From: a virus
DNA length: 64,000 bases
IMG/VR virus record: IMGVR_UViG_3300021963_000035
Coordinates: 32,001 to 96,000 of that record
Strand: one strand, 5' to 3'
Shown: positions 1-64,000 of the stretch, in pieces
How positions within the stretch are numbered: position 1 is the stretch's first letter
Layout: the number at the start of each line of letters is the position of its first letter
Made by a program: the position numbers and the translations under genes
Notes under the pieces: model-generated
What the model was told of the DNA's origin: nothing
Database searches by the model: none
What the model saw: only the letters and a program-made list of their open reading frames with translations

Positions 1-3000
1 TTGCCATTGGCTAGAATTTAAAGTTATAGAACTTCCGTCGCCGTTAATATTCTCAGTGGCTTTCCACAGTTTTCCATTATATACAACTACTTGACCGGTT
101 AGGTAAGTAGCTGATGGACTGAACGTGCCTCTATAAGCAGAATTAACTCCGCCTGCATCATAAGAACTTACAATCAACCATTGTTCATCATTAGTAACAT
201 GAAGATTTGATCCGTACTTGTTAGTTAATTCCGATAAGAACTCGTTAGGTGGGATTAATATCTGCGAACTCTTTAGTCCGTCAGTATCTGGTTTATAAAC
301 AACAACAGCTGAATTTCCATATAAGGAAGCAATCGCTTGTTTTCTTTCTGGTACATAGAATACACTAGTTCCTGCATAAAGAGGAGAAGTTGTACCAAAT
401 TCAAGCACTTTATTATAGGTGTAAACAGAACTTTGTTTTTGTAATACTTCCCAATTTCCTTCTTCGTCATCATCTATAAAAATAGTATCGCCGACTTTTA
501 ATCTTGCTATTGAATTATAATCAGTATCATTCGAAGTTGCAAAACGGCATTCAACAAATCTACCTATATCGATAGCTGAACTATCTTCTGGCAATATCGG
601 TGTTGATGAAGTACCTGCAATTACAAAAGAGAATCTATCAACTGATTTTACTTTATAAAATCCAGTTAAGTTTGTAATACTGGTTAATCCTACGTATTCG
701 TCTACAGACAGATCATGAGGAAAATTTAATACAACAGTAACGTCATTGGTTATATCATCTTTAGTTACAGAATTTAGATCAAATGAAGTTCTTGTATATC
801 TTAGAATACTCCATTGTATATCTTCTGTGTCAAATGTTACCCAAACATGATCTCCGTATTTGACTTCACTTATATTCAAGTCAGGTATATTATCTCTAGA
901 TGATATTGCCCATTGTACCTGATCTACTGCAACATACCCTGCGGTATGAGAAGGAAGTTCGTATTTTTTCTGAGGATTAACATCTGTACTAAACGGAACT
1001 AGTGATATTGAATAAGAATTATTATCAACTCTTATATACTGATCACTTACATCCTGAGAAGGAACATTATTTGTTAACAGTATTGGTTGAGGATTTAATC
1101 TAAATTTTCCAGAATTAAGATAAAACTCAACTTCGTTAAATTGATCTACTCCGCCGAATGTTCCTAGTCTAAATGCCCATTCTTCTTTTAATTGAATACT
1201 ATCAAGTTTTCCATTGCTTAACTTATCAAAGACCTTGGTAATAGAATTAGGAGTTCCTTTTTCTTTTATAAAGCCTTGATACAATTTAAACTGACTGATA
1301 TCATTTTGTGTAAGATTATCAAGATAATCTCTCTTTTGATATCCAATTGCATGTCTTGCTAGGTCTCGCTGGCTTGTGCCAACGCCTTCGGCATCAAGAT
1401 CATAATAATCTTCAAATTGATTAATCTTATAATCAAAGTTTGCTACTAATCCTTTTTCAGGAGTATAATCTAACTTAGTCCACTTTGTTTCGTCGAAAGA
1501 TACTGAACCTACTTGCTTTATTTGGCTGGTCCAATAAAACTCTCTATACTTGACGATGTCTCCTAACTTATAGTCTGTATACTCTTGCCATTTCTTAATA
1601 TTAACATTATCAAACAAGAATCCTGGGCTAGTATAATCTCCATCCCAATCAGTTGTTCTATAACCTATAACTTTCAATCTATCTTGTCTATATCCAGATG
1701 TCTTATCGTACAGAACATCGTTAAAGACTGTCCTGTCGTCAAAAATAACGACGTGCTCTTTTAGCACTAAATTTAAAGTTATAAAATATATCCCGTCAGA
1801 TGTGTCAACTACATCGACAGTCAGAGTCTGATAATCTCTAATAACATTTATATTAGACACTGGTAGTAATGTACCGTCACTCTTTAAAACAGAATAATCG
1901 TAAAAACTATCTAATAAAGATTCGGATACACCTACTCCAAATTTAAATACAAACTTTTTAGCATTAGGACTTAAACTTAATAAAGATCCCTCTGGCCAAT
2001 TATGCTTGGTCCAGAACATAAATTCTTTAACGCTGGTAAACCAATCATTTACTGTTGATAACTCGTAGTTGAATTCATCAAACTGTATGCCTATGCTCTT
2101 AAGATATTGTTCGTATCCAAATATAAAATCAATTACTTCTTGTACAGTGCCTAATACTGTCGAATATGGCAACACGCTAAGTTGTGAAAAATCAAATGTA
2201 TTACGCTTTAATGCTTCTACAGCCCCTTCTTGTGGTAAAGAAGGAATTTGCTTATAATATTCAGATTCGAAACTTGCACCGGCAGTGTGACTCGATATAA
2301 CTCTATAATACTGATTATTATATTTGACTATCTCACCCAAAGCATAATATTTGTTTTCAGTCCAAGTAACAAATGAGGAGGTGATTCCGCCAACGCTGAT
2401 TAATGGATCGCTTTGATTTGATATGGCTTGGTAATAATTAAAATAAGGTCGAACTTTGTCATATCCGTTTATCTTCCAACCTGCTGCGGTTTTTTCTATT
2501 AAAACTGCGCTATAAGATATGGAAGAGAACGGTGATCCTACATTAAAAATTATCTTAAAGTTTTCCTTAGGAACAAATACACTCCTACTAGTTGACTTAG
2601 GATTTTTACTATCTAAGATGTATTGTTGCTGAGATTCATCTACAAACCCAGAAATTTTGTTTGATAGTTTTACATCAATGCTGTTAAATTTGTTTTTTAT
2701 TTCTAGGTAATTCTGAGTTTTCGATTTTGAATAATCTATCAAATAATTTAATAAGCCTGCTGTTTGATTAGAATCAATATCAGGATAGACTATATCTTCG
2801 ATCTTAACAAATTCTTGAGTAGGTTGGTAGATCGGTTGGCCGATTATATTTTTAGATATTCTAAATGTATCTAACGATTTTGTAATAAAATCAAACGGTC
2901 TTAATAAACATAATGTTGATATTACTACAAAAGGATATTCGGAACTTTTTCTCCAGGCATTTTCTACAGGAGCAATATCGCCAAACTTGTACTCTCCTTT

Positions 3001-6000
3001 AGCAAGGACTAAACTAAATTCTTGGGCTAGATTGGATTCTAATGGAGATTGTAGATCTCCGTTTTCATTAACTGGAAGATGTTGTAACAGCGTAGGTCTC
3101 TTATATCTATCGTACTCGCCTGCTCTCGGACCTTGTCGTATAATACCGTCTTTTAAATCTTCCCATAATAATAAATTTCCGCTAGTATATGGGGCTGGTC
3201 CGTATTCCTCTTCCCACCATGTTGGTTTTTCACTAAACCCTAACATTTCCCAAGGACATACGTGAGGTCTATCAGTATCATAGAACCAATCATAGATACC
3301 TCTCCAATAACCTTTAAGATTAATTGTTTGGGTAGATTCTGTCATGTTAGAATAATTGTATGTGAACGAATTACCGTTCTCAAAATAATCATTCTTAATA
3401 TAATCAATGTTTGCTGCCGAAACCCATTTTAAGAAATAGGACGCCATTACAGAATTTGTCTCATCTTTGTTGAATAAAGAATTTCCGTAAAAACCTCCTA
3501 GGTTTTCGTCAATGTTAAAAACTGTTTCCTCATACGATGTTTTGATATTGTTGTAAATTCGTTTTTCTAATTCCAACAATAACTCATCTCTAAAATCATC
3601 ATAAGCAATTGTTACACTACCATCGTGACCTTGAATTACTTTTGTAGGAGTAACATAAGTGTCGTCTACATAAATTCTAGGAGTGAATTTTTTATATAAA
3701 CCTAACTTAGTCGGTGTAGGCGGAATAAAATTAAATGCAGTAGTTGAATACTGACGGATTTCTATAATGTCGCCTTCATTTAAATCTATTGTAACATTTA
3801 TAAATCCAAACGTAGAATCAAAAGTATATTCGCGATCTACTAACAATTGTACACCATTGTGATATACGTAAATGGCGTTTCTAGAAAGGGTCGAAAGATC
3901 AAATTTTTCTGTTAAGGCAAATACTTTTATCTGTCTTTCTACTGTATATTTGAATCCGAAATATGCTCCGCTACCTATCATGTCAGAATCGGCAAACGGA
4001 GAGTCAGCTGTTTTAACTTTGTTTAATTCTTTAAAAATTTGATCAACAAAATCTACTGGATTTAGATCATAATTCAGTTTAACTGCAAGAGTTAAAAAAT
4101 TATTTCTAAATTCAGAATATGATCTCCTAGCAAAATCTAAAGATTTAATAATATTTGTATTCTTATCACAGATCAATGTAATAGCGATCGGAGACAAACT
4201 AGCATGTTTGAGGAATCGTCGACCGTAATGTTGGTAATCTGATATATCTCTAAGATTAGAAGTTCCTGGAAAATTCCCACTAAACTCTTCGGTTATCTCT
4301 ACCATCGATCTTAAATGATCTAACGCTTGCCCAAAGGTAAATGAAGTTAGATCCTGATTTAATGGATTATTTTCTAATGTTGGAGGAATTTCATAATACC
4401 CTTGGTCAGGTACTGCATCAGTCCAAATTTTAATTGTAATAACTTCGCCGGCACTAAATGTATCTTCAAAAGTAAAGTCTCTATTATTAAGACCAGATCT
4501 AACATATCGGCCATTGTAAATATTTCCGTTTCTATAAAAAACGATTTTTTCTCTAGTAACCTGTTCCCAGAAAATAGTGTTAAATCTAATAGTATTTGTG
4601 CTAATACTTAATACAATACTATCAATAACTGGTTGTAGATATAGCGTATCAGTTTCAATCCAGGTATTTGAATATGTTACATTAGTTGAATCAACATTGG
4701 TTCTTAAAAATCCGCTGCTGATTTTCTTTTCTACTATTGATGTTGTTTGGTACTGGAACATATCACTGTCCCAAGTAGCATCAAATAATATATCACCTAT
4801 GTTATCAATATTAAGATAACTCAGGCTAAATCCTAATTCAACGTCAGATACACTTGATCCGACCTTATATGTTAATACTGTAGTTCCTTTGAACTTGCTT
4901 GACGGATAATAGGTTTCATTAGAAAAACTATAACCATCGCTGTCATATACATCAAATAAAGGAGCTTGATTTACTGCTGTCTTTAGTTGGCTTAAAGTCC
5001 AGGTAGTACCATCAAAATGGTACATTCTTCCGCCGTTGTCTTGTCCAAACTTTACAAGAACACAATCGCCAGATACACTGACTGCGTCCTCTTCTTCAAC
5101 TAGATGAATCTGTTTTCCTGTGATTCCGCTGTACTGAGTCTTTATAAAAGTTACTCTATAGATTTTATTTTTTACTAAACTATCAGTATCAGCTGTGAAT
5201 AAAACTCTGGCGCCTTCAAATAAATCAACGCCTTCAATGTTATAACCTGCAGAACCTTCTATAATACTAAATGCGTCAGATGTAAACACATCGATAAGGT
5301 CAATATCTTTCTTAGCGAAGCTACCGTGATTGAATAATTGAAGATCTGGTTTAAATTCTATAATTGGTCTTTTAGCCCTAGCCGACTCTGGTAAATCAAA
5401 AGTTGTGCCATTAAAAGTATGAGAGTATTCTAGAACACTCTTATGAAACCATCTATTGTATCTACTCCAAGGATTACTATCTACACTAGATTTATTAATA
5501 GTAATATAATCTTTGTCTAGAGGATATGAAGTAGCATCATCAAAAGGAACAGTGTCAAATCCTTCGTTATCAAAAACTATTTCGCCAGTTGAAGCTATTA
5601 ATGCTGGCGTCGATATTGTGTCAAATCTAATTAATCGAATTCCAACGCCGACACCTTCAACTAACCAAGTGCCTTTAGAATACTCTTCAGGAAATACTTG
5701 TCCAGAAAACTGGACTACTAATCCATTAGTAAATGTTACATTATTTGAACTCTTATAAGTTAACTTTTTTAATATTTCTTTTTCTACATCAAGTGTTGTG
5801 TTTTCATTAATATTCTTAACTAAGAATCTTCCTGTTCTTCCCGGTTCTTGATCGCTAACATAAAAAAGAATATCAGGAGATCCGTAAGGAACTGTGAAAG
5901 TAATCTTTCCAACTTCGATTCCGTTGTTAGTTACACCGGCACTATAATAATTTCTTTTATCTAAAGTAGTTTGTTCCCAATCCTGACTGTTTGAGTCAAT

Positions 6001-6768
6001 TGAGCTACCGTCACCGTTAATGTTAGTTTTTGCTCTCCATAACTTGCCAGCAAATTCTACAACATCTCCAACACGATAATACATGTTAGGATTAAACTCC
6101 CCAGACACATATTCTAAACCATTTGATGTTCTAATAGAAAATTTGTTTCTAGGAGAATTTACATCAAAGATATATGTCTGTCCTCTGTATAGTACAACAT
6201 CAGGATTTGCTGTTAATCCGTCCGGATTAAAAACCCAAGCAGGTAAATCTCCAACTGTTTGTGCTCTAACTTTATATTCGGATGTTATATTCTGGGCTTG
6301 ACCTTCTACTGTGACCACAGGAGGTCCATTGACTGCCCAATAGTATTCTCTAAAGTTTGAAAACTTATCCCAGTCAATCGGAGGATTCCAGGAATAGCTT
6401 TCTGTTTGTGTGATTAAATTATCTTTCTCGATAGAGTTACCAAAAAAGTTTAGTTGATTTTTAAAGTCTAGATAATCGTAAAATGTCGAAACATTATCGT
6501 CATCGTCAACAGTTACTATGCCTGGCTCTAATTGATATCTACTTCTAAGAGTATTATCAGTATCTAGGTAAACATCAGTGCTATTATAGGTCTTACCGTA
6601 TCTTCTGCCTACAAAACCAGATAATTTTTCTAACACTCCCGGTTGTACAAGAGGATCAAGTGTTCCTCCTAAAAACTTAGAGTTGTTACCTGTCTGAAAG
6701 ATCTTTGGTAGGAGATCAACTGTCCTTCTGATCTTAATACCACTTTGTGTAAAAACTTTTTCGGTCAT
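1..6768 (-). CDS. Giant virion/baseplate wedge protein, partial (at least 2256 aa, runs off the window start)
   Basis: ATG at 6768, 1 nt after the gp6 stop, reading MTEKVFTQSGIKIRRTVDLLPKIFQT. The same frame reads ...NGDGSSITLNSSQWQ at position 1. Its absence from the ORF track fits an ORF with no stop before the edge. Function inferred from position after gp6. Confidence 0.8.
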   Translation of the reverse strand, partial: MTEKVFTQSGIKIRRTVDLLPKIFQTGNNSKFLGGTLDPLVQPGVLEKLSGFVGRRYGKTYNSTDVYLDTDNTLRSRYQLEPGIVTVDDDDNVSTFYDYLDFKNQLNFFGNSIEKDNLITQTESYSWNPPIDWDKFSNFREYYWAVNGPPVVTVEGQAQNITSEYKVRAQTVGDLPAWVFNPDGLTANPDVVLYRGQTYIFDVNSPRNKFSIRTSNGLEYVSGEFNPNMYYRVGDVVEFAGKLWRAKTNINGDGSSIDSNSQDWEQTTLDKRNYYSAGVTNNGIEVGKITFTVPYGSPDILFYVSDQEPGRTGRFLVKNINENTTLDVEKEILKKLTYKSSNNVTFTNGLVVQFSGQVFPEEYSKGTWLVEGVGVGIRLIRFDTISTPALIASTGEIVFDNEGFDTVPFDDATSYPLDKDYITINKSSVDSNPWSRYNRWFHKSVLEYSHTFNGTTFDLPESARAKRPIIEFKPDLQLFNHGSFAKKDIDLIDVFTSDAFSIIEGSAGYNIEGVDLFEGARVLFTADTDSLVKNKIYRVTFIKTQYSGITGKQIHLVEEEDAVSVSGDCVLVKFGQDNGGRMYHFDGTTWTLSQLKTAVNQAPLFDVYDSDGYSFSNETYYPSSKFKGTTVLTYKVGSSVSDVELGFSLSYLNIDNIGDILFDATWDSDMFQYQTTSIVEKKISSGFLRTNVDSTNVTYSNTWIETDTLYLQPVIDSIVLSISTNTIRFNTIFWEQVTREKIVFYRNGNIYNGRYVRSGLNNRDFTFEDTFSAGEVITIKIWTDAVPDQGYYEIPPTLENNPLNQDLTSFTFGQALDHLRSMVEITEEFSGNFPGTSNLRDISDYQHYGRRFLKHASLSPIAITLICDKNTNIIKSLDFARRSYSEFRNNFLTLAVKLNYDLNPVDFVDQIFKELNKVKTADSPFADSDMIGSGAYFGFKYTVERQIKVFALTEKFDLSTLSRNAIYVYHNGVQLLVDREYTFDSTFGFINVTIDLNEGDIIEIRQYSTTAFNFIPPTPTKLGLYKKFTPRIYVDDTYVTPTKVIQGHDGSVTIAYDDFRDELLLELEKRIYNNIKTSYEETVFNIDENLGGFYGNSLFNKDETNSVMASYFLKWVSAANIDYIKNDYFENGNSFTYNYSNMTESTQTINLKGYWRGIYDWFYDTDRPHVCPWEMLGFSEKPTWWEEEYGPAPYTSGNLLLWEDLKDGIIRQGPRAGEYDRYKRPTLLQHLPVNENGDLQSPLESNLAQEFSLVLAKGEYKFGDIAPVENAWRKSSEYPFVVISTLCLLRPFDFITKSLDTFRISKNIIGQPIYQPTQEFVKIEDIVYPDIDSNQTAGLLNYLIDYSKSKTQNYLEIKNKFNSIDVKLSNKISGFVDESQQQYILDSKNPKSTSRSVFVPKENFKIIFNVGSPFSSISYSAVLIEKTAAGWKINGYDKVRPYFNYYQAISNQSDPLISVGGITSSFVTWTENKYYALGEIVKYNNQYYRVISSHTAGASFESEYYKQIPSLPQEGAVEALKRNTFDFSQLSVLPYSTVLGTVQEVIDFIFGYEQYLKSIGIQFDEFNYELSTVNDWFTSVKEFMFWTKHNWPEGSLLSLSPNAKKFVFKFGVGVSESLLDSFYDYSVLKSDGTLLPVSNINVIRDYQTLTVDVVDTSDGIYFITLNLVLKEHVVIFDDRTVFNDVLYDKTSGYRQDRLKVIGYRTTDWDGDYTSPGFLFDNVNIKKWQEYTDYKLGDIVKYREFYWTSQIKQVGSVSFDETKWTKLDYTPEKGLVANFDYKINQFEDYYDLDAEGVGTSQRDLARHAIGYQKRDYLDNLTQNDISQFKLYQGFIKEKGTPNSITKVFDKLSNGKLDSIQLKEEWAFRLGTFGGVDQFNEVEFYLNSGKFRLNPQPILLTNNVPSQDVSDQYIRVDNNSYSISLVPFSTDVNPQKKYELPSHTAGYVAVDQVQWAISSRDNIPDLNISEVKYGDHVWVTFDTEDIQWSILRYTRTSFDLNSVTKDDITNDVTVVLNFPHDLSVDEYVGLTSITNLTGFYKVKSVDRFSFVIAGTSSTPILPEDSSAIDIGRFVECRFATSNDTDYNSIARLKVGDTIFIDDDEEGNWEVLQKQSSVYTYNKVLEFGTTSPLYAGTSVFYVPERKQAIASLYGNSAVVVYKPDTDGLKSSQILIPPNEFLSELTNKYGSNLHVTNDEQWLIVSSYDAGGVNSAYRGTFSPSATYLTGQVVVYNGKLWKATENINGDGSSITLNSSQWQ

Positions 6769-6769
6769 C

Positions 6770-9700
6770 TTATTGGCTCGTATTGCTAATTATAGAATTA
6801 GAATCTAGATTCATTTCTGCGGCAGTAATAGATTCAACTATTATGATATCATCTACTGTTGCTGCACTAATAAAAATTTCGTCTTGTCTTGATTGTATTT
6901 CAAATAAACTACCAAATTTCTGAGTGGATTGTTTTGGTACTAAAACAAAATTGCTTATGTCTGGAGATAGTTGATTTATTACATATGTGGCCATTTCTGT
7001 AAAATAGAATTTATCTCCAAAGTCCCAACCGTCTACATTAAAGAACTCGTTGATAGCAGCTATTATTCTTACCTTTACATCATTATCACTTATAGTTTTA
7101 TTAGGATTTTTTACTACCTTGAACTGTGCTTGAAACTGTATATCTGCTTTTGAACCAAACAAAGGCTTGAACTGCACAGGATGATAAATGATTTCATCAC
7201 TTACTGATTTGATTGCATTTAACCCAGAACCAAACTGTATTCTTAATTGATCGCTATTAGACAATAATGGTTTTGTAGAATACCCAGATAGATAATTTCT
7301 AAATTCAGTGTCATATGCTCTTGTTAAAATATAAACATCAATTATGTTGCTAACGCTAGGATCAATTCTTCTGTCAACTCCTGCATTATGAATGTATTGA
7401 AATTTAACATTATCTCTTCCTAGATTTGCTCTATAAGAACTATCTATAACAAATGTGTTAGTTGACTTGTCAACCCGTTTAACAACGTCCTCAGTTTGAT
7501 CGTAAAAATATACTAGGTCGCCGTCATTGTAGGAATTAATATTAACAAGGTTAGTTCTGCTGGCGATTTTAATAGCACCAGAAGAATTATCAATATACTG
7601 ATAATAAGTAGCGCCATATTCATCTATAGATTTTTTAAAGAAAATATACTTTAGATTATCGTCGCTACCTGCGATTATTTCAAATGATTCCGGATTATCA
7701 ACAACTCCGTCGTCGTCGCTATCAAAGAACGCTAATTTGACACTAGATGTACTTTGATAACCATCATCAAATCTAACATTATCAACTATTTCAAACTTAA
7801 TATCATTTTTAACAGGATATATTTTGTTATAATCTGTATTAATGCCCAAGATGTTTACTTGATCTTTTACAACCTGCTTGGTTTTTGTGTCGAATACTTT
7901 TTGTCTATTGTCAAAATAAAATCTATTTTGCTTTAGACTTTCAAAAACATAATCTAATTCTCTTACGTGTACATTAAATTTAATACCGTCATATACAAAT
8001 GCTAAGATCCAAGAACTATCTAAATTTAGACCTGTTGTGTCACCTGCTGTACCTGCACTAAAAAATTGTGAAGTAGTGTTAAGATTACTGGCTGTTATTA
8101 TTTTCCAATCTCGATCAGCAACACTGTATCTCAGACCAAAATTTGAATAATTGTTCATTAGATTTAATACTTCTGTCTCTAAGGCATCTCCGATATTAGT
8201 GATAAATTTTGGAATTACTCTAGATATAACAGAATCGGTTGGTACAGTATCGCTGAATGTAATTGGACCTTTTCCGTTGGCTAGCACACCTCTATTAGCG
8301 TTCGTTCCATCCCCTACTACACTTACAACTTTAACCCATAATCTGTCTTTCTGTTCCCAATCTGATAGATCGAGATCAACTAAAGTACCATTTTTAAAAG
8401 CTTTACCTGTAGGTGGAACAAATTTAACTAATGATCCTGCTTCAATGTATTTTAAATTTGTAGATGTATAATTTCCAACTTTTAATTTTGTAGAATCATT
8501 TACATTTCTAAAATATCCTGTACTAGAATCGCCGTCGGATGTTATCTGTAACCAATGAATGTTTAAGTCACCAAACAGAATTTTATCAAACTTACCTAAA
8601 TAAAAATTGTAAACTCCGGCACTGCTAATTGCAGGTTCAACGACTTGTCTTATAAAATTAACTATCTCAGATTTAGATTTAAATTTTAAAGAAAACGCTT
8701 TTTCTAATTCGTGTTTATATATTAATCCGTCATCTGCAAACACGTTAATCTTAGAATATTTTCCTGTTGCATCGACTATGTCAAAGTTCCTGCTAATTCC
8801 GCTAGATGTTCTATTGATTGCTTTTACTTTCAATACATCTTGGCTGGCAGACAAAGGAGCAAGGTTATAATCCTCACCAGTAATCATTCTATTTTGTGTA
8901 TAGTATAATGCAGGCGCTTTTGATCTAATGCTGCTAACTGTTTCTGATGCTGCGGCATTGTTGACAGTATATTTTAAACTTAATGTAAAAGTTAAAGTAT
9001 GCGGTGTTCCAGCTGCATTGACATATGGAACACTTACAGAAATGCCCCTCATTTCGTTAGGAGAAATAGAATAGGTTAAACCATTACTAACTCTGTAGTA
9101 CACTCTAAATGCGCCTTGAGGAAGATTTCCATATATGCCATCAGAAAATTGTAGTTCAATTTTATCATTTGCTGTTGTAACTACTGTAAAAATATTTCTA
9201 ATATCTTTACTAATACTGTTATAAATGATATTATTTCCGCTCAGCGAAGGTACTTTAGTCCATTCGTCTGTTTGTAACCCATTAGAATCTAATCTGTACA
9301 ACCAAACATCATCGTCATTAATGTTTGCACTATCAACTGAAACTCTTTCGTTAGTAGTAGGCTGAGCAATATTAAAATCTGCTAACTCTAAACTACCCTG
9401 TTTGAACATTAAAAAGAATCCGGTACCGGCGCTGGCTGCACCCTTACCATCAGATCTAAAAATAAATCCTAACTGATTGCCAGGAACTGGCGATTCTTCA
9501 GATATCTTCTCGCCGTCTGGGAATGCTGTACTTACTATTTCAAAGGCTGTAGATCTTGACGAAACAGCTCGGCTATAAGAATAAATTGGAACATCAGTTG
9601 TGTTAGTGTTGAACCTATATTGTTGGGTAGTTATACCATCTATAACTGCTTCTCCCTGACTGTTTCCAAATTGTGTATTTTCTGCCATTGCAGAATTTAA

Positions 9701-10177
9701 GACTAGTATGAATTGCTCATACCAATTGTTATTTGTAGGATCATTCCAAACTATAATTTGTTGGGATAGATTTTTACCATTACTGTCAACTATTGATTCT
9801 GTAGTACTAACAGTGTCAAATTTTAATAACCCAGATGCAGCCTTGCATCTCTTGGCGTTATAAGACAGCATACGAGCTAGACGTAGTACGCTTTCTTTTC
9901 TATCAGCTATATCGATAAAGTTTTCTCTAGATGCTAAGTCGATTCGAAAACTTAAACTCTGGCCTAGAAATGCGATAGCATCGATCAATGCGAGATATTC
10001 GCTCGATTCGATAAAGTCGTTAAAATCTTCGGGGTAATTTTCTTGAAGATAAGTGATAATAACTCTACGAAGATTTTCAAAATCGTAAGATTTAAAATCA
10101 GCATTTTTAAATGTCTGATATATTCGTTTCCAATCTTCTGCTAGAATTAAATTATTTTGTCTACTAGTTGTGGTCAT
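6770..10177 (-). CDS. gp6: Baseplate wedge subunit, T4 gp6-like
   Basis: N-terminal DFENLR..YL..NYPEDFNDFIESSE.LALID and QNRMITGEDY motifs; adjacent to gp25. Confidence 0.88.
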   Translation of the reverse strand: MTTTSRQNNLILAEDWKRIYQTFKNADFKSYDFENLRRVIITYLQENYPEDFNDFIESSEYLALIDAIAFLGQSLSFRIDLASRENFIDIADRKESVLRLARMLSYNAKRCKAASGLLKFDTVSTTESIVDSNGKNLSQQIIVWNDPTNNNWYEQFILVLNSAMAENTQFGNSQGEAVIDGITTQQYRFNTNTTDVPIYSYSRAVSSRSTAFEIVSTAFPDGEKISEESPVPGNQLGFIFRSDGKGAASAGTGFFLMFKQGSLELADFNIAQPTTNERVSVDSANINDDDVWLYRLDSNGLQTDEWTKVPSLSGNNIIYNSISKDIRNIFTVVTTANDKIELQFSDGIYGNLPQGAFRVYYRVSNGLTYSISPNEMRGISVSVPYVNAAGTPHTLTFTLSLKYTVNNAAASETVSSIRSKAPALYYTQNRMITGEDYNLAPLSASQDVLKVKAINRTSSGISRNFDIVDATGKYSKINVFADDGLIYKHELEKAFSLKFKSKSEIVNFIRQVVEPAISSAGVYNFYLGKFDKILFGDLNIHWLQITSDGDSSTGYFRNVNDSTKLKVGNYTSTNLKYIEAGSLVKFVPPTGKAFKNGTLVDLDLSDWEQKDRLWVKVVSVVGDGTNANRGVLANGKGPITFSDTVPTDSVISRVIPKFITNIGDALETEVLNLMNNYSNFGLRYSVADRDWKIITASNLNTTSQFFSAGTAGDTTGLNLDSSWILAFVYDGIKFNVHVRELDYVFESLKQNRFYFDNRQKVFDTKTKQVVKDQVNILGINTDYNKIYPVKNDIKFEIVDNVRFDDGYQSTSSVKLAFFDSDDDGVVDNPESFEIIAGSDDNLKYIFFKKSIDEYGATYYQYIDNSSGAIKIASRTNLVNINSYNDGDLVYFYDQTEDVVKRVDKSTNTFVIDSSYRANLGRDNVKFQYIHNAGVDRRIDPSVSNIIDVYILTRAYDTEFRNYLSGYSTKPLLSNSDQLRIQFGSGLNAIKSVSDEIIYHPVQFKPLFGSKADIQFQAQFKVVKNPNKTISDNDVKVRIIAAINEFFNVDGWDFGDKFYFTEMATYVINQLSPDISNFVLVPKQSTQKFGSLFEIQSRQDEIFISAATVDDIIIVESITAAEMNLDSNSIISNTSQ

Positions 10178-10218
10178 TTTTCTTATCCTATCACATATTT
10201 ACCCAATAAAATTAAGTG

Positions 10219-10659
10219 CTATGTTAATAAATTATTGTCTCTACTAAAAGTAAAAGCCATTTTTTCACTAACGTTAAATGGCAAATAAACTGCATCAATA
10301 ATGATCTGTATCCCTACTTGAGTTGCATCAACTGTAACTTGTTGAATAGCAATCCTAGGATCCGAATTAACTATTGCCTCAACATCTTTAATGATGATAT
10401 TTTTATTTGTTTCAGTCATTGGTTCAAATAACATGTCCCATATTATTGTACCGTACCCTGGTTTTTCTAGCTTTTCACCTTTTCTTATATGAAAATGATT
10501 AATCAAATCTTGTTTTACTAGAGCAATATCATACAATTTAAAATTCTTAGTAGTTTGATTAGAGCTAAACCCTCTGTAGGTATATTTTCCAGAATTATTG
10601 TCTCCAACTGCTGCTACTCTGCTAGATACTTTCTTTTGATTATATAATTTGTTTGCCAT
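10219..10659 (-). CDS. gp25: Baseplate wedge protein, gp25-like
   Basis: LVKQDLINHFHIRKGEK..PGYGTIIWDMLFEP...DPRI pattern; 146 aa; lies between gp5 and gp6. Confidence 0.88.
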   Translation of the reverse strand: MANKLYNQKKVSSRVAAVGDNNSGKYTYRGFSSNQTTKNFKLYDIALVKQDLINHFHIRKGEKLEKPGYGTIIWDMLFEPMTETNKNIIIKDVEAIVNSDPRIAIQQVTVDATQVGIQIIIDAVYLPFNVSEKMAFTFSRDNNLLT

Positions 10660-12227
10660 TATTCTGAATCCCTATCTGTATTTTGTTTATTAAAAATCTG
10701 AGGGGCAAAATTTTCGTGTCCGGGCCAGGGCTCGTGCATAGGAACACGCCTCATAATACTGGCTATTCCTTCCGCCTGATATCTGTTTTCCCAACCCTTA
10801 GCAGTATCCGTGGCAAAATTCTTTCTCAATGCTAATGCTTCTACCGGTTCTGCTGTCTCAGCTTTTTCTGCAATAGGGCCGTTCATGTCTATCCTATTGG
10901 CAGTTTCGTAATGGCGGTCACCGCTTCTTATATGTGTATTACCGGCCGCAGTAAATCTATTATCGCCGTCCGTTCTTACATTAAAATTACCAGCTGTAAC
11001 AAATTTTGCATCGGTATTAACTACAGTTTCTAGATTTCCTTTTACTGAAATTTTACCGTTGCTACCTACTGTTAAATTAAAATCTGTTTCGACATCTATC
11101 TGCACTCTACCAGTTGCAGATCTCATATTAATATTTCTTCCTGCTTCTAAATTAATATCTCTATCTGCACGAATGTTTAAATCATTTTGTGTATGAATAC
11201 TGATACTATCGTCGGCAAAAATATCAATCTTACCATTGCTGGTCATTTCTATCCAGGTAGTGCCTTTAGAATTTCCTATGTAAATTAAATCCTCGCTGTT
11301 GTGAAACAACAACTGATGTCCAGTCCTAGTCCTTATTCTAAAATATTCACTATAAGGTATATTAGGAGTACCTTTTTCGTTCTTTAATAAATCAACATAA
11401 TCCTGGCCGCCTTCGCTTGCTGGTGTTTTTCTGGTGTATTGATCATCACCATCATCCATTATTATCTGTGTTCCACCTAAACGACTTACTGGTATCGGTT
11501 TAGTAGTTTGAGTTGCAGAATTTTTAATGAATGCTTTCTTACCTTCTTGGTCCAACGGGCCTGGAGTTGATATTCCGAATACCATTCCAGGGATATCTCT
11601 TCTTGCAGTAGTAGGTGCAGTACCTCTAACATCATCGTCAAGCAGCCCTTGTTCTAAAAATCTATCGGCGATAGGATGTACGGGTTTCTTTGCTAAATCT
11701 ATTCTAGTGCCTAAACCTTTATCAAATAAATCTCTATTGTATTCTGCAACAGGTAAGGGTTGTTTAGTTGCATATTTTTTTTGATCTGCGGGACTTATAT
11801 CAACATTTAATGATCCGCCAATTGCAGGAATCATGTGATTCATTCCTCGGTCCGGAACGCAGCCCATCCAATACCCATCTGCAGGGTTTCCATTAACAAA
11901 AAAGCAAAGAACAAAAACTCCTAGATCAGGAGGAACGAACCACATTCCATAACTTTTTTGTGTGTCATTAAATCCCGTAGCTGCATCAGTTTTCTCAGCA
12001 GTATTATTTCCTACGTGTTCTAAACTTGTTACTCCATAGAAAGGAGAAGCATATCTTACAATTAAAGAATTTCCGTATTCAACTAACTTATTACCTTGAT
12101 GACGCATCAGTACTACACGCAAACTGCCCATGTATGAAGCATCTACATATCCCACTACCTTTGCTAGGTATGGACTGTGCGGTAGTTTAGTACCTTGGCC
12201 CGCTGGTTCTCTTCGTTCTATTGTCAT
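10659..12227 (-). CDS. gp5: Baseplate central spike, gp5-like (OB fold + beta-helix)
   Basis: SYGMWFVPPD.G..VL OB-fold motif, RTRTGHQLL, and C-terminal 8-residue beta-helix repeats. Confidence 0.8.
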   Translation of the reverse strand: MTIERREPAGQGTKLPHSPYLAKVVGYVDASYMGSLRVVLMRHQGNKLVEYGNSLIVRYASPFYGVTSLEHVGNNTAEKTDAATGFNDTQKSYGMWFVPPDLGVFVLCFFVNGNPADGYWMGCVPDRGMNHMIPAIGGSLNVDISPADQKKYATKQPLPVAEYNRDLFDKGLGTRIDLAKKPVHPIADRFLEQGLLDDDVRGTAPTTARRDIPGMVFGISTPGPLDQEGKKAFIKNSATQTTKPIPVSRLGGTQIIMDDGDDQYTRKTPASEGGQDYVDLLKNEKGTPNIPYSEYFRIRTRTGHQLLFHNSEDLIYIGNSKGTTWIEMTSNGKIDIFADDSISIHTQNDLNIRADRDINLEAGRNINMRSATGRVQIDVETDFNLTVGSNGKISVKGNLETVVNTDAKFVTAGNFNVRTDGDNRFTAAGNTHIRSGDRHYETANRIDMNGPIAEKAETAEPVEALALRKNFATDTAKGWENRYQAEGIASIMRRVPMHEPWPGHENFAPQIFNKQNTDRDSE

Positions 12228-12228
12228 A

Positions 12229-14511
12229 TTATGCCACTATTATTACTTCAGAAGCTGGTGCTGAAGGATCTTCTTGACCACCTGGGGATTCTGGTAACAC
12301 CTTAGTCTTATCTTGAGTTTCTGGTGTTTCTTGCTGGTCAAGATAATCGTCTGGCTGACCGGGCATCCTAATCAGTGTAAGACTTTGTGTAAATTTTCCG
12401 TCAGTAAATTTACTGGAACAATCGTTTACTTTATAAATTCCACTAAACTCACTTACGGTGTTTCCTATAGAGGTAAATTCATACAATCCAGTTTCTGGGT
12501 TAATATCTCTAGGTGTTAAAAATTCTAAAATCACATAAACTTCACTGCCTTCGTAAGTCATAGTGCCGTCTTGCGTAATAGCGTCATTCTGTTTTTGAGC
12601 GAAGTAATTCCCCATACCACTATCTACCATCCAGTAAGGATCTCCTAATATATCTAGGTTGACTTTAATCATGTCTCCTTTAGTTGTTAGATTTTGCTGA
12701 AACATTTCTGCTATTTTCTTTTCTGATCGAACATCACCCGCACCACCCGGATACGAATCTTCTAAAGACTCGGGGCTATTTTTCATCTGTGCTATCGGAG
12801 AATTTGACGCTGCAACCTCATCCGTCTGTCCGCCGTCTTGTGTGACGAATTTCGTTTCAGTACCTGGGGCTAAAGATTGCACCGCTTGTGACTTAACTCC
12901 ACCGGTGTCTGTTGGGCCAGCGCCTGACGCTCCTGTATAAAACAATGTATCAAATTTTATATCAAATCTTAATACGTGATCATTTTTGCCAGTATAGATA
13001 TATTGATATCGCTTGGCTATTTTCTTTTGTAATTTACTATATCCTATCACAGCAGTACTAGGATTCATGTAAACGCTATGATGCACCCTATAAGGAACTA
13101 TTCTATAGATGATCTTTTTAGCGTAGTCTTTTGTTAGAGGATCAAACTCTAGTAATTTCATCTGTACATCAATTTTAAACCATTCAATAGTTCCGTCATC
13201 GGCGATTTTTTTAAATGTATCTATAGACCATTTACTACTCATTATAATTTGCACAAGTATATCTGTAATACTTTGACCTTGAGCAAACTGAAAAGCTCTA
13301 GCGTTAGGATCGATGATAACTTTATCTCTGTTGATCTTAGCACTGTCAGGATCATATACATCACCTTCTAAAGGCATGACAAAATTTCCGCCCCTAGATG
13401 CATCAAATCCCATGCTGCTATCGCCGATAGCATTGTTGCCAAAATCAGTTACTCCTTGAGGATCTTTTCCAACTTTTAAAGGAACATATTCGAAATTTGT
13501 AGTAGCTCCGCCATCGGAGCCTCCTTCGCCTTGTGTAATTCCTATAGGATCATGACCGTCCTTGGGAAAAACAAAAAGATATTCATTTGCTATAGATTGA
13601 TTTTTCTTTTCGGCTGCATTTCTTTTTTCTTGACCGTTTAAAATAGAACTAAGAGAAAATTCCCCAAATGATAATAATTCTTTTACTGAGCTTCCTTGTA
13701 ATTGAATATCTTTAAACGATTTGTTTACAACATTACTGAAACCGGTATGATTATAAGGAACTGCTTCTACTTTATAAGTTGATCCAGCATCGTTAACTTC
13801 CATTTTTACACCGATAAGTCTCATCGGAAAGTATTTGCTAAATTTACTAGATGCTAAGCCGTCGTCGGTATATCCTTGAAAATCAACTTTTAATAGATAA
13901 GGACAGTTATCTAGATAACTTTTGTATCCGGCTTTGTCTGCCGCATTCTGTAAACTCTGAAGGAACAATCCCATGCTATATGGTTCAACAACATCAAACA
14001 TTAATTTCATAGCATTACTATTACCATTCTTTTCTCTAGGAATTATTACAGAATTAATAATAAAGTTGTTTACAAAATATTCCGGTTTGCCGTAGTATGT
14101 TGATACTCTTAAATCATCGTATCTACCAGCTGAGCTGAAAACTACTCCTGCCTGAAACACCTTGTCATTTCTTACAAACTTTTTATTAAGATAAGCTAAA
14201 TTGTCTTGTCTATATGTCGCTGGATTATTATATTGTTCTTTAGTTAACACTGCTAAGGTGAATAACTGAGTGTATGAAGTAAACTTATCTAACGGATTAG
14301 CTATAGGAGTATAAGTGTAGGGCAATCGATCAGCAACAACTGTTACCTCGGGCAATCTTCTATTATCATCATCGGTAACATTTGTTTCAACTTTAGATTG
14401 GGTTGATGAGCCTGTGCTGTTAGAAATAATGAATCTTTTACGTGCATCGAGGTCGGCGGTAGATCCGTCGCTTATATCGTTCAATCTAACTGCTGTTCCT
14501 GAATCTGCCAT
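12229..14511 (-). CDS. Putative baseplate hub protein (gp27-like role)
   Basis: Sits between gp53 and gp5; ILGDPYW and FSGIYKV...F..GKFTQSLTLIR C-terminal pattern typical of hub proteins. Confidence 0.5.
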   Translation of the reverse strand: MADSGTAVRLNDISDGSTADLDARKRFIISNSTGSSTQSKVETNVTDDDNRRLPEVTVVADRLPYTYTPIANPLDKFTSYTQLFTLAVLTKEQYNNPATYRQDNLAYLNKKFVRNDKVFQAGVVFSSAGRYDDLRVSTYYGKPEYFVNNFIINSVIIPREKNGNSNAMKLMFDVVEPYSMGLFLQSLQNAADKAGYKSYLDNCPYLLKVDFQGYTDDGLASSKFSKYFPMRLIGVKMEVNDAGSTYKVEAVPYNHTGFSNVVNKSFKDIQLQGSSVKELLSFGEFSLSSILNGQEKRNAAEKKNQSIANEYLFVFPKDGHDPIGITQGEGGSDGGATTNFEYVPLKVGKDPQGVTDFGNNAIGDSSMGFDASRGGNFVMPLEGDVYDPDSAKINRDKVIIDPNARAFQFAQGQSITDILVQIIMSSKWSIDTFKKIADDGTIEWFKIDVQMKLLEFDPLTKDYAKKIIYRIVPYRVHHSVYMNPSTAVIGYSKLQKKIAKRYQYIYTGKNDHVLRFDIKFDTLFYTGASGAGPTDTGGVKSQAVQSLAPGTETKFVTQDGGQTDEVAASNSPIAQMKNSPESLEDSYPGGAGDVRSEKKIAEMFQQNLTTKGDMIKVNLDILGDPYWMVDSGMGNYFAQKQNDAITQDGTMTYEGSEVYVILEFLTPRDINPETGLYEFTSIGNTVSEFSGIYKVNDCSSKFTDGKFTQSLTLIRMPGQPDDYLDQQETPETQDKTKVLPESPGGQEDPSAPASEVIIVA

Positions 14512-14514
14512 CTA

Positions 14515-14814
14515 TTAAACTCCCAAGAATCTCTGAAGATTACTTTTCTTAGGTAAAAATATTTTAGTCCCTGTAGTAAAATCATATATTGGATCTTTTA
14601 TGGTATCCATGTTTCGTTGTGTAAACACCCACCAAAGTTTCGGACTACCGTATAAGTCGTACGCAAGCAAATCCGGTCTATAATTATATTGACTCTCAAT
14701 GACATATTGAATATCATCTGCCTCAGAAGGCACTGGTCGAATGTTTAATAATTCTAGATAAAGATCATTCTGAGTTGTTTTAAACCAAGGACTTGTATTA
14801 GTATAAGTTGCCAT
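14515..14814 (-). CDS. gp53: Baseplate wedge protein, gp53-like (LysM-type)
   Basis: RPDLLAYDLYGSPKLWWVF motif. Confidence 0.8.
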   Translation of the reverse strand: MATYTNTSPWFKTTQNDLYLELLNIRPVPSEADDIQYVIESQYNYRPDLLAYDLYGSPKLWWVFTQRNMDTIKDPIYDFTTGTKIFLPKKSNLQRFLGV

Positions 14815-14815
14815 T

Positions 14816-15862
14816 TTAAATTATTCCTACTTCTTGGCCAGAAACAAAGTTTTGTAAACTAAATTTCCTCAAACGCTCTCTGCTGTAGATCGGACTTACA
14901 GTCACAGACACTGTAGAAAATATAGGAACCCAATTGTCTACTCCGTTGTAAGGAACTTTTATGTAATTAACGTCGTCTTTTAGTTCTAGATTAAAAGATT
15001 TAACTACTACTGAAACATTATTGATCACCTGTGGACCATACCCACTTAAGGTACAGATCACAGGGGGATTTCCTACAAAATCTCCCGTTCCATAAAACAT
15101 TTTTGTTGCGGCTCGTAAAAACGTAATAGCTTCAAGATAATAGCCACCGTCAGCTACATCTTCTACCACAAAGTCTGCTGAAATAGTAATATCATCCACT
15201 TGACTATTTTTATAAGACAACATCGGAGCATTTGAATGCACAGGATCCGAAGTAGAGTAATTAGCTTTACTTGAAATTGTCATGTTTGGAGTAAACGGAA
15301 ATATCAATCCTTCGGATATTTTCAATCTTGAGAATGTTCCTATTCCGAAAATAGTATCAAAATCACAATATAGTTTTACTCTCCAATCACCTTCTCCACG
15401 GTCATTTCTTATTGCCACTGTCGATGTTCCGGTAAATAACTCTGCACCAGCAGGAAGACTTTTTCCCCTAGCTAGGCTAGCAAAATTATTGATTGCACCG
15501 GCTGTTCTACCGATAGCTCCCAATGCTCCTACTAATCGATCACCTATTCCAATACGTTGCAGTGTGGCAGCAGCATTGCCTGCATTTGCAGAAACTACTC
15601 CAGCATTGTCCCCGATTACTCCGGCGGCGGTTCTGACACCAGTAACTAAGCTCTGTCCTCTGCCAGCTTCAATGTCTTGTCTGTTTGAGGCTCCTCCGTT
15701 AAGTCCAGTACCAGGGGCTCCGGAATAGGTTTCAACTGTTCTGTTAAGATCAGCTACATCTGCAGGAGTTGGTTTTTGGTTGCTGATCGACTGTACCCCT
15801 TGTTGAATCATTGAGGACACTGTGTTGTATATCTTTGAGAACGGATTGGCAGACAAACTCAT
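14816..15862 (-). CDS. Putative baseplate/tail tube cap or initiator (gp48/gp54-like)
   Basis: LIFPFTP...GNPPVICTLSGYG tube-like C-terminal domain; first gene of the baseplate operon. Confidence 0.45.
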   Translation of the reverse strand: MSLSANPFSKIYNTVSSMIQQGVQSISNQKPTPADVADLNRTVETYSGAPGTGLNGGASNRQDIEAGRGQSLVTGVRTAAGVIGDNAGVVSANAGNAAATLQRIGIGDRLVGALGAIGRTAGAINNFASLARGKSLPAGAELFTGTSTVAIRNDRGEGDWRVKLYCDFDTIFGIGTFSRLKISEGLIFPFTPNMTISSKANYSTSDPVHSNAPMLSYKNSQVDDITISADFVVEDVADGGYYLEAITFLRAATKMFYGTGDFVGNPPVICTLSGYGPQVINNVSVVVKSFNLELKDDVNYIKVPYNGVDNWVPIFSTVSVTVSPIYSRERLRKFSLQNFVSGQEVGII

Positions 15863-15882
15863 AATATTTTTACCTTTTAGTC

Positions 15883-15888
15883 TATTTA
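15883..15888 (-). promoter_or_regulatory. Late promoter box TAAATA for the baseplate operon
   Basis: TAAATA on the minus strand 20 nt before ATG 15862; matches the core of T4 TATAAATA. Confidence 0.7.
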
Positions 15889-15938
15889 TTCTGTTAAAAA
15901 TGTGCTATTATATTACTATCTGAGGACCCATAACTATA

Positions 15939-16766
15939 ATGAATGTACAACCAAAAATAAAATACCTAACTAACAAAGATTTACTTCGAGAAATACATCT
16001 AAGCAAAAACACCTATTGCTCGTATCTACAGCCAGAATATCATGATTATGATCTAATAGTTCCTAGCCTAGAAAAAATTAATATTAGAACTATAGCGGAA
16101 GCCAAACGCAATCGTGCGGCCAAGCTCAGCAAACTAGCACACGAAAAAGCACTGCTAACTGATCGAAAAGCTGTTGCTAGAGATCATGAAGTAGACTACA
16201 AGAAAGTAGCAAAGAACGATGTTGTGTTTAGATTAATGACATTTGAACACATACCGTTAGCGCCAGGTCGTAAAAAGACTGTCAAATCTAGAGCAGACAG
16301 TCACGAAAAAGTAAACTTTCCTCCTTTCCAACATTGGAAATTCGATGACAAAGAAAACCTAATCTGTGTAGGTAAAAGCCACTGGAAAGGGGATCTGCAA
16401 CTAGGAGAGTTTTCTAAAGAACACGGACAGATGACTAATAATCTTGCCCGAATGTTTATTAAACTTTGTGAGCGTTATGCTACCAGAGGTAACGTTAGAG
16501 GTTATACCTACAACGACGAAATGCGCGGGCAAGCTATTCTCCAACTAACCCAGATAGGACTACAATTCGATGAAAGCAAATCAAATAATCCTTTTGCTTA
16601 CTATACTGCTGCTGTTACTAATTCATTCGTTAGAATTATCAACATTGAGAAACGCAATCAAAACATTAGAGACGACATTCTTGAAATGAACGGAATGAAT
16701 CCTAGCTGGACTAGACAAAACTCAGGGCCCGTTGGTGGCGGTGGAGACTGGGGCGGTGACGATTGA
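15939..16766 (+). CDS. gp55: Late-transcription sigma factor, gp55-like
   Basis: YLTNKDLL N-terminus; N.RGYTYNDEM and FDESKSNNPFAYYT....NSF.RII..EK motifs; adjacent to gp47. Confidence 0.88.
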   Translation: MNVQPKIKYLTNKDLLREIHLSKNTYCSYLQPEYHDYDLIVPSLEKINIRTIAEAKRNRAAKLSKLAHEKALLTDRKAVARDHEVDYKKVAKNDVVFRLMTFEHIPLAPGRKKTVKSRADSHEKVNFPPFQHWKFDDKENLICVGKSHWKGDLQLGEFSKEHGQMTNNLARMFIKLCERYATRGNVRGYTYNDEMRGQAILQLTQIGLQFDESKSNNPFAYYTAAVTNSFVRIINIEKRNQNIRDDILEMNGMNPSWTRQNSGPVGGGGDWGGDD

Positions 16767-16791
16767 AATTAATCGCTCAACATGTTAAAAT
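16763..16791 (+). promoter_or_regulatory. Sigma70-type promoter for gp47/gp46
   Basis: TTGAAA-17 nt-TAAAAT with an extended -10 TG, followed by SD GGAGG. Confidence 0.6.
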
Positions 16792-16806
16792 TGCACTGGA
16801 GGATTT

Positions 16807-17817
16807 ATGAGTTTATTCAAAAAAGCAGCCTGTTTTACTGATATACATTTTGGTTTAAAAGGCGGTAGCCGAACACACAACAACGATTGTGAAGAATTTG
16901 TTAAATGGTTTTGCGACACTGCAAAAGCTGAAGGCTGCGATACTGTCATATTCCTAGGTGATTGGCATCATAATAGGTCGGCAACAGATGTAAGCACAAT
17001 GAATTACACTGTTAGTAATCTCAAACGACTAAATGATAACTTTGATCAAGTGTTTGTTATCACTGGCAACCACGATCAATTCTACAAAGATAAACGAGAA
17101 ATCAACAGTTTAGAGTTCGGCAGACTACTTCCAAACATAACACTAGTAGATAAAACTATCACTTCTGGTGATGTTACCATTATGCCCTGGTTAGTCGGAG
17201 ACGAATGGAAAGATGTTCCAAAGATTAAAAGTCAATACATCTTTGGACACTTAGAATTACCTTCATTTTACATGAATGCAATGGTGCAGATGCCCGATCA
17301 CGGACAATTACAAAGAGATCACTTTGTAAATCAAGAGTACGTGTTCACTGGACATTTCCATAAGCGTCAAGAAGCTAACAATATTGTCTACATAGGCAAT
17401 GCTTTTCCACACAACTACGCTGATAGTGGCGACGACGACCGAGGCATGATGATTTTAGAATGGGGTAAGAAGCCCGTTTATAAAAATTGGCCAGGACAGC
17501 CTGTATATCGAACATACAAGTTAAGTCAAATTATGGAAAATCCAGATGCATTGTTACATGAAAAAATGCATTGTAGGGTTAGCATCGACATACAGATTTC
17601 TTTTGAAGAAGCTAATCTTATTAAAGAAACGTTTATTCCCCAATACAATTTAAGAGAACTGATGTTAATACCTGAAAAAGAGCAAATTGCCGACAACTTT
17701 GAAATGGGGGATATTACATTTGAAAGTGTTGACAGTATTGTTATAGGTCAACTAAATGCTATCGAATCAGAATCATTCGATAAGAAACTGCTGCTGGACA
17801 TATATCAAAATCTATGA
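16807..17817 (+). CDS. gp47: Recombination endonuclease subunit (Mre11/SbcD-like)
   Basis: Metallophosphoesterase motifs DIHFG, GDWHH, GNHD, GHFH. Confidence 0.93.
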   Translation: MSLFKKAACFTDIHFGLKGGSRTHNNDCEEFVKWFCDTAKAEGCDTVIFLGDWHHNRSATDVSTMNYTVSNLKRLNDNFDQVFVITGNHDQFYKDKREINSLEFGRLLPNITLVDKTITSGDVTIMPWLVGDEWKDVPKIKSQYIFGHLELPSFYMNAMVQMPDHGQLQRDHFVNQEYVFTGHFHKRQEANNIVYIGNAFPHNYADSGDDDRGMMILEWGKKPVYKNWPGQPVYRTYKLSQIMENPDALLHEKMHCRVSIDIQISFEEANLIKETFIPQYNLRELMLIPEKEQIADNFEMGDITFESVDSIVIGQLNAIESESFDKKLLLDIYQNL

Positions 17818-19595
17818 TTAAAATAAAAAATTTAACTGTAAAAAACTTTATGAGTGTGGGTAATCAAACCCAGGCTGTAGATTTTGACAAAGGATCGTTA
17901 ACACTAGTATTAGGTGAGAATCTAGATCTAGGCGGAGACGGCACTGGTGCTAGGAACGGAACCGGTAAGACTACTATAGTAAATGCGTTGAGTTATGCGA
18001 TTTACGGCAATGCCCTAACAAATATTAAAAAAGATAATCTGATCAACAAAATCAACAATAAAAATATGTTGGTCACTGTTAGCTTTGATAAAAACGGTGT
18101 AGAGTATCACATTGAACGCGGTCGCAAACCTAACTTATTAAAACTTAGCATTAACGGTACAGAGTTACAGCCCATAGAACAAGACGAAAGCCAGGGCGAT
18201 TCTAGAGAAACACAAAAAGAAATAGAATCAGTATTCGGTATGACTCACGATATGTTCAAGCATCTCGTGGCTCTTAACACTTATACAGAACCGTTCCTGT
18301 CAATGAAAGCAGGTGATCAACGTGCAATCATTGAACAACTGCTGGGCATTACTATACTATCTGAAAAAGCAGATGCTTTAAAAGAAGGTATCAAGTTAAA
18401 CAAAGAATTAATTACTCAAGAAAATACAAAAATTGAAACTATTAAAGCGTCTAATGCTAGAATACAGCAAAGTATTGATGCATTAGAGCGTAAACAAACA
18501 TTGTGGTTACAGACCAAAGATGATACTGTAAGCAAATTAGAAAAAGACATCAAAGCATTGCAGCTTATAGACATTGATCTTGAAATTAACAATCAGAAGT
18601 TGTTAACTGATTGGAACAAGAACAAGAAAGAAATCGATAACCTAAACAGCCTATTGGCAAAACAGATAACAGCATTAGAAAAAGAACAACGGATCTTAGA
18701 CAAATTAAACAAGGAATTAGAATCTCTTGCAGAGCACAAGTGCCATAGCTGTGGGCAAGACCTTCACGACAGCAAACATCAGGAAATGATGGATGCTAAA
18801 CAGGCGCAGATACAAGAAAGTCTCAATAATGTAACTGCACATCAAGAAGAAATTACTGTGTTCAAAGAAGCATTAACTTTGCTAGGAGAACTAGGACCTT
18901 GTCCTAATGTAGTATATGACAGTTTAGAACAGGCTCTTAATCATAGAAACACATTAAGCAACTTAGAAAAAAATCTTGAAACTAAGAAAACAGAAAAAGA
19001 TCCATATCAGGATCAGATCGATGAATTAAAAAACACCGCTGTGCAGAACATTAACTGGAATAACATCAATGAACTAACAAAGATTAAAGATCATCAAGAG
19101 TTTTTATTAAAATTATTAACTAACAAAGATAGTTTTATTAGGAAACGCATCATCGATCAGAATCTAAGCTTCTTAAATGCTAGACTATCGTTCTATCTAG
19201 ATAGAATTGGACTTCCTCACCAGGTTACTTTCCAGAATGACCTATCAGTGTTGATTACACAGCTAGGACAAGATTTAGACTTTGACAATCTAAGTCGCGG
19301 AGAGCGCAATAGATTGATTCTAAGTCTAAGTTGGGCTTTCCGCGATGTGTGGGAAAATCTATATCAGAACATTAATTTGTTGTTTATTGATGAACTAGTT
19401 GATTCCGGAATGGATTCTAGTGGTGTTGAGAGTGCAATAGCTGTATTAAAGAAGATGACTAGAGAGCGTAATAAGAACGTTTTCCTGATCAGTCACCGGG
19501 ATGATCTAACTAATCGGGTCAATCAGGTACTACGTGTTATCAAAGAAAACGGCTTTACATCATATGCAACGGATGTGGATATTGTAGACAAATGA
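17814..19595 (+). CDS. gp46: Recombination ATPase subunit (Rad50/SbcC-like)
   Basis: Walker A NGTGKTT, coiled coil with CHSC zinc hook, signature LSRGE, Walker B LFIDE. Confidence 0.93.
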   Translation: MIKIKNLTVKNFMSVGNQTQAVDFDKGSLTLVLGENLDLGGDGTGARNGTGKTTIVNALSYAIYGNALTNIKKDNLINKINNKNMLVTVSFDKNGVEYHIERGRKPNLLKLSINGTELQPIEQDESQGDSRETQKEIESVFGMTHDMFKHLVALNTYTEPFLSMKAGDQRAIIEQLLGITILSEKADALKEGIKLNKELITQENTKIETIKASNARIQQSIDALERKQTLWLQTKDDTVSKLEKDIKALQLIDIDLEINNQKLLTDWNKNKKEIDNLNSLLAKQITALEKEQRILDKLNKELESLAEHKCHSCGQDLHDSKHQEMMDAKQAQIQESLNNVTAHQEEITVFKEALTLLGELGPCPNVVYDSLEQALNHRNTLSNLEKNLETKKTEKDPYQDQIDELKNTAVQNINWNNINELTKIKDHQEFLLKLLTNKDSFIRKRIIDQNLSFLNARLSFYLDRIGLPHQVTFQNDLSVLITQLGQDLDFDNLSRGERNRLILSLSWAFRDVWENLYQNINLLFIDELVDSGMDSSGVESAIAVLKKMTRERNKNVFLISHRDDLTNRVNQVLRVIKENGFTSYATDVDIVDK

Positions 19596-19831
19596 GCTAC
19601 GAAGCACATGATCGATTGATCAAGGCCTTTCAGGAATACTTTAAGGCCAAAATGAAATTTGACAAAGAAAATTCAGACAAAGGCGGCATAGAGGCAAGAT
19701 TTTGGCTATCAGAAATACGTAACGAGGCAAGCGACTTAAGAATAGAAATTCAAAAAGACAGAAAAGAACGCAGAAAGGCTAGATTAGGCAAAAACGGCAG
19801 GCCAAGAAAGGACGGCACGATTAGAGATTAG
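19592..19831 (+). CDS. Small basic helical protein, possibly Hc1 histone-H1-like family
   Basis: ATGA overlap with gp46; AFQEYF....KF......GG.EAR..LSEI......LR.EI pattern; basic tail. Confidence 0.5.
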   Translation: MSYEAHDRLIKAFQEYFKAKMKFDKENSDKGGIEARFWLSEIRNEASDLRIEIQKDRKERRKARLGKNGRPRKDGTIRD

Positions 19832-19845
19832 AACTAAAATAGTAA

Positions 19846-20280
19846 ATGCAGTGGACATATCAGAATACACTTGTGGAAGAATTGCCGGAAGATTGTATAG
19901 GATTCGTCTATCTGATCACCAATCTAATCACTGGACGCAAATACATAGGCAAAAAACTGGCACAGTTTAAACGCACAAAACCACCACTCAAAGGCAAAAA
20001 ACTTAAAAGACGCAGCACTGTAGAAAGCGATTGGCGCGAATATTGGGGCTCATCTGATAAGTTACAAGCAGATGTACAAACACTAGGTCCAGAAAAATTC
20101 ACCAGAGAAATACTTTATTACTGCAAAAGCAAGGCTGAAATGAGCTATCTTGAGGCTAGAGAACAGTTTGAACGTAAGGTTTTGGAAACAGACGAGTACT
20201 ATAATGGCATTATTAATGTCAGAGTAGGCGGTTCAAACATACTTAGGCAACGTCTAGAAGAACATAAAAAGGCAAAATAA
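19846..20280 (+). CDS. GIY-YIG endonuclease (T4 endonuclease II/DenA-like, stand-alone domain)
   Basis: GFVYLITN...RKYIGKK, WREYWGSS, YLE..EQ and YYNG motifs; 144 aa. Confidence 0.88.
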   Translation: MQWTYQNTLVEELPEDCIGFVYLITNLITGRKYIGKKLAQFKRTKPPLKGKKLKRRSTVESDWREYWGSSDKLQADVQTLGPEKFTREILYYCKSKAEMSYLEAREQFERKVLETDEYYNGIINVRVGGSNILRQRLEEHKKAK

Positions 20281-20640
20281 CGCGGTTTAGGGCTTGCGCA
20301 GGCCAATGTCGTGCGCCTATGATAAGGGGTTTAACTACGCCCGGACGGAAATCTCTCGCCGCAAAGAGTACTCAACCACTATCCTTAACAGGACGTTAAT
20401 GGCAAAGACCTTGCTGTATGGTTGTTTGGAGAGCGAAATAGGCAAAAAGAGGGGAGAAAAACCCCACGTCTACATAGATGATAGCAGATTTATGTAGGCC
20501 GCCGTTGTAATAAGACGGAGCTCGAGGTACCGGACAACCGCCTCTGTAACGCTCTACTGCTGTGTGACATTGTGCAACTCGGATAATGTTATCTTTGCCC
20601 GGCCTGGGCAAAGTGTGACTGAACAATCTGGATAATATTA
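20281..20640 (+). ncRNA. Candidate large structured non-coding RNA, family not recognised
   Basis: GC-richer intergenic region with about nine helices, G-U pairs on the + strand, and a 7 bp loop pseudoknot (20481-20487 with 20557-20563). Confidence 0.6.
20562..20640 (+). repeat. Two imperfect direct repeats GTGTGAC..CAA..GGATAAT(G/A)TTA flanking a hairpin
   Basis: Copies at 20562-20591 and 20613-20640, separated by CTTTGCCC/GGGCAAAG (20593-20613). Confidence 0.75.
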
Positions 20641-20641
20641 A

Positions 20642-20730
20642 TAGTGCTTCGCACTAATTATTCTCTACTATTAAAAAGAAGATAAATGTGTTTGAGCGAA
20701 GCGAAAAACACAGATGAGCGTAGCTCATCT
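20642..20730. other. Cluster of GC-GNA-GC triloop hairpins (possible single-strand/origin signals)
   Basis: GCGAAGC on minus at 20646-20652, GCGAAGC on plus at 20696-20702, GCGTAGC on plus at 20718-20724, each within a longer stem. Confidence 0.55.
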
Positions 20731-20775
20731 TCGAAGAATGAAAATAAATAATATATCTGTTTTAGGAATAATAAC

Positions 20776-22005
20776 ATGCGAATAACTGATGTCCTCGTCG
20801 AAACGAATACAAATGCCAAGTCACGATTAGATGAAAAACCAATGGGGATCCTAAGTAAATTAGGAAACAAAGCCCTTTCTAAGTTGGGTAGTGGTCGTGC
20901 TGCTGGTCGCCTAAGCACTGGTGATCTAGCTAACAAAATACACAAAGAATATGATACCTATCTAGGTAAAACAGGACAAGAGCCTAGCAAAGAATCTGTA
21001 TTGGCTTTCCTACAATTCAAGGGATATCCTACGCAAGGCGCAGAAAAGATCCTAAACAGTCCCGAAGCACAAGGTCAAGCACCTACTGGACCACTAGGCA
21101 AGGGTAGTCCTGGTGCTGCTCGTCCAGGTGCTGGTAAAGCCAGTGCTGCTCCTGGCGCAGATAAGATTGAACCTAAAATGGGAGATGAGCCGGCAGGTGA
21201 TGCAACAGCTCCAACTGATGGTAAGACAGAACCAACAATGGGGGCAGAAAAACCTAATTTTAGTACAGGTCCTCAACCTACAATGAAAGGTGCAGACGGT
21301 AAAGCATTACCAACAGGTATTCCTAGTACAACAGATCCACTAGCAGCTATACGTAAAAATGCAGGACTACCTCCTGCTGCTGATAAACCTGCTGCACCGG
21401 CAGCAGATGTTCCAGGTGCTCCACCAGGAGATGACAAGAAAGCTGCTGCTAAATCACGTATCGATCAGATGAAAAAAGATAAAGCAGCAGGTACTGGATT
21501 CGGAGGCTTTGTTAAAGGTGCTAAGGCCAAAGGTCTAGTAACGGCAGGTATGTATGAAGCAACAGCTATTCCTAGCTCTGTGATAGACAAAGCTCTGTTA
21601 AAGGCTGCACAAGATGCAGAACGCATGGGTATTGGTCAAGCATTAGGAGATCCAGAAGACGATCAACAAGGTGCTCCAGCTGGTCCTATGAGCAAAGGCG
21701 GTGCAGGTGGTGGACAACAAGGCGGATTCATGGCCGGGGTCAAACAAGGAATGGGTGGCGGCGCAGCAGGTGATGAAGATCCTGCTAAGGTTAAAGGTAG
21801 TTTGAATATAAATCAGCTGTCGTCTCTGATGCCAGGTGTTGACCCTAGACAACTACAACAGGCTGTAGCACGTATTAAAGCTGGTCAAGAGCCAAGTCGT
21901 ATGCATATGCAGACATTGGCACAGGCATTTACTGCTATTGTGCAAGCTGATCCACAGACTACACAACAGATCATGATGCTACTCAAGCGTGTAAGTGCTG
22001 CTTAA
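20776..22005 (+). CDS. Low-complexity Gly/Ala/Pro-rich protein, possible internal head protein
   Basis: 409 aa; TAAATA (20745-20750) and SD AGGA upstream; N-terminus MRITDVLVE resembles a prohead-protease-cleaved leader. Confidence 0.6.
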   Translation: MRITDVLVETNTNAKSRLDEKPMGILSKLGNKALSKLGSGRAAGRLSTGDLANKIHKEYDTYLGKTGQEPSKESVLAFLQFKGYPTQGAEKILNSPEAQGQAPTGPLGKGSPGAARPGAGKASAAPGADKIEPKMGDEPAGDATAPTDGKTEPTMGAEKPNFSTGPQPTMKGADGKALPTGIPSTTDPLAAIRKNAGLPPAADKPAAPAADVPGAPPGDDKKAAAKSRIDQMKKDKAAGTGFGGFVKGAKAKGLVTAGMYEATAIPSSVIDKALLKAAQDAERMGIGQALGDPEDDQQGAPAGPMSKGGAGGGQQGGFMAGVKQGMGGGAAGDEDPAKVKGSLNINQLSSLMPGVDPRQLQQAVARIKAGQEPSRMHMQTLAQAFTAIVQADPQTTQQIMMLLKRVSAA

Positions 22006-22229
22006 AAGAAAGGTAATCCTGTCTTTTTAGTAGTTTCGAGATTTTCTTTTATGATCTCAGCCACGAGTAAACGTTCTTCCTGGCTGAGCATCATGGCTTC
22101 GGAATAGCTCATTCCTCGCATATACCAACACATTTTAAGAACTTCTTTCTTAATACCCAGAGCCTCTTTATCCATCTGCTCTACTATCTGTAAGATCTCC
22201 GACTCTGGTAGTGTTAAGATCTTACGGCG
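22002..22229 (-). CDS. Unlisted reading frame downstream of gp26 (gp51-like position); probable frameshift extension, or a 57 aa gene from ATG 22175
   Basis: Open -1 frame RRKILTLPESEILQIVEQMDKEALGIKKEVLKMCWYMRGMSYSEAMMLSQEERLLVAEIIKENLETTKKTGLPFF*, which fills the gap exactly. Confidence 0.75.
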   Translation of the reverse strand, partial: RRKILTLPESEILQIVEQMDKEALGIKKEVLKMCWYMRGMSYSEAMMLSQEERLLVAEIIKENLETTKKTGLPFF

Positions 22230-23092
22230 AAAAAATTTGATTGATCCATCACGATAGGAGTGCTAAAGAGATGCTCGCATTCTGGACATTTTACTTTTTG
22301 AGGTTTAAGTTCTACTTGTTCTTTAATACCAGTGATGTGTTTGTGTATAGTATCAAATACATTACTTGGAGCATTGTCGATAAATTCTTTAATCATTTTC
22401 TGATCGCTCACAGGACCGGTAGGTGTTTCTATTCTTGCAATGCATCCCGAGATAAGATTAACAGTGTACTCAGTTAATCTAACAAAGCCTTTGCCAAACT
22501 TGTCCATTTTTTCTTCGTCGGTAAGTTTGTCATCTGTGGCAATGTCAACTAATTTTTGCTGTTCTAAAGTTTGTAATTGTGCTTTAGAAAGTTCTTGATA
22601 GCTGTATGGTCTAATGATTACTTTCAATGGATCGACAGCAATGGTATTTTGATATTTAAAATTTTCAAAAGTTTCTAACCAACCTCGTAGATTCATTTCG
22701 TAGTCACTGGTTGTATCACAGCTTGGACAGGTAACAGTAATATCCATGTTCTCACCGTAAGTGGCTAACCTAATAGCAATTAACGCACAGTCTACATCGA
22801 TACTAGGCATCTTCCAAGGATCTAATATAGCTGGCATACAGCTTTTGATAATTTCAACAGTGGTCTGACCGGTTAACAATGCATCCGGAGTTTTAAATAA
22901 CAATTCGTCTTTAGCAGTCATAGCATATACAGGGTACTCGCCGTTAGTACTTCTGTCAATAGTACCCGGAGGATAATACTCGCCGTTTGATGGCAATTTA
23001 ATCCAAATTTTTGGTTGTCTAAAATACTGACTTAGTGGGTTACTATTTGATTTGACTGTTTGTGTAGCTTCATTTGCAACAAAATCTGACAT
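22214..23092 (-). CDS. gp26: Baseplate hub assembly protein / tail chaperone, gp26-like
   Basis: LPS.G, MTAKDELL, D....LIAIR.ATYGE, two CxxC motifs and C-terminal NFF. Confidence 0.8.
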   Translation of the reverse strand: MSDFVANEATQTVKSNSNPLSQYFRQPKIWIKLPSNGEYYPPGTIDRSTNGEYPVYAMTAKDELLFKTPDALLTGQTTVEIIKSCMPAILDPWKMPSIDVDCALIAIRLATYGENMDITVTCPSCDTTSDYEMNLRGWLETFENFKYQNTIAVDPLKVIIRPYSYQELSKAQLQTLEQQKLVDIATDDKLTDEEKMDKFGKGFVRLTEYTVNLISGCIARIETPTGPVSDQKMIKEFIDNAPSNVFDTIHKHITGIKEQVELKPQKVKCPECEHLFSTPIVMDQSNFFAVRS

Positions 23093-23102
23093 TATTATCT
23101 CC

Positions 23103-23128
23103 GATAAATACTATGTAGATTATTTATC
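23103..23128. promoter_or_regulatory. Bidirectional late promoter pair (GATAAATA inverted repeat)
   Basis: GATAAATA 23103-23110 and TATTTATC 23121-23128 between the divergent gp26 and tape measure genes. Confidence 0.75.
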
Positions 23129-23154
23129 TACGCATTTTTTAGAAGATTTTAACT

Positions 23155-25794
23155 ATGACTGTACTAGTCGATATTCCTGGAGTTGGTGTTGTAGAAGCTA
23201 GAAACGCTGCTACTGAAGCCACTCTGCGCTCAATTTTAAAAACCATGCAAGGAATCCAGAAAAATACTGGAGGTAGTGGACGCGGAGGTGGTGGCGGAGG
23301 TGGTGGCGGTGCTGCTGAGGGTGCTGCCGGTGCAGGAAAAATGGGCAACGCGGCATTCGCTGCCGGAGTTGCTATAGGAAAATTTGCCACTGCTGTAAAG
23401 AGTACAGCAGCAACGATTGATAGATTAGGCACTAGCATGATCAACACCGTTGATAGTTTAGCTAACATGGGAGATAGTGTAACTGGTGCAGCTGGTGCAT
23501 TAGGCGGACTTGTTAGTAAGATACCGGTGGTGGGCGGAATGATGGCTGCGGCATTTACCGCAGTAGCCAGTGCAGTTGAACATACATCAAAATCATTCCA
23601 GGCGGCAACGGCCAGCGGCGCAACGTTTGGCGGCAGTGTTCAACGATTTGGAGCTGCTGCCAGTGCCGCAGGCATGACAATGGATCAGTTTGGCCAACTC
23701 ATCGGAAAAAATGGTGAGGCAATGATGTTGTTAGGTGGTACTACTGAAGACGGGGCCAAACGTTTTGCTGACATCAGTAGGAATTTAAGAACATCTAGTA
23801 AAGAATTATATAACTTAGGCTACAATACTCAAGATGTAAATGAAGGATTAGCAGCTTATACAAAACTAACAAAATTAACTGGCGGAGCTAGTCAAATGAC
23901 CAATGCTCAGTTAGTATCAGGAACCAAACAATACTTAAAAGAATTAGATTTATTAGCCAAGGTTACTGGAGAGAGCAGAAAAGAAATAGAAGCTAGACAG
24001 GCTAAAATAGCTGCCGATGCCAGAGTACAAGCGGCGGTCGGTGCATTAGATCCAAAAGTAGCAAAAGCATTTAATGATACTATTAGTGTATTGCCTAAAT
24101 CTGTCGATGGAGTTACAACCGATCTTATGACAACATTGGTGGGTATGACTCCCGATGCTCAAGCATTTCAAAGCATGATGAGCAATACCGCAGAAGTTAT
24201 GAAAGAATTAGGCGCTAAAGCGCAAGCCGGTGGAGAACTTACCGATGCCGATAGAGAAAGATTAAGAAACACTCTCATTGCAGAAGCAAAAGCCAAAGAA
24301 AACGAAATTAATAATATTGCAAAATATAATCAAGAATTTGGATTTTTGCAACAGGTAGTAACTGATGCTAAAAATTTAGAAAAGAATGGTATTGCTCGTG
24401 CAAGACAAAATCAAACAGATACACAAAATACAACCGATGGAGTAAATGCTAACCTGGTCAGTATGCAACAGCAATTGGCAGAAATGAGTAATTCATTTCA
24501 ATTATTTTTAGCAGGTCAAGGTAAGTTACTAGGCAGCATGATGGAATTGCTGGGGCAATTCGCTGGGTTTGTTCAAAAATATTTGTTACCAATAATACAA
24601 GATTATCTAGTGCCTGCTCTGAAAGCAGTTGCTAAGTTTATTGTCAACTATGTTATACCTGCATTTGAATGGATGATCAAAACTGTTATCAGTTTAGCTA
24701 AACAGGTATATGAATTCCTTACACCTATTTTTGGATACCTTGCAGACCAGATTAAAAAACATGTGATTCCTGCCCTTCTAGAAATTGTGTTGTTTGTTGA
24801 AAGAAATTGGAAACCAATTCTTGCTGCTTTTGCTACTTTTATTGCTGTGTCCGTTGTGCCTCCATTAATAGCATTTGTCGGAGCACTGGCATCATCTCTT
24901 TTAGCTTTTTTACCATTTGTAGCAGTAGGTGCCGCAGTTGTAGCAGCATTTATTTTAATAGACAAAATAATGGATCGATATGGTATAAAAGTGAATATGT
25001 TAACAGATGCATTCAGCTGGTTAAAGCTTAGGATGGAAGACTGGTGGATGTGGATGAAGGAAGGAGTATATAAATTTTTAAATATAATCCCTGGCATGCG
25101 AGGCGATTATGATGAAAAATTAAAAGAAATTAAACAAGAAAGAGAAGGTAATAAAGAAGAACGTGAAAAAATCGAAAAAAAGCTTACAGCTGATGCTCTA
25201 AAAAATAAAGCAGATGCAGAAGCACGTGACAAAGAAATTGACAAATTAGAAAATAAAAGACGAGAAGATCTTAAAAACGGCAATTACGGAAAGGCATTCG
25301 GCTTACCTTCGATCGAAGAAATCAAACGTATGGGCGGTCCTAACTTTGGAGTTCCTGCATACACAGCCCCCGGCGGGGGTGGTGCAGCTGGCGGCGGTGG
25401 CGGCCCCGAAGATTCTAGAACAGGTGAAGACTATAAAGGCGTCAGCGGTTCAATGAGTCCAGACACATTGGCAAGAATGCAATACGGAAGATTAACTGGA
25501 GCCACGCACGAAGAAACACGTAGAGCTATAGAACGACAAGCAGAAGAAAAGAAAGCTGCCAAAGAAAAAGCAGACAAAGAAGCAGAAGAGAAGAAAAAAG
25601 CAGAGGAAAAAGCCAAAGAAGAAGAAAAGAAAAAAGGCAGTCCTCAGAAGTCTGCTGAAGTATTACTAGCAGAATTAAATACTAAGCTAGATGCAAATAA
25701 TCAATTGATGAAAGATTTGGTTCGATTAAATGACGGACAATTAGTTGCTGTAGAAGGTTTAGGTAATGATGCTTTCCGTTATCCTAGATCTTAA
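23155..25794 (+). CDS. Tape measure protein (gp29-like role)
   Basis: 879 aa Ala/Gly-rich helical protein with hydrophobic segments and periodic aromatic residues; next to the tail chaperone gene. Confidence 0.7.
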   Translation: MTVLVDIPGVGVVEARNAATEATLRSILKTMQGIQKNTGGSGRGGGGGGGGGAAEGAAGAGKMGNAAFAAGVAIGKFATAVKSTAATIDRLGTSMINTVDSLANMGDSVTGAAGALGGLVSKIPVVGGMMAAAFTAVASAVEHTSKSFQAATASGATFGGSVQRFGAAASAAGMTMDQFGQLIGKNGEAMMLLGGTTEDGAKRFADISRNLRTSSKELYNLGYNTQDVNEGLAAYTKLTKLTGGASQMTNAQLVSGTKQYLKELDLLAKVTGESRKEIEARQAKIAADARVQAAVGALDPKVAKAFNDTISVLPKSVDGVTTDLMTTLVGMTPDAQAFQSMMSNTAEVMKELGAKAQAGGELTDADRERLRNTLIAEAKAKENEINNIAKYNQEFGFLQQVVTDAKNLEKNGIARARQNQTDTQNTTDGVNANLVSMQQQLAEMSNSFQLFLAGQGKLLGSMMELLGQFAGFVQKYLLPIIQDYLVPALKAVAKFIVNYVIPAFEWMIKTVISLAKQVYEFLTPIFGYLADQIKKHVIPALLEIVLFVERNWKPILAAFATFIAVSVVPPLIAFVGALASSLLAFLPFVAVGAAVVAAFILIDKIMDRYGIKVNMLTDAFSWLKLRMEDWWMWMKEGVYKFLNIIPGMRGDYDEKLKEIKQEREGNKEEREKIEKKLTADALKNKADAEARDKEIDKLENKRREDLKNGNYGKAFGLPSIEEIKRMGGPNFGVPAYTAPGGGGAAGGGGGPEDSRTGEDYKGVSGSMSPDTLARMQYGRLTGATHEETRRAIERQAEEKKAAKEKADKEAEEKKKAEEKAKEEEKKKGSPQKSAEVLLAELNTKLDANNQLMKDLVRLNDGQLVAVEGLGNDAFRYPRS

Positions 25795-25809
25795 TAAATT
25801 GGAAAATTA

Positions 25810-27504
25810 ATGAGCTGGAAAAAATATTTTACCCCTGTTAAAGTTAACGATGGATCACTAAGTCCGCTAGGAAATGGTGGTAAGCCCGGTCCGGCCCGTA
25901 CAAACTATAGCAGCTACTTGCCGGATGTCTATTCCGGTACTCCTAATCGTATTGAACGATATATGCAGTACGATACCATGGACATGGACAGCGAAGTTAA
26001 TGCTGCTCTAGATATTCTTGCAGAATTTTGTAGTCAAAAAAACAAAGAAAACAGCACACCATTCCAAATATTTTTTAAAGGTAGTCCAACGGCTACTGAA
26101 GTGAAGCTGATCAAAGAAAGTCTACAGAAGTGGAGCAAACAGCAAAAATTTGAAACTAGGATATTCCGTATCATACGAAATGCTTTCAAATACGGAGACT
26201 GTTTTTTTGTTAGAGATCCAGAAGACGGTACTTGGTTTTATGTCGACACTGCCAAAGTTACAAAGATTATTGTTAACGAATCAGAAGGTAAAAAACCTGA
26301 GCAGTATGTGATACAAGATTTTAATCCTAATTTTAAAAACTTAGTAATCACTAAAATGCATCCGGACACACATAACACTCCTTCGGGGACAGCAGCATAT
26401 GTCAGTGGTGGTGCATTTGCACGAGGAATGGTAGGTGCAGCACCTCAGCAGACTGGTACAAGATTCAGTAAAAATATACAAGAAATTGCCATAGACGCCA
26501 AACATGTTATACACATCGGATTAAGTGAAGGCCTAGACAATAACTATCCTTTTGGTAACAGTCTATTAGAATCAGTATTCAAAGTTTATAAACAAAAAGA
26601 ACTACTAGAAGATGCGATCATTATCTATCGTATCCAACGTGCTCCGGAACGTAGAATTTTCTACATTGATGTAGGTAACATGCCAGCACACATGGCTATG
26701 GGATTTGTTGAGCGTGTTAAAAATGAAATACATCAGAGACGCATTCCTAGTTCAACAGGCGGCGGCCAAAATGTAATCGATGCTAGCTATAATCCGCTGT
26801 CAATGAACGAAGACTACTTCTTCCCTCAAACAGCAGAAGGTCGCGGATCAAAAGTTGATACACTGCCCGGCGGTACTAATCTCGGTGAGATCGACGATCT
26901 AAAATATTTCACTAACAAGTTATTCCGTGCTTTACGCATACCTAGCAGCTATTTGCCAACTGGTCCAGACGACAGTCAAATGGCATTTACTGACGGAAAG
27001 GTCGGTACTGCTTACATCCAAGAATTAAGATTTAACGAATACTGTAAAAGATTGCAAAGTTTGTTAATCGAAGAGTTTGATTTAGAATTTAAACTTTGGA
27101 TGGTTAACAAAGGTATTAACATCGACAACAGTGTATTTGAATTGAAGTTCAATGCACCGCAGAACTTTGCTGCATATCGTCAAAGTGAACTAGACAATGC
27201 TAGAGCACAGAGTTTCGGAGTGTTGCAGGAAGTTCCGTATCTAAGCAAACGTTTTGCTCTCAAGCGTTTCTTAGGACTTACCCAAGAAGAAATTACAGAA
27301 AACGAACGTCTCTGGAAAGAAGAAAATGGCGGCAAACTTGCACCATCTGCTGATGCAGCTGGACAGATGCGATCGATGGGTGTAACTCCTGGGGGAATAT
27401 CAGCAGACATGGCCGATCAAACGGCAGAAGCACCTCCAGGCATGGAAGCTGAAGCGCCAGCGGAAGGCGAACCCGCAGCAGCCGAAACACCTCCGGCACA
27501 GTAA
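25810..27504 (+). CDS. gp20: Portal protein
   Basis: LLEDAIIIYRIQRAPERRIFYIDVGNMP, EDYFFP, TLPGG.NLGEIDD..YF. Confidence 0.97.
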   Translation: MSWKKYFTPVKVNDGSLSPLGNGGKPGPARTNYSSYLPDVYSGTPNRIERYMQYDTMDMDSEVNAALDILAEFCSQKNKENSTPFQIFFKGSPTATEVKLIKESLQKWSKQQKFETRIFRIIRNAFKYGDCFFVRDPEDGTWFYVDTAKVTKIIVNESEGKKPEQYVIQDFNPNFKNLVITKMHPDTHNTPSGTAAYVSGGAFARGMVGAAPQQTGTRFSKNIQEIAIDAKHVIHIGLSEGLDNNYPFGNSLLESVFKVYKQKELLEDAIIIYRIQRAPERRIFYIDVGNMPAHMAMGFVERVKNEIHQRRIPSSTGGGQNVIDASYNPLSMNEDYFFPQTAEGRGSKVDTLPGGTNLGEIDDLKYFTNKLFRALRIPSSYLPTGPDDSQMAFTDGKVGTAYIQELRFNEYCKRLQSLLIEEFDLEFKLWMVNKGINIDNSVFELKFNAPQNFAAYRQSELDNARAQSFGVLQEVPYLSKRFALKRFLGLTQEEITENERLWKEENGGKLAPSADAAGQMRSMGVTPGGISADMADQTAEAPPGMEAEAPAEGEPAAAETPPAQ

Positions 27505-27527
27505 AACATTTTGGTGATAAATACAAG

Positions 27528-27773
27528 ATGCGCCTATTAGAATTCTTATATTTCAACGACGACAACAGCGACTATAGCATTGACAGACGCTATGAAAATG
27601 GTCGCGACTCTGACGTACTAAAGAAGGGCGATACTAGAAAAGTACGCCTTACATTAAAGCAGATCAATATGTTACGTATGCAAAGCGAAGCACACGAAGC
27701 AGAACAAGAGTCTGAATTAGGTTTTATAAGACAAATGTATGGCCAACCACCAGCAGAAGCACAGCCGCAGTAA
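27528..27773 (+). CDS. Small head-module hypothetical protein
   Basis: 81 aa directly after the portal; TAAATA 4 nt upstream of ATG. Confidence 0.7.
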   Translation: MRLLEFLYFNDDNSDYSIDRRYENGRDSDVLKKGDTRKVRLTLKQINMLRMQSEAHEAEQESELGFIRQMYGQPPAEAQPQ

Positions 27774-28362
27774 GCCCGCAGTAGTTCTAGGTAATGGTGT
27801 TAGTAGATTAAAAGCCAATCTAAACGAGCTTAAAACACACTTTATTACCTACGGTTGCAACGCTTTATACAGAGAATACTCCCCAGATTATCTTGTAGCA
27901 GTTGATGTAAAAATGATCAACGAGATCATTAGTTCTGGATATCAAAATCAGAATGAAGTTTGGACAAACCCAAACAAAGGTATTACTTCCACAGCCGGTA
28001 TTAACTTGTTTGATCCGCACAAAGGTTGGAGTAGCGGACCTACAGCATTATGGTTAGCTTGCCAAAACGGACATAAAGAGATCTATATATTGGGTTTTGA
28101 TTATGCTGGCGTAGAAGGTAAGTTTAATAATGTGTATGCTGACACATTTAACTATAAAAAAAGTACAGAAATACCAACGTTTTTTGGTAACTGGGCTAAT
28201 CAAACAGCACAAATTATCAGTGGTTTCAAAGAGATAGCGTTCTATCGAGTAGTAGATAAAGGCTACATGACACCCGATCCGTTACAAGGATCCTTTCATA
28301 ATTTTTTCAACATCCCTTACAGCGAATTTGAGAATAGATTTCCTGGTTCTACATTTATCTAA
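27739..28362 (+). CDS. Maf/MptE(DUF115)/GT42-like nucleotide-binding fold protein
   Basis: VVLGNGVSR, YGCN, PDYLVAVD, SSGPTALWLA...GHKEIYILGFDY motifs; start overlaps the previous gene by 35 nt. Confidence 0.6.
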   Translation: MANHQQKHSRSKPAVVLGNGVSRLKANLNELKTHFITYGCNALYREYSPDYLVAVDVKMINEIISSGYQNQNEVWTNPNKGITSTAGINLFDPHKGWSSGPTALWLACQNGHKEIYILGFDYAGVEGKFNNVYADTFNYKKSTEIPTFFGNWANQTAQIISGFKEIAFYRVVDKGYMTPDPLQGSFHNFFNIPYSEFENRFPGSTFI

Positions 28363-28457
28363 TCAAATTGATCAAAAAAGCGTCATATAACGCCATTTTA
28401 TTATCTTAGTATTAAATAAAACTGACAGCCAAACTATACAATTAAAGGAGATCTCTC

Positions 28458-29408
28458 ATGGCCGATAAAACAATTATTGAGCAGATGCTTGAGCATCTGG
28501 TTAACGGCGATAAAGCCAAAGCAGAAGAATTATTCCACGAGTATGTAGTATCAACATCTCGTGATATCTACGAATCACTAATCGATTCCGAAATCGACGA
28601 AGCTTCTCAAGATGAAGACGATCTAGACGAAGCTAGCAAAAAAGATCAAGAAGATGAAGACGATCTAGAAGAAGCTAGCAAAAAAGATCAAGAAGATGAA
28701 GACGATCTAGAAGAAAACTACGACGAATTTGCAACAGAAGGCGACGACGAAGAAGGCGGTTTTCCAGGTAGCATGGAAAAAACCGGCGATCTAGAAAAAG
28801 AAATTGACGACGAAGAAGGTGAAGGTGAAGGCGAAGACGAAGGTGACATGGATGCACCAGCAACCAAAGGTGATATCATGTCTGTCAAAGACGATGTCGA
28901 AGAACTTCTAGCAGCATTTGACGAATACAAAGCACAAGAAGAAGGTGAAGGCCACAATTTTGATGGCGAAACAGACATGGATGACATGATGGGCAAAAAT
29001 GGTCCTAAAATGGATTCTTTTGACACAGAATTAGAAACTGTACGTGAGTATGTTGAGAAAGTTCCAGCAGGTCACGGTGCTGAAAAGAAAGGTAGTGCTG
29101 AACAAGGTGGTACAAATACTAAGTCTATTATCGACAACATGAAAAATGACATGGGCGGCACAACTGCTAACATCGTTAGCGGACGCAATGGTGCAGATTC
29201 AGGTCATCAAGGAATGACAGGCGACCTAAAAGGTAGCGGTCTATCAAAAGGAAAGCCACAACTACAAGACGGCGGTAACATTAACGTTCCTGGTGGAAAT
29301 GCTGGTAAGACAGGTTTCAAACACAAGGAGCCAGGACACGGCGCTGAGAAAAAAGGCGCGGGTGAGCAAGGCGGCACAAACTCAACTAGTTTGTTCCGTA
29401 AAAAGTAA
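28458..29408 (+). CDS. Highly acidic prohead core/scaffold-type protein
   Basis: D/E-rich with repeated LxE sites, strong SD AAGGAG, located between portal and protease. Confidence 0.65.
   Translation: MADKTIIEQMLEHLVNGDKAKAEELFHEYVVSTSRDIYESLIDSEIDEASQDEDDLDEASKKDQEDEDDLEEASKKDQEDEDDLEENYDEFATEGDDEEGGFPGSMEKTGDLEKEIDDEEGEGEGEDEGDMDAPATKGDIMSVKDDVEELLAAFDEYKAQEEGEGHNFDGETDMDDMMGKNGPKMDSFDTELETVREYVEKVPAGHGAEKKGSAEQGGTNTKSIIDNMKNDMGGTTANIVSGRNGADSGHQGMTGDLKGSGLSKGKPQLQDGGNINVPGGNAGKTGFKHKEPGHGAEKKGAGEQGGTNSTSLFRKK
28629..28712 (+). repeat. Exact 42 bp tandem duplication (EASKKDQEDEDDLE x2)
   Basis: 28629-28670 is identical to 28671-28712; a shorter related copy lies just upstream. Confidence 0.95.
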
Positions 29409-29421
29409 TCGGAGCCTTTAG

Positions 29422-30051
29422 GTGAAAAATTACCTTAGCGAGCATCTGAGTTTCGATCAGGCGCAGTTGGTTATTGAAAGTGCCAACGAGGAAAACGGCA
29501 ATAAAAGTTTGCATCTAAGCGGAATCTGCGTTCAAGGAGATATCCGCAATGCAAACCAGCGTGTTTATCCATCTTCTGAGATTGCAAAGGCTGTCAAGAC
29601 TATCAACGATCAGCTAGCTGGCGGATACTCTGTGCTTGGGGAAGTTGATCATCCTGCGGATCTACGCATTAATTTGGACCGAGTCAGCCACATGATTACA
29701 AAAATGTGGATGGATGGTCCAAATGGTTACGGAAAAATGAAAATCCTACCAACTCCTATGGGACAGCTAATTTCAACCATGTTGGAGAGTGGGGTTAAAT
29801 TAGGCGTATCAAGCAGAGGCTCCGGTGAAGTTGATGGCGACGGAAAAGTCAATGGTTTTGAAATTATTACTGTTGATGTTGTTGCACAACCATCAGCTCC
29901 GGGAGCTTACCCAACCCCGGTTTACGAACACTTGATGAATCAAGCAGGTGGATATAAGGCATTTAGAATAGCACAAGAAGTCCAAGGCGATACAAAGGCA
30001 CAGAAGTACATAGCAGAGAGTCTTAAACAGATTATCTCTAAACTCAAATAA
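29422..30051 (+). CDS. gp21: Prohead protease
   Basis: N.NQRVYP, GEVDHP, LGVSSRGSG, DVVAQPSAPGAY; GTG start. Confidence 0.95.
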   Translation: MKNYLSEHLSFDQAQLVIESANEENGNKSLHLSGICVQGDIRNANQRVYPSSEIAKAVKTINDQLAGGYSVLGEVDHPADLRINLDRVSHMITKMWMDGPNGYGKMKILPTPMGQLISTMLESGVKLGVSSRGSGEVDGDGKVNGFEIITVDVVAQPSAPGAYPTPVYEHLMNQAGGYKAFRIAQEVQGDTKAQKYIAESLKQIISKLK

Positions 30052-30065
30052 TGTAGGAGAATCAC

Positions 30066-31160
30066 ATGCTAGATTTTGTAAAACAACTTTTTGAAAACAA
30101 TGTGATTTCCGAGGAAATGAAATCGGAGATTGAAACTGCTTGGCAAAGCAAGATTCAAGAAAACCGTGATCAAGTAACTGCTGAGTTGCGCGAAGAATTT
30201 GCTCAGAAATATGAGCATGACAAGAGTGCAATGGTAGAAGCTGTAGAAGCCATGTTACAAGATAGACTACAAGCGGAACTAGGCGAATTAGCTGAAGATC
30301 GCAATGGTCTAATTGAAGCAAAGGCCAAGTATGTTAAGAAAATGAAGCAAGATTCAAAAACAATGGAATCATTTGTATTTGCAAAATTGCAACAAGAACT
30401 TAGCGAACTACATGCTGATCGTCTAGCAGTAGCAGAAAATGTCTCTAAATTAGAAGCATTCATTGTGGAAGCACTAGCTAAAGAAATCGCAGAATTCCAC
30501 ACTGACAAGAAAGATCTTGCCGAAACAAAAGTACGTTTAGTACGTGAAAGCAAGACTAAATTTGAAGCTGTAAAGAAAGAGTTTATCACTCGTTCAGCAG
30601 CAATTGTCAAAGAAGCCGTAGCTACAAAACTACGTCAAGAAATGACACAACTCAAAGAAGACATTGAAGCTGCTCGCCGTAACGACTTTGGTCGCAGAAT
30701 TTTTGAAAGCTTTGCTAGTGAATACTCAGCGAGTTATCTCAATGAGAAAAGCGAAACTGCAAAACTATTAAAAGTAGTTAAGCAGAAAGAAGCTGAACTA
30801 GAAGAAGCAGCAAAAATTGTAGCAGAAACACAAAAATTAGTTGAAAGCAGGAACAAAGAAATTCGCATTGCGAAAGATCTTGCGACCCGTAAGGAAATTA
30901 TGAGTGAATTACTAGGTCCACTTGCAGGAGACAAACGCACAGTAATGGGCGAGTTGCTAGAAAGTGTAGCAACAGAAAAATTACGCGGAGCATACGACAA
31001 GTATCTACCAGCCGTATTGGCGGAAGAAGCTCCAAAAAGAAAGGCAATAACTGAAGGCAAAGAGATCACAGGCGATAAAGAGGCCCCACAACAGAACAGC
31101 AGCGAAGGTAAGACTGCTGAAATTTTCACAATCCGCAAGCTTGCGGGACTTAAAGTTTAA
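30066..31160 (+). CDS. gp22: Major scaffolding (prohead core) protein
   Basis: Long Glu/Lys-rich coiled coil between the protease and capsid genes. Confidence 0.8.
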   Translation: MLDFVKQLFENNVISEEMKSEIETAWQSKIQENRDQVTAELREEFAQKYEHDKSAMVEAVEAMLQDRLQAELGELAEDRNGLIEAKAKYVKKMKQDSKTMESFVFAKLQQELSELHADRLAVAENVSKLEAFIVEALAKEIAEFHTDKKDLAETKVRLVRESKTKFEAVKKEFITRSAAIVKEAVATKLRQEMTQLKEDIEAARRNDFGRRIFESFASEYSASYLNEKSETAKLLKVVKQKEAELEEAAKIVAETQKLVESRNKEIRIAKDLATRKEIMSELLGPLAGDKRTVMGELLESVATEKLRGAYDKYLPAVLAEEAPKRKAITEGKEITGDKEAPQQNSSEGKTAEIFTIRKLAGLKV

Positions 31161-31171
31161 GGAGAACTAAT

Positions 31172-32347
31172 ATGTCAGAACTACTCGAGTCACGCTGGCA
31201 GGAAACCAAAGAGGCACTATTAGAAGGCCTACAAGGAACTCGTCGTTCAGTAATGGCCACTACTCTAGAAAATACCCGCAAGTATTTGTCAGAGAGTGCC
31301 ACTGCTGGTGCTACTTCTGCCGGTAATGTCGCAACCCTAAATCGTGTGATCCTTCCAGTGATCAGACGTGTAATGCCAACTGTCATCGCAAATGAACTAG
31401 TTGGTGTACAACCTATGACTGGTCCAGTTGGTCAAATCCATACATTACGTGTTCGTTACAGCGACACTGATGCTGGTGCTGGCGTAGTAGCTGGTGAAGA
31501 AGCATTCAGCCCATTTAAGATTGCTTCTGCATATTCTGGTAATTCTAGCGAAGGAAATCCAAAAGCAGATTCAACTGCTTCTAAGGAAGGCCGCGCTGGT
31601 AACAGAATGAGCATCCAAATCTAGAAGCAAACTGTCGAGGCAAAAACTCGTAAGTTAAGCGCAAGATGGACATTTGAAGCTGCACAAGATGCACAAGCCC
31701 AACAAGGTATTGACATCGAAGCAGAAATCATGGCTGCTCTAGCTCAAGAAATCACAGCTGAAATCGACCAGGAAGTTTTAACTTCACTACGTACCTTAGC
31801 AGGTTCAGCAGTTGAGACTTATAACCAAGCTGCCGTTTCAGGTACTGCTACATTCGTTGGTGACGAACACGCTGCTCTAGCTGTTCAAATCAACCGTGTT
31901 GCTAACTTGATCGCTCAGCGTACACGTCGTGGTGCAGGTAACTACGCAGTTGTTAGCCCATTTGCGTTAACAATTCTTCAGTCTGCAACTACTTCTGCTT
32001 TCGCTCGTACTACAGAAGGTACTTTCGAAGCTCCAACAAACACCAAGTTTGTTGGTACACTAAACAGCGCGATGCGTGTTTATGTTGATGGCTATGCTGC
32101 TGACAGCACAGACATCCTAGTTGGTTACAAAGGTTCTAGCGAATCTGACGCTCCAGCATTCTACTGCCCATACATTCCATTGATGAGCAGCGGTGTTGTG
32201 TTAGATCCTAGCACATTTGAACCAGTAGTTAGCTTTATGACCAGATATGGTTACGTTGAATTAACCAACGTTGCTTCATCTCTAGGTAACGCAGCTGACT
32301 ATCTAGGTAAAGTTGCTATCACTAGCGGTAACGTTAAGTTTAGCTAA
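31172..32347 (+). CDS. gp23: Major capsid protein; one frame of 391 codons interrupted by an in-frame TAG at 31622-31624
   Basis: GVQPMTGPVGQI, KQTVEAKTRKLSARWT.E.AQD, EITAEID, FYCPYIPL, FMTRYG. ORF-track pieces 31172-31624 and 31730-32347 are in the same frame. Confidence 0.95.
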
Positions 32348-32373
32348 TCTAGAAGAAAACATTTTATGTGTTT

Positions 32374-32399
32374 CAAAAAGGCTCTTCGGAGCCTTTTTG
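32374..32399 (+). terminator. Rho-independent terminator after gp23
   Basis: CAAAAAGGCTC-TTCG-GAGCCTTTTTG, a UUCG tetraloop stem with a U tract. Confidence 0.9.
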
Positions 32400-32416
32400 T
32401 TTGGCTTAAATATCTG

Positions 32417-32686
32417 ATGCAGGTTGAAAGTGATAAAGATTTTCCTGAATTAAGAAAGCAGATACAAGTCTGGAAGAAACGTTTTCCTTTGTTTGCACAC
32501 GATGTCCATAAAATTGAACACATAGTAGAAAATCACATACAAAATTTTTCCATAGCTGGTGTGCATTACAGGCAAACTAAGAGCAAAAAATATCTAGAAC
32601 TTGCCCAAAAAGAGTTAGATGAAATCAACAGAGTTATCGGCACAGTTGAAAAAATTGAACTGATGGCATTACTTTCCCAAAGATAA
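32417..32686 (+). CDS. Hypothetical protein (89 aa; start moved to ATG 32417)
   Basis: The track start at 32366 would translate through the terminator; TAAATA lies 4 nt before ATG 32417. Confidence 0.7.
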   Translation: MQVESDKDFPELRKQIQVWKKRFPLFAHDVHKIEHIVENHIQNFSIAGVHYRQTKSKKYLELAQKELDEINRVIGTVEKIELMALLSQR

Positions 32687-32773
32687 ATACAATGTCTAAA
32701 TGAGCTTGCATAGTGCAAGACTTATGCAGTACCCACTGCGTAGACCTAAAACGTCAACATAAGGAGAAAACAA
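32684..32773 (+). promoter_or_regulatory. Late promoter plus structured 5' leader
   Basis: TAAATA 32684-32689; stems CTTGCA/TGCAAG and TATGCAGT/ACTGCGTA; SD AAGGAG. Confidence 0.6.
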
Positions 32774-33157
32774 ATGGGACGTCCATTAAGAAAAGATGTC
32801 AGGGGAACTGACGTAATCAATACACCAGTCAGTGCAACTGGTATAACAGTAAAATTCCATGACGGTACAGCATTAAGATCCGACGGAATTATTATTAAAC
32901 AGCGCGGATCAAAGACTTTCCTTGTAGCAAGGGTTGGAACTCCAAACACAAGATTTACCTGTGTTCTAAAGAACGGTACACCAAGTGCAGCTGGCGAAAT
33001 GCAACTAACTGGTTCAACATCGGGCATGCTTGATGCCGGTTTAGTAAACTGCGCTAAAATTACCAAACGTGTATTCACTAATTTCAGCGGTACACGTTAC
33101 ACATGGTATTTAGAATCTGACTCATCAGCAGACTATATTGTATTAACAGCTATCTAA
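32774..33157 (+). CDS. Putative virion structural protein (127 aa)
   Basis: Strong SD, late promoter, first gene of the appendage cluster. Confidence 0.7.
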   Translation: MGRPLRKDVRGTDVINTPVSATGITVKFHDGTALRSDGIIIKQRGSKTFLVARVGTPNTRFTCVLKNGTPSAAGEMQLTGSTSGMLDAGLVNCAKITKRVFTNFSGTRYTWYLESDSSADYIVLTAI

Positions 33158-33169
33158 TAGGATTCGGTA

Positions 33170-34177
33170 ATGGGACAAGTAATACAGACTAACGGCGATT
33201 ATGCTATCAAGACCAACTTTGGTGGAGTGATCACGCTGGATACCGGTCCCAGACTGGGACAAACGATAGTTACCGGAGACCTTATTGTCGAAGGTATTAC
33301 TATCACGGTTGATGCAGAAAATTTAAACGTCCAGGACAATGTCCTTACCGTTAACTATGGTGAAACTGGTAATGGCATCAGTCTAAGATATTCTGGTATT
33401 GCTGTCGATAGAGGATTAAATGCAGGTATTCCAAACAGCCAACCTGTATTAGTATATGACGAAAATGCAGATACGTTTATCATCGCAGATGCTAATGCCG
33501 GTTTAACTAACGTTAATTATACAAACAGTAATTTAAAAGTTCGAAGAATACTAACTGACTCTGCTACCGATAACGGAGATTTAACATTAATTGGTTATGG
33601 AAACGGATTAGTAAAAACTACAGGAACTACTGATTATTTTGAATCTATTCTTAGCAGGATCAATGATCCTATTAACTTTCCTTCCGGACTTTCTGTGCCA
33701 GCAACTACAGCTGACGACGTCTTAGCTAACGTAAAATATGTTAACTGGGCAGTTATTAACAATCCTACATACTTCTTAAGAGATGCTGATACTAGAGTAG
33801 TTACAGCAGACCTTAGCACAGTCCATTCTGTGGGTAGCAAAAGTCAAGTATATATTCAAATTGACAATAACACAAGATATCGTTTCTATGACGATATGTT
33901 TAGTTTATTAGGAATAGAAATTACTAATGAAACTATTACAGTGCCAGCGACAAACGATGATTTAAACATAGTCATTAATGGTACAGGAAAACTAGCTATT
34001 AATGCCCCTTTAAAATTAGCAGTTCAAGCTTCTACACCTGCTAGTTCAAGCGGTAACAATATTTTATACGCTAAGACTCCCGGAACAGGTGACAGCGGTT
34101 TATTCTTTGTAAATACTTCAAAGGGCGGAGAATTAATCAGACAACAACGAGCATTGCTTTATTCAATGCTGTTTTAA
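33170..34177 (+). CDS. Putative fibre/appendage protein
   Basis: Beta-strand-rich; VTGDLIVEG..T......LNVQDN fibre-type motif. Confidence 0.6.
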   Translation: MGQVIQTNGDYAIKTNFGGVITLDTGPRLGQTIVTGDLIVEGITITVDAENLNVQDNVLTVNYGETGNGISLRYSGIAVDRGLNAGIPNSQPVLVYDENADTFIIADANAGLTNVNYTNSNLKVRRILTDSATDNGDLTLIGYGNGLVKTTGTTDYFESILSRINDPINFPSGLSVPATTADDVLANVKYVNWAVINNPTYFLRDADTRVVTADLSTVHSVGSKSQVYIQIDNNTRYRFYDDMFSLLGIEITNETITVPATNDDLNIVINGTGKLAINAPLKLAVQASTPASSSGNNILYAKTPGTGDSGLFFVNTSKGGELIRQQRALLYSMLF

Positions 34178-34187
34178 GAGAACATAA

Positions 34188-34751
34188 ATGAGCATAGAAT
34201 CTACACTTTTATTATCAGGCCTAGACCAAACGATTTTCACAGCGTCTGGAACACAGGCTATCACAACAATGGTATTTTGTAATACTGCTACTCCGGATCC
34301 TGCAGACGAATCTGTTCGCGCACAAAGTCTTGAAGTACACTTGATTAAAAGCGGTAGATCTAAAAGCAGTGGTAATACTATTATTAAAAATTTAACTATC
34401 CCTGCAGGAGAAACACTATTCTTTGATACTGAACGTGTAGTTTTAGATAACGGCGACATCGTACAAGCAACGTCTTCAGGCACTAACAGATCAGTTAGCA
34501 TTACAGGGGTTACTCAAGCAGCACAAGCAGTAGTAACATCTAATGGCCACTTATTAGAAGCAGGCAGTTATGTAACAATATCTGGAGTTGTGGGAATGAC
34601 TGAGTTGAATGGTAACACTTATCAGATCGTTTCAATAACCCTTAACACATTTACTCTGAACGTAAATTCAACAGCATTTACAGCATATTCTTCGGGTGGA
34701 GCAGCAGCAGCTGGTTATCTAGCTGCAACAGTGAGTGCATTAACAGTATGA
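34188..34751 (+). CDS. Virion protein with an inserted E1-FCCH-like beta-barrel
   Basis: ITGVTQAAQAVVTSNGH...G..VTISGVVGMTELNG..Y.......TF.L...ST.FTAYSSGG. Confidence 0.65.
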   Translation: MSIESTLLLSGLDQTIFTASGTQAITTMVFCNTATPDPADESVRAQSLEVHLIKSGRSKSSGNTIIKNLTIPAGETLFFDTERVVLDNGDIVQATSSGTNRSVSITGVTQAAQAVVTSNGHLLEAGSYVTISGVVGMTELNGNTYQIVSITLNTFTLNVNSTAFTAYSSGGAAAAGYLAATVSALTV

Positions 34752-35293
34752 AATTCTTAAAAACAAAAAATATAAGTAAATTTTCTGCTAGCGACAATGC
34801 TTATATCCAGTATCCATCTGGAAGGATTTTCATCGACAGCACAAACAGTATGCGGTTGCCTAAAGGTGCAACCGCAGACAGACCTCAGACCAGTCTAGCA
34901 CAAAGCGGAATGGTCCGTTATAACACTACGTCAGATCCTACAGCAAATCCTTCAACAACATCATTAGGTCTAGAAGTTTACCATGATGGGGCATGGAGAA
35001 CTGTTAGATTTAAAGGCGCATCAACTATAACAAAACAGACACTAAGTCCTGTAGGTAATGCTGTTGAAACAGTATTTGGTCCGTTAACTTATGTTCCTGC
35101 CACAGCTGACAATATTATCGTTCTAGTAGAGAATGTTCCACAGATTTCAACAACAAACTTTACACTAGAACAAAGTGTTAGCGGTAGCTTAACTGGTCCT
35201 TCTGCTCCGTATGCAGACGGGTGGTATTTAAAATTTACCAGCGCAGTGCCTGTTGGAAAATATGTAACAGTGTATTACGGCTTTGATCAGTAA
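34748..35293 (+). CDS. Putative fibre/appendage protein
   Basis: LPKG.TA.RP.....GMVRYNT motif shared with the two following genes. Confidence 0.65.
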   Translation: MKFLKTKNISKFSASDNAYIQYPSGRIFIDSTNSMRLPKGATADRPQTSLAQSGMVRYNTTSDPTANPSTTSLGLEVYHDGAWRTVRFKGASTITKQTLSPVGNAVETVFGPLTYVPATADNIIVLVENVPQISTTNFTLEQSVSGSLTGPSAPYADGWYLKFTSAVPVGKYVTVYYGFDQ

Positions 35294-35307
35294 TACAAGG
35301 AGCGGCC

Positions 35308-36837
35308 ATGCCTGGAGCAGAACTAGGTAGAATATCAGGGCAGATGTTAACTTCAAACCTAGAGAGGTTTGGAGTAGATCTAGCGTTTGAGACTAGCCTA
35401 TTATATCTTAAAGTACCCCCACAGACTTCTGAAGATCCTAATCTATTATCTGGGTTAGGAAAGGGTATAGGAATTAAGACTGATTCTTTCAGTCGAGATC
35501 TTCAGATCAACGGAACTACTCAAACAGATTATCTAATTGGTTTGACTGGGACCCTAGGTAATCTCACAGTTAACAATAATCAAATAGGCAGTATCAGCGG
35601 CCCTATCTATGTTCGAGCTGGGAATGGTACTGGGACAGTGTTAGTCAGTAAAACAGTTACTGACGATTTGCAATTAAATGACAATGTAATATCAAGTAGA
35701 AATTCAAATACACCAATAGCACTTGACCCAAACGGAACTGGCACTGTAGATTTTAGATCTAATACTAGAATTTTTGGTAATTATAGTTCTACTGGTAATA
35801 TAGTAATAGACGGCAATTTCTCATTTGGTGGAAATATTACCGTCGGGGATCAAACAACTGATACTCTAAGTTTAACACCAGAATTAACACAGACTTTACA
35901 GCCGGGAGTAGACAGCACATACGATTTAGGCAGTACTCTTAAACGTTGGAGAACTGCTTATATCAGTGATCCATTGATCAGTAACAGTGTTATGATCAAT
36001 CAAAATAGAATCAGTACTTCTATTTCTAATGCTAATTTAGAATTAAGCGGTAATAGTTCTGGCGGTGTATTAGCAGAAAAAATAAGAATAGTTAATAATA
36101 CTATAGAAAACAGTTGGTCTGGAGCTACCAATGATCTGCAGAGGTCTATAGTTTTTACGCCCAGCGGCGGACAATTAATAATTAATTCTACAACATCGTT
36201 GAGATTTCCTGCAGGAACAGTTGCCCAATATCCGAATCCTGTAATCGGAGACTTACGATACAACACTACATTCGGAACATTTAGTGGGCTCGGAGGAGCA
36301 TTTGCCGGATTATACTCTACAGACCTTGCTACTCGCGTTACTACTCCTAGAGATATTTCTAGTAATATCATCAATTTTACTGCGGCAGGATCTCAAATAG
36401 CCAGTGTAGATTCTGTTAAATTATCTGCCATAAGAGTAGATGTAGACCAGGTTACTATAGATAACAACAGCATAAGCTCTAATAGCTTAAACACTAACTT
36501 AGAATTCTACGGTAATTCTAGCGAAGTGAAACTAGACAACATAGGCATACAAGGTAGTGCGTTTATTAATCCTAGTAGTGGTGCTGTAGAATTTAAATCT
36601 ACAAATCAAGGTTACTATAGGCTAACAGGAACTAACGCAGTTGTTATTCCAACAGGCGATACTGCCAGTCGTCTAATTCCTGCTCCAGAAATTGGTTATC
36701 TAAGATTCAATACTGATGTGAACCAGTTAGAAATTTGGGATGGTTCAATTTATAATATTACCACTGGTGCTGGTTCGGTAGTTACGCAAGCCGAAATGGA
36801 AGAACTATCTAATTTTTATACCATTGTCTTCGGTTAA
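35308..36837 (+). CDS. Fibre protein, paralog of 36959-38452
   Basis: Shared GRISG..L..NL.R.GVDLAFET N-terminus and SNANLEL repeats. Confidence 0.7.
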   Translation: MPGAELGRISGQMLTSNLERFGVDLAFETSLLYLKVPPQTSEDPNLLSGLGKGIGIKTDSFSRDLQINGTTQTDYLIGLTGTLGNLTVNNNQIGSISGPIYVRAGNGTGTVLVSKTVTDDLQLNDNVISSRNSNTPIALDPNGTGTVDFRSNTRIFGNYSSTGNIVIDGNFSFGGNITVGDQTTDTLSLTPELTQTLQPGVDSTYDLGSTLKRWRTAYISDPLISNSVMINQNRISTSISNANLELSGNSSGGVLAEKIRIVNNTIENSWSGATNDLQRSIVFTPSGGQLIINSTTSLRFPAGTVAQYPNPVIGDLRYNTTFGTFSGLGGAFAGLYSTDLATRVTTPRDISSNIINFTAAGSQIASVDSVKLSAIRVDVDQVTIDNNSISSNSLNTNLEFYGNSSEVKLDNIGIQGSAFINPSSGAVEFKSTNQGYYRLTGTNAVVIPTGDTASRLIPAPEIGYLRFNTDVNQLEIWDGSIYNITTGAGSVVTQAEMEELSNFYTIVFG

Positions 36838-36850
36838 TCTCCAATTTGAA

Positions 36851-36958
36851 TAAATACTTGTGATTACGAAAGATGACCAATTTTTCGTATGATTAAACTG
36901 TGGTAAACCCGCAATGTAAGGTGGTTATCCGTGAAACTCGGTGTCATAAGGAGAGCTG
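36851..36958 (+). promoter_or_regulatory. Late promoter plus pseudoknotted 5' leader
   Basis: TAAATA 36851-36856; 9 bp stem 36865-36873/36881-36889 whose loop can pair with 36922-36927; two further hairpins; SD AAGGAG. Confidence 0.6.
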
Positions 36959-38452
36959 ATGGCTGTTGGTCGCATTTCAGGTCCGCTCTTAAAGGCGAAT
37001 TTGCTTCGTAATGGGGTAGATCTGGCTTTTGAGACCGACCTTCTATATCTCGATGTTAATAACTCCCGCATTGGTGTAAACACTGCCGCTCCTGCTTATG
37101 ACCTAGATGTTTCAGGAACAACAAGAACAACCAATTTAGAAGTAACCAATCAATTAGATATTGGTGCTTTTAAAATTTCTGGTAACACAATCCTAGCTAA
37201 TACACCTACAATGAGTTTCTTGCCAGCAGCAGGAGACATTACTGTTTATCAGTCACGCCTTAGCGTAGACGATTTGTTGTTAGAAGGTAATACTATTAGA
37301 ACAGCAAATTCTAATGCTAATCTAGAATTTAGACCAAATGGAACCGGCACTGTTGACATTTATGGTAACACCAATGTCTATGGTAACCTATACGCCACTG
37401 GTAATATCAGTTTAGATGGTAATGTTGTTATCAAAGGTAACATTACTATTGGCGATCAAACTACTGATACTATTACGATTAATGCCGGAATAACCAGCAA
37501 CATATTGCCAGAATATACAGGACAATTTGATCTAGGTTCTCCAACACTGCAATGGAGAAACATATTTGCTGATCGTGCAGTATTATCAGATGTAGAAATA
37601 TTCGATAATATAATTAGAACAACAGTTTCTAATGCTAATTTAGAATTACGTGCAAATGGTGTAGGTGCTATTAGAATAGAAAAAATCGACATTAATGAAA
37701 ATGTTATCAGCACCTGGGATACAAATGAGAATATAGTTTTACAGCCTCAGGGCTCTGGTAGAGTAATAATTAATTCTACGACTGCTTTACAGATACCTGT
37801 GGGAACAGATGCACAAAGACCATTTCCGGCTGTAGTTGGTGGAATGCGATACAATACAGATCGCAATAGATATGAAGGGTTTGACGGCGCAAACTGGTTT
37901 AACCTTATAGGTGTTGAGGATGTTGACGGTAATACTAAGATTACCGCCGAATTGACACCCGGTGCAAACGACAACACTATTAGATTTTATGCCAACGGTT
38001 CGGTAGTTGCTGACATAAACACTACAAGATTACGTGCTGATAGACTTGATGTTGACAGTGTTACTATCGATAACAATGTTATTAGTACATTAACATCGGG
38101 AACTAATTTACAGATCAATTCCAACGGTACCGGTGTTATTAGAATTGAAAATTTTGATTTTAAAACTAATTCGATTACCAACAGAGTATCTAATGCTATA
38201 ACAACTCTAAACAATACTGGAACAGGTTATTACAAATTTACTGGATCTAATGGTTTTGTTATTCCTAAAGGTCTATCTAGTGAAAGACCAACATCTTATG
38301 CAGAAGTTGGCATGATGCGTTATAACTTAGATTCTCTAGCAGTTGAAGTTTGGGACGGAGTTCAGTGGTCAAGTCCTGCAGGTGCTGGTGGTGCTATTAA
38401 CATTACAACTGCACAAGACATAGCATTAGTAACAGTACTAACATTAGGATAA
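36959..38452 (+). CDS. Fibre protein, paralog of 35308-36837
   Basis: RIGVNTAAPAYDLDVSG fibre motif, repeated N.I.T..SNANLE..NG.G units, IP.G...RP..G.MRYN motifs. Confidence 0.7.
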   Translation: MAVGRISGPLLKANLLRNGVDLAFETDLLYLDVNNSRIGVNTAAPAYDLDVSGTTRTTNLEVTNQLDIGAFKISGNTILANTPTMSFLPAAGDITVYQSRLSVDDLLLEGNTIRTANSNANLEFRPNGTGTVDIYGNTNVYGNLYATGNISLDGNVVIKGNITIGDQTTDTITINAGITSNILPEYTGQFDLGSPTLQWRNIFADRAVLSDVEIFDNIIRTTVSNANLELRANGVGAIRIEKIDINENVISTWDTNENIVLQPQGSGRVIINSTTALQIPVGTDAQRPFPAVVGGMRYNTDRNRYEGFDGANWFNLIGVEDVDGNTKITAELTPGANDNTIRFYANGSVVADINTTRLRADRLDVDSVTIDNNVISTLTSGTNLQINSNGTGVIRIENFDFKTNSITNRVSNAITTLNNTGTGYYKFTGSNGFVIPKGLSSERPTSYAEVGMMRYNLDSLAVEVWDGVQWSSPAGAGGAINITTAQDIALVTVLTLG

Positions 38453-38455
38453 AGA

Positions 38456-38785
38456 ATGGCAACCTTTTTTAAAAATACAGTTATACCTCAGGTAGGAACA
38501 ACACCCACACAGTTAATACAGACTGGGTCTGGTACTAGAGCAACAGTTATTGGTTTAAGTATTTGTAATTTATTAGAAAATGCAGTAACAGTCAGTGTTA
38601 CGTTAACAGACGATACCAGTACAACAGGATATTATGTTAAAAATGCAATTATTTTGCCCGGACAAACTATGCGGGCAATTAACGGTGGTGAAAAATTAAT
38701 TTTGTTTACAAACAATGAACTTAAAGTTACTAGCAGCCAAGCAGCTTCAATTGATGTAATAGTAAGTTATGTTGAGATAACATAA
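38456..38785 (+). CDS. Small beta-sandwich virion protein, related to 34188-34751
   Basis: IGLSICN / VKNAII.PGQT / KLIL...NEL align with TTMVFCN / IKNLTIPAGET / RVVL..GDI. Confidence 0.7.
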   Translation: MATFFKNTVIPQVGTTPTQLIQTGSGTRATVIGLSICNLLENAVTVSVTLTDDTSTTGYYVKNAIILPGQTMRAINGGEKLILFTNNELKVTSSQAASIDVIVSYVEIT

Positions 38786-38795
38786 GGAAAGAGCG

Positions 38796-39161
38796 ATGAG
38801 TAATTCATATTATATCGGTGACGTAGACTTTTATCCGCTGCTAGGCGAGAATAATAGCAGATTCTTCTACGGATTAAGAAGAGATGCCGACGGAACATTG
38901 TACCTAGTAAAGATTGATCAGGTTTTGGGATTAGATCAAATTGCAGTAAATCGCCCGGGTGATCCTGCAGAAGATTATCCAGATTTTGAATTTGGTATCG
39001 ACTTCTTAGAAGGCATCCAAACTAATCACGAAATTACATATGACAATCTAGTGTATCCTCAGTATAAATGGGATCCAAGAAATCTATATTATTATTTGAA
39101 TGCAGAAGGCGAGTTAGTTGTACGTGTGAACCAACCATATACATATCCAAACGATGTGTAA
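38796..39161 (+). CDS. Hypothetical virion protein (121 aa)
   Basis: SD AAGGA; co-oriented within the appendage operon. Confidence 0.7.
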   Translation: MSNSYYIGDVDFYPLLGENNSRFFYGLRRDADGTLYLVKIDQVLGLDQIAVNRPGDPAEDYPDFEFGIDFLEGIQTNHEITYDNLVYPQYKWDPRNLYYYLNAEGELVVRVNQPYTYPNDV

Positions 39162-39201
39162 TAAATATTAAAATAGCTTTTAATAAGCAAAAGGACGAAA
39201 A

Positions 39202-42200
39202 ATGGCAGAGTTTAAACTTGGTAGATTAAGATTTGTATGGAAAGGAGCCTGGAATACTTCTACGGCTTATGTACGTGACGACGTGATTCGTTATGGTGGT
39301 AAGGTTTATGTTTGCGTGGCATTACATACATCTAGCTCAAACGTTGCTGGGGGATTTTACAGCGATCTAAACGACGCAACTCCAAAATGGCAGTTGATGA
39401 ATGACGGTCAAGCCTGGGCTAGCAATTGGGCACAGACAACCTATTATAAGATCAGTGACATTGTTAGATATGGTGGTCGTTCATATATTTGTATATTAGG
39501 ACATACCTCTGCTACAACATCGTTGGGATTAGAAAATGACTCTGCCAAATGGGAACTTCTCAACGATGGTATCGATTACAAAGGATCTTGGGCATCTACT
39601 ACAAGATACAAATATAACGATCTAGTAACCTACGGTGGTCAGTTATACATTTGCACAACTTATCATACATCTGGTGCTAGTTTTGATTTAACTAAGTGGA
39701 CATTATTTGCATCTGGTTTACAATTTGAAGGCGTATATAGTGCAGGAACTACATATCAACCAGGTGACGTTGTTAGCTACGGTTCTAATGCTTATGTAGC
39801 AACACAAACAACAATTGGTAATCTTCCAACGAATGCAACTTATTGGACACCTATCACAACTGGTATTCAATTTAGGGGTGCATACAGCGCAGGAACACCA
39901 TATAAGAAAGGTGACATCGTAAGTTACAGTTCTTATTCTTATGTCGCCAATCAAGATACAACAGGCAATGCGCCCGACAATGCAACTTACTGGGATATTT
40001 TAACTCCTGGTTTTGCATACTTTGGATCTTATGCCGGCGGAACCACTTATCAGAAAGGTGATACTGTAGGTTACGGCGGATTCCGTTATGTTGCCAAATC
40101 AACAACAACAGGTAATCTTCCAACTAATGCAACCTATTGGGACGTGTTTACCAAAGGTTACACATTTATTGGAACATATTCCGGAGCAACAGCTTATAAA
40201 CCAGGCGAACTAGTTGCCTACGGCGGTAATTTTTATGCTGCCAAAGCAGACACAACCGGTAATGATCCATCTAATGCAACCTATTGGGATGTGTTTACCA
40301 AAGGTTACGATTTTAAATCATCATACAGTGGTGCAACAACTTATAAAGTAGGTGATGTTGTTAGCTACGGTCCAAGATTATATCTATGTATTCAGCAAGG
40401 TTCTGGTAATCTACCAACTAACGCTAGTTACTGGTCATTGTTCGTTGACGCTGTAGGCTGGAAAGGTACCTATGCAGACGCCACAGCATATGTGATCGGT
40501 GACATTGTTCGATACGGCGGACGCTCTTATGTTTGTATTTTAGGTCACACATCTAATACAGCAGGAAACATTGAACCGCCAAATGCTACGTATTGGGCAT
40601 TGCTATCATCTGGCATGAGCTGGAAAGGCACATGGTCCAGCGCAACTGAGTATGAATTAGATGACGTTGTTGAATACTCATCAAGTTCTTGGATTTCTAT
40701 CGACAGTGATAACCTTAATCAACAACCAGATACTAGTCCATTAAAATGGAATCTTGTTGCACAAGCAGGTACTTTAAGTGCAGTCTTAACCACACGCGGT
40801 GACATGTACTTTAAGAATCAAGCTGGTGCTATTGCTAGATTACCAATTGGTACCAACGGCCAGATTCTAGTAGCTAGTTCTGCAGGTGACCCTGTTTGGG
40901 AAAATAACAATTATAGTGCTAACGTTTATTATGTTAGCCCGCAAGGCAGCAATTCTAATGATGGAAGAAGTAAAAACAGAGCATTCTTGACAATCGCATA
41001 TGCTTGCACACAAGTAACTGGTCCAGCAACAATTTTTGTTGCGGCAGGTACATACACTGAAGCTTTACCTATTATTATTCCGGCCAGTGTGCATATATGT
41101 GGTGATGGTCAACGTACAACAATTATCCAGCCTCAAGCCGGCGACGAAACAAAAACTATGTTTAGGATGAGCAACGGTAGCCAGCTGTCAAGAGTTACAA
41201 TGACCGGATTAAACGGATTCAGTAAGAGTGGAGTAACTCCTGAAGATATTACAGCAGCTACTTTAGGTGGCGTATTTGTGGCATTAAATTCTGCAAGTCC
41301 TGTTACTACAAAATCTCCATATGTTATGGAATGTGCTGCGATCAGCTCGGGCGGATGCGGGGCTCTTGTAGACGGAAGTTTGCATGCTAGCGGTAATAAA
41401 TCAATGGTATTCCATTCGTACACCAACATACACGATCAGGGTGTTGGCCTTTGGGTATCAAATGGTGCTAGAGTAGAAACTGTATCATTGTTTACATATT
41501 ATTGCGATTTTGGTTATGCAACTACAGCCGGTGGTATTATTCGTTCACTAAACGGTAATAATAGTTACGGATTGTACGGTTCTGTTAGCAGCGGAGTTGA
41601 TGCAGGCGAAACTCCAATAACCGGTACATTATATGGAAATATGTTGACCTGGTCAAACTTAACATTATCTGGCGGCAGTCTGTCAGTTGGTAATGTGTTA
41701 CAAGGTTTGACTTCTGGTACTACTGCAAGAATTTTAAATGTTCAGGAAGCTTCGAACAGAGTAATATACAAGATTATATCTGGAGGTCCTTTTGTAGTAG
41801 GTGAAACTATTAGAGATAATACAACATTGGCAACCGCAACTGTTGCAGCCGGTGGCGTTACTGGACAGAAAGGTTATACTGTTGTGGTTAGCGGATTTAC
41901 TACTCAGCCGCAGGCAGGAGGTAGTTTAACCATTACCGGTGACAGCACCAAGTATGTCATCCAAGCAGTTAGCGAATGGACATTATCTGGAACTGGTTAT
42001 AAGCCAGCAGGTTATGCAGTTCTTTCACTGACTGGAGATAAGACCACTGCTAGCAACGACGGTACAGCAGCGTCGATCAGATATCAATATTCTAAGATTA
42101 GACTAACAGGTCATGATTTCTTGAATATCGGAACTGGCGGAACTGTAACTACCAATTATCCTGGTACTCCAACACAGGCACCTGTACAGGCCAATGAAGT

Positions 42201-42531
42201 TGTTGAAAGAGTAGAAGGTCGTGTTTACTATGTAAGTACTGATCAGGATGGTAATTTTAGAGTAGGGGATTACTTTAAAGTCGATCAAGCAACTGGTAGA
42301 GCAACACTTAATGCCAGCGCATTTGATTTGACTGGTTTAACAGCATTACGTTTGGGTTCCATAGGAGCACAAATCGGAGAATCGATTAACGAATTTAGTT
42401 CAGACGGTACTATGAGCGGAAATTCGAATTTAGCAGTACCGACCGAACAAGCGGTAAAGACTTACGTGGATACACAACTGGCTAACACTTATGGTTTGAT
42501 TGTTGCCCAGGCGGTAGCACTAGGAGCATAA
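39202..42531 (+). CDS. Fibre/spike with ten tandem CBM5/12-like repeats and a pectin-lyase-like beta-helix
   Basis: Ten W/Y-x-G-x-W/Y....Y..GD.V.YGG..Y units, then [14 protein letters not shown]....AF.TI..A and [10 protein letters not shown]. Confidence 0.75.
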
Positions 42532-42553
42532 ATACACTAAAGGGTGCATTACA

Positions 42554-45500
42554 ATGGCAAAAAGACTTATATTTGATTACACATTTGATCCTGCAAACGA
42601 TAAGATCACAGTTGATGGAAATGTAGCAACACGACGTTTACTACTAATCACAAACGTCACTAGAAACATAGTTCTATTCAATTTCGCAGATACAACTAAA
42701 AAAGTTTTATCTAGAACATATGATAACACATACGAAACAACTTCGTTTGTGATGCAGTATGATTGTGCTGCGATGAGCGCAACTGATGAGATACAGATTT
42801 TCATCGAAGATGAAGCAGCTAAATTTTCACCAGAAGAACCATTACTGGATCCAGTAAACAAGTTCCGTGTATCTCAACCAAATACGTTGATCGATACTGA
42901 CTTTGAATACGGATTACAAGCTTCTAAATGGGAAACACTTGAGCGTGTAAACGAAGTTCCTGCTTTCTATGCAGCCACAGGTGATGTGCCATTGACAATT
43001 ATTTCAGATGTTACAGTCAACGGAACAAGAACAGTTACAGTAACTTGCTCTAGTTCACATGGTCTTGCTACAGGTACTCCGTTAGATGTTAGAGGTCTTG
43101 ATAGTTCAACAGCAGAAGGCACATTTGTTGTTAAAAGAACATCAGATTTAAGTTTTACTTTTGATGCTAAAGCAGTACAAAGAGGTACAGTAAGTGTTCC
43201 AGTAAGTATTTTTACTCCATATGCTAGCATTACTCCAGGCCGTTACTATGTAGGATCTACAATTGCTGCGGATAATACTGTTACTAATTTAAGTGGTCCA
43301 ATGACTACTGATGCACAGGCATCTAGCACAGTAACTATCACAACTCCATATTACCACGGTTTTAAAACTAATGCAACATTCTATCTGGCTAACACCCTAC
43401 CAAGATACACTCAAAGTTTTAACCCAGTAAGTATTACCAACGGTGGAGATGTTGACGATCGTTCAACATTGTTAGGTCAGTTAAGCAGCTTTACAGCAAC
43501 TATTTCTACTACAACATTGACTGTTAACGCATCCCCAACTCCAACTGGTTACATTACTATTGGTCAACGTGTTGTTGGCTCTGGTGTAACAGCTGGTACA
43601 TATATTACAGCACTAGGTACTGGTACAGGTGCTAATGGTACTTACACAATTTCAGTGTCTCAGACTGTTGGTTCTGCAACAGCAATGACTGGACAAGGTT
43701 TAGGAACTGGTGAAATTAAAGTCCTAGAACCATTCCACGAAGGTGTTATACGCAGAGATATTATCGCCACAAACATATCAATCGTTACTCACTATATCAC
43801 TATTCCAAATCACGGATTAGCCACAGGTGACATGATAGCATATGTAGGAGCTGCTTCTACTGGCTCTATTCCACAGATCGCAGCACTAGGCACTGGACGA
43901 TTTACTCTTTCATCTGGTCAAATTCCTACCTGGTCAACTTCTAACAGCGGTATGTTATATGCTGTAGTGATTGATCAAAATAACATAAGAGTGGCAAGTA
44001 ATGCCAAAGATGCATATGACGGCACTAACCTAATTCAATTTACAGGTACTGGTTCTCTAACACAGACTTTTGCACTATTCAAGAGAGGTAGTGATCTTAC
44101 TCCTGTAATTTCTAGCATAGCAGCAACTAGCGGTCAGTCTACCTATACATTTACACTAGCTTCTGGAACTAACGAAAGCAATAAGATCTTTCCTAAGAGA
44201 CAGATCACTATCGCTAACTCAATCAGTAATCTAAGTGGTGTGTTCGTAGTTCAGAGCACAAACTGGACTGCTACTGGCACTACATTCGTAGCAGCCGGTC
44301 CTACAAACAGTTCTGGTGTGTTGATTAACTCTGGTGTATCACAGACTTATACATTAGCCACAGCAAATACAGCAAACACCGCAGCCAATGGAACAACCAG
44401 TTTCTTACGTTATGATCCATTAGTAACACCTAGTTCATTTACAGCATCTATCTCAACAACTACGATGAGCGTTAGTGCTATCACTAGTGGAGCAATTACA
44501 GTTGGTGAGACTATCCAAGGACCTGGCGTTTCTGCTGGAACTACCGTTACCGCACAATTAACTGCAACAAACGCTGCCGCAGCTACACCAACTGCTACAG
44601 GTACTGTATCAACAAATACTATTGTTGTATCTAGTGCTACTGGTATCGCAGTAGGACAGTTTGTAACCAGCGCAAGTGGTGTTCCGAGCAACACATTTGT
44701 CACAGCTATTAGCGGAACAACTGTTACACTAAGCAATAATTTAACAGCCGGTATTACTAGCCAAACAGTAAACTTCTATACAGCAGGGCAAACTGGTACA
44801 TACACTGTGAGTGTAAGCCAAACAGTTAGCCCAGCAGTTGCAATGACTGATGCGAGATTCAGGATTTACCTACACGATCAACAATGGATCAACCACTTGC
44901 GTCTAAGTCACCATGACTGGTACAGTATTAGTGCTATGACTTTCACTAGACAAAACGTTCTAAGTGACAGTATCTACATTAAGAATCACGGTCTAAGTAC
45001 AGCTGAACCGTTAATCTTTATCGGCGGCGGTAACACTTGGACATCAGGTGTTACACCTCCAAGTGATGGAGCAATTTATTTTGCATCTGTAACTAACGCA
45101 GATGAAATCCAACTAAGAACAACACAGACGATTTCTGGTACAGGACCTTATGGTTCGGCTGTAGGTGCTACTGCTGTTAACTTTAACACAGCTAACACAT
45201 TAGTTGGTGGTATCTATCATTTACACCCTGGTTTCTCTGTAAGCAACTTTACAGCACAAGGTGCAACAGGTGGTGCTGGTAATGGTCGTGACAGAGCGAT
45301 TGCTACCTTCCAAACAGCTCCTGGTTACTTAACAGAAGGATGCCCGGTAATTTTAACTCAAGGTACTGGTTCAACATTACCTACGCCGTTGACAAACACT
45401 CCTAACACTTATGCTTCTTATCAAAAGTATTATGTTAGAACTATTATGTTAGGTAATACAGGAACTCCAGTATTTGAATTCTCACTAGCATTAACGCCAA

Positions 45501-48500
45501 GTGGTACACCGGTTAACTTTACCGGTGCAACTACAGCTGGAGCTGGTATTTTCTTTGTCACAAGAATTGAAGAAAACTTATATTCTAACAGCTTCTGGTT
45601 ACTCAATCACGGTGGCACATCAACTAACCAAGCAGTGGGCGGAACTGGACAACAAGGCGGATATCCAACTGCATTAGACTATCCTGGTCCGTTATTTGAC
45701 TTTATCAGTGACGTTAACAACGTTCGTTATACTCGTGCTAAGATGCAGTTAACAGCACCTACCGCTGCTACAGGATTGACCAGTGGTAACACATATTACT
45801 GCGTTCCTGTAAACAATAATTGCTTTAAAGTGCAAGATTATGCAGCTACACAGTTACCAACAGGTAATAACACAGTTCAAATTACTGCAATTACCAGCAC
45901 AACGACCAGCCATGCATTTACCAGCAGATTAATTCAAAACATTACTGCAAACAGAATTATTGTTCCGTTTGAAAGTCAAAACCTGATCGAGAATGCTATT
46001 GTTCGTTATGAAAATCGAGGAACCAGTGATATTGTAGCTTACAACTTTACTGGTGTTATTCCTGGTTTGATCAACAATCAGCAGTATCTAATAAGAAATG
46101 CTAACAACGTTTATTATAATGTAGTTGGCCGTGTTGATGGCAATTATACTGCTGCTGCTACTTCTATTTTAGTGACTAGTACATCAGGTCTAGCCACAGG
46201 AGCAACAATTAGAATTGGTTCGGAAGACATGACCATTACTAATATTGCGTCTTTAACATTAACTGTTACAAGAGCAGTAAATGGAACAACCTCAGCGATT
46301 ATTTCAGATGGTGCTGTAATTAAACGTCGTTACGGTCACTTCCAATTGTATACGACCACACAGTTTGTACCTCGTTTAGTTAACGGTGGTGCAGCTGATA
46401 CTACTAGAAAGACTATTCTATTGGCCAACCACGGTTTGAAACCAGGCGAAACAATGGTTTTTGTTTCAACAACAACTGGTGCAGTTACAACTGGTGCAGG
46501 TACTATTACCCTAGCAGCAGGCGATCTGTACTATGCTATTGTTGAAGACGAAAACAACTTTGGTGTGGCGATTACAGAAGCATTGGCATATGCCAGCTTC
46601 CCAATCAACATCACTACGGCAGGTACTGCGTGGGTATTCCTACAATACTATGCAGCAGCACCGTTGACTGGTTTAGCCAGCTCTGCTGTACAGCACAGAT
46701 TAGTTGATTGTTCAGCTACAGGAGCATTCGACGGTGGGTATACAGCATCGGCTGTAACTAACACAACGATCCAATTGCCAACAGGTCTAAGTGTTCCGCA
46801 ACGTGTATTAACATTTGATCCTAACTTTGTTCTAAATCAACAAAACGGTGAATTCTATATTCAAAACCACGGATTTCAAACAGGAACAGCAGTCACTTAT
46901 AGCAAAGGTTCATTAACATTTGCAATCGGCGAAGGATCAGGACAACCGTATACAGGTTATATCTCATTAACCAACAATACAACATATTATGTTGTTCGTA
47001 GAAGCTTAAACGCTTTCTGTTTAGCAACTACCAAGGCCAATGCTATCGCAGGTACCGTATTGAAGGGATTTAGTGGTCCTGGTTCTGCTCCAACTGGTGG
47101 TGTAGGTCATACATTTACTACTAGCCAGATGTGGGGTGAATCACTTGCTCCAGGTCTAGCAACTATCGTTGCACGTGACTTGACATTTAACGGGTCTAGC
47201 TCAACTGTTATTCAGGCTTCAACTGATCGTGTTGTAGTTAATAATCACGGTTTGGTAACTGGCGACCGTGTCATTTATCAGGTTTGGGCCAACGGCGGTC
47301 AGGTAAACGGTTTAGTAAACGGAAGAACATATTTCGTTTCTAACACAGTGTTTACCGGCGCAACAGCTGGTGGTGCTGCATCAGGACAAACAGCTAACCA
47401 GTTCTCATTACACAACACATGGGTAGGTGCTTATACCAATACAGACCGTGTTGACATCTTAGGTGTTGGTCGTGGTTCTGTGCATACATTAAAAGTATCT
47501 AACCCAACATTAGTTGGTAATTCATATAGAGGTGAATGGAACTCGGCAGACGGTTACAGATTCGGTGATATCGTACTGTTTAGAAATGCCTACTATATGT
47601 CATTAACTGGTATTACTGGTAACCTAAATTCAGGTAACCAGCCAGTGGTAACTGCAACCGGTTTGTATTCAACAGATTGGCAACCAGTACTGAATTTGCC
47701 TGCTTATCAGACCAAGTTCTTAACAACTTATCGTTCTGGTGACACTATCAAGTTATCAAATACAGCATTGCGTAGAACATTACCGTTCGATGCTAGCACA
47801 GCGGTTAGTGCCGCAGATAACACCATTACTATCACTAACCACAGATTAAACACTGGTGATTGTGTAATATATCGTGTAGACGGATTCGGTACTAACTTTG
47901 CAGGAACTGGTGCTAACCATTACTACTCAGGTAGCACAGGTAACAGTCTAGCAGCGGTTCCAGTTCCCGGATTGAATCCAAACCAGGTTTACTATGTAAA
48001 CGTAGGTGATGCTAACGTATTCACATTGTTTAACAGTTATGCAGAATGTATTCGAGGCGGTTCTGGTGATAGCGGTAACTTTGCTTACGCTGTAAACATT
48101 ACTGGTACAGGTACAGGTACTCAACATAAATTTGAGATCTTAGAAAATAGTACATTGGAATTGCAGGTTATTTCTGTAACTAGCGATACCGAAATGTTAG
48201 TTTCCGATCCATATACTGCTAAGGCTGTTACATTTAACCCGGCAGAAACTACAACAACTGTAGCTGGTTTAACATATCAGGTTGTTAACTTGGCCAACGA
48301 TGAAATCTTGATTCCAAATCACGGTTTTCTAACAGGTACAAAAGTAGTTTATACATTTGGACCTATTGGTTCAGGTTCTGCAATCGGTGGTTTAACAGAT
48401 GGTACTGCTTATTATGTAATCAAAGTTAACGATGATTTAATTAAATTAGCAACCACCGATCAAAACTCAGTTGCAGGTATTCCTCAAGACTTAACCACTA

Positions 48501-51226
48501 TTGGTTCTGGTGTGACACACTACTTGATCGCTACTACGATCTGTTCTAGCTCATTGGTTAGATTTGCAAGTGCAGGTACAGTTTCTAACAACAGTATATC
48601 AACAAGAAACTTCTATACCAGCCAGGTAGATGGAAACATCCGTAACGGTGTTTTAACTGGATTGCCAATTGTTCAAGAAACACAATTGTTACCACGCCCA
48701 GACTGCCAGAACGTACACAGACCGTTTGACGGCGGTGTTGAAATCAACGCTAGCAAGAGTCCAAACGTAAGTATCGTCCGTCAGACACGTAAGTATTTCC
48801 GTTATCAATCTGGTAAGGGCTTACAATGGTCAACTGGTTTGAACTTCAGCCCTAGCATTGACGTTAGCCGTATCACACACGATGGCACTACATTTGCCAC
48901 AGTTGTGACACGTCGTCCGCATCAACTATCAGTAGGATCAAAGATACAACTTGATCAGGTTGGCGCACAGAGCGAATACGAAGCAGTAAAATGCGAACGT
49001 GATTTAGGCTATTTCATTGACGGTGTTGGATACGACATTACCTTAGGTACAAATTATAATGCTGTATTCTTAGGTCTAGCTGATTACAACAGCCAAGAAA
49101 TTACTAATCCAGTTATTACTAACATCCAGAAAACTGGTGCTTATCTGTCTGCTTATACTATCGCAGATTCTACAGCTATTACTAGAAACAATGCTTTCTG
49201 GGCAGAAGTTGTAGACATCTTAAACAATGGTAGATCGGCTGCTGATACTGTAACATATACCAATCCAGGTACTGCTACAACATCACAGATTGCTGCTAAA
49301 GATAAGATAGTAGCTAACAGAACATTTATCACAGCAGAAATCAATGCTTGGGTAGCATTAACATACCCAGCATACGATCATGATGTTGCTAAGTGTACAC
49401 GTGACGTTAACTATGTTATCAATGCATATGCATATGATATTCTATATGGCGGAAACAGTGCTAGCTACGATGTCAGCAAATTCTTTAACTACTACTTCAC
49501 AGATGGTAGAACAGGAACTAGTTCAGATCACAGAGCACAAACTGTAGCAGCCTATAATAGACTAAAAACTATCCTTGGTCAAATCGTTCAAGGTATTGCA
49601 ATTACTAAGACTACTACAGGTTCTATGCCTAACACTGAATCACAAGTGACATCGGGCAACAATGCTACATCTGGTGATGCTGCTATAGTACAAGGTTTCG
49701 TAGATATTACTATCAGCCAAGTAAATGCAGTTTCACAGACCGCAGCTAACGTAGCACTAGCAGCCTTTACTAGAACTGCACCTAGCGTAACCTGGGCAGC
49801 AGCTGGTTTACAAACTGCTAAGACAGCTATCGATGCTGCCAAGACATCATTGATTGCTAACGTTGTTAGAGGAACTCCTTATACAGTACCAGACAACTCA
49901 AGTCCATTCTTTGTAGTGGCTAGTGTTGTAGATGACTTTACTATCACATATAGAACAAATGGTATTCCTGCAAATACAACACCGTACGGGTTCCCAAGAA
50001 TGTTTGTGTACACCTGGAACGATGCTAAAGTACGTGCAGGTGTATTTGACGATCAAAACGGTATGTTCTATGAATATGATGGTAAAGTGTTATACTGTGT
50101 CAAGAGATTCAGTACACAACAGTTGGGTGGTACATTATCAGTAGTGAAAGGTAGTAACACTGTTACAGGTGTTGACACTAACTTCACTGGTCAATTGACA
50201 CCTGGTAGCTTTATTGTTATCAGAGGTATGAGCTACAAGGTAACCCGTGTAGCCAGCAACACCAGTATTGATATTACTCCTGCTTACAGAGGATCAACAA
50301 AGGCTAGAGTACAAGCAACTAAAACCATTGATGAGAAATACGCTCAATATGAATGGAGTGTTGACAAGTGTGATGGAACAGGACGTCATGGATTTAATCT
50401 AGACATCCACAAGATGCAGATGGCCTACATCGACTTTAGCTGGTACGGTGCTGGTAAGATCCGTTTTGGATTTAAAGGCATCGACGGTCACGTGATTTAT
50501 GTACACGAGATCATCAACAATAACCATCAAACTGAAGCTTATCTACGTTCTGGTAACATACCAGCACGTTATGAGATCAGAAACGGTGATGCCCCAACTT
50601 ATGCACCAAGCTTGTATCACTGGGGTGCTTCGATGATCATGGACGGTGTGTTCGAAGACGACAAAGCTTACTTGTTCTCAGTAGCTTCTGGTTCAGGCGG
50701 CTCAGACACTATTAGTATTCCAACTAGCCGTGTAGGAACACCTTGTCCTGTATTGAGTCTACGTCTAGCACCTAGCGTTGACACAAACTTAGTAGGAGCA
50801 CTAGGAGAAAGAGATCTTATTAACCGAATGATTCTAGTGTTACAACAGGTTGGTATCGTTATTACATACGCAACAGCTGGTAAGACAACACCTGCTTCTA
50901 TTAGACTTGTTCTAAACGGTAGCTTGTCACAACAAGCATACTTCTCGTCCTACGGTGCTCCATCGTTGACACAGATCATTAAACATACTGGTCAAGTTAA
51001 CGATACTATCACAGGCGGATTGACGATTTATGAATTCCGTTGTACAGGTAACAACAGTACTGCACAAGATTTGAGCTCTCTAGCAGAATTGGGTAACAGT
51101 ATTACAGGTGGCGATTATGTATATCCAAACGGACCAGACATTATTACAATGTGCGTGGTTCCGACAGAAACTACAGATCCAACACTGGTTACTGCACGTA
51201 TTACCTGGACAGAATCTCAGGCTTAA
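42554..51226 (+). CDS. Giant virion structural/fibre protein (2890 aa)
   Basis: Thr/Gly-rich with repeated NHG..TG..V.Y domains; paralogous to 52484-57976. Confidence 0.75.
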
Positions 51227-51240
51227 TCCGAAAGGCACCA

Positions 51241-51271
51241 AAAACCCCACTACACGGTGGGGTTTTTTTTT
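51241..51271 (+). terminator. Rho-independent terminator
   Basis: AAAACCCCAC-TACACG-GTGGGGTTTT followed by a T tract. Confidence 0.9.
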
Positions 51272-51311
51272 GAATTAGAAACTGCTAAATATTAGATAGG
51301 ACTATAATAAA

Positions 51312-52472
51312 ATGGCCGGAAAAGACATTGTTGCAACCAGATTGCGTTTATCAGAACCTGCTTCTAAATTAATTAGGCAGGGATCTAGAGGTGAAGTAAC
51401 TTACGATTTTGAGTTTAACACTCTGCGACTTTATAATCAGGATCAACCGGGCGGATATACTCTGCTAAGATCTGATCTAAGCAATTTACCTACAAATATT
51501 ACATTAGGAACAGTTAATGTTACTGGCAACATTTCTGCTAACGTGGTTATTCCACAAGGCGGACAATTAACTGTTAATAATGCTAGCGGAGTGGCAGGTA
51601 CTATTAACGATACTCCACTTTCTTTTGAGATTAAATCCACAACTAATGTAACCAGAGTGGCTGTAAGAAATTCAGCTAATACAGCTAAAGTGTATGTTTA
51701 CGAAAACGGAACACTGAGTTTAGAATCTAACAGCTCAACATCAATTACTGCTAATGGTATTAATTTAACATCGAGTGGTGCTCTTACATTAACTGCACCA
51801 GAAAAAATCGTCGTGCAAGGTGTTAGTATAGAAGGAACAGAATTAAACACAACAGATTCTAGCGAACTTAGAGTTTTATCCGAAATGCATCATTTTGGTA
51901 AAGTTCGCTTTGAAGATGAATTGATCATTCATAACACAATAGTACCTCAGTTATCTAATATTAACATTGGTACAACCTTAAAAAGATTTAACAATTTGTA
52001 TCTAGGATCTACAGGATCCGTACAAATTGGATCACTGACACTAACTCGTGAATCGGGTACAGGTCAATTAGTTTCATCAGATGGATTCCATGCAGCTGAT
52101 ACCAGCGATTTAAGACATTTAAATTTAAGCGGTGTCTTTAACATTCGCGAAGATAACTATGACGGCAGTACATTCCCGGCACAGGTAACTATTACAACAT
52201 CAAGTAGTGCATATACTGGTGGCGCAGGTCAAACTGTGTATTCTAACAACGCCACACCAGTGAGCGGAGTAAAATACGGTATAGTACCAGATACTAACAA
52301 AGGATATACTTTAGGTAACCCTAATCGTCTTTGGGATAAATTATATTCTAGACAGATTAATTTTGATGACGGCACAACAATGACTACAGCACCAGAAACT
52401 AACCCACTGGTAGCTACCAAAGTATATTCAACAAGGAAAAGCCTAGCACTCAGCATTGCGTTGGGTAGTTAA
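51312..52472 (+). CDS. Putative fibre/adaptor protein (386 aa)
   Basis: Own TAAATA promoter and SD; Y.LG....W..LY fibre motifs; ends ALSIALGS. Confidence 0.65.
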   Translation: MAGKDIVATRLRLSEPASKLIRQGSRGEVTYDFEFNTLRLYNQDQPGGYTLLRSDLSNLPTNITLGTVNVTGNISANVVIPQGGQLTVNNASGVAGTINDTPLSFEIKSTTNVTRVAVRNSANTAKVYVYENGTLSLESNSSTSITANGINLTSSGALTLTAPEKIVVQGVSIEGTELNTTDSSELRVLSEMHHFGKVRFEDELIIHNTIVPQLSNINIGTTLKRFNNLYLGSTGSVQIGSLTLTRESGTGQLVSSDGFHAADTSDLRHLNLSGVFNIREDNYDGSTFPAQVTITTSSSAYTGGAGQTVYSNNATPVSGVKYGIVPDTNKGYTLGNPNRLWDKLYSRQINFDDGTTMTTAPETNPLVATKVYSTRKSLALSIALGS

Positions 52473-52483
52473 TGGAGAAATAA

Positions 52484-55400
52484 ATGGCAAAAAGAAAAAT
52501 AGACAGTTACATATTTGCACCAGGAACATCGACAAATTCTAATGCATACCCTAATGCTTATGCTTTATTATTAGCAAACAGAAGTTATCTCCTAGCAGAG
52601 TCAACTGCCTACATACAGAATCAAATTTCTAATAATGTTCCTGCTTTTGTAGGATTTAATTATGATCCAGTGAAGTGCCAAAGAGACACTGGATATGTGA
52701 TTGATGCATATCTTAATGATCTACGTTACGGCGGTAACAGGCAGACTAGAGAAGTAGTATCTTATTATTGGGATGGTACTACTCCTCAAATCGGAGGCAC
52801 AAGAGCACCAGAGATAGCAGTTTACAATTGGTTAATTGGTGTTATAAACACATACATATTAACCAAAACTCTAGCACCTTCATATCAATTTTCTGTAGTA
52901 CAGACAACAACAGGTTCGGCAGCTGAGGGCGGAGCTTCTGCAAGACTTACGACACTGAATACTATCACAGTTAATGTTATTACTAATGGACTATCTTCTT
53001 TGCCTGCATTGGTAAATGGTGTAGGAACATTAAAGATCCCAGAAAAGATCGATCTCGAAAATTTCTTATTGATCTCTAATGTAACAAAAAATGCTATCAT
53101 GTATGATTTCACTGATCCTACAGTGGGAATTACGGTTGATATCAAAGCATCTAAAGATGAAAATTTTCCTACTGCTTTACAAGGTAACGATGGATTTACA
53201 GTTGTACATTTTGTAACAGATACTTCGACCTATTCTTCGGACGACGAGATACAGATATTTGTAGAGAATAAAGAACAGATCACAAGACCTTGGAATTTTG
53301 GTACAGATGCGATCGAACGTATGCGTGTAGCTGCTCCACAGGCTATGATTGACGCTGACTTTGAATATGGATTACAGCCGACTAAGTGGCAGGCTATTAC
53401 ATCAAACAGAGGATATCCATCTACATTTGAAATTCCAGGTAGCGATTTAATTGTTACCGATGTTAGAACAGACGCTTCAACAGGATCTAATAATATTGGA
53501 CCTAGTCTAATCACCGTTACAACCAGCTCCCCTCACTTTTTGATTGCGGGCCAACCTATTACCATTAAAGCATTAGCATCAACTGTTTTAGGTTTTAGTC
53601 GAGCTGAAGGTACTTTTATTGTTAACACAGTACCTACTGCAACAAGCTTTACATATTATGCAAAATCTAAAGTAGGAACAGTTGATCAGGAAGTTGTAGC
53701 AACATCATACACTCAGCTAAGACGTGCAGGTTTTTACACTGGTGCTAGCTTAGGATCGGCTGCATTTACGGTTGATAGTCCCGGCAGCAGTGGTACAATC
53801 ACTGCCAGTTTAAATGTTCCATCGGGAGCCAGCATTATTCCGTTTACTGGCACAGCGCCTCCCGTTAATGCTCCTATTACTTCGGCAACGAATATTACTG
53901 CTGGTACTCAGTTTACATCTATATTAGGAAGTGGCGGCACAGTAACTACTAAAACTATCGCAGAAAATAGCCAGATAGGTGATAATAGTATTACAATAGA
54001 TAATGTTACCAATGTTCAAACTGGTCTAGTGGTTAACAACGGAACAGGATCTTCCGCAGCAGTTACTAGCGTGGTGGGAAATGTTGTGACACTTAATTCA
54101 CCGATCACTGCATTTAGACAAGGTATTAGCGGAACATATACTGGAATTTCTGGTACCAGCATAGGTACTCTAGGAACAGGATTAAGCCTTAACTTGTATA
54201 ATTCTGCTGGAACGTATTCACTATTAACTTTTAATAATCAAGGAACAGGTTATTCTGTTAACGATGTATTGGAGATTTCCGGTACTTCTGTTAATGTGTA
54301 TGAAACTACTCAGTTGTTAATGCACTTTGACGGCGGTAATAATTCTACAGTATTCTTAGATGAGACTGGAAAAACTTTTACATTATTCGGAAATGCTGTA
54401 GTATCTACTACTCAGAGCGTTTTTGGGGGTTCTAGTTTTAGAGTTAATAATACTCTAGGAGCAACACCGGCCGCCGGTTATATTACTACTGCTACAACAA
54501 ATAAATTACGATTAGGTATTAGTGATTACACCATTGAATTTAGAATAAGAATAACTACCGGTGGAAATGATCAGGCTATTTTAGATTTTAGATCACAGGC
54601 AGTCGATAACGCTTTATTAATTGGATTAACAAATTCTAACGCGGTATATGTATATTCTAACGGTGCAATAGTTGCCCAAGGTGGCTCTGCTCTAGCCCTA
54701 AATACTTGGTATCATGTAGCAGTAAGCAGAGCCAACGGTGACATTACTATTGCGCTTAATGGAGCTAACGACAATTTAGCTGGCCCATATACTGATACAA
54801 ACAATTATAATATAGATGTTCCTTTAAGAATTGGTGCCGATTACAGCGGACAGTATGGTGCCGCAGCATTCGTAGACGAAGTCAGAATTACCTTAGGTGT
54901 AACTAGATATCCAACATATCCGTTTACAATTCCAGCAAGTGCGTTTGGCCCAGATTCAGTTGGTACTACCAGCAATGGTGCTATCATCAGAGTAACCGGA
55001 ATAGGCCCATCTGGAGAAGTTGCTACTATACAGACATTGAATACTGGCACCGCACCAGGAAATAGTGGTCAAGAATACTATTACCTAAGTCCAACCCCGA
55101 TACCTGGTCAAGGTTCAGGTGCGGTCTTTACAGTTAGAAGACAATCAGGAACATATTCTGTAGTAGCAGTAACTACTCCAGGTACTAATTATCAATCAAA
55201 CAATAAAATACGAGTGTTAGGTACTGCTCTAGGAGGAGCAACCCCGGCGAACGATTTAGTCATTGAAGTTGGAGTAGTTCTAGGTACAGGAGTTTCTACT
55301 GCTAGTGCATTTAGCGGAACAGCATCAACCACAGGCACTTCTTTAGCATTTTTATCGTCGGTGTCATTGAATGCCGTAACAACTGGTGCTATTACCAGTG

Positions 55401-57976
55401 GGGCAACGATCACTTACGGTTCTCTAGCAAGAATACTAGTAAGTCTAGGATCAGCTCACGGGTTATTGCCAGGAAACGCTATTTCTACAGTTATTACATC
55501 CGCCGGAACAAATCATCAATTAGCAGCCGGACCTTTCTTTGTTGAAGAAGTGCCTAATCCTCAGACATTGAAATATAGTTGTAGAACTACCGGTACAGTT
55601 CAGGCTGGTTTAACTGGAATACTTTATCCTAGATCAGACGGATTCTTCGTACATAGACCTTACGACGGTGGTGTTCAATTAGGTACCGGTGGCCCACAAC
55701 ACGGCGCACAGGCGATTCGTATGAGTAAAAAATACATACGTTACCAGTCTGGTAAGGGAGCTATGTATAACACTGGTGCATTATTTGCTCCGAGCTATGA
55801 TCTAAGATCCGCAACGGCTAGTGGATTAACAATAGGAAGTACTATAACATTTGTAGTAGATGATAATGATCACGGATTACAAGTTGGCGCTATAATTAAT
55901 GTAACAGGAATAGTGAGTTTAGGATATAATGGAACATATACAGTTTCAGAAATTATAGATGAAAGAACTTTTAGAGTTATTACTTCTACAACCTTAAGAA
56001 CTACTAGCGCAGTGTTGGGAGCTCAAAGTCAGATTTCTTGTAAATTCTGGCACGGATCAGTTGTTCGTTCTGGACCGTTTGACGATCAAAATGGTATTTT
56101 CTTTGAATATGACGGAACCCAGCTAGCAGTTGTTAAAAGGTCTAGCACTTTCCAGTTAGCAGGTACTGCTTCTATAAATGTAGATTCGAACTCATTGATC
56201 GGAACCAATACTCGTTTTCTAGATCAACTAAAAGTTGGTGATAGAATCGTTATTAAAGGAATGACTCACGTAGTTAGCCAGGTTAATAGTCAGACCAACA
56301 TAGCGGTTACTCCTGATTACAGGGGAACATCAAATGCTGTTAATGCCAAAATCTGTCTAACACAAGATCTTAAGATCCCTCAGAGTCAATGGAATCTTGA
56401 TCGTTGTGACGGAACTGGTCCTAGCAGATATGTCGTAGATGTTACAAAAATGCAGATGATCGGCATACAGTTTAGCTGGTATGGTGCTGGTTTTATTGAT
56501 TGGATGTTTAGAGGTCCAAAAGGAGACTACGTATTCTGCCATAGACTAAAAGGCAACAACGTTAATACTGAAGCATATATGCGTACTGGTAACTTGCCTG
56601 TACGTTATGAAGTTCTTAATGAAGGTGCTAGAACTAGATTAGCCAGTGCAATGACTAACAGTCAAACTACTATGTCATTAGAAGATGGATCATTCTTCCC
56701 TAATGTTGGAACTGTGTATTGTGAAAACGAATTGATTAGTTATAGTGCTAAATCTGGAAATACACTTACAGGGTTAGTTAGATCGGCTAGCTTAACTAAC
56801 TTTGCAGCAGGTGCTCAAAGATCTTATACAGCAGGTCCGGCTGCTACTCACGCTGTAAATTCGGGAGTTATTTTAGCATCAGTTACTAACAGTCCACTGA
56901 TTAGCCACTGGGGTAGTGCTTACCTAATTGACGGTGGATTTGATAGCGATCGTGGATATCTGTTTAACTATCAGTTAACATCTTTCAGTGCTACAACCGC
57001 TAAACAGTGTGCATTCCTTATTAGGTTAGCTCCTAGTGTTTCTAATGCAGTGCCGGGAGATTTAGGTGAACGTGAATTACTTAATCGTTCTCAGTTATTG
57101 CTAAAATCAATTGAGGTTATTGGCGGTACTAGCGGCCAGACAATTGTTGTTGAAGGTGTATTAAATCCACAAAATTACCCAACTAACAGTGCGGTATTTA
57201 CAGGTTCAATCAGCGGAACAACATTAACTGTAACAGCAATGAACAGTGGTGTTATCGTTGTAGGTCAAACATTAACTGGTGGCGGCAGCCCTTCTATTAC
57301 CCCAACATTGACAATAACAGCATTGGGTACTGGATCGGGTGGAGTCGGAACATATACTGTTTCGTCTAGCCAAACAGTTGGTATTGGAACAATATTTGCA
57401 AGTCCATCAACTGTAAACTGGTTTGCCCTGAACAACGCAGCGCAAGGTGGTCTACCGTCGTTCTGTCAAATCGCATTGGGATCTGATACAAGTTTTGAAG
57501 GTGCTGGAACTACTGTTACCGCAGCATTAACGAGTAACTTGCAAAGTGGTAGAACTACAGCTCAGTTCTCTAATGCATCGGTGGCAGCTGTACAGGTTGG
57601 TTGGACAGCAACATCGGCTGCAAGCATACCATCTGGTACTGCGGTAACTAGAGTTCAGATCGATACTCCAACTTCGGGCACCACATCTATCACACTTAGC
57701 AAAGCGGCAACTGGCACCATAACATCGACTACAAACTTTTCATTTAGTGCTCCGGGATATGCGAACCCAGGTGAACAGGTATTTGCGTTCGCTGCTAACA
57801 CAGGTGACCGTCAGATTCTAGAATTATCAGATTTGAAAGAATTAACTAACTCTGCGGTTGGTGGTAGAGGAGCGTTCCCGAATGGTCCAGACGTATTGGC
57901 TATTAATGCTTTCGTCACTAGCGGTGCAGCAAACACTGTGTCGTTGTTGCTACGTTGGTCAGAAGCTCAAGCTTGA
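52484..57976 (+). CDS. Giant virion structural protein (1830 aa) with a LamG/concanavalin A-like domain
   Basis: LLMHFDG.N.ST.F.DE, DYTIEFRI, NTWYHVAVSR, VDEVRIT.GV.RY; shares its scaffold with the 2890 aa protein. Confidence 0.75.
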   Translation: MAKRKIDSYIFAPGTSTNSNAYPNAYALLLANRSYLLAESTAYIQNQISNNVPAFVGFNYDPVKCQRDTGYVIDAYLNDLRYGGNRQTREVVSYYWDGTTPQIGGTRAPEIAVYNWLIGVINTYILTKTLAPSYQFSVVQTTTGSAAEGGASARLTTLNTITVNVITNGLSSLPALVNGVGTLKIPEKIDLENFLLISNVTKNAIMYDFTDPTVGITVDIKASKDENFPTALQGNDGFTVVHFVTDTSTYSSDDEIQIFVENKEQITRPWNFGTDAIERMRVAAPQAMIDADFEYGLQPTKWQAITSNRGYPSTFEIPGSDLIVTDVRTDASTGSNNIGPSLITVTTSSPHFLIAGQPITIKALASTVLGFSRAEGTFIVNTVPTATSFTYYAKSKVGTVDQEVVATSYTQLRRAGFYTGASLGSAAFTVDSPGSSGTITASLNVPSGASIIPFTGTAPPVNAPITSATNITAGTQFTSILGSGGTVTTKTIAENSQIGDNSITIDNVTNVQTGLVVNNGTGSSAAVTSVVGNVVTLNSPITAFRQGISGTYTGISGTSIGTLGTGLSLNLYNSAGTYSLLTFNNQGTGYSVNDVLEISGTSVNVYETTQLLMHFDGGNNSTVFLDETGKTFTLFGNAVVSTTQSVFGGSSFRVNNTLGATPAAGYITTATTNKLRLGISDYTIEFRIRITTGGNDQAILDFRSQAVDNALLIGLTNSNAVYVYSNGAIVAQGGSALALNTWYHVAVSRANGDITIALNGANDNLAGPYTDTNNYNIDVPLRIGADYSGQYGAAAFVDEVRITLGVTRYPTYPFTIPASAFGPDSVGTTSNGAIIRVTGIGPSGEVATIQTLNTGTAPGNSGQEYYYLSPTPIPGQGSGAVFTVRRQSGTYSVVAVTTPGTNYQSNNKIRVLGTALGGATPANDLVIEVGVVLGTGVSTASAFSGTASTTGTSLAFLSSVSLNAVTTGAITSGATITYGSLARILVSLGSAHGLLPGNAISTVITSAGTNHQLAAGPFFVEEVPNPQTLKYSCRTTGTVQAGLTGILYPRSDGFFVHRPYDGGVQLGTGGPQHGAQAIRMSKKYIRYQSGKGAMYNTGALFAPSYDLRSATASGLTIGSTITFVVDDNDHGLQVGAIINVTGIVSLGYNGTYTVSEIIDERTFRVITSTTLRTTSAVLGAQSQISCKFWHGSVVRSGPFDDQNGIFFEYDGTQLAVVKRSSTFQLAGTASINVDSNSLIGTNTRFLDQLKVGDRIVIKGMTHVVSQVNSQTNIAVTPDYRGTSNAVNAKICLTQDLKIPQSQWNLDRCDGTGPSRYVVDVTKMQMIGIQFSWYGAGFIDWMFRGPKGDYVFCHRLKGNNVNTEAYMRTGNLPVRYEVLNEGARTRLASAMTNSQTTMSLEDGSFFPNVGTVYCENELISYSAKSGNTLTGLVRSASLTNFAAGAQRSYTAGPAATHAVNSGVILASVTNSPLISHWGSAYLIDGGFDSDRGYLFNYQLTSFSATTAKQCAFLIRLAPSVSNAVPGDLGERELLNRSQLLLKSIEVIGGTSGQTIVVEGVLNPQNYPTNSAVFTGSISGTTLTVTAMNSGVIVVGQTLTGGGSPSITPTLTITALGTGSGGVGTYTVSSSQTVGIGTIFASPSTVNWFALNNAAQGGLPSFCQIALGSDTSFEGAGTTVTAALTSNLQSGRTTAQFSNASVAAVQVGWTATSAASIPSGTAVTRVQIDTPTSGTTSITLSKAATGTITSTTNFSFSAPGYANPGEQVFAFAANTGDRQILELSDLKELTNSAVGGRGAFPNGPDVLAINAFVTSGAANTVSLLLRWSEAQA

Positions 57977-58233
57977 TTACAGAGAGATTCGAGTTGGTAT
58001 CGAATCTCTCTTAATTTATGTCCATGTTCCTGGTGTTGTGGCATAAAGACCTTTATGTCACCGATGACCACGTTATGGAAGAAATAATCTAGTTCTTTAG
58101 CCTGTGCTAAGAATTGATTATAAAGAGATTCTGCTTTATCTTTTATATTTTCGTCTGTACATTCTTGTATAAATTTTTTATACTTTTCACAGTCTCTTTC
58201 AAATAGTTTATTTCTAGAAATACTAGTCGACAT
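57967..58233 (-). CDS. Hypothetical protein (88 aa)
   Basis: Overlaps the upstream gene's stop; last gene of the gp14-gp15 operon. Confidence 0.6.
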   Translation of the reverse strand: MSTSISRNKLFERDCEKYKKFIQECTDENIKDKAESLYNQFLAQAKELDYFFHNVVIGDIKVFMPQHQEHGHKLREIRYQLESLCNQA

Positions 58234-58615
58234 AATTCCTACTCATTACTAATATAGTTTCAATTTTACTTCTGATTAAAGAATTATTTAAGGTTGTTTT
58301 TAATCCCGTGTGTAGATTTTTAGGTAAATCGTCTAAGTCAGCCCAACATATAGTATTAATTTTAGTAGTCAAAAATTCACAGTCTACTAAGCAGATGTAA
58401 GTACTGTATTCGAACCCTCGATCTTCACTCAAATAAAGTTCGATTGGTATTATCCTACCTTCGCTGCCCTTAAAGCTAACTATCAATTCTTTTGCATCAT
58501 CAAGTAAATTTGATTGATGTTCAAATGTAGGAACAGTCCACTTTAGATTTTCGTGGATTAGCAGTATTCTTTGGGTTTGACTAGAAAGAAAAAGTATACC
58601 TGCACGTTTTTGCAT
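58223..58615 (-). CDS. Degenerate NUDIX-fold protein
   Basis: AGILFL...T.RILL N-terminus and W..LDDLP..LH.GL C-terminus, but no REUXEE box. Confidence 0.55.
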   Translation of the reverse strand: MQKRAGILFLSSQTQRILLIHENLKWTVPTFEHQSNLLDDAKELIVSFKGSEGRIIPIELYLSEDRGFEYSTYICLVDCEFLTTKINTICWADLDDLPKNLHTGLKTTLNNSLIRSKIETILVMSRNYVD

Positions 58616-58626
58616 GTAGATACTTA

Positions 58627-60072
58627 TTAAGGATTCATAACAAAGCGCCAGTATCCGGCAGTGTATTCGCCTTCAAAACTCTTAAGCCACTGTTCCCCGT
58701 CCCACTTATACTGTATTCCAGTTGTAAGATTTTGAACATAAACCGGAGGAGTTAAATTATTACCTTGACTATTAAAGATTATAGTCCAGGAACTGCCATT
58801 CCATTCGATAATATCATTAGCGTTCGCACGTAGATTACCCCAGGCATATACTCCTGGCAACAAACTTTCGCCAGCGCCTGTCGGGACTCCATCTTGATCA
58901 CTATCATAAAATCCTACTGAGGGATTAATATCTTCTAAGATTAAAAATCTCGTACCCACAGCCGATCCTCTCGGATTAAATTTAATAGGATCGATAATAG
59001 CATCGATTGTAGTTCTTCCTGAAATAATAGTGTTAGATGGTTTATCTTCTATGGTCACAAGTAGATAGGTACTGTCAACTTCATTGATAACAAACGTTCC
59101 TCTTAATTCGTTACCGTTAGGTTGTAGGAAGAAGATCTGGCTAATTCCTGGTTGATAGGCTTCGTGTTGATCTAGGATTAGATGCCAATCTAGCCTATCT
59201 CCCATGCGTTGAGGAACATCTAATCCTAAATTCTTAACTGCTTCGTGAGCATCTAATAAACTCAAATCATAATCATTAGATTGTCCATTGTTGCTTTTGA
59301 GTAACAATACACCAAAATTACTAGGTGTGGTGATAACTTTAGAGTTAGGGTTACCGTTATACACAAGATTGTTAATGTTAATAACATCTCCATCCTCACT
59401 GAAGATATTCATTATAACACTCTTTACAACACCTAATTGTTTTACTTTTGCAGGGGGAGTGATGTATATAGGCATAGAACAATCTATAGAGCAAATATCA
59501 ATATCGTTTTCTGTACCTTGAGGAATAGTTCTGCTTGAAAAAATTATGCTGTTTAGATCAACAACACTAAGGCTAGTCCAATCTATGTAGTTGTCTGTGG
59601 TTTGTATTTCTAAACTAGGATTAAACAACACTAACATTTGTTCTAACAACTGTAATTTTTGATCAGTATTCGAAGTCCAAATATCTGCCTTCATTGATAG
59701 TTTGTAAGGAGTTGGCATTAATCGTTCAATGGTATAGTTTGCTCCTTGAGAATTTCCGTAAATAGGATCTCCATTATTATCGAAACTATCATACTGCCTT
59801 TCTCGCAAATTCATCTTACTGACAAAACTAGCATCTGCTAGTCTTGACGTATCGAGTTCTAAATTACTGATGTAGCAGCTTATTCTCGGCACCGATGGCA
59901 TCTTATTTTCTGAATTATCTTTGATTATCGACGCAACTGATCTAGATAAATCCCCGTACATTACAGGAACGTGGCGCAGCTCTCCATCGCCGGATTTATA
60001 TTTGAAACCGATGAAAATACGCATAAACTGTGTTACGTATCTTCTTATTTGCCCGTCGTAAAAGAAATCCAT
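58627..60072 (-). CDS. gp15: Tail sheath stabiliser / tail completion protein
   Basis: FFYD.QIRRY..QF, VPVMYG, MPTPY.L....DIW..NTDQ.LQLLEQ.L..FNP. Confidence 0.88.
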   Translation of the reverse strand: MDFFYDGQIRRYVTQFMRIFIGFKYKSGDGELRHVPVMYGDLSRSVASIIKDNSENKMPSVPRISCYISNLELDTSRLADASFVSKMNLRERQYDSFDNNGDPIYGNSQGANYTIERLMPTPYKLSMKADIWTSNTDQKLQLLEQMLVLFNPSLEIQTTDNYIDWTSLSVVDLNSIIFSSRTIPQGTENDIDICSIDCSMPIYITPPAKVKQLGVVKSVIMNIFSEDGDVININNLVYNGNPNSKVITTPSNFGVLLLKSNNGQSNDYDLSLLDAHEAVKNLGLDVPQRMGDRLDWHLILDQHEAYQPGISQIFFLQPNGNELRGTFVINEVDSTYLLVTIEDKPSNTIISGRTTIDAIIDPIKFNPRGSAVGTRFLILEDINPSVGFYDSDQDGVPTGAGESLLPGVYAWGNLRANANDIIEWNGSSWTIIFNSQGNNLTPPVYVQNLTTGIQYKWDGEQWLKSFEGEYTAGYWRFVMNP

Positions 60073-61274
60073 TAATTATCTGCCTTTGGTCTTAGTGCTT
60101 TGCTCAAGCTTTGTTTTTCATTGATTTGTTTACCATTGATCGTGTTTACTGTTGTGTTATTAATAAATGTTGATCGTTGATTAGTTCTTGTAGGTTTGCC
60201 CTCAAAGCGTTCTCCTGACACTACATCAGATGGTCCTAAGTTACTCATCGTAGTTCTTACACTATCTTCTACCTTGATCCAAATAGAGCCATTATATCGG
60301 AACAATCTATTAGGAAGATAATCTGTTCGTAAACAATAATCACCCGGTTGTGCAGTTAACGGAAATGAAATTCCACTAGTAAATGGAGCACCATTGGGCG
60401 GAAAATCATTTCCAATCAGGTACCCATCATAACCTTGTTTTACTGCATTTTCTATAACAACACTGGCATCTAATGTACTTGATGAAGCATCTATAGTTTC
60501 GGCATCAGCAGTCAGCAGTTCGGGTCTACCGTCATCTCCAGTTTGCAATGTATAGAATTGAACAGTTTCATATCCGCTCAAAGGAGCATCCGCCTCAGCC
60601 TGATCTAAAACAGCTTTAGTGATCTGCATTTCTTTTTCGTAAGTAGACATAATGTCTCGAAGAGATTGAGTACTTCCCTCTTCGGCTGCACCATCTAAAA
60701 TCTGTTTAAATTCTTGGCTGTCTACTAACGGTGTGCATTTTGCTCTGTATAAGTGAGGATACCATGTTGCCGAAAATCCTTCAGCAGCTCTAGTTACATC
60801 TTGAATTACATAAAATCTCTTGAGAGCAAATTTAAAATCATTTAATGCATTGTAATCTTTTAAGTGTGGTAATTCAATAACATCACCACTCATAAGTTTT
60901 CTACCTATTTTTTCTACAGTATCGTTGATATGAAAAGTTATAAAAATCGTGTCGTTCTGCAAAAATAAACCAAATTGACTTAGATTAAAATCTAAATCTT
61001 GTATGTTATAAACACCCCTTAACACATACACATCGGGAGAATATTTGCGATCTCTATTTTCTAAAAACAGTAGATCTTGTATTTGAGTTTCTGTAGTATT
61101 TCCACCGTAATTTGGTATAGTGGGAGAATTTTCTCCCGCTGGAACGGCGCCCGGCCCTAAATACTTGTGTACAAAAACGTCAGTACCGCCCACCTGGAAC
61201 ATTTCCCAGATAGTTTTATCGAAAAATTTATAGTCGTTACCGCGTTCGGGGCGATATAATGAAAGTCTTGGCAT
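60072..61274 (-). CDS. gp14: Neck protein gp14-like (start moved to ATG 61274)
   Basis: MPRLSLYRPERGNDY start, DLLFLENRDRKY, LSQFGLFL..D, GDVIELPHL. The track's 5' extension overlaps gp13. Confidence 0.8.
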   Translation of the reverse strand: MPRLSLYRPERGNDYKFFDKTIWEMFQVGGTDVFVHKYLGPGAVPAGENSPTIPNYGGNTTETQIQDLLFLENRDRKYSPDVYVLRGVYNIQDLDFNLSQFGLFLQNDTIFITFHINDTVEKIGRKLMSGDVIELPHLKDYNALNDFKFALKRFYVIQDVTRAAEGFSATWYPHLYRAKCTPLVDSQEFKQILDGAAEEGSTQSLRDIMSTYEKEMQITKAVLDQAEADAPLSGYETVQFYTLQTGDDGRPELLTADAETIDASSSTLDASVVIENAVKQGYDGYLIGNDFPPNGAPFTSGISFPLTAQPGDYCLRTDYLPNRLFRYNGSIWIKVEDSVRTTMSNLGPSDVVSGERFEGKPTRTNQRSTFINNTTVNTINGKQINEKQSLSKALRPKADN

Positions 61275-61281
61275 AGTTATA

Positions 61282-61302
61282 TATTTACCGCTACGATAAA
61301 TA
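61282..61302. promoter_or_regulatory. Back-to-back late promoters for gp14 and gp13
   Basis: TAAATA on minus at 61282-61287 and on plus at 61297-61302, in a 33 nt gap. Confidence 0.75.
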
Positions 61303-61307
61303 CTTGT

Positions 61308-62066
61308 ATGAGCCAAATTGATCAAGACAAACAAGCGGTCTACGACTATTGCAAAGCCATGCTGGGCGACGGCATGATCGATATAGAATTGGACCCAATC
61401 CATTATGAAACAGCACTTAGTCGTGCTCTAGCGGTTTTCCGTCAACGCAGCGATAATGCTGTAGAGGAAAGCATGGTATTTCTTACAATGGAAACGGACA
61501 AAAACGAGTACATACTTCCAAAAGAAATACAGCAAGTAAGACAAGTTTTTCGAAGAAGCATAGGCAGCAGAAGCGGTGGTGGCGGTGGTGGCACTGTATT
61601 TGAGCCGTTTAATTTGGCATACACTAACACCTATCTTTTAAGCTCTACTAACATGGGCGGACTTGCAACATATGATCTATTTGCCCAGTATCAAGAACAA
61701 GTAGGTCGAATGTTTGGTTCTTTTATTAATTTTCACTGGATCCCTCAAAGTAGAAAATTAGTCATCCAGCAGCGTCCTAGGAGTAATGAAGAAATAATGC
61801 TATGGGTGTATAACACCAGACCTGATAGTGCTATAATACAAGACACTTACTCCGGACAATGGATCAAAGATTATGCACTGGCTAACTGTAAAATGATGCT
61901 AGGGCAAGCTCGTGAAAAGTTTGGTCAGATCGCTGGCCCACAAGGCGGAACACAATTGAACGGTGCTAGTTTAAAACAAGAAGCACAAGCTGACCTCGAA
62001 CGGCTGACCTTAGAGTTGGTAAATCTAGTTCCTGGCGGTATTGGTTATACATTCATTATCGGTTAA
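61308..62066 (+). CDS. gp13: Neck protein gp13-like
   Basis: DYC...LG...IDIEL, WIKDYALA..K..LG..R.KF..I.GP.GG..LNG. Confidence 0.9.
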   Translation: MSQIDQDKQAVYDYCKAMLGDGMIDIELDPIHYETALSRALAVFRQRSDNAVEESMVFLTMETDKNEYILPKEIQQVRQVFRRSIGSRSGGGGGGTVFEPFNLAYTNTYLLSSTNMGGLATYDLFAQYQEQVGRMFGSFINFHWIPQSRKLVIQQRPRSNEEIMLWVYNTRPDSAIIQDTYSGQWIKDYALANCKMMLGQAREKFGQIAGPQGGTQLNGASLKQEAQADLERLTLELVNLVPGGIGYTFIIG

Positions 62067-62073
62067 TTCAGGT

Positions 62074-62103
62074 TTGACCTAACACAAATTTTTCTAGTAT
62101 ACT
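62074..62103 (+). promoter_or_regulatory. Sigma70-type promoter for the dNMP kinase gene
   Basis: TTGACC-18 nt-TATACT, then SD GGAG. Confidence 0.6.
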
Positions 62104-62124
62104 TACACTATCACTGGAGAATTT

Positions 62125-62820
62125 ATGATCATAGGTATTTGCGGATTTATTGGCAGCGGCAAAGACACAGTTGCCGACTATCTGGTTAACTTCCACGGAT
62201 TTCGTAGAGAAAGCTTCGCTAACACATTAAAAGACGCGGTTGCAGCCGTTTTTGGTTGGGACCGCGTTCTCTTAGAAGGACGTACAAAAGAAGCTCGAGA
62301 GTGGCGAGAGCAAAAAGATGAATGGTGGAGCAATCGACTAGGCCGTGATATAACTCCTCGTTGGGTGTTACAATACTGGGGCACCGAAGTGTGCCGCAGA
62401 GGATTCCACGACGATATTTGGATTGCTAGTTTAGAGAATAAACTACGTAATAGCAAAGACGATGTGGTAATTTCAGACTGCCGCTTTCCTAATGAAATTT
62501 CTGCTATCAAAAAAGCCAACGGAAAAGTAGTGCGAGTTATTCGAGGTGCAGAACCCGAGTGGTATCAGGATGCAGTTAATGTAAATGCTGGTCCTACTGG
62601 TAACATGGCCTGGGCATTGAGCAAAGACAAGCTTAATAAATTAGGCATTCACGCTAGCGAAACATCCTGGGTAGGAACTAAATTTGATCACATGCTAGAC
62701 AATAATTCTACGATTGACGATCTGTTTAGGCAGGTTAGAAATCTGGTACAAGATCCCCTTGACGCCAGTGAATCCCCTCTTTATGTAACAGTCTCTGACA
62801 GTTTGCACATACAGTCTTAA
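62125..62820 (+). CDS. gp1: Deoxynucleoside monophosphate kinase
   Basis: IIGICGFIGSGKDT P-loop, FA..LKD, TPRWVLQYWGTE, ISDCRF.NE, HASE. Confidence 0.93.
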   Translation: MIIGICGFIGSGKDTVADYLVNFHGFRRESFANTLKDAVAAVFGWDRVLLEGRTKEAREWREQKDEWWSNRLGRDITPRWVLQYWGTEVCRRGFHDDIWIASLENKLRNSKDDVVISDCRFPNEISAIKKANGKVVRVIRGAEPEWYQDAVNVNAGPTGNMAWALSKDKLNKLGIHASETSWVGTKFDHMLDNNSTIDDLFRQVRNLVQDPLDASESPLYVTVSDSLHIQS

Positions 62821-63067
62821 GATTACTATAACGACAGTTGTTAAGATCCCCGTCCACATGAAATACCGCAAATACTTCAGGATGGGGACTCTTAAACCCG
62901 CACTTATCACACTGGGTTTTTTTCTTATATCCAGCCCGCATCCATCTAGGTGTTGATACTTCTCCTTTATAAAGGCACTTTTCACAGAGCCTTCTATAAA
63001 AGGTCTTTCCATTTTTTCTATAATTAACGGCTGCTGGTCGCATACCGCACTTACAAAGCGGTCTCAT
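62735..63067 (-). CDS. Zinc-binding HNH-like protein
   Basis: Several CxxC motifs; FHVDGDLNN....NLKTVCANC; TAAATA 5 nt upstream. Confidence 0.75.
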   Translation of the reverse strand: MRPLCKCGMRPAAVNYRKNGKTFYRRLCEKCLYKGEVSTPRWMRAGYKKKTQCDKCGFKSPHPEVFAVFHVDGDLNNCRYSNLKTVCANCQRLLHKEGIHWRQGDLVPDF

Positions 63068-63173
63068 GCAAATATTTACACCTTTTTGGCCCCTTTTAAT
63101 CTAGTTCAAACAATGCATTTTTTCAAAATGCCGCTAAATATTATGAGTAGATTAATACCGGGAGATTTATCAG

Positions 63174-64000
63174 ATGGCAACATTAAATTCACCAGGCGTA
63201 GACGTAAGCGTAATTGACGAGAGTTTTTACACACCGGCTGAGCCAGGAACAGTTCCACTCATTGTAGTGGCTACCTCACAGAATAAGAAAAACGGTGCTG
63301 GCACAGGCACAGCATCGGGAACGACCAAAGCTAACGCAGGTAAAGCAATCAAAATTACTAGCCAAAGAGACCTTGTTGATCTCTACGGTGTACCGTTTTT
63401 TGAGAAGACAGTTAGCGGAACTCCAATTCACGGAAGTGAAAGAAATGAGTTCGGTTTATTAGCAGCATACAGCTTGTTAGGTGTATCAAACGCAGCATTT
63501 ATTGTAAGAGCTGACGTAGACCTAGCACAATTAGAAGGCACAACAACAGCCCCGGGAGCGAATCCAAGTAACGGCGACTGGTGGTTAGATACAAAGAATT
63601 CTTTATTTGGTGTGTTTGAATGGAACGGATCAGCTGCATCGACAGTTGGCGGTCAGAAATTTACAAACAAGATTCCTCGTGTTTTAACATCAGATGACGC
63701 TATCAATGTATCAAACGGAGTACCAAAAGATTCATTTGGCACTATCGGAGAATATGCAGTAGTTGTAGAAACTACAGATGCTTATTCTTCAACTAAAGAA
63801 CCGGGTAGAATCTATTACAAGAGAGACACAGCTACGCTAGGCGTATCTGGCGCTTGGGTATTATTAGGTTCAAACGATTGGTATCGTTCACATCCTACCG
63901 TTAAAGGTACTGTTCAATCTCCAACAATTACCGCAACCAACACATTCTATATCAATGGAACAATGATCACAGCCAGCGGCACAACTGCTACTTCGTTAGT
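63174..64000 (+). CDS. gp18: Tail sheath protein, partial (runs off the window end)
   Basis: MATLNSPGVDVSVIDESFYTPAEPGTVPLIV N-terminus; TAAATA (63135-63140) and SD GGAG upstream. Confidence 0.92.
   Translation, partial: MATLNSPGVDVSVIDESFYTPAEPGTVPLIVVATSQNKKNGAGTGTASGTTKANAGKAIKITSQRDLVDLYGVPFFEKTVSGTPIHGSERNEFGLLAAYSLLGVSNAAFIVRADVDLAQLEGTTTAPGANPSNGDWWLDTKNSLFGVFEWNGSAASTVGGQKFTNKIPRVLTSDDAINVSNGVPKDSFGTIGEYAVVVETTDAYSSTKEPGRIYYKRDTATLGVSGAWVLLGSNDWYRSHPTVKGTVQSPTITATNTFYINGTMITASGTTATSL

What the first reader, a model, noticed from the sequence alone, without database searches (positions are those of the whole stretch)
19846..20640. Stand-alone GIY-YIG nuclease followed immediately by a ~350 nt pseudoknotted candidate RNA
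Seen: the longest non-coding gap in the window starts at the nuclease stop codon, is GC-richer than its surroundings and folds densely. Helices: GCGCA/TGCGC (20296/20312); CTCT/AGAG (20353/20365); a three-way junction closed by CAACCA/TGGTTG (20373/20419); GGGG/CCCC (20451/20462); an 11 bp stem 20468-20478/20489-20499 with two G-U pairs, whose loop ATAGCAG pairs with CTGCTGT (20557-20563); CCGTT/GACGG; GAGG..CGG-ACAA-CCG-CCTC; and CGCTCT (20550-20555), which can pair with either 20430-20435 or 20517-20521. Most stem imperfections are G-U on the + strand, pointing to a + strand RNA co-transcribed with the nuclease. Known: nuclease ORF + structured RNA pairs underlie HEARO/IscB-omegaRNA systems and group I intron homing. 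This protein is only 144 aa and has no separate DNA-recognition domain. I do not recognise group I/II intron, RNase P or tmRNA cores. Inference: an undescribed GIY-YIG-associated RNA (RNP partner or guide, ribozyme, or replication primer RNA).
Basis: partly seen in the sequence, partly recalled or inferred. Interest (0 to 1): 0.88.

Follow-up and report, generated by a model that had tools for sequence, protein, structure and literature searches.

The report
Extended Polynucleobacter-1 twin-box phage RNA
The gene-free stretch behind a small nuclease gene of this uncultured freshwater T4-like phage encodes a real, knotted non-coding RNA of about 375-440 bases; only its first third is catalogued (Rfam Polynucleobacter-1), the rest carries one fast-changing 7-letter word twice, and neither its job nor any working tie to the nuclease is shown.

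Summary
Window 20281-20775 is the longest ORF-free gap, and it folds on the + strand.

- **Known part.** 20291-20427 is a full-length match to Rfam RF01718, Polynucleobacter-1 (88 bits, cut-off 37).
- **Uncatalogued part.** Conservation and covariation continue to about 20640, and then to a 3' two-hairpin module ending at 20730.
- **Structure.** On 59 distinct relatives, 76 pairs in 18 helices are 96% paired, against 37-42% in slid controls. 50 pairs show double changes.
- **Twin boxes.** GGAUAAU at 20581-87 and 20630-36 are identical in 58 of 59 relatives, although they changed at least 23 times. No partner was found in cis or in phage genomes.
- **Nuclease.** The SegE-type GIY-YIG gene lies upstream in 83 of 85 syntenic loci. 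Its family (PHROG 447, cyanophage PSSM2_218) occurs in 380 cultured phages, and none of those checked has the RNA. No residue of it tracks the boxes.
- **Prior knowledge.** The 2010 description already placed the motif downstream of PSSM2_218 homologues.

It is an RNA gene of its own, of unknown function, and not a shown nuclease partner. Earlier agents of this scan found the same RNA in at least 8 other genomes.

The parts
19846..20280 (+). Small stand-alone GIY-YIG nuclease gene (144 aa; SegE-type catalytic domain only; PHROG 447 / cyanophage T4-GC 213 family). It is a syntenic upstream neighbour and is not shown to be part of the RNA's function.
   Evidence: Pfam PF19835 at 6e-36 over residues 3-123. 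phrog_447 at 3.3e-39. 43% identity to PSSM2_218. The catalytic motifs GFVY..Y.GKK, RE, EAREQF and YYNG are conserved in 55 relatives.
20291..20427 (+). 5' domain, which is Rfam RF01718 Polynucleobacter-1. Helices: P1 20296-300/20312-16, P2 20324-26/20340-42, P3 20351-56/20365-69, P4 20373-78/20419-24 (closes the three-way junction), P5 20382-84/20391-93, P6 20398-403/20413-18.
   Evidence: cmscan gives 88 bits against a cut-off of 37, over model positions 1-141. The helices are 96-100% paired, with double changes in P1, P2, P3, P4 and P6.
20428..20567 (+). Uncatalogued central domain. It holds P7 20452-54/20463-65, P8 20468-79/20488-99, P9 20517-21/20551-55, P10 20524-27/20541-44, pseudoknot PK1 20483-87/20557-61 and pseudoknot PK2 20504-08/20534-38.
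   Evidence: nhmmer matches in 78 relatives, down to E 1e-58. MI scan. Pair counts: PK1 98% paired with 4 of 5 pairs doubly changed; PK2 99% with 3 of 5; P9 91% with 3 of 5.
20575..20588 (+). Twin box 1 (xx-ACUC-GGAUAAU-G; variable core 20581-20587). GUGUGAC precedes it at 20562-68.
   Evidence: It covaries as identical letters with box 2 at five positions, MIp 0.70-0.97. Haplotype table. Tree-based event counts.
20593..20613 (+). Hairpin P11 (CUUUGCCC-GGCCU-GGGCAAAG) between the boxes. Its sequence is highly conserved.
   Evidence: 89% of cells are paired, and most pairs are invariant. See also alignment A1.
20624..20637 (+). Twin box 2 (xx-AUCU-GGAUAAU-A; variable core 20630-20636). GUGUGAC precedes it at 20613-19. 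A20618 makes a covarying long-range pair with U20482.
   Evidence: The pair 20482/20618 is UA in 47 and CG in 10 relatives.
20642..20666 (+). Variable UUCG-loop hairpin followed by a U-rich tail. It is a possible 3' end of the core RNA (about 375 nt) and is absent in some relatives.
   Evidence: Terminator-like site on the + strand at 20642-20656. The region is variable and gappy in A1.
20688..20730 (+). 3' module behind an A-rich linker. P12 is 20688-93/20706-11, with tandem G-A, a G-C clamp and a GNRA-type loop. P13 is 20712-19/20723-30.
   Evidence: The pair 20693/20706 is UA in 34 and CG in 24 relatives. In P13 all 8 pairs show double changes and 97% of cells are paired.
20744..20750 (+). 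ATAAATA, a T4-type late-promoter-like motif for the next gene, which starts at 20776. It marks the 3' limit of the RNA unit.
   Evidence: The motif lies 0-13 nt after P13 in 22 of 59 relatives, against a background of 0.013 per 70 nt. The same motif precedes the freshwater-2 leader at 32682-89. Reading it as a late promoter is an inference from T4 biology.

Best explanation
**What is shown.**
- 20291 to about 20665 (core), or to 20730 with the 3' module, is a gene for a large structured non-coding RNA read from the + strand.
- Its 5' third is the orphan Rfam motif Polynucleobacter-1. The rest has two pseudoknots, a long-range pair and about eight further helices, and is equally conserved but uncatalogued.
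- It is a single-copy gene of a clade of uncultured freshwater T4-like phages. It sits in a fixed slot: gp47-gp46-(variable)-small nuclease-RNA-(variable)-baseplate gene.

**What is inferred.**
- The RNA is made as the tail of the early/middle transcript that runs through the upstream gene. The upstream stop codon lies only about 5-60 nt before P1, whatever that gene is.
- The transcript ends before the late promoter of the next gene.
- It acts in trans as a folded RNA that displays two copies of one short, probably single-stranded word.
- Each box is read in the same orientation by the same kind of partner. Most likely this is base pairing with two copies, or a repeated site, of a nucleic acid that is not encoded nearby. 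Otherwise it is a two-site protein.

**The nuclease.** The GIY-YIG nuclease is a conserved neighbour with its own, much wider distribution. It is not a demonstrated partner.
For: - **Family membership.** 88 bits against a cut-off of 37, over the full model. All 20 relatives tested also pass, at 67-121 bits.
- **Extension.** 78 loci match 20428-20775, down to E 1e-58. Identity to the window stays at 0.5-0.9 as far as about 20640 and rises again at 20680-20740.
- **Structure.** 76 pairs are 96.4% paired, against 37-42% when slid. 50 pairs have double changes. The covariation score is 0.416 against 0.05-0.08, and 0 of 500 shuffles reach it.
- **Strand.** G-U cells 299 against A-C cells 39. Fold z -3.26 on the + strand against -0.92 on the - strand.
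- **Not coding.** Compensatory changes are seen throughout, and no Pfam or PHROG family applies.
- **Twin boxes.** The core is identical in 58 of 59 relatives. There are 9 haplotypes and at least 23-24 changes on a tree built without the box columns. Position R5 flips 13 times in both boxes, and 8 of 8 independent pairs go the same way, p 0.008.
- **No cis partner.** None is found from -250 to +560.
- **Late promoter.** A late-promoter-like motif follows directly after P13 in 22 of 59 relatives.
- **Copy number.** One copy in the 148.6-kb record.
- **Nuclease independence.**
Against: - Transcript ends, and even transcription itself, are inferred.
- The 3' end is ambiguous: about 20665 or 20730.
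- P13 has no U-tract on the + strand.
- No trans partner for the boxes was found. Extra 11-mer complements in 3 of 5 phage genomes lie in unrelated ORFs and fit chance.
- Identical boxes could also be explained by a protein reader or by an unknown copying process.
- The relatives were collected with a pattern taken from the 5' domain. Members with a diverged 5' domain, or in other contexts, were therefore not sampled.
Confidence: 0.6

Rival explanations
1. The RNA is the partner or guide of the GIY-YIG nuclease. The domain-only nuclease would get its target recognition from the RNA, with the twin boxes as two guide segments.
For: - The protein lacks any DNA-binding domain.
- It lies directly upstream of the RNA in about 75 of 85 loci.
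- The boxes are short, variable and probably unpaired.
- Two identical guides would fit an inverted-repeat DNA target cut on both strands. This is inference only.
Against: - The protein family is present in 380 cultured phages.
- Six such loci and five whole genomes lack the RNA.
- All RNA loci are syntenic relatives, so linkage is not independent evidence.
- Other genes are inserted between the two in 8 loci, and a PDDEXK nuclease takes the place of GIY-YIG in L011.
- No residue of the protein covaries with the boxes; normalised MI is at most 0.4.
- No complement or inverted repeat of the box was found in the phage genomes.
Confidence: 0.06
2. The RNA gene is a conserved landing pad for selfish nuclease genes. 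Free-standing homing-type endonucleases settle beside highly conserved RNA genes and cut the allele of rival phages, as T4 SegB does in the tRNA cluster. This would explain the neighbourhood but not the RNA's own job.
For: - The upstream gene is a GIY-YIG nuclease in most loci and a PDDEXK nuclease in L011, and extra ORFs are inserted at the same junction.
- The RNA has long invariant runs that would suit a target site.
- The SegB precedent comes from established knowledge of T4, not from a test here.
Against: - The GIY-YIG gene is present in 83 of 85 loci.
- It is as conserved as the core gene gp46: 53-88% against 48-76% identity. That points to vertical inheritance, not the patchy pattern of homing genes.
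- It has no DNA-binding domain.
- Its family is near-universal in T4-like cyanophages, where it sits in other contexts.
Confidence: 0.15
3. It is a cis-acting element of the surrounding mRNA. This could be a 3' UTR stabiliser or processing platform for the upstream early transcript, or a leader controlling the downstream gene.
For: - Rfam's authors rated it a possible cis-regulator.
- The upstream stop codon lies only about 5-60 nt before P1.
- The 3' module of two hairpins looks like an end or processing signal.
Against: - About 350 nt with two pseudoknots is far more than known UTR elements need.
- The downstream gene differs between loci, is often on the other strand, and has its own late-promoter-like motif behind the RNA.
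- The upstream gene is also not constant.
Confidence: 0.12
4. It is a ribozyme. The size, knots and long invariant single-stranded runs reflect a catalytic core, and the two boxes are two substrate or processing sites recognised in the same way.
For: - The complexity is comparable to large ribozymes: 18 helices, 2 pseudoknots and invariant joining regions.
- Identical boxes would fit two sites handled by one active site. This is inference.
Against: - No Rfam ribozyme family matches, even at E up to 5.
- No internal guide complementary to the boxes exists in the RNA.
- There are no flanking exons.
Confidence: 0.08
5. It is a replication origin or primer RNA, or a DNA-level element with the boxes as iterons for a DNA-binding protein.
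For: - There are two direct repeats 49 bp apart whose sequence differs between phages, as iterons do.
- An A-rich linker lies at 20667-20687.
Against: - The excess of G-U over A-C cells (299 against 39) and the compensatory changes in 50 pairs point to a folded + strand RNA, not duplex DNA.
- There are only two repeats.
- The composition profile shows no skew change at the site.
Confidence: 0.03

Closest known systems
Polynucleobacter-1 RNA motif (Rfam RF01718; Weinberg et al. 2010, Genome Biol 11:R31, PMC2864571)
   Same: The window's 20291-20427 matches the whole 141-position model at 88 bits. It has the same helices, the same freshwater setting, and the same upstream gene family (PSSM2_218 homologues), as stated in the paper's supplement.
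   Different: The catalogued motif stops at the three-way junction. Here the conserved, covarying RNA runs on for about 240-300 nt more. That part holds two pseudoknots, the twin boxes and a 3' module. The authors found it in no purified phage, whereas here it sits in T4-like phage contigs.
Large structured non-coding RNAs of bacteria and phages with unknown or recently found roles (GOLLD, ROOL, OLE, HEARO/omega RNA)
   Same: Its size is several hundred nucleotides. It has many helices and pseudoknots, it was found by comparative genomics, and it is phage-borne like GOLLD and ROOL.
   Different: No sequence or model similarity was found. It is not near tRNA genes. Unlike HEARO, its neighbouring protein is not restricted to loci that carry the RNA. 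None of those RNAs is known to me to carry two identical co-changing boxes.
T4 SegB and other Seg-type free-standing GIY-YIG homing endonucleases
   Same: It has a SegE-type GIY-YIG catalytic domain. It lies next to a stable-RNA gene in a T4-like phage, as SegB lies in the tRNA cluster (from my own knowledge of T4).
   Different: At 144 aa it has no DNA-binding domain. It is present in 83 of 85 relatives and is as conserved as gp46, so it is not sporadic.
Multi-site decoy or recognition RNAs (CsrB/RsmZ GGA repeats; paired nutL/nutR boxA-boxB sites of lambdoid phages)
   Same: A short word is repeated in one RNA or one genome, each copy next to a hairpin. It is identical within a phage and differs between phages, as nut sites do.
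   Different: There are only two copies, inside one large knotted RNA. The GGA is not kept, since AGA and GCA variants occur. No matching reader protein is known. This is a resemblance, not a tested membership.

Membership tests
Rfam RF01718 Polynucleobacter-1 | Covariance-model score at or above the curated gathering score, over the full model | tested here: met
   88 bits against 37, model positions 1-141, E 2e-17 to 1e-20.
Rfam RF01718 Polynucleobacter-1 | The consensus helices are present and kept by compensatory change | tested here: met
   P1-P6 are 96-100% paired, with double changes in P1, P2, P3, P4 and P6.
Rfam RF01718 Polynucleobacter-1 | Location downstream of a PSSM2_218-type gene (from the original description) | tested here: met
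   Text of the supplement. PSSM2_218 is 43% identical to the window's protein, E 6e-26. The gene lies upstream in 83 of 85 loci.
RNA-guided nuclease systems of the IscB/HEARO (omega RNA) type | Protein and RNA occur together as an obligate pair | tested here: not met
   The protein family is in 380 cultured phages. Six loci and five whole genomes lack the RNA. In 9 of 85 loci the RNA is not adjacent to the GIY-YIG gene.
RNA-guided nuclease systems of the IscB/HEARO (omega RNA) type | A variable guide segment that matches targets | tested here: inconclusive
   The twin boxes vary (9 haplotypes), but they are 7 nt long, internal and duplicated. No target was found in the phage genomes.
Group I intron with a homing endonuclease ORF | A group I core, and a host gene split into exons | tested here: not met
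   No Intron_gpI match at E up to 5. The flanking ORFs are complete.
Seg-type free-standing homing endonuclease | GIY-YIG catalytic domain | tested here: met
   PF19835 at 6e-36. The motifs are conserved in 55 relatives.
Seg-type free-standing homing endonuclease | C-terminal DNA-binding region, and patchy presence among close relatives | tested here: not met
   The protein is 144 aa and the domain covers residues 3-123. The gene is present in 83 of 85 loci at 53-88% identity.
tmRNA / RNase P RNA / tRNA | Detection by ARAGORN or Rfam models | tested here: not met
   No tRNA or tmRNA in the window or in the 148.6-kb record. No Rfam match other than RF01718.

The most novel reading that the evidence does not exclude
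The two identical, freely varying boxes are a duplicated programmable recognition code. The knotted RNA would present two copies of one guide, and these would pair with a repeated or inverted-repeat nucleic-acid target in the host or in a rival phage. This would be a new kind of RNA-guided phage device, possibly using the neighbouring domain-only nuclease (GIY-YIG, or PDDEXK in L011) as its effector.
Probability: 0.06. Interest if true: 0.9.

Novelty: new variant of a known kind. Interest (0 to 1): 0.55.

Why it matters
Polynucleobacter-1 has been an orphan Rfam entry of 141 positions since 2010. Showing that it is only the head of a 375-440-nt RNA with two pseudoknots moves it into the small class of large, complex bacterial and phage RNAs. 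Members of that class have repeatedly turned out to be ribozymes, guides or assemblies.

The twin boxes give a concrete handle for experiments.

The work also corrects two points. The 'NAD synthetase' label on the widespread PHROG 447 / T4-GC 213 phage gene is a misnomer for a GIY-YIG nuclease. And the gene's adjacency to the RNA is a matter of shared gene order, not evidence of a nuclease-RNA system.

Tried and rejected
- **Known RNA families for the rest of the gap.** cmscan at E up to 5 over 19800-20900 gave only RF01718. ARAGORN gave nothing.
- **Cultured relatives.** blastn of the gap against 50,697 phage records gave no match.
- **Bacterial genomes.** The pattern scan of genome contigs returned 120 loci, and none matched the nhmmer profile. 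'Relatives' cannot be drawn for a virus record.
- **A cis partner for the boxes.** MI with APC correction over -250 to +560 found none; the second-best MIp was at most 0.39. A wobble-tolerant match at 20659-67 in the window is not kept in relatives, judged by eye on A1.
- **A trans partner in phage genomes.** 7-mer and 11-mer complements were searched in the window's record and in five other records. Three extra 11-mer complements lie in unrelated ORFs, with about 0.85 expected by chance. The homologue search for the 121-aa ORF gave no usable pairs.
- **Direct pairing of box 1 with box 2, a self-palindrome, or local stems closing the boxes.** Registers checked by hand give poor or inconsistent complementarity. 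Folding of single modules gives no common structure.
- **GIY-YIG residues tracking the box code.** None was found.
It is not conserved.
- **Inserted ORFs between the nuclease and the RNA.** They have no Pfam or PHROG family, apart from a radical-SAM protein in L104.
- **Literature.** Only the 2010 paper names the motif in the held library. A 2023 catalogue of IMG/VR RNAs lists candidates of at most 151 nt and discards overlaps with Rfam.

Full report
**Setting.** The window is part of a 148.6-kb IMG/VR virus record of a T4-like phage.
- It carries gp47-like (16807-17817) and gp46-like (17814-19595) genes, a 79-aa ORF, the 144-aa GIY-YIG ORF (19846-20280) and a T4-type baseplate gene on the other strand.
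- The closest cultured relative by the nuclease protein is Methylophilales phage Melnitz, at 68% identity.

- 20281-20775 is the longest stretch without an ORF of 100 aa or more, once the open frame 1-6768 (-) is counted.
- Its G+C is 0.46-0.48, against 0.33-0.40 in the immediate flanks.
- The + strand of 20428-20660 folds better than all 200 shuffles (z -3.26). The - strand does not (z -0.92).

**Part of it is known.**
- cmscan places Rfam RF01718, Polynucleobacter-1, on 20291-20427 at 88 bits (cut-off 37) over the whole model.
- Nothing else in Rfam matches the gap, even at E up to 5.
- The supplement of the original paper says that the motif lies downstream of homologues of cyanophage gene PSSM2_218, and that it was found in no purified phage.
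- PSSM2_218 is 43% identical to the window's GIY-YIG protein.
- The pairing of this gene with this RNA was therefore already on record in 2010, though the gene was not recognised as a nuclease.

**The RNA is much longer than the catalogued motif.**
- A pattern from the invariant junction found 118 viral contigs.
- 86 of them match the 5' domain. 78 also match 20428-20775, with E down to 1e-58.
- All 20 relatives tested pass the Rfam cut-off.
- In an alignment of 59 distinct sequences (A1), identity to the window stays at 0.5-0.9 up to about 20640. It drops in a variable A-rich linker and rises again at 20680-20740.

**Structure.**
- I combined RNAalifold, a mutual-information scan and hand checks into one model of 76 pairs in 18 helices.
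- On A1 the model is 96.4% paired, against 37-42% for slid partners. 50 pairs show changes on both sides. The covariation score is 0.416 against 0.05-0.08, and no shuffle out of 500 reaches any measure.
- The model holds these elements:
  - P1 to P6, which are the Rfam domain.
  - P7 and the long hairpin P8.
- PK1, in which the P8 loop (20483-87) pairs with 20557-61.
  - P9, P10, and a second pseudoknot PK2 (20504-08 with 20534-38).
  - Hairpin P11.
  - A single covarying long-range pair, 20482/20618.
  - The 3' hairpins P12 and P13.
- G-U cells outnumber A-C cells 299 to 39, so the folded molecule is the + strand RNA.
- Only the inner three pairs of CCGUU/GACGG are kept. These compete with PK2 for 20504-06.

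**Twin boxes.**
- The sequences xx-ACUC-RGAURAW-G (20575-88) and xx-AUCU-RGAURAW-A (20624-37) are each preceded by GUGUGAC and followed by a hairpin.
- They covary as identical letters at five positions.
- The four-position core is identical in 58 of 59 sequences. Nine haplotypes occur, covering 8 of the 12 combinations of the three freely varying positions.
- On a tree built without the box columns, the core changed at least 23-24 times. Position R5 flipped 13 times in each box, and in 8 of 8 independent pairs the two boxes moved together, p 0.008.
  - There is no Watson-Crick partner within -250 to +560.
  - There is no conserved complement in the window's record or in five other phage records. 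The few extra 11-mer complements lie in unrelated ORFs.
  - There is no consistent local stem.
  - No GIY-YIG residue follows the code.
  - Direct pairing between the boxes is poor in every register I tried.
- Identity in the same orientation argues for two equivalent readings by one kind of partner, which remains unknown.

**The nuclease.**
- The protein is a catalytic-domain-only SegE-type GIY-YIG with conserved motifs.
- It belongs to PHROG 447, which is mislabelled 'NAD synthetase'.
- The family occurs in 380 cultured phages, mostly T4-like cyanophages.
- In Melnitz, phiN3, P-HM1, Moby, ACP17 and a Variovorax phage, protein genes follow it. Neither Rfam nor my profile finds the RNA in those loci or in five of the whole genomes.
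- Among the RNA-bearing contigs the gene lies upstream in 83 of 85. All of these share the same gene order, and the nuclease is as conserved as gp46.
- In eight loci one or two other genes lie between the nuclease and the RNA. In L011 a PDDEXK nuclease takes its place.
- The neighbourhood is therefore inherited gene order, and no test here links the protein to the RNA.

**Ends and transcription (inferred).**
- The upstream stop codon lies about 5-60 nt before P1, whichever gene is upstream. This fits read-through from the early genes.
- A weak terminator-like hairpin with a U-rich tail sits at 20642-66.
- P13 ends at 20730.
- In 22 of 59 relatives, ATAAATA follows P13 within 13 nt, against a background of 0.013. 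The same motif precedes another late-gene leader in the window.
- The RNA is thus not the late leader of the next gene.
- No read data could be obtained.

**Standing.**
- The held literature names the motif only in the 2010 paper.
- A 2023 catalogue of IMG/VR RNAs is limited to candidates of at most 151 nt and drops overlaps with Rfam.
- Earlier agents of this scan reported the same extended twin-box RNA in at least eight other genomes.
- I saw the extension and the boxes, before reading those notes. My results agree with them.
  - The link to PSSM2_218 in the original supplement.
  - The event count on a tree.
  - The negative tests for a cis, phage-genome or GIY-YIG reader.
  - The nuclease swap in L011.
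  - The late-promoter boundary.

Noticed in passing
window 32682-32776 (+): There is a second Rfam hit, freshwater-2 RNA (RF02980, 59.4 bits against a cut-off of 49.9), at 32704-32776. It lies directly after GATAAATA (late-promoter-like) and before an AAGGAG Shine-Dalgarno sequence and the ORF 32774-33157. It looks like the 5' leader of a late gene.
   Followed up: partly
L011:3963-4484 (+): One relative carries a PDDEXK_15 nuclease (PF24608, 2.5e-29; phrog_244, RusA-like) in the slot directly upstream of the RNA, where 83 other loci carry the GIY-YIG gene.
   Followed up: partly
A1 columns 326-381 (L006, L049, L054, L064, L069): Five relatives have an AT-rich insertion of about 60 nt, with TATAG repeats, between P10 and the 3' strand of P9. 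It is an optional extra arm of the RNA.
   Followed up: no
window 19846-20280; L242, L262 and others: The small GIY-YIG family (PHROG 447, cyanophage T4-GC 213, PSSM2_218) is labelled 'NAD synthetase' in many GenBank phage records. Pfam and the conserved motifs show it is a GIY-YIG nuclease domain.
   Followed up: partly
window 20504-20538: GUU at 20504-06 can pair either with GAC at 20514-16 (a local hairpin, with one-sided changes) or with AAC at 20536-38 (pseudoknot PK2, with Watson-Crick double changes). The two helices exclude each other, so this may be a conformational switch.
   Followed up: partly
window 1-6768 (-): A single open frame of at least 2256 aa runs off the start of the window. 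It is a giant phage protein that I did not examine.
   Followed up: no
window 20776-22005 (+): The 409-aa ORF after the RNA has no Pfam or PHROG family. Only 1 of the 85 related loci has a homologue of it (L087), so this slot is variable.
   Followed up: no
L009, L013, L025, L034, L044, L070 (between the GIY-YIG gene and the RNA): ORFs of 257-324 aa with no Pfam or PHROG family are inserted between the nuclease gene and the RNA. In L104 the insert is a radical-SAM/B12-binding protein plus a 151-aa ORF.
   Followed up: partly

Follow-up and report, generated by a model that had tools for sequence, protein, structure and literature searches.

The gp26/gp51-family gene of a T4-related phage very likely (probability about 0.82) makes both a short protein and one that is 71 residues longer, by means of a programmed -1 ribosomal slip. 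This conclusion is drawn from sequence comparison, and there is no direct evidence for the fusion protein. The gene lies in a stretch of viral DNA of 64,000 nucleotides (IMG/VR record IMGVR_UViG_3300021963_000035, positions 32,001 to 96,000), here called the window, in whose numbering all coordinates are given. An initial annotation of the window had proposed a programmed -1 shift fusing gp26 to a downstream frame, and the comparative evidence supports this proposal; the features it described were all found in place. The programmed shift is favored because the slip site is invariant, the coding constraint switches frame, the downstream frame lacks start codons, a covarying stem follows the slip site and natural in-frame fusions exist. 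In the literature searched, from which subscription journals were excluded, no report of a gp26/gp51 frameshift was found.

The 0-frame gene occupies 22214..23092 on the minus strand and, by the open reading frame list and its translation, encodes the short product of 292 aa. This protein matches PF12322 in Pfam (E = 2e-20, 73.6 bits versus a cut-off of 24.5, profile positions 15-218 of 219) as well as the PHROG 150 'baseplate hub' family (E = 7e-24). Four cysteines, C122, C125, C269 and C272, are invariant and form two CxxC pairs. A blastn search of the locus against the phage collection returned no match. The 3′ end of the gene reads TCA AAT TTT TTC GCC GTA AGA TCT TAA on the minus strand, where the stop codon TAA (22216-22214) comes directly after the 5′ arm of the stem described below.

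Two overlapping slippery heptamers are found in phase on the minus strand, A_AAT_TTT at 22238-22232 (6 nt 5′ of the stem) and T_TTT_TTC at 22235-22229 (3 nt 5′ of the stem), the latter being conserved in all lineages. The X_XXY_YYZ heptamer of a canonical -1 frameshift signal is thereby present. The initial annotation had suggested aligning homologous gp26 3′ ends, and this alignment reveals a conserved slip site together with an open -1 frame. Across 59 distinct relatives (52-68% amino acid identity) the 11-base block AAATTTTTTCG is essentially invariant, and TTTTTTCG is invariant in all 59. Although the first A of A_AAT_TTT falls at the third position of a Ser, Ala or Thr codon, 58 of the 59 have A there. 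The N, F and F codons have a synonymous diversity of 0.00, compared with a gene mean of 0.49, and the range across the S, N, F and F codons is 0.00-0.04, while the rest of gp26 is saturated with synonymous changes; TTC, the rare codon for Phe, is fixed in 61/61 sequences. T_TTT_TTC also occurs in 74 further diverged loci and in 17 cultured phage records, with T_TTT_TTN in 62 loci of the Kyanoviridae type. The conservation of the slip site is thus shown by sequence comparison. The 29 open reading frames of the window that reach 150 aa contain 62 phased XXXYYYZ heptamers, and only after the two in gp26 does the -1 frame stay open for at least 50 codons. As a separate observation, the spacer between T_TTT_TTC and the stem is merely 3 nt in the clade of the window, a point that counts against. 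A homopolymer sequencing error was considered as the origin of the T-run and rejected, as many independent assemblies and isolate genomes agree on the T6 run and the in-frame fusions use different codons.

The -1 frame extension (22002..22235, minus strand) comprises 77 codons, beginning with the two Phe codons, followed by TAA at 22004-22002. The frame is open for 75-76 codons up to this stop, and the fusion would be 363 aa long, 71 residues more than the 292 aa of the short form. Comparison of relatives places the change in codon-position variability, from a 0-frame to a -1-frame pattern, exactly at the slip site, the third-position entropy peak being 1.26 bits in the 0 frame upstream and 1.31-1.40 bits in the -1 frame downstream. 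The base right after TTTTTTCG varies freely; in the -1 frame it ends an invariant Arg codon (CGN), and in the 0 frame it is the second position of a codon. From the slip site on, conservation of the extension is gap-free, and the expectation for a frameshifted reading frame, that coding selection begins at the slip site without a start codon of its own, is borne out. An AF2 model of the extension (pLDDT 90) predicts helices at residues 2-8, 11-39, 44-48 and 52-72. The extension has no match in Pfam or PHROG, and neither it nor gp26 has a significant match in the PDB by Foldseek or PDB sequence searches, so that no solved chaperone fold was recovered.

Downstream of the heptamers is a putative stimulatory stem-loop (22190..22225, minus strand), in which a 9-bp stem encloses an 18-nt loop. 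The arm GTAAGATCT (22225-22217) pairs with AGATCTTAC (22198-22190), and this stem is present in the minimum-free-energy fold. Covariation of the stem is shown in the alignment: 89.8% of cells are paired, none of 500 shuffles reaches the observed covariation score, and slide 0 gives the best register. Pair 40-67 is GC in 38 sequences, AU in 19 and GU in 2 with none unpaired, which amounts to ~6 independent switches on the gp26 tree, and the double changes from G-C to A-U fall at -1-frame synonymous sites. Over 140 unique loci, the 50 nt 3′ of the heptamer have a mean folding energy of -11.0 kcal/mol versus -6.25 in windows inside gp26, and lineage-specific long stems begin 5-7 nt after the heptamer. 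A downstream RNA structure at ~5-9 nt that is maintained in evolution, as required of such a signal, is therefore in place. RNAalifold predicted no consensus structure on the alignment, the local fold of the window sequence reaches a z-score of just -1.3, and Rfam contains no family at the site. The loop sequence CCAGAG (22208-22203) is complementary to CTCTGG (22162-22157), and a pseudoknot spanning 22157..22208 on the minus strand is possible; this pairing is found in 72.9% of cells versus 62.6% in shuffles (0/500), again with the best register at slide 0. Support for the pseudoknot is moderate, weaker than for the stem, and the main claim does not need it. These elements had each been named by the initial annotation: the two overlapping heptamers held in position and phase, as did the -1 frame open for 75 codons with a fusion of ~363 aa against 292 aa and the 9-bp stem 6 nt after the first heptamer, while of the pseudoknot the complementarity held, with only moderate support as a structure.

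The frameshift cassette is found in ~200 distinct loci of T4-related phages. Phages with the same architecture include Atu_ph07, Phosso, Paride, 121Q, TH47, RaK2, CBB, GAP32, BF, fHe-Yen9-03, XaC1, XacN1, Xoo-sp13, CM1, RsoM2USA, AsFcp_2 and Melnitz, and T_TTT_TTN followed by a -1 reading frame occurs in the Rak2-like, PA5oct-like, Atu_ph07, XacN1-like, Angelvirus and Kyanoviridae-type groups. Single-sequence scans with the gp26 of RaK2, Paride or T4 recovered merely a few close loci. In the Kyanoviridae type, the -1 frame corresponds to the tiny 'gp51' of database records. Sequence comparison also shows that gp26 and the extension are naturally fused in frame in ~20 protein clusters (319-351 aa), where the junction reads x-Phe-Arg with no T-run in six loci. 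All that these fusions establish is the viability of the fused protein.

That the shift is ribosomal, and how efficient it is, is inferred, and the rival that survives best is transcriptional slippage, in which RNA polymerase would add one U on the T-run to give the long form. In its favor, the site is a homopolymer (T6 in the window, T8 in many Kyanoviridae-type loci and T9 in RsoM2USA), and the same protein is expected from a transcriptional or a ribosomal slip. Against it, six T make a short run for a polymerase to slip on efficiently, the window clade conserves the phase-specific A at the -1 position of A_AAT_TTT, the covarying stem lies at a spacing typical for ribosomal stimulators, and the last base of the heptamer (Z) varies among A, C, T and G with the phase kept. 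We consider this alternative unlikely.

Less probable still is that the downstream frame constitutes a small gene in its own right, as annotated in cyanophages under the name 'gp51', with translation beginning at a separate start codon or following that of gp26 by coupled termination-reinitiation, and without any fusion. An ATG is indeed present at 22175..22173 on the minus strand, where the ORF finder starts a gene of 57 aa; small separate reading frames are annotated in GenBank records; an ATGA overlaps the gp26 stop in Atu_ph07 and Phosso and a TAATG overlap occurs in 121Q; and in the uncultured phage LR756508 the homologue of the extension has a separate ATG and lies in the +1 frame. The overlapping ATGs and the LR756508 arrangement therefore indicate that the tail can also be made separately. 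Several observations speak against this explanation for the cassette as a whole. Sequence comparison shows the lack of independent starts: ATG, GTG and TTG are absent from the first 32 codons of the -1 frame in 22 of 67 loci, and no start position is conserved. Both amino acid conservation and -1-frame periodicity begin at the slip site, 5′ of any ATG, and invariance of the slip site is confined to loci in which the two frames differ, the in-frame fusions having lost it. The ATG at 22175 encodes residue 21 of the extension, in the middle of the confidently predicted helix 11-39, has no Shine-Dalgarno sequence at a useful distance and corresponds to Leu in most relatives; it probably represents an internal Met codon. 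This rival is thus judged very unlikely. Finally, a chance pattern or decaying remnant without function, for which one could cite the T-runs common in an AT-rich genome (39% GC) and a conserved Phe-Phe that favors T-rich codons (T4 gp26 too ends ...EFFELL), is contradicted by the comparative data and all but excluded, given that purifying selection has preserved the site, the frame relation and an intact -1 frame in ~200 distinct loci, that T4, without the -1 frame, writes Phe-Phe as TTC TTT, and that the gp26 site alone among the 62 phased heptamers has a long -1 frame.

The programmed ribosomal shift bears on how this gene relates to T4, in which gp26 and gp51 are essential hub assembly factors. 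Both T4 proteins match PF12322 (E = 9e-64 for gp26 and 4e-52 for gp51) and are paralogues within this family. T4 has the two paralogues as divergently transcribed genes 26 and 51, whereas the window phage has one gene; among complete genomes, those with the cassette contain one PF12322 gene in 7/7 cases, while those without it (T4, Aes012 and DLP3) contain two in 3/3, a pattern shown by sequence comparison. T4 gp26 (208 aa) ends just past the Phe-Phe motif, as does the short product of the window, and T4 has no slip site there; its annotation also includes an additional gp26′ from an internal in-frame start. T4 gp51 (249 aa) carries a ~50-aa tail, and its residues 200-244 align with the Kyanoviridae-type -1 extension (hhalign E = 2.9e-5, probability 74%). 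The window-type and Kyanoviridae-type extensions align collinearly with each other, at the same position and in the same frame (hhalign E = 2e-3, probability 13%). The window extension differs in being ~17 residues longer, and its match to gp51 is indirect only: hhalign of the window-type extension with gp51 gave no match in the tail, an HMM of this extension found nothing in the T4 hub region or the whole T4 genome, and hhalign of the window-type extension or gp26 alignment with single T4 sequences gave no useful match. The extension is likely to correspond just to the ~50-residue C-terminal tail of gp51 rather than to the whole protein, by an indirect route for the window type. The 'gp51-like partner' of the initial annotation is retained in this narrowed sense.

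The arrangement resembles the tail assembly chaperone pairs lambda G/GT, P2 E/E+E′ and Mu gp41/gp42, which are reported to arise by programmed -1 frameshifting (Xu, Hendrix and Duda 2004, Mol Cell 16:11). As in lambda G/GT, the upstream reading frame has a phased slippery heptamer a few codons ahead of its stop, the short and long products share an N-terminus, the downstream frame has no conserved start, and a tail morphogenesis gene retains the arrangement despite sequence divergence. Unlike lambda G/GT, the protein belongs to PF12322, has ~290 aa and two CxxC pairs, and some lineages instead encode an in-frame fusion or a pair of separate genes. Neither gp26 nor the extension has a Pfam or fold match to chaperone families, Pfam giving PF12322 alone. 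The gene order of G/GT, between the tail tube and tape measure genes on the same strand, is not met: gp26 is divergent from its 879-aa neighbor and convergent with a 409-aa reading frame, with no tube gene adjacent, and in Atu_ph07 the annotated tape measure gene is ~15 genes away from the gp26 homologue. The initial annotation had placed gp26 next to the tape measure gene, which could not be confirmed for the 879-aa neighbor; the annotation of its RaK2 homologue and protein-atlas feature hits to tape-measure clusters are leads, nothing more. Also only a lead is the published CBB virion proteome, where CBB_247 and CBB_251 are listed and the gp26 homologue CBB_250 is not. The G/GT-like behavior claimed at the outset, a chaperone pair acting at a fixed ratio, remains an inference, with mismatched gene order. 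A second comparison is E. coli dnaX (tau/gamma), whose -1 signal consists of a heptamer, a spacer of ~6 nt and a downstream stem-loop. The gp26 signal is likewise of the bacterial type and yields two isoforms of one assembly-related protein. It differs in that the shifted product is the longer form rather than the shorter, in that no upstream Shine-Dalgarno-like stimulator is seen, and in a heptamer of the U/A type instead of A_AAA_AAG.

In the mechanism we propose, the window phage would rely on its single gp26/gp51-family gene (PF12322). Most ribosomes would remain in the 0 frame up to the TAA at 22216-22214 and produce the 292-aa protein, while some, stalled by the stem-loop and possibly aided by the pseudoknot, would slip back one base on A_AAT_TTT_TTC and continue in the -1 frame to the TAA at 22004-22002. 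These would yield the 363-aa protein, with the same N-terminal 288 residues and a predicted helical tail. In essence, the short product would resemble T4 gp26 and the long product T4 gp51, with the same domain and a C-terminal tail, and the single frameshifting gene appears to replace the separate T4 genes 26 and 51, both needed for assembly of the baseplate hub.

T4-type phages have so far been treated as the exception among long-tailed phages, lacking a conserved frameshifted chaperone pair, and what gp26 and gp51 do in hub assembly has been only vaguely defined. A bolder reading, on which we see the odds as balanced, holds that the gp26/gp51 family is the T4-superfamily counterpart of the G/GT pair. 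Long-tailed phages would then generally require a short and a long form of an assembly factor at a fixed ratio, met by a single-gene -1 frameshift in most T4-related lineages, by two paralogues (26 and 51) in T-even phages and by an in-frame fusion in some; if so, the tiny cyanophage 'gp51' genes would be mis-called frameshift extensions. The claim is directly testable in cultured RaK2, 121Q, PA5oct, Atu_ph07, XacN1 and cyanophages, and through T4 genetics. A conserved recoding signal corrects hundreds of genome annotations, in the form of missing long isoforms, spurious small reading frames and the cyanophage 'gp51', and ties gp26 and gp51 together as short and long forms of one protein. The frameshift, the in-frame fusion and the two-gene arrangement together provide a natural series for asking why a fixed isoform ratio is needed.

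The gp26-family ORF of the window phage (292 aa, minus strand, 22214..23092) matches Pfam PF12322 'T4_baseplate' (E 2e-20) and PHROG 150 'baseplate hub'. The phage is T4-related, with gp6-, gp25-, gp5-, gp55-, gp46/47- and gp20-like genes surrounding the locus, and the viral record holding it is 148.6 kb and roughly 42% complete. The initial annotation had proposed a -1 frameshift at the 3′ end of gp26, which reads ...TCA AAT TTT TTC GCC GTA AGA TCT TAA, and the elements it named held on the minus strand: two heptamers in phase with gp26, A_AAT_TTT (22238-22232) and T_TTT_TTC (22235-22229), a perfect 9-bp stem (22225-22217 with 22198-22190) that is present in the minimum-free-energy fold, and a -1 frame open through to the TAA at 22004-22002, which would yield a 363-aa fusion. 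The 29 large ORFs of the window contain 62 phased XXXYYYZ heptamers, and the -1 frame stays open for at least 50 codons after just the two in gp26. The consensus of T4 late promoters is TATAAATA; a late-promoter-like GATAAATA, one mismatch away, lies at 23121-23128 (minus strand), ~29 nt upstream of the gp26 ATG. A 409-aa ORF (20776-22005, plus strand), without a match in Pfam and PHROG searches, is convergent with the extension, and the stop codons of the two (that of the extension at 22002-22004) overlap in the palindrome TTAA (22002-22005).

Slippery site and open -1 frame, which the initial annotation expected in homologous gp26 3′ ends, are both conserved. Among 80 IMG/VR loci with 52-68% amino-acid identity to the window gp26 (59 distinct after duplicate removal), TTTTTTCG is kept in 59/59 and the full AAATTTTTTCG in 58/59. 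Elsewhere gp26 is saturated with synonymous change (mean diversity 0.49 for same-residue pairs), against 0.00-0.04 at the Ser, Asn, Phe and Phe codons of the site, where TTC, the minor Phe codon, is fixed in 61/61 sequences. Codon-position variability switches frame exactly at the slip site, with its maximum at 0-frame third positions upstream (1.26 bits) and at -1-frame third positions downstream (1.31-1.40 bits). The base directly 3′ of TTTTTTCG varies freely: read in the -1 frame it is the wobble base of CGN, an invariant Arg codon, but read in the 0 frame it is a second position whose changes turn Ala into Gly, Val or Asp. Past the site the 0-frame tail is short and not conserved, while the alignment of the -1 peptide is gap-free right from the start. 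When the extension profile was searched against 1.8 billion representative proteins, ~20 clusters (319-351 aa) proved to be gp26-family proteins that terminate in the extension. At the DNA level, six loci of this kind are genuine in-frame fusions, with an x-Phe-Arg junction and no T-run; the remaining 74 loci from the same query all have TTTTTTCG and the extension in the -1 frame, and thus the slippery run persists solely at loci that need a shift.

The stem is likewise maintained, with 89.8% of cells paired, a covariation score reached by 0/500 shuffles and a register far superior to every slid one. Pair 40-67, both positions of which are synonymous in the -1 frame, is G-C in 38 sequences, A-U in 19, G-U in 2 and unpaired in none, requiring about six independent coordinated switches on the gp26 tree, and pair 37-70 changes from U-A to C-G in separate clades. 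The pseudoknot suggested in the initial annotation stays putative, with moderate support from its pairing (72.9% versus 62.6% in shuffles) and from the proposed register, which is the best. RNAalifold predicted no structure, and Rfam holds no family matching at the site. Across many lineages (140 unique loci), the 50 nt 3′ of the heptamer average -11.0 kcal/mol versus -6.25 within gp26 windows, and many lineages have long stems of their own that start 5-7 nt past T_TTT_TTC. In the window clade the stem lies 3 nt closer, and the second heptamer, A_AAT_TTT, restores the 6-nt spacer; its first A, the wobble base in a codon that varies among Ser, Ala and Thr, is nevertheless kept in 58/59 sequences.

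T_TTT_TT(C/T) at the Phe-Phe motif, with a -1 ORF of 60-90 codons behind it, occurs in 17 phage records: Atu_ph07, Phosso, Paride (PA5oct-like), 121Q, TH47, RaK2, CBB, GAP32, BF, fHe-Yen9-03, XaC1, XacN1, Xoo-sp13, CM1, RsoM2USA, AsFcp_2 (a strabovirus, genus Angelvirus) and Melnitz (Kyanoviridae). None of the 17 annotates a joined CDS, showing a gap or small ORF instead, and we found no earlier report of a gp26/gp51 frameshift in the literature searched, which did not cover subscription journals. In Kyanoviridae-type phages, T_TTT_TTN lies zero or one codon before the stop in 62/62 distinct loci, with a -1 ORF of 57-68 codons (complete in 59, truncated by the contig end in 3). The Melnitz record annotates its own (L192:1260-1466, in the retrieved Melnitz locus) as 'baseplate hub assembly'. 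In phages of this type, the very small ORFs labelled 'gp51 / baseplate hub assembly' (L192 and the Kyanoviridae-type loci L203-L286) sit in the -1 frame directly behind T_TTT_TTN, and the Met serving as annotated start is missing in several loci. These ORFs are likely to be frameshift extensions and not separate genes.

T4 gp26, which ends ...EFFELL with Phe-Phe written TTC TTT, lacks a -1 ORF; the gene after it is gene 25. Unexpectedly, PF12322 matches T4 gp51 (residues 1-201, E 4e-52) as well as T4 gp26 (E 9e-64), in both cases over its full length. The two genes (gp26 at 3803-4429, minus strand, and gp51 at 4480-5229, plus strand, of the T4 locus L087) are weakly similar (BLASTP E 2e-6) and are therefore divergently transcribed paralogues. 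Beyond PF12322, gp51 has a C-terminal tail of about 48 residues. hhalign aligns this tail (residues 200-244) to the Kyanoviridae-type extension with E 2.9e-5 and 74% probability, and BLASTP aligns it to that of Melnitz with E 1e-4. The window-type extension, ~17 residues longer, matches the Kyanoviridae type weakly but collinearly (E 2e-3) and has no direct match to T4 gp51, so for the window type the gp51-like partner of the initial annotation is supported only indirectly. All seven complete cassette genomes (RaK2, Paride, AsFcp_2, Melnitz, Atu_ph07, 121Q and XacN1) have one PF12322 gene each, as does the window's own incomplete record; T4, Aes012 and DLP3, all without the cassette, have two each.

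Transcriptional slippage cannot be excluded as an alternative source of the long product, above all at T8-T9 runs; the nine T at the gp26 end of RsoM2USA (locus L097) are long enough to make it a real possibility. In Atu_ph07, Phosso and 121Q the gp26 stop is overlapped by an ATG, so re-initiation there may supplement shifting or take its place. In the first two the overlap is ATGA, and the strong hairpin starts 18-20 nt past the heptamer and not 5-7 nt (L001:3019-3045 and L002:3020-3050, the respective loci); either re-initiation or a stimulator of another geometry may be at work in these phages. The distant gp26 homologue of LR756508 (uncultured phage, 484-kb; locus L098) has no slippery site, and an extension-like tail with its own ATG overlaps the gp26 end in the +1 frame (L098:1904-2206), apparently another solution, or else an event of the +1 type. 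Several findings speak against independent initiation: ATG/GTG/TTG is absent from the first 32 codons of the -1 frame in 22/67 loci, no start-codon position is conserved among the 67, and the ATG at 22175, raised in the initial annotation as a possible start, is Leu in most relatives and falls mid-helix in the predicted extension model (pLDDT 90).

The proposed likeness to lambda G/GT holds for the architecture of gp26 plus extension. As the order of genes is different, and searches by sequence and by fold turned up no resemblance to tail assembly chaperones, gp26 and its extension are not members of that family. The adjoining tape measure gene of the initial annotation remains a lead only: the divergent 879-aa neighbour (23155-25794, plus strand) matches solely PHROG 14121 'virion structural protein', the homologue in RaK2 carries a tape-measure-like annotation, published mass spectrometry places the CBB homologue, CBB_251, among the abundant virion proteins, and in protein-atlas features the neighbour is similar to tape-measure clusters (score 0.94), leaving the identity probable but unproven. 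The simplest reading of the locus, which we consider likely, rests wholly on comparative evidence, with shift efficiency and tail function not established: one gene would give two products, the short form being the gp26 equivalent and the long form, from the -1 shift, the gp51 equivalent.
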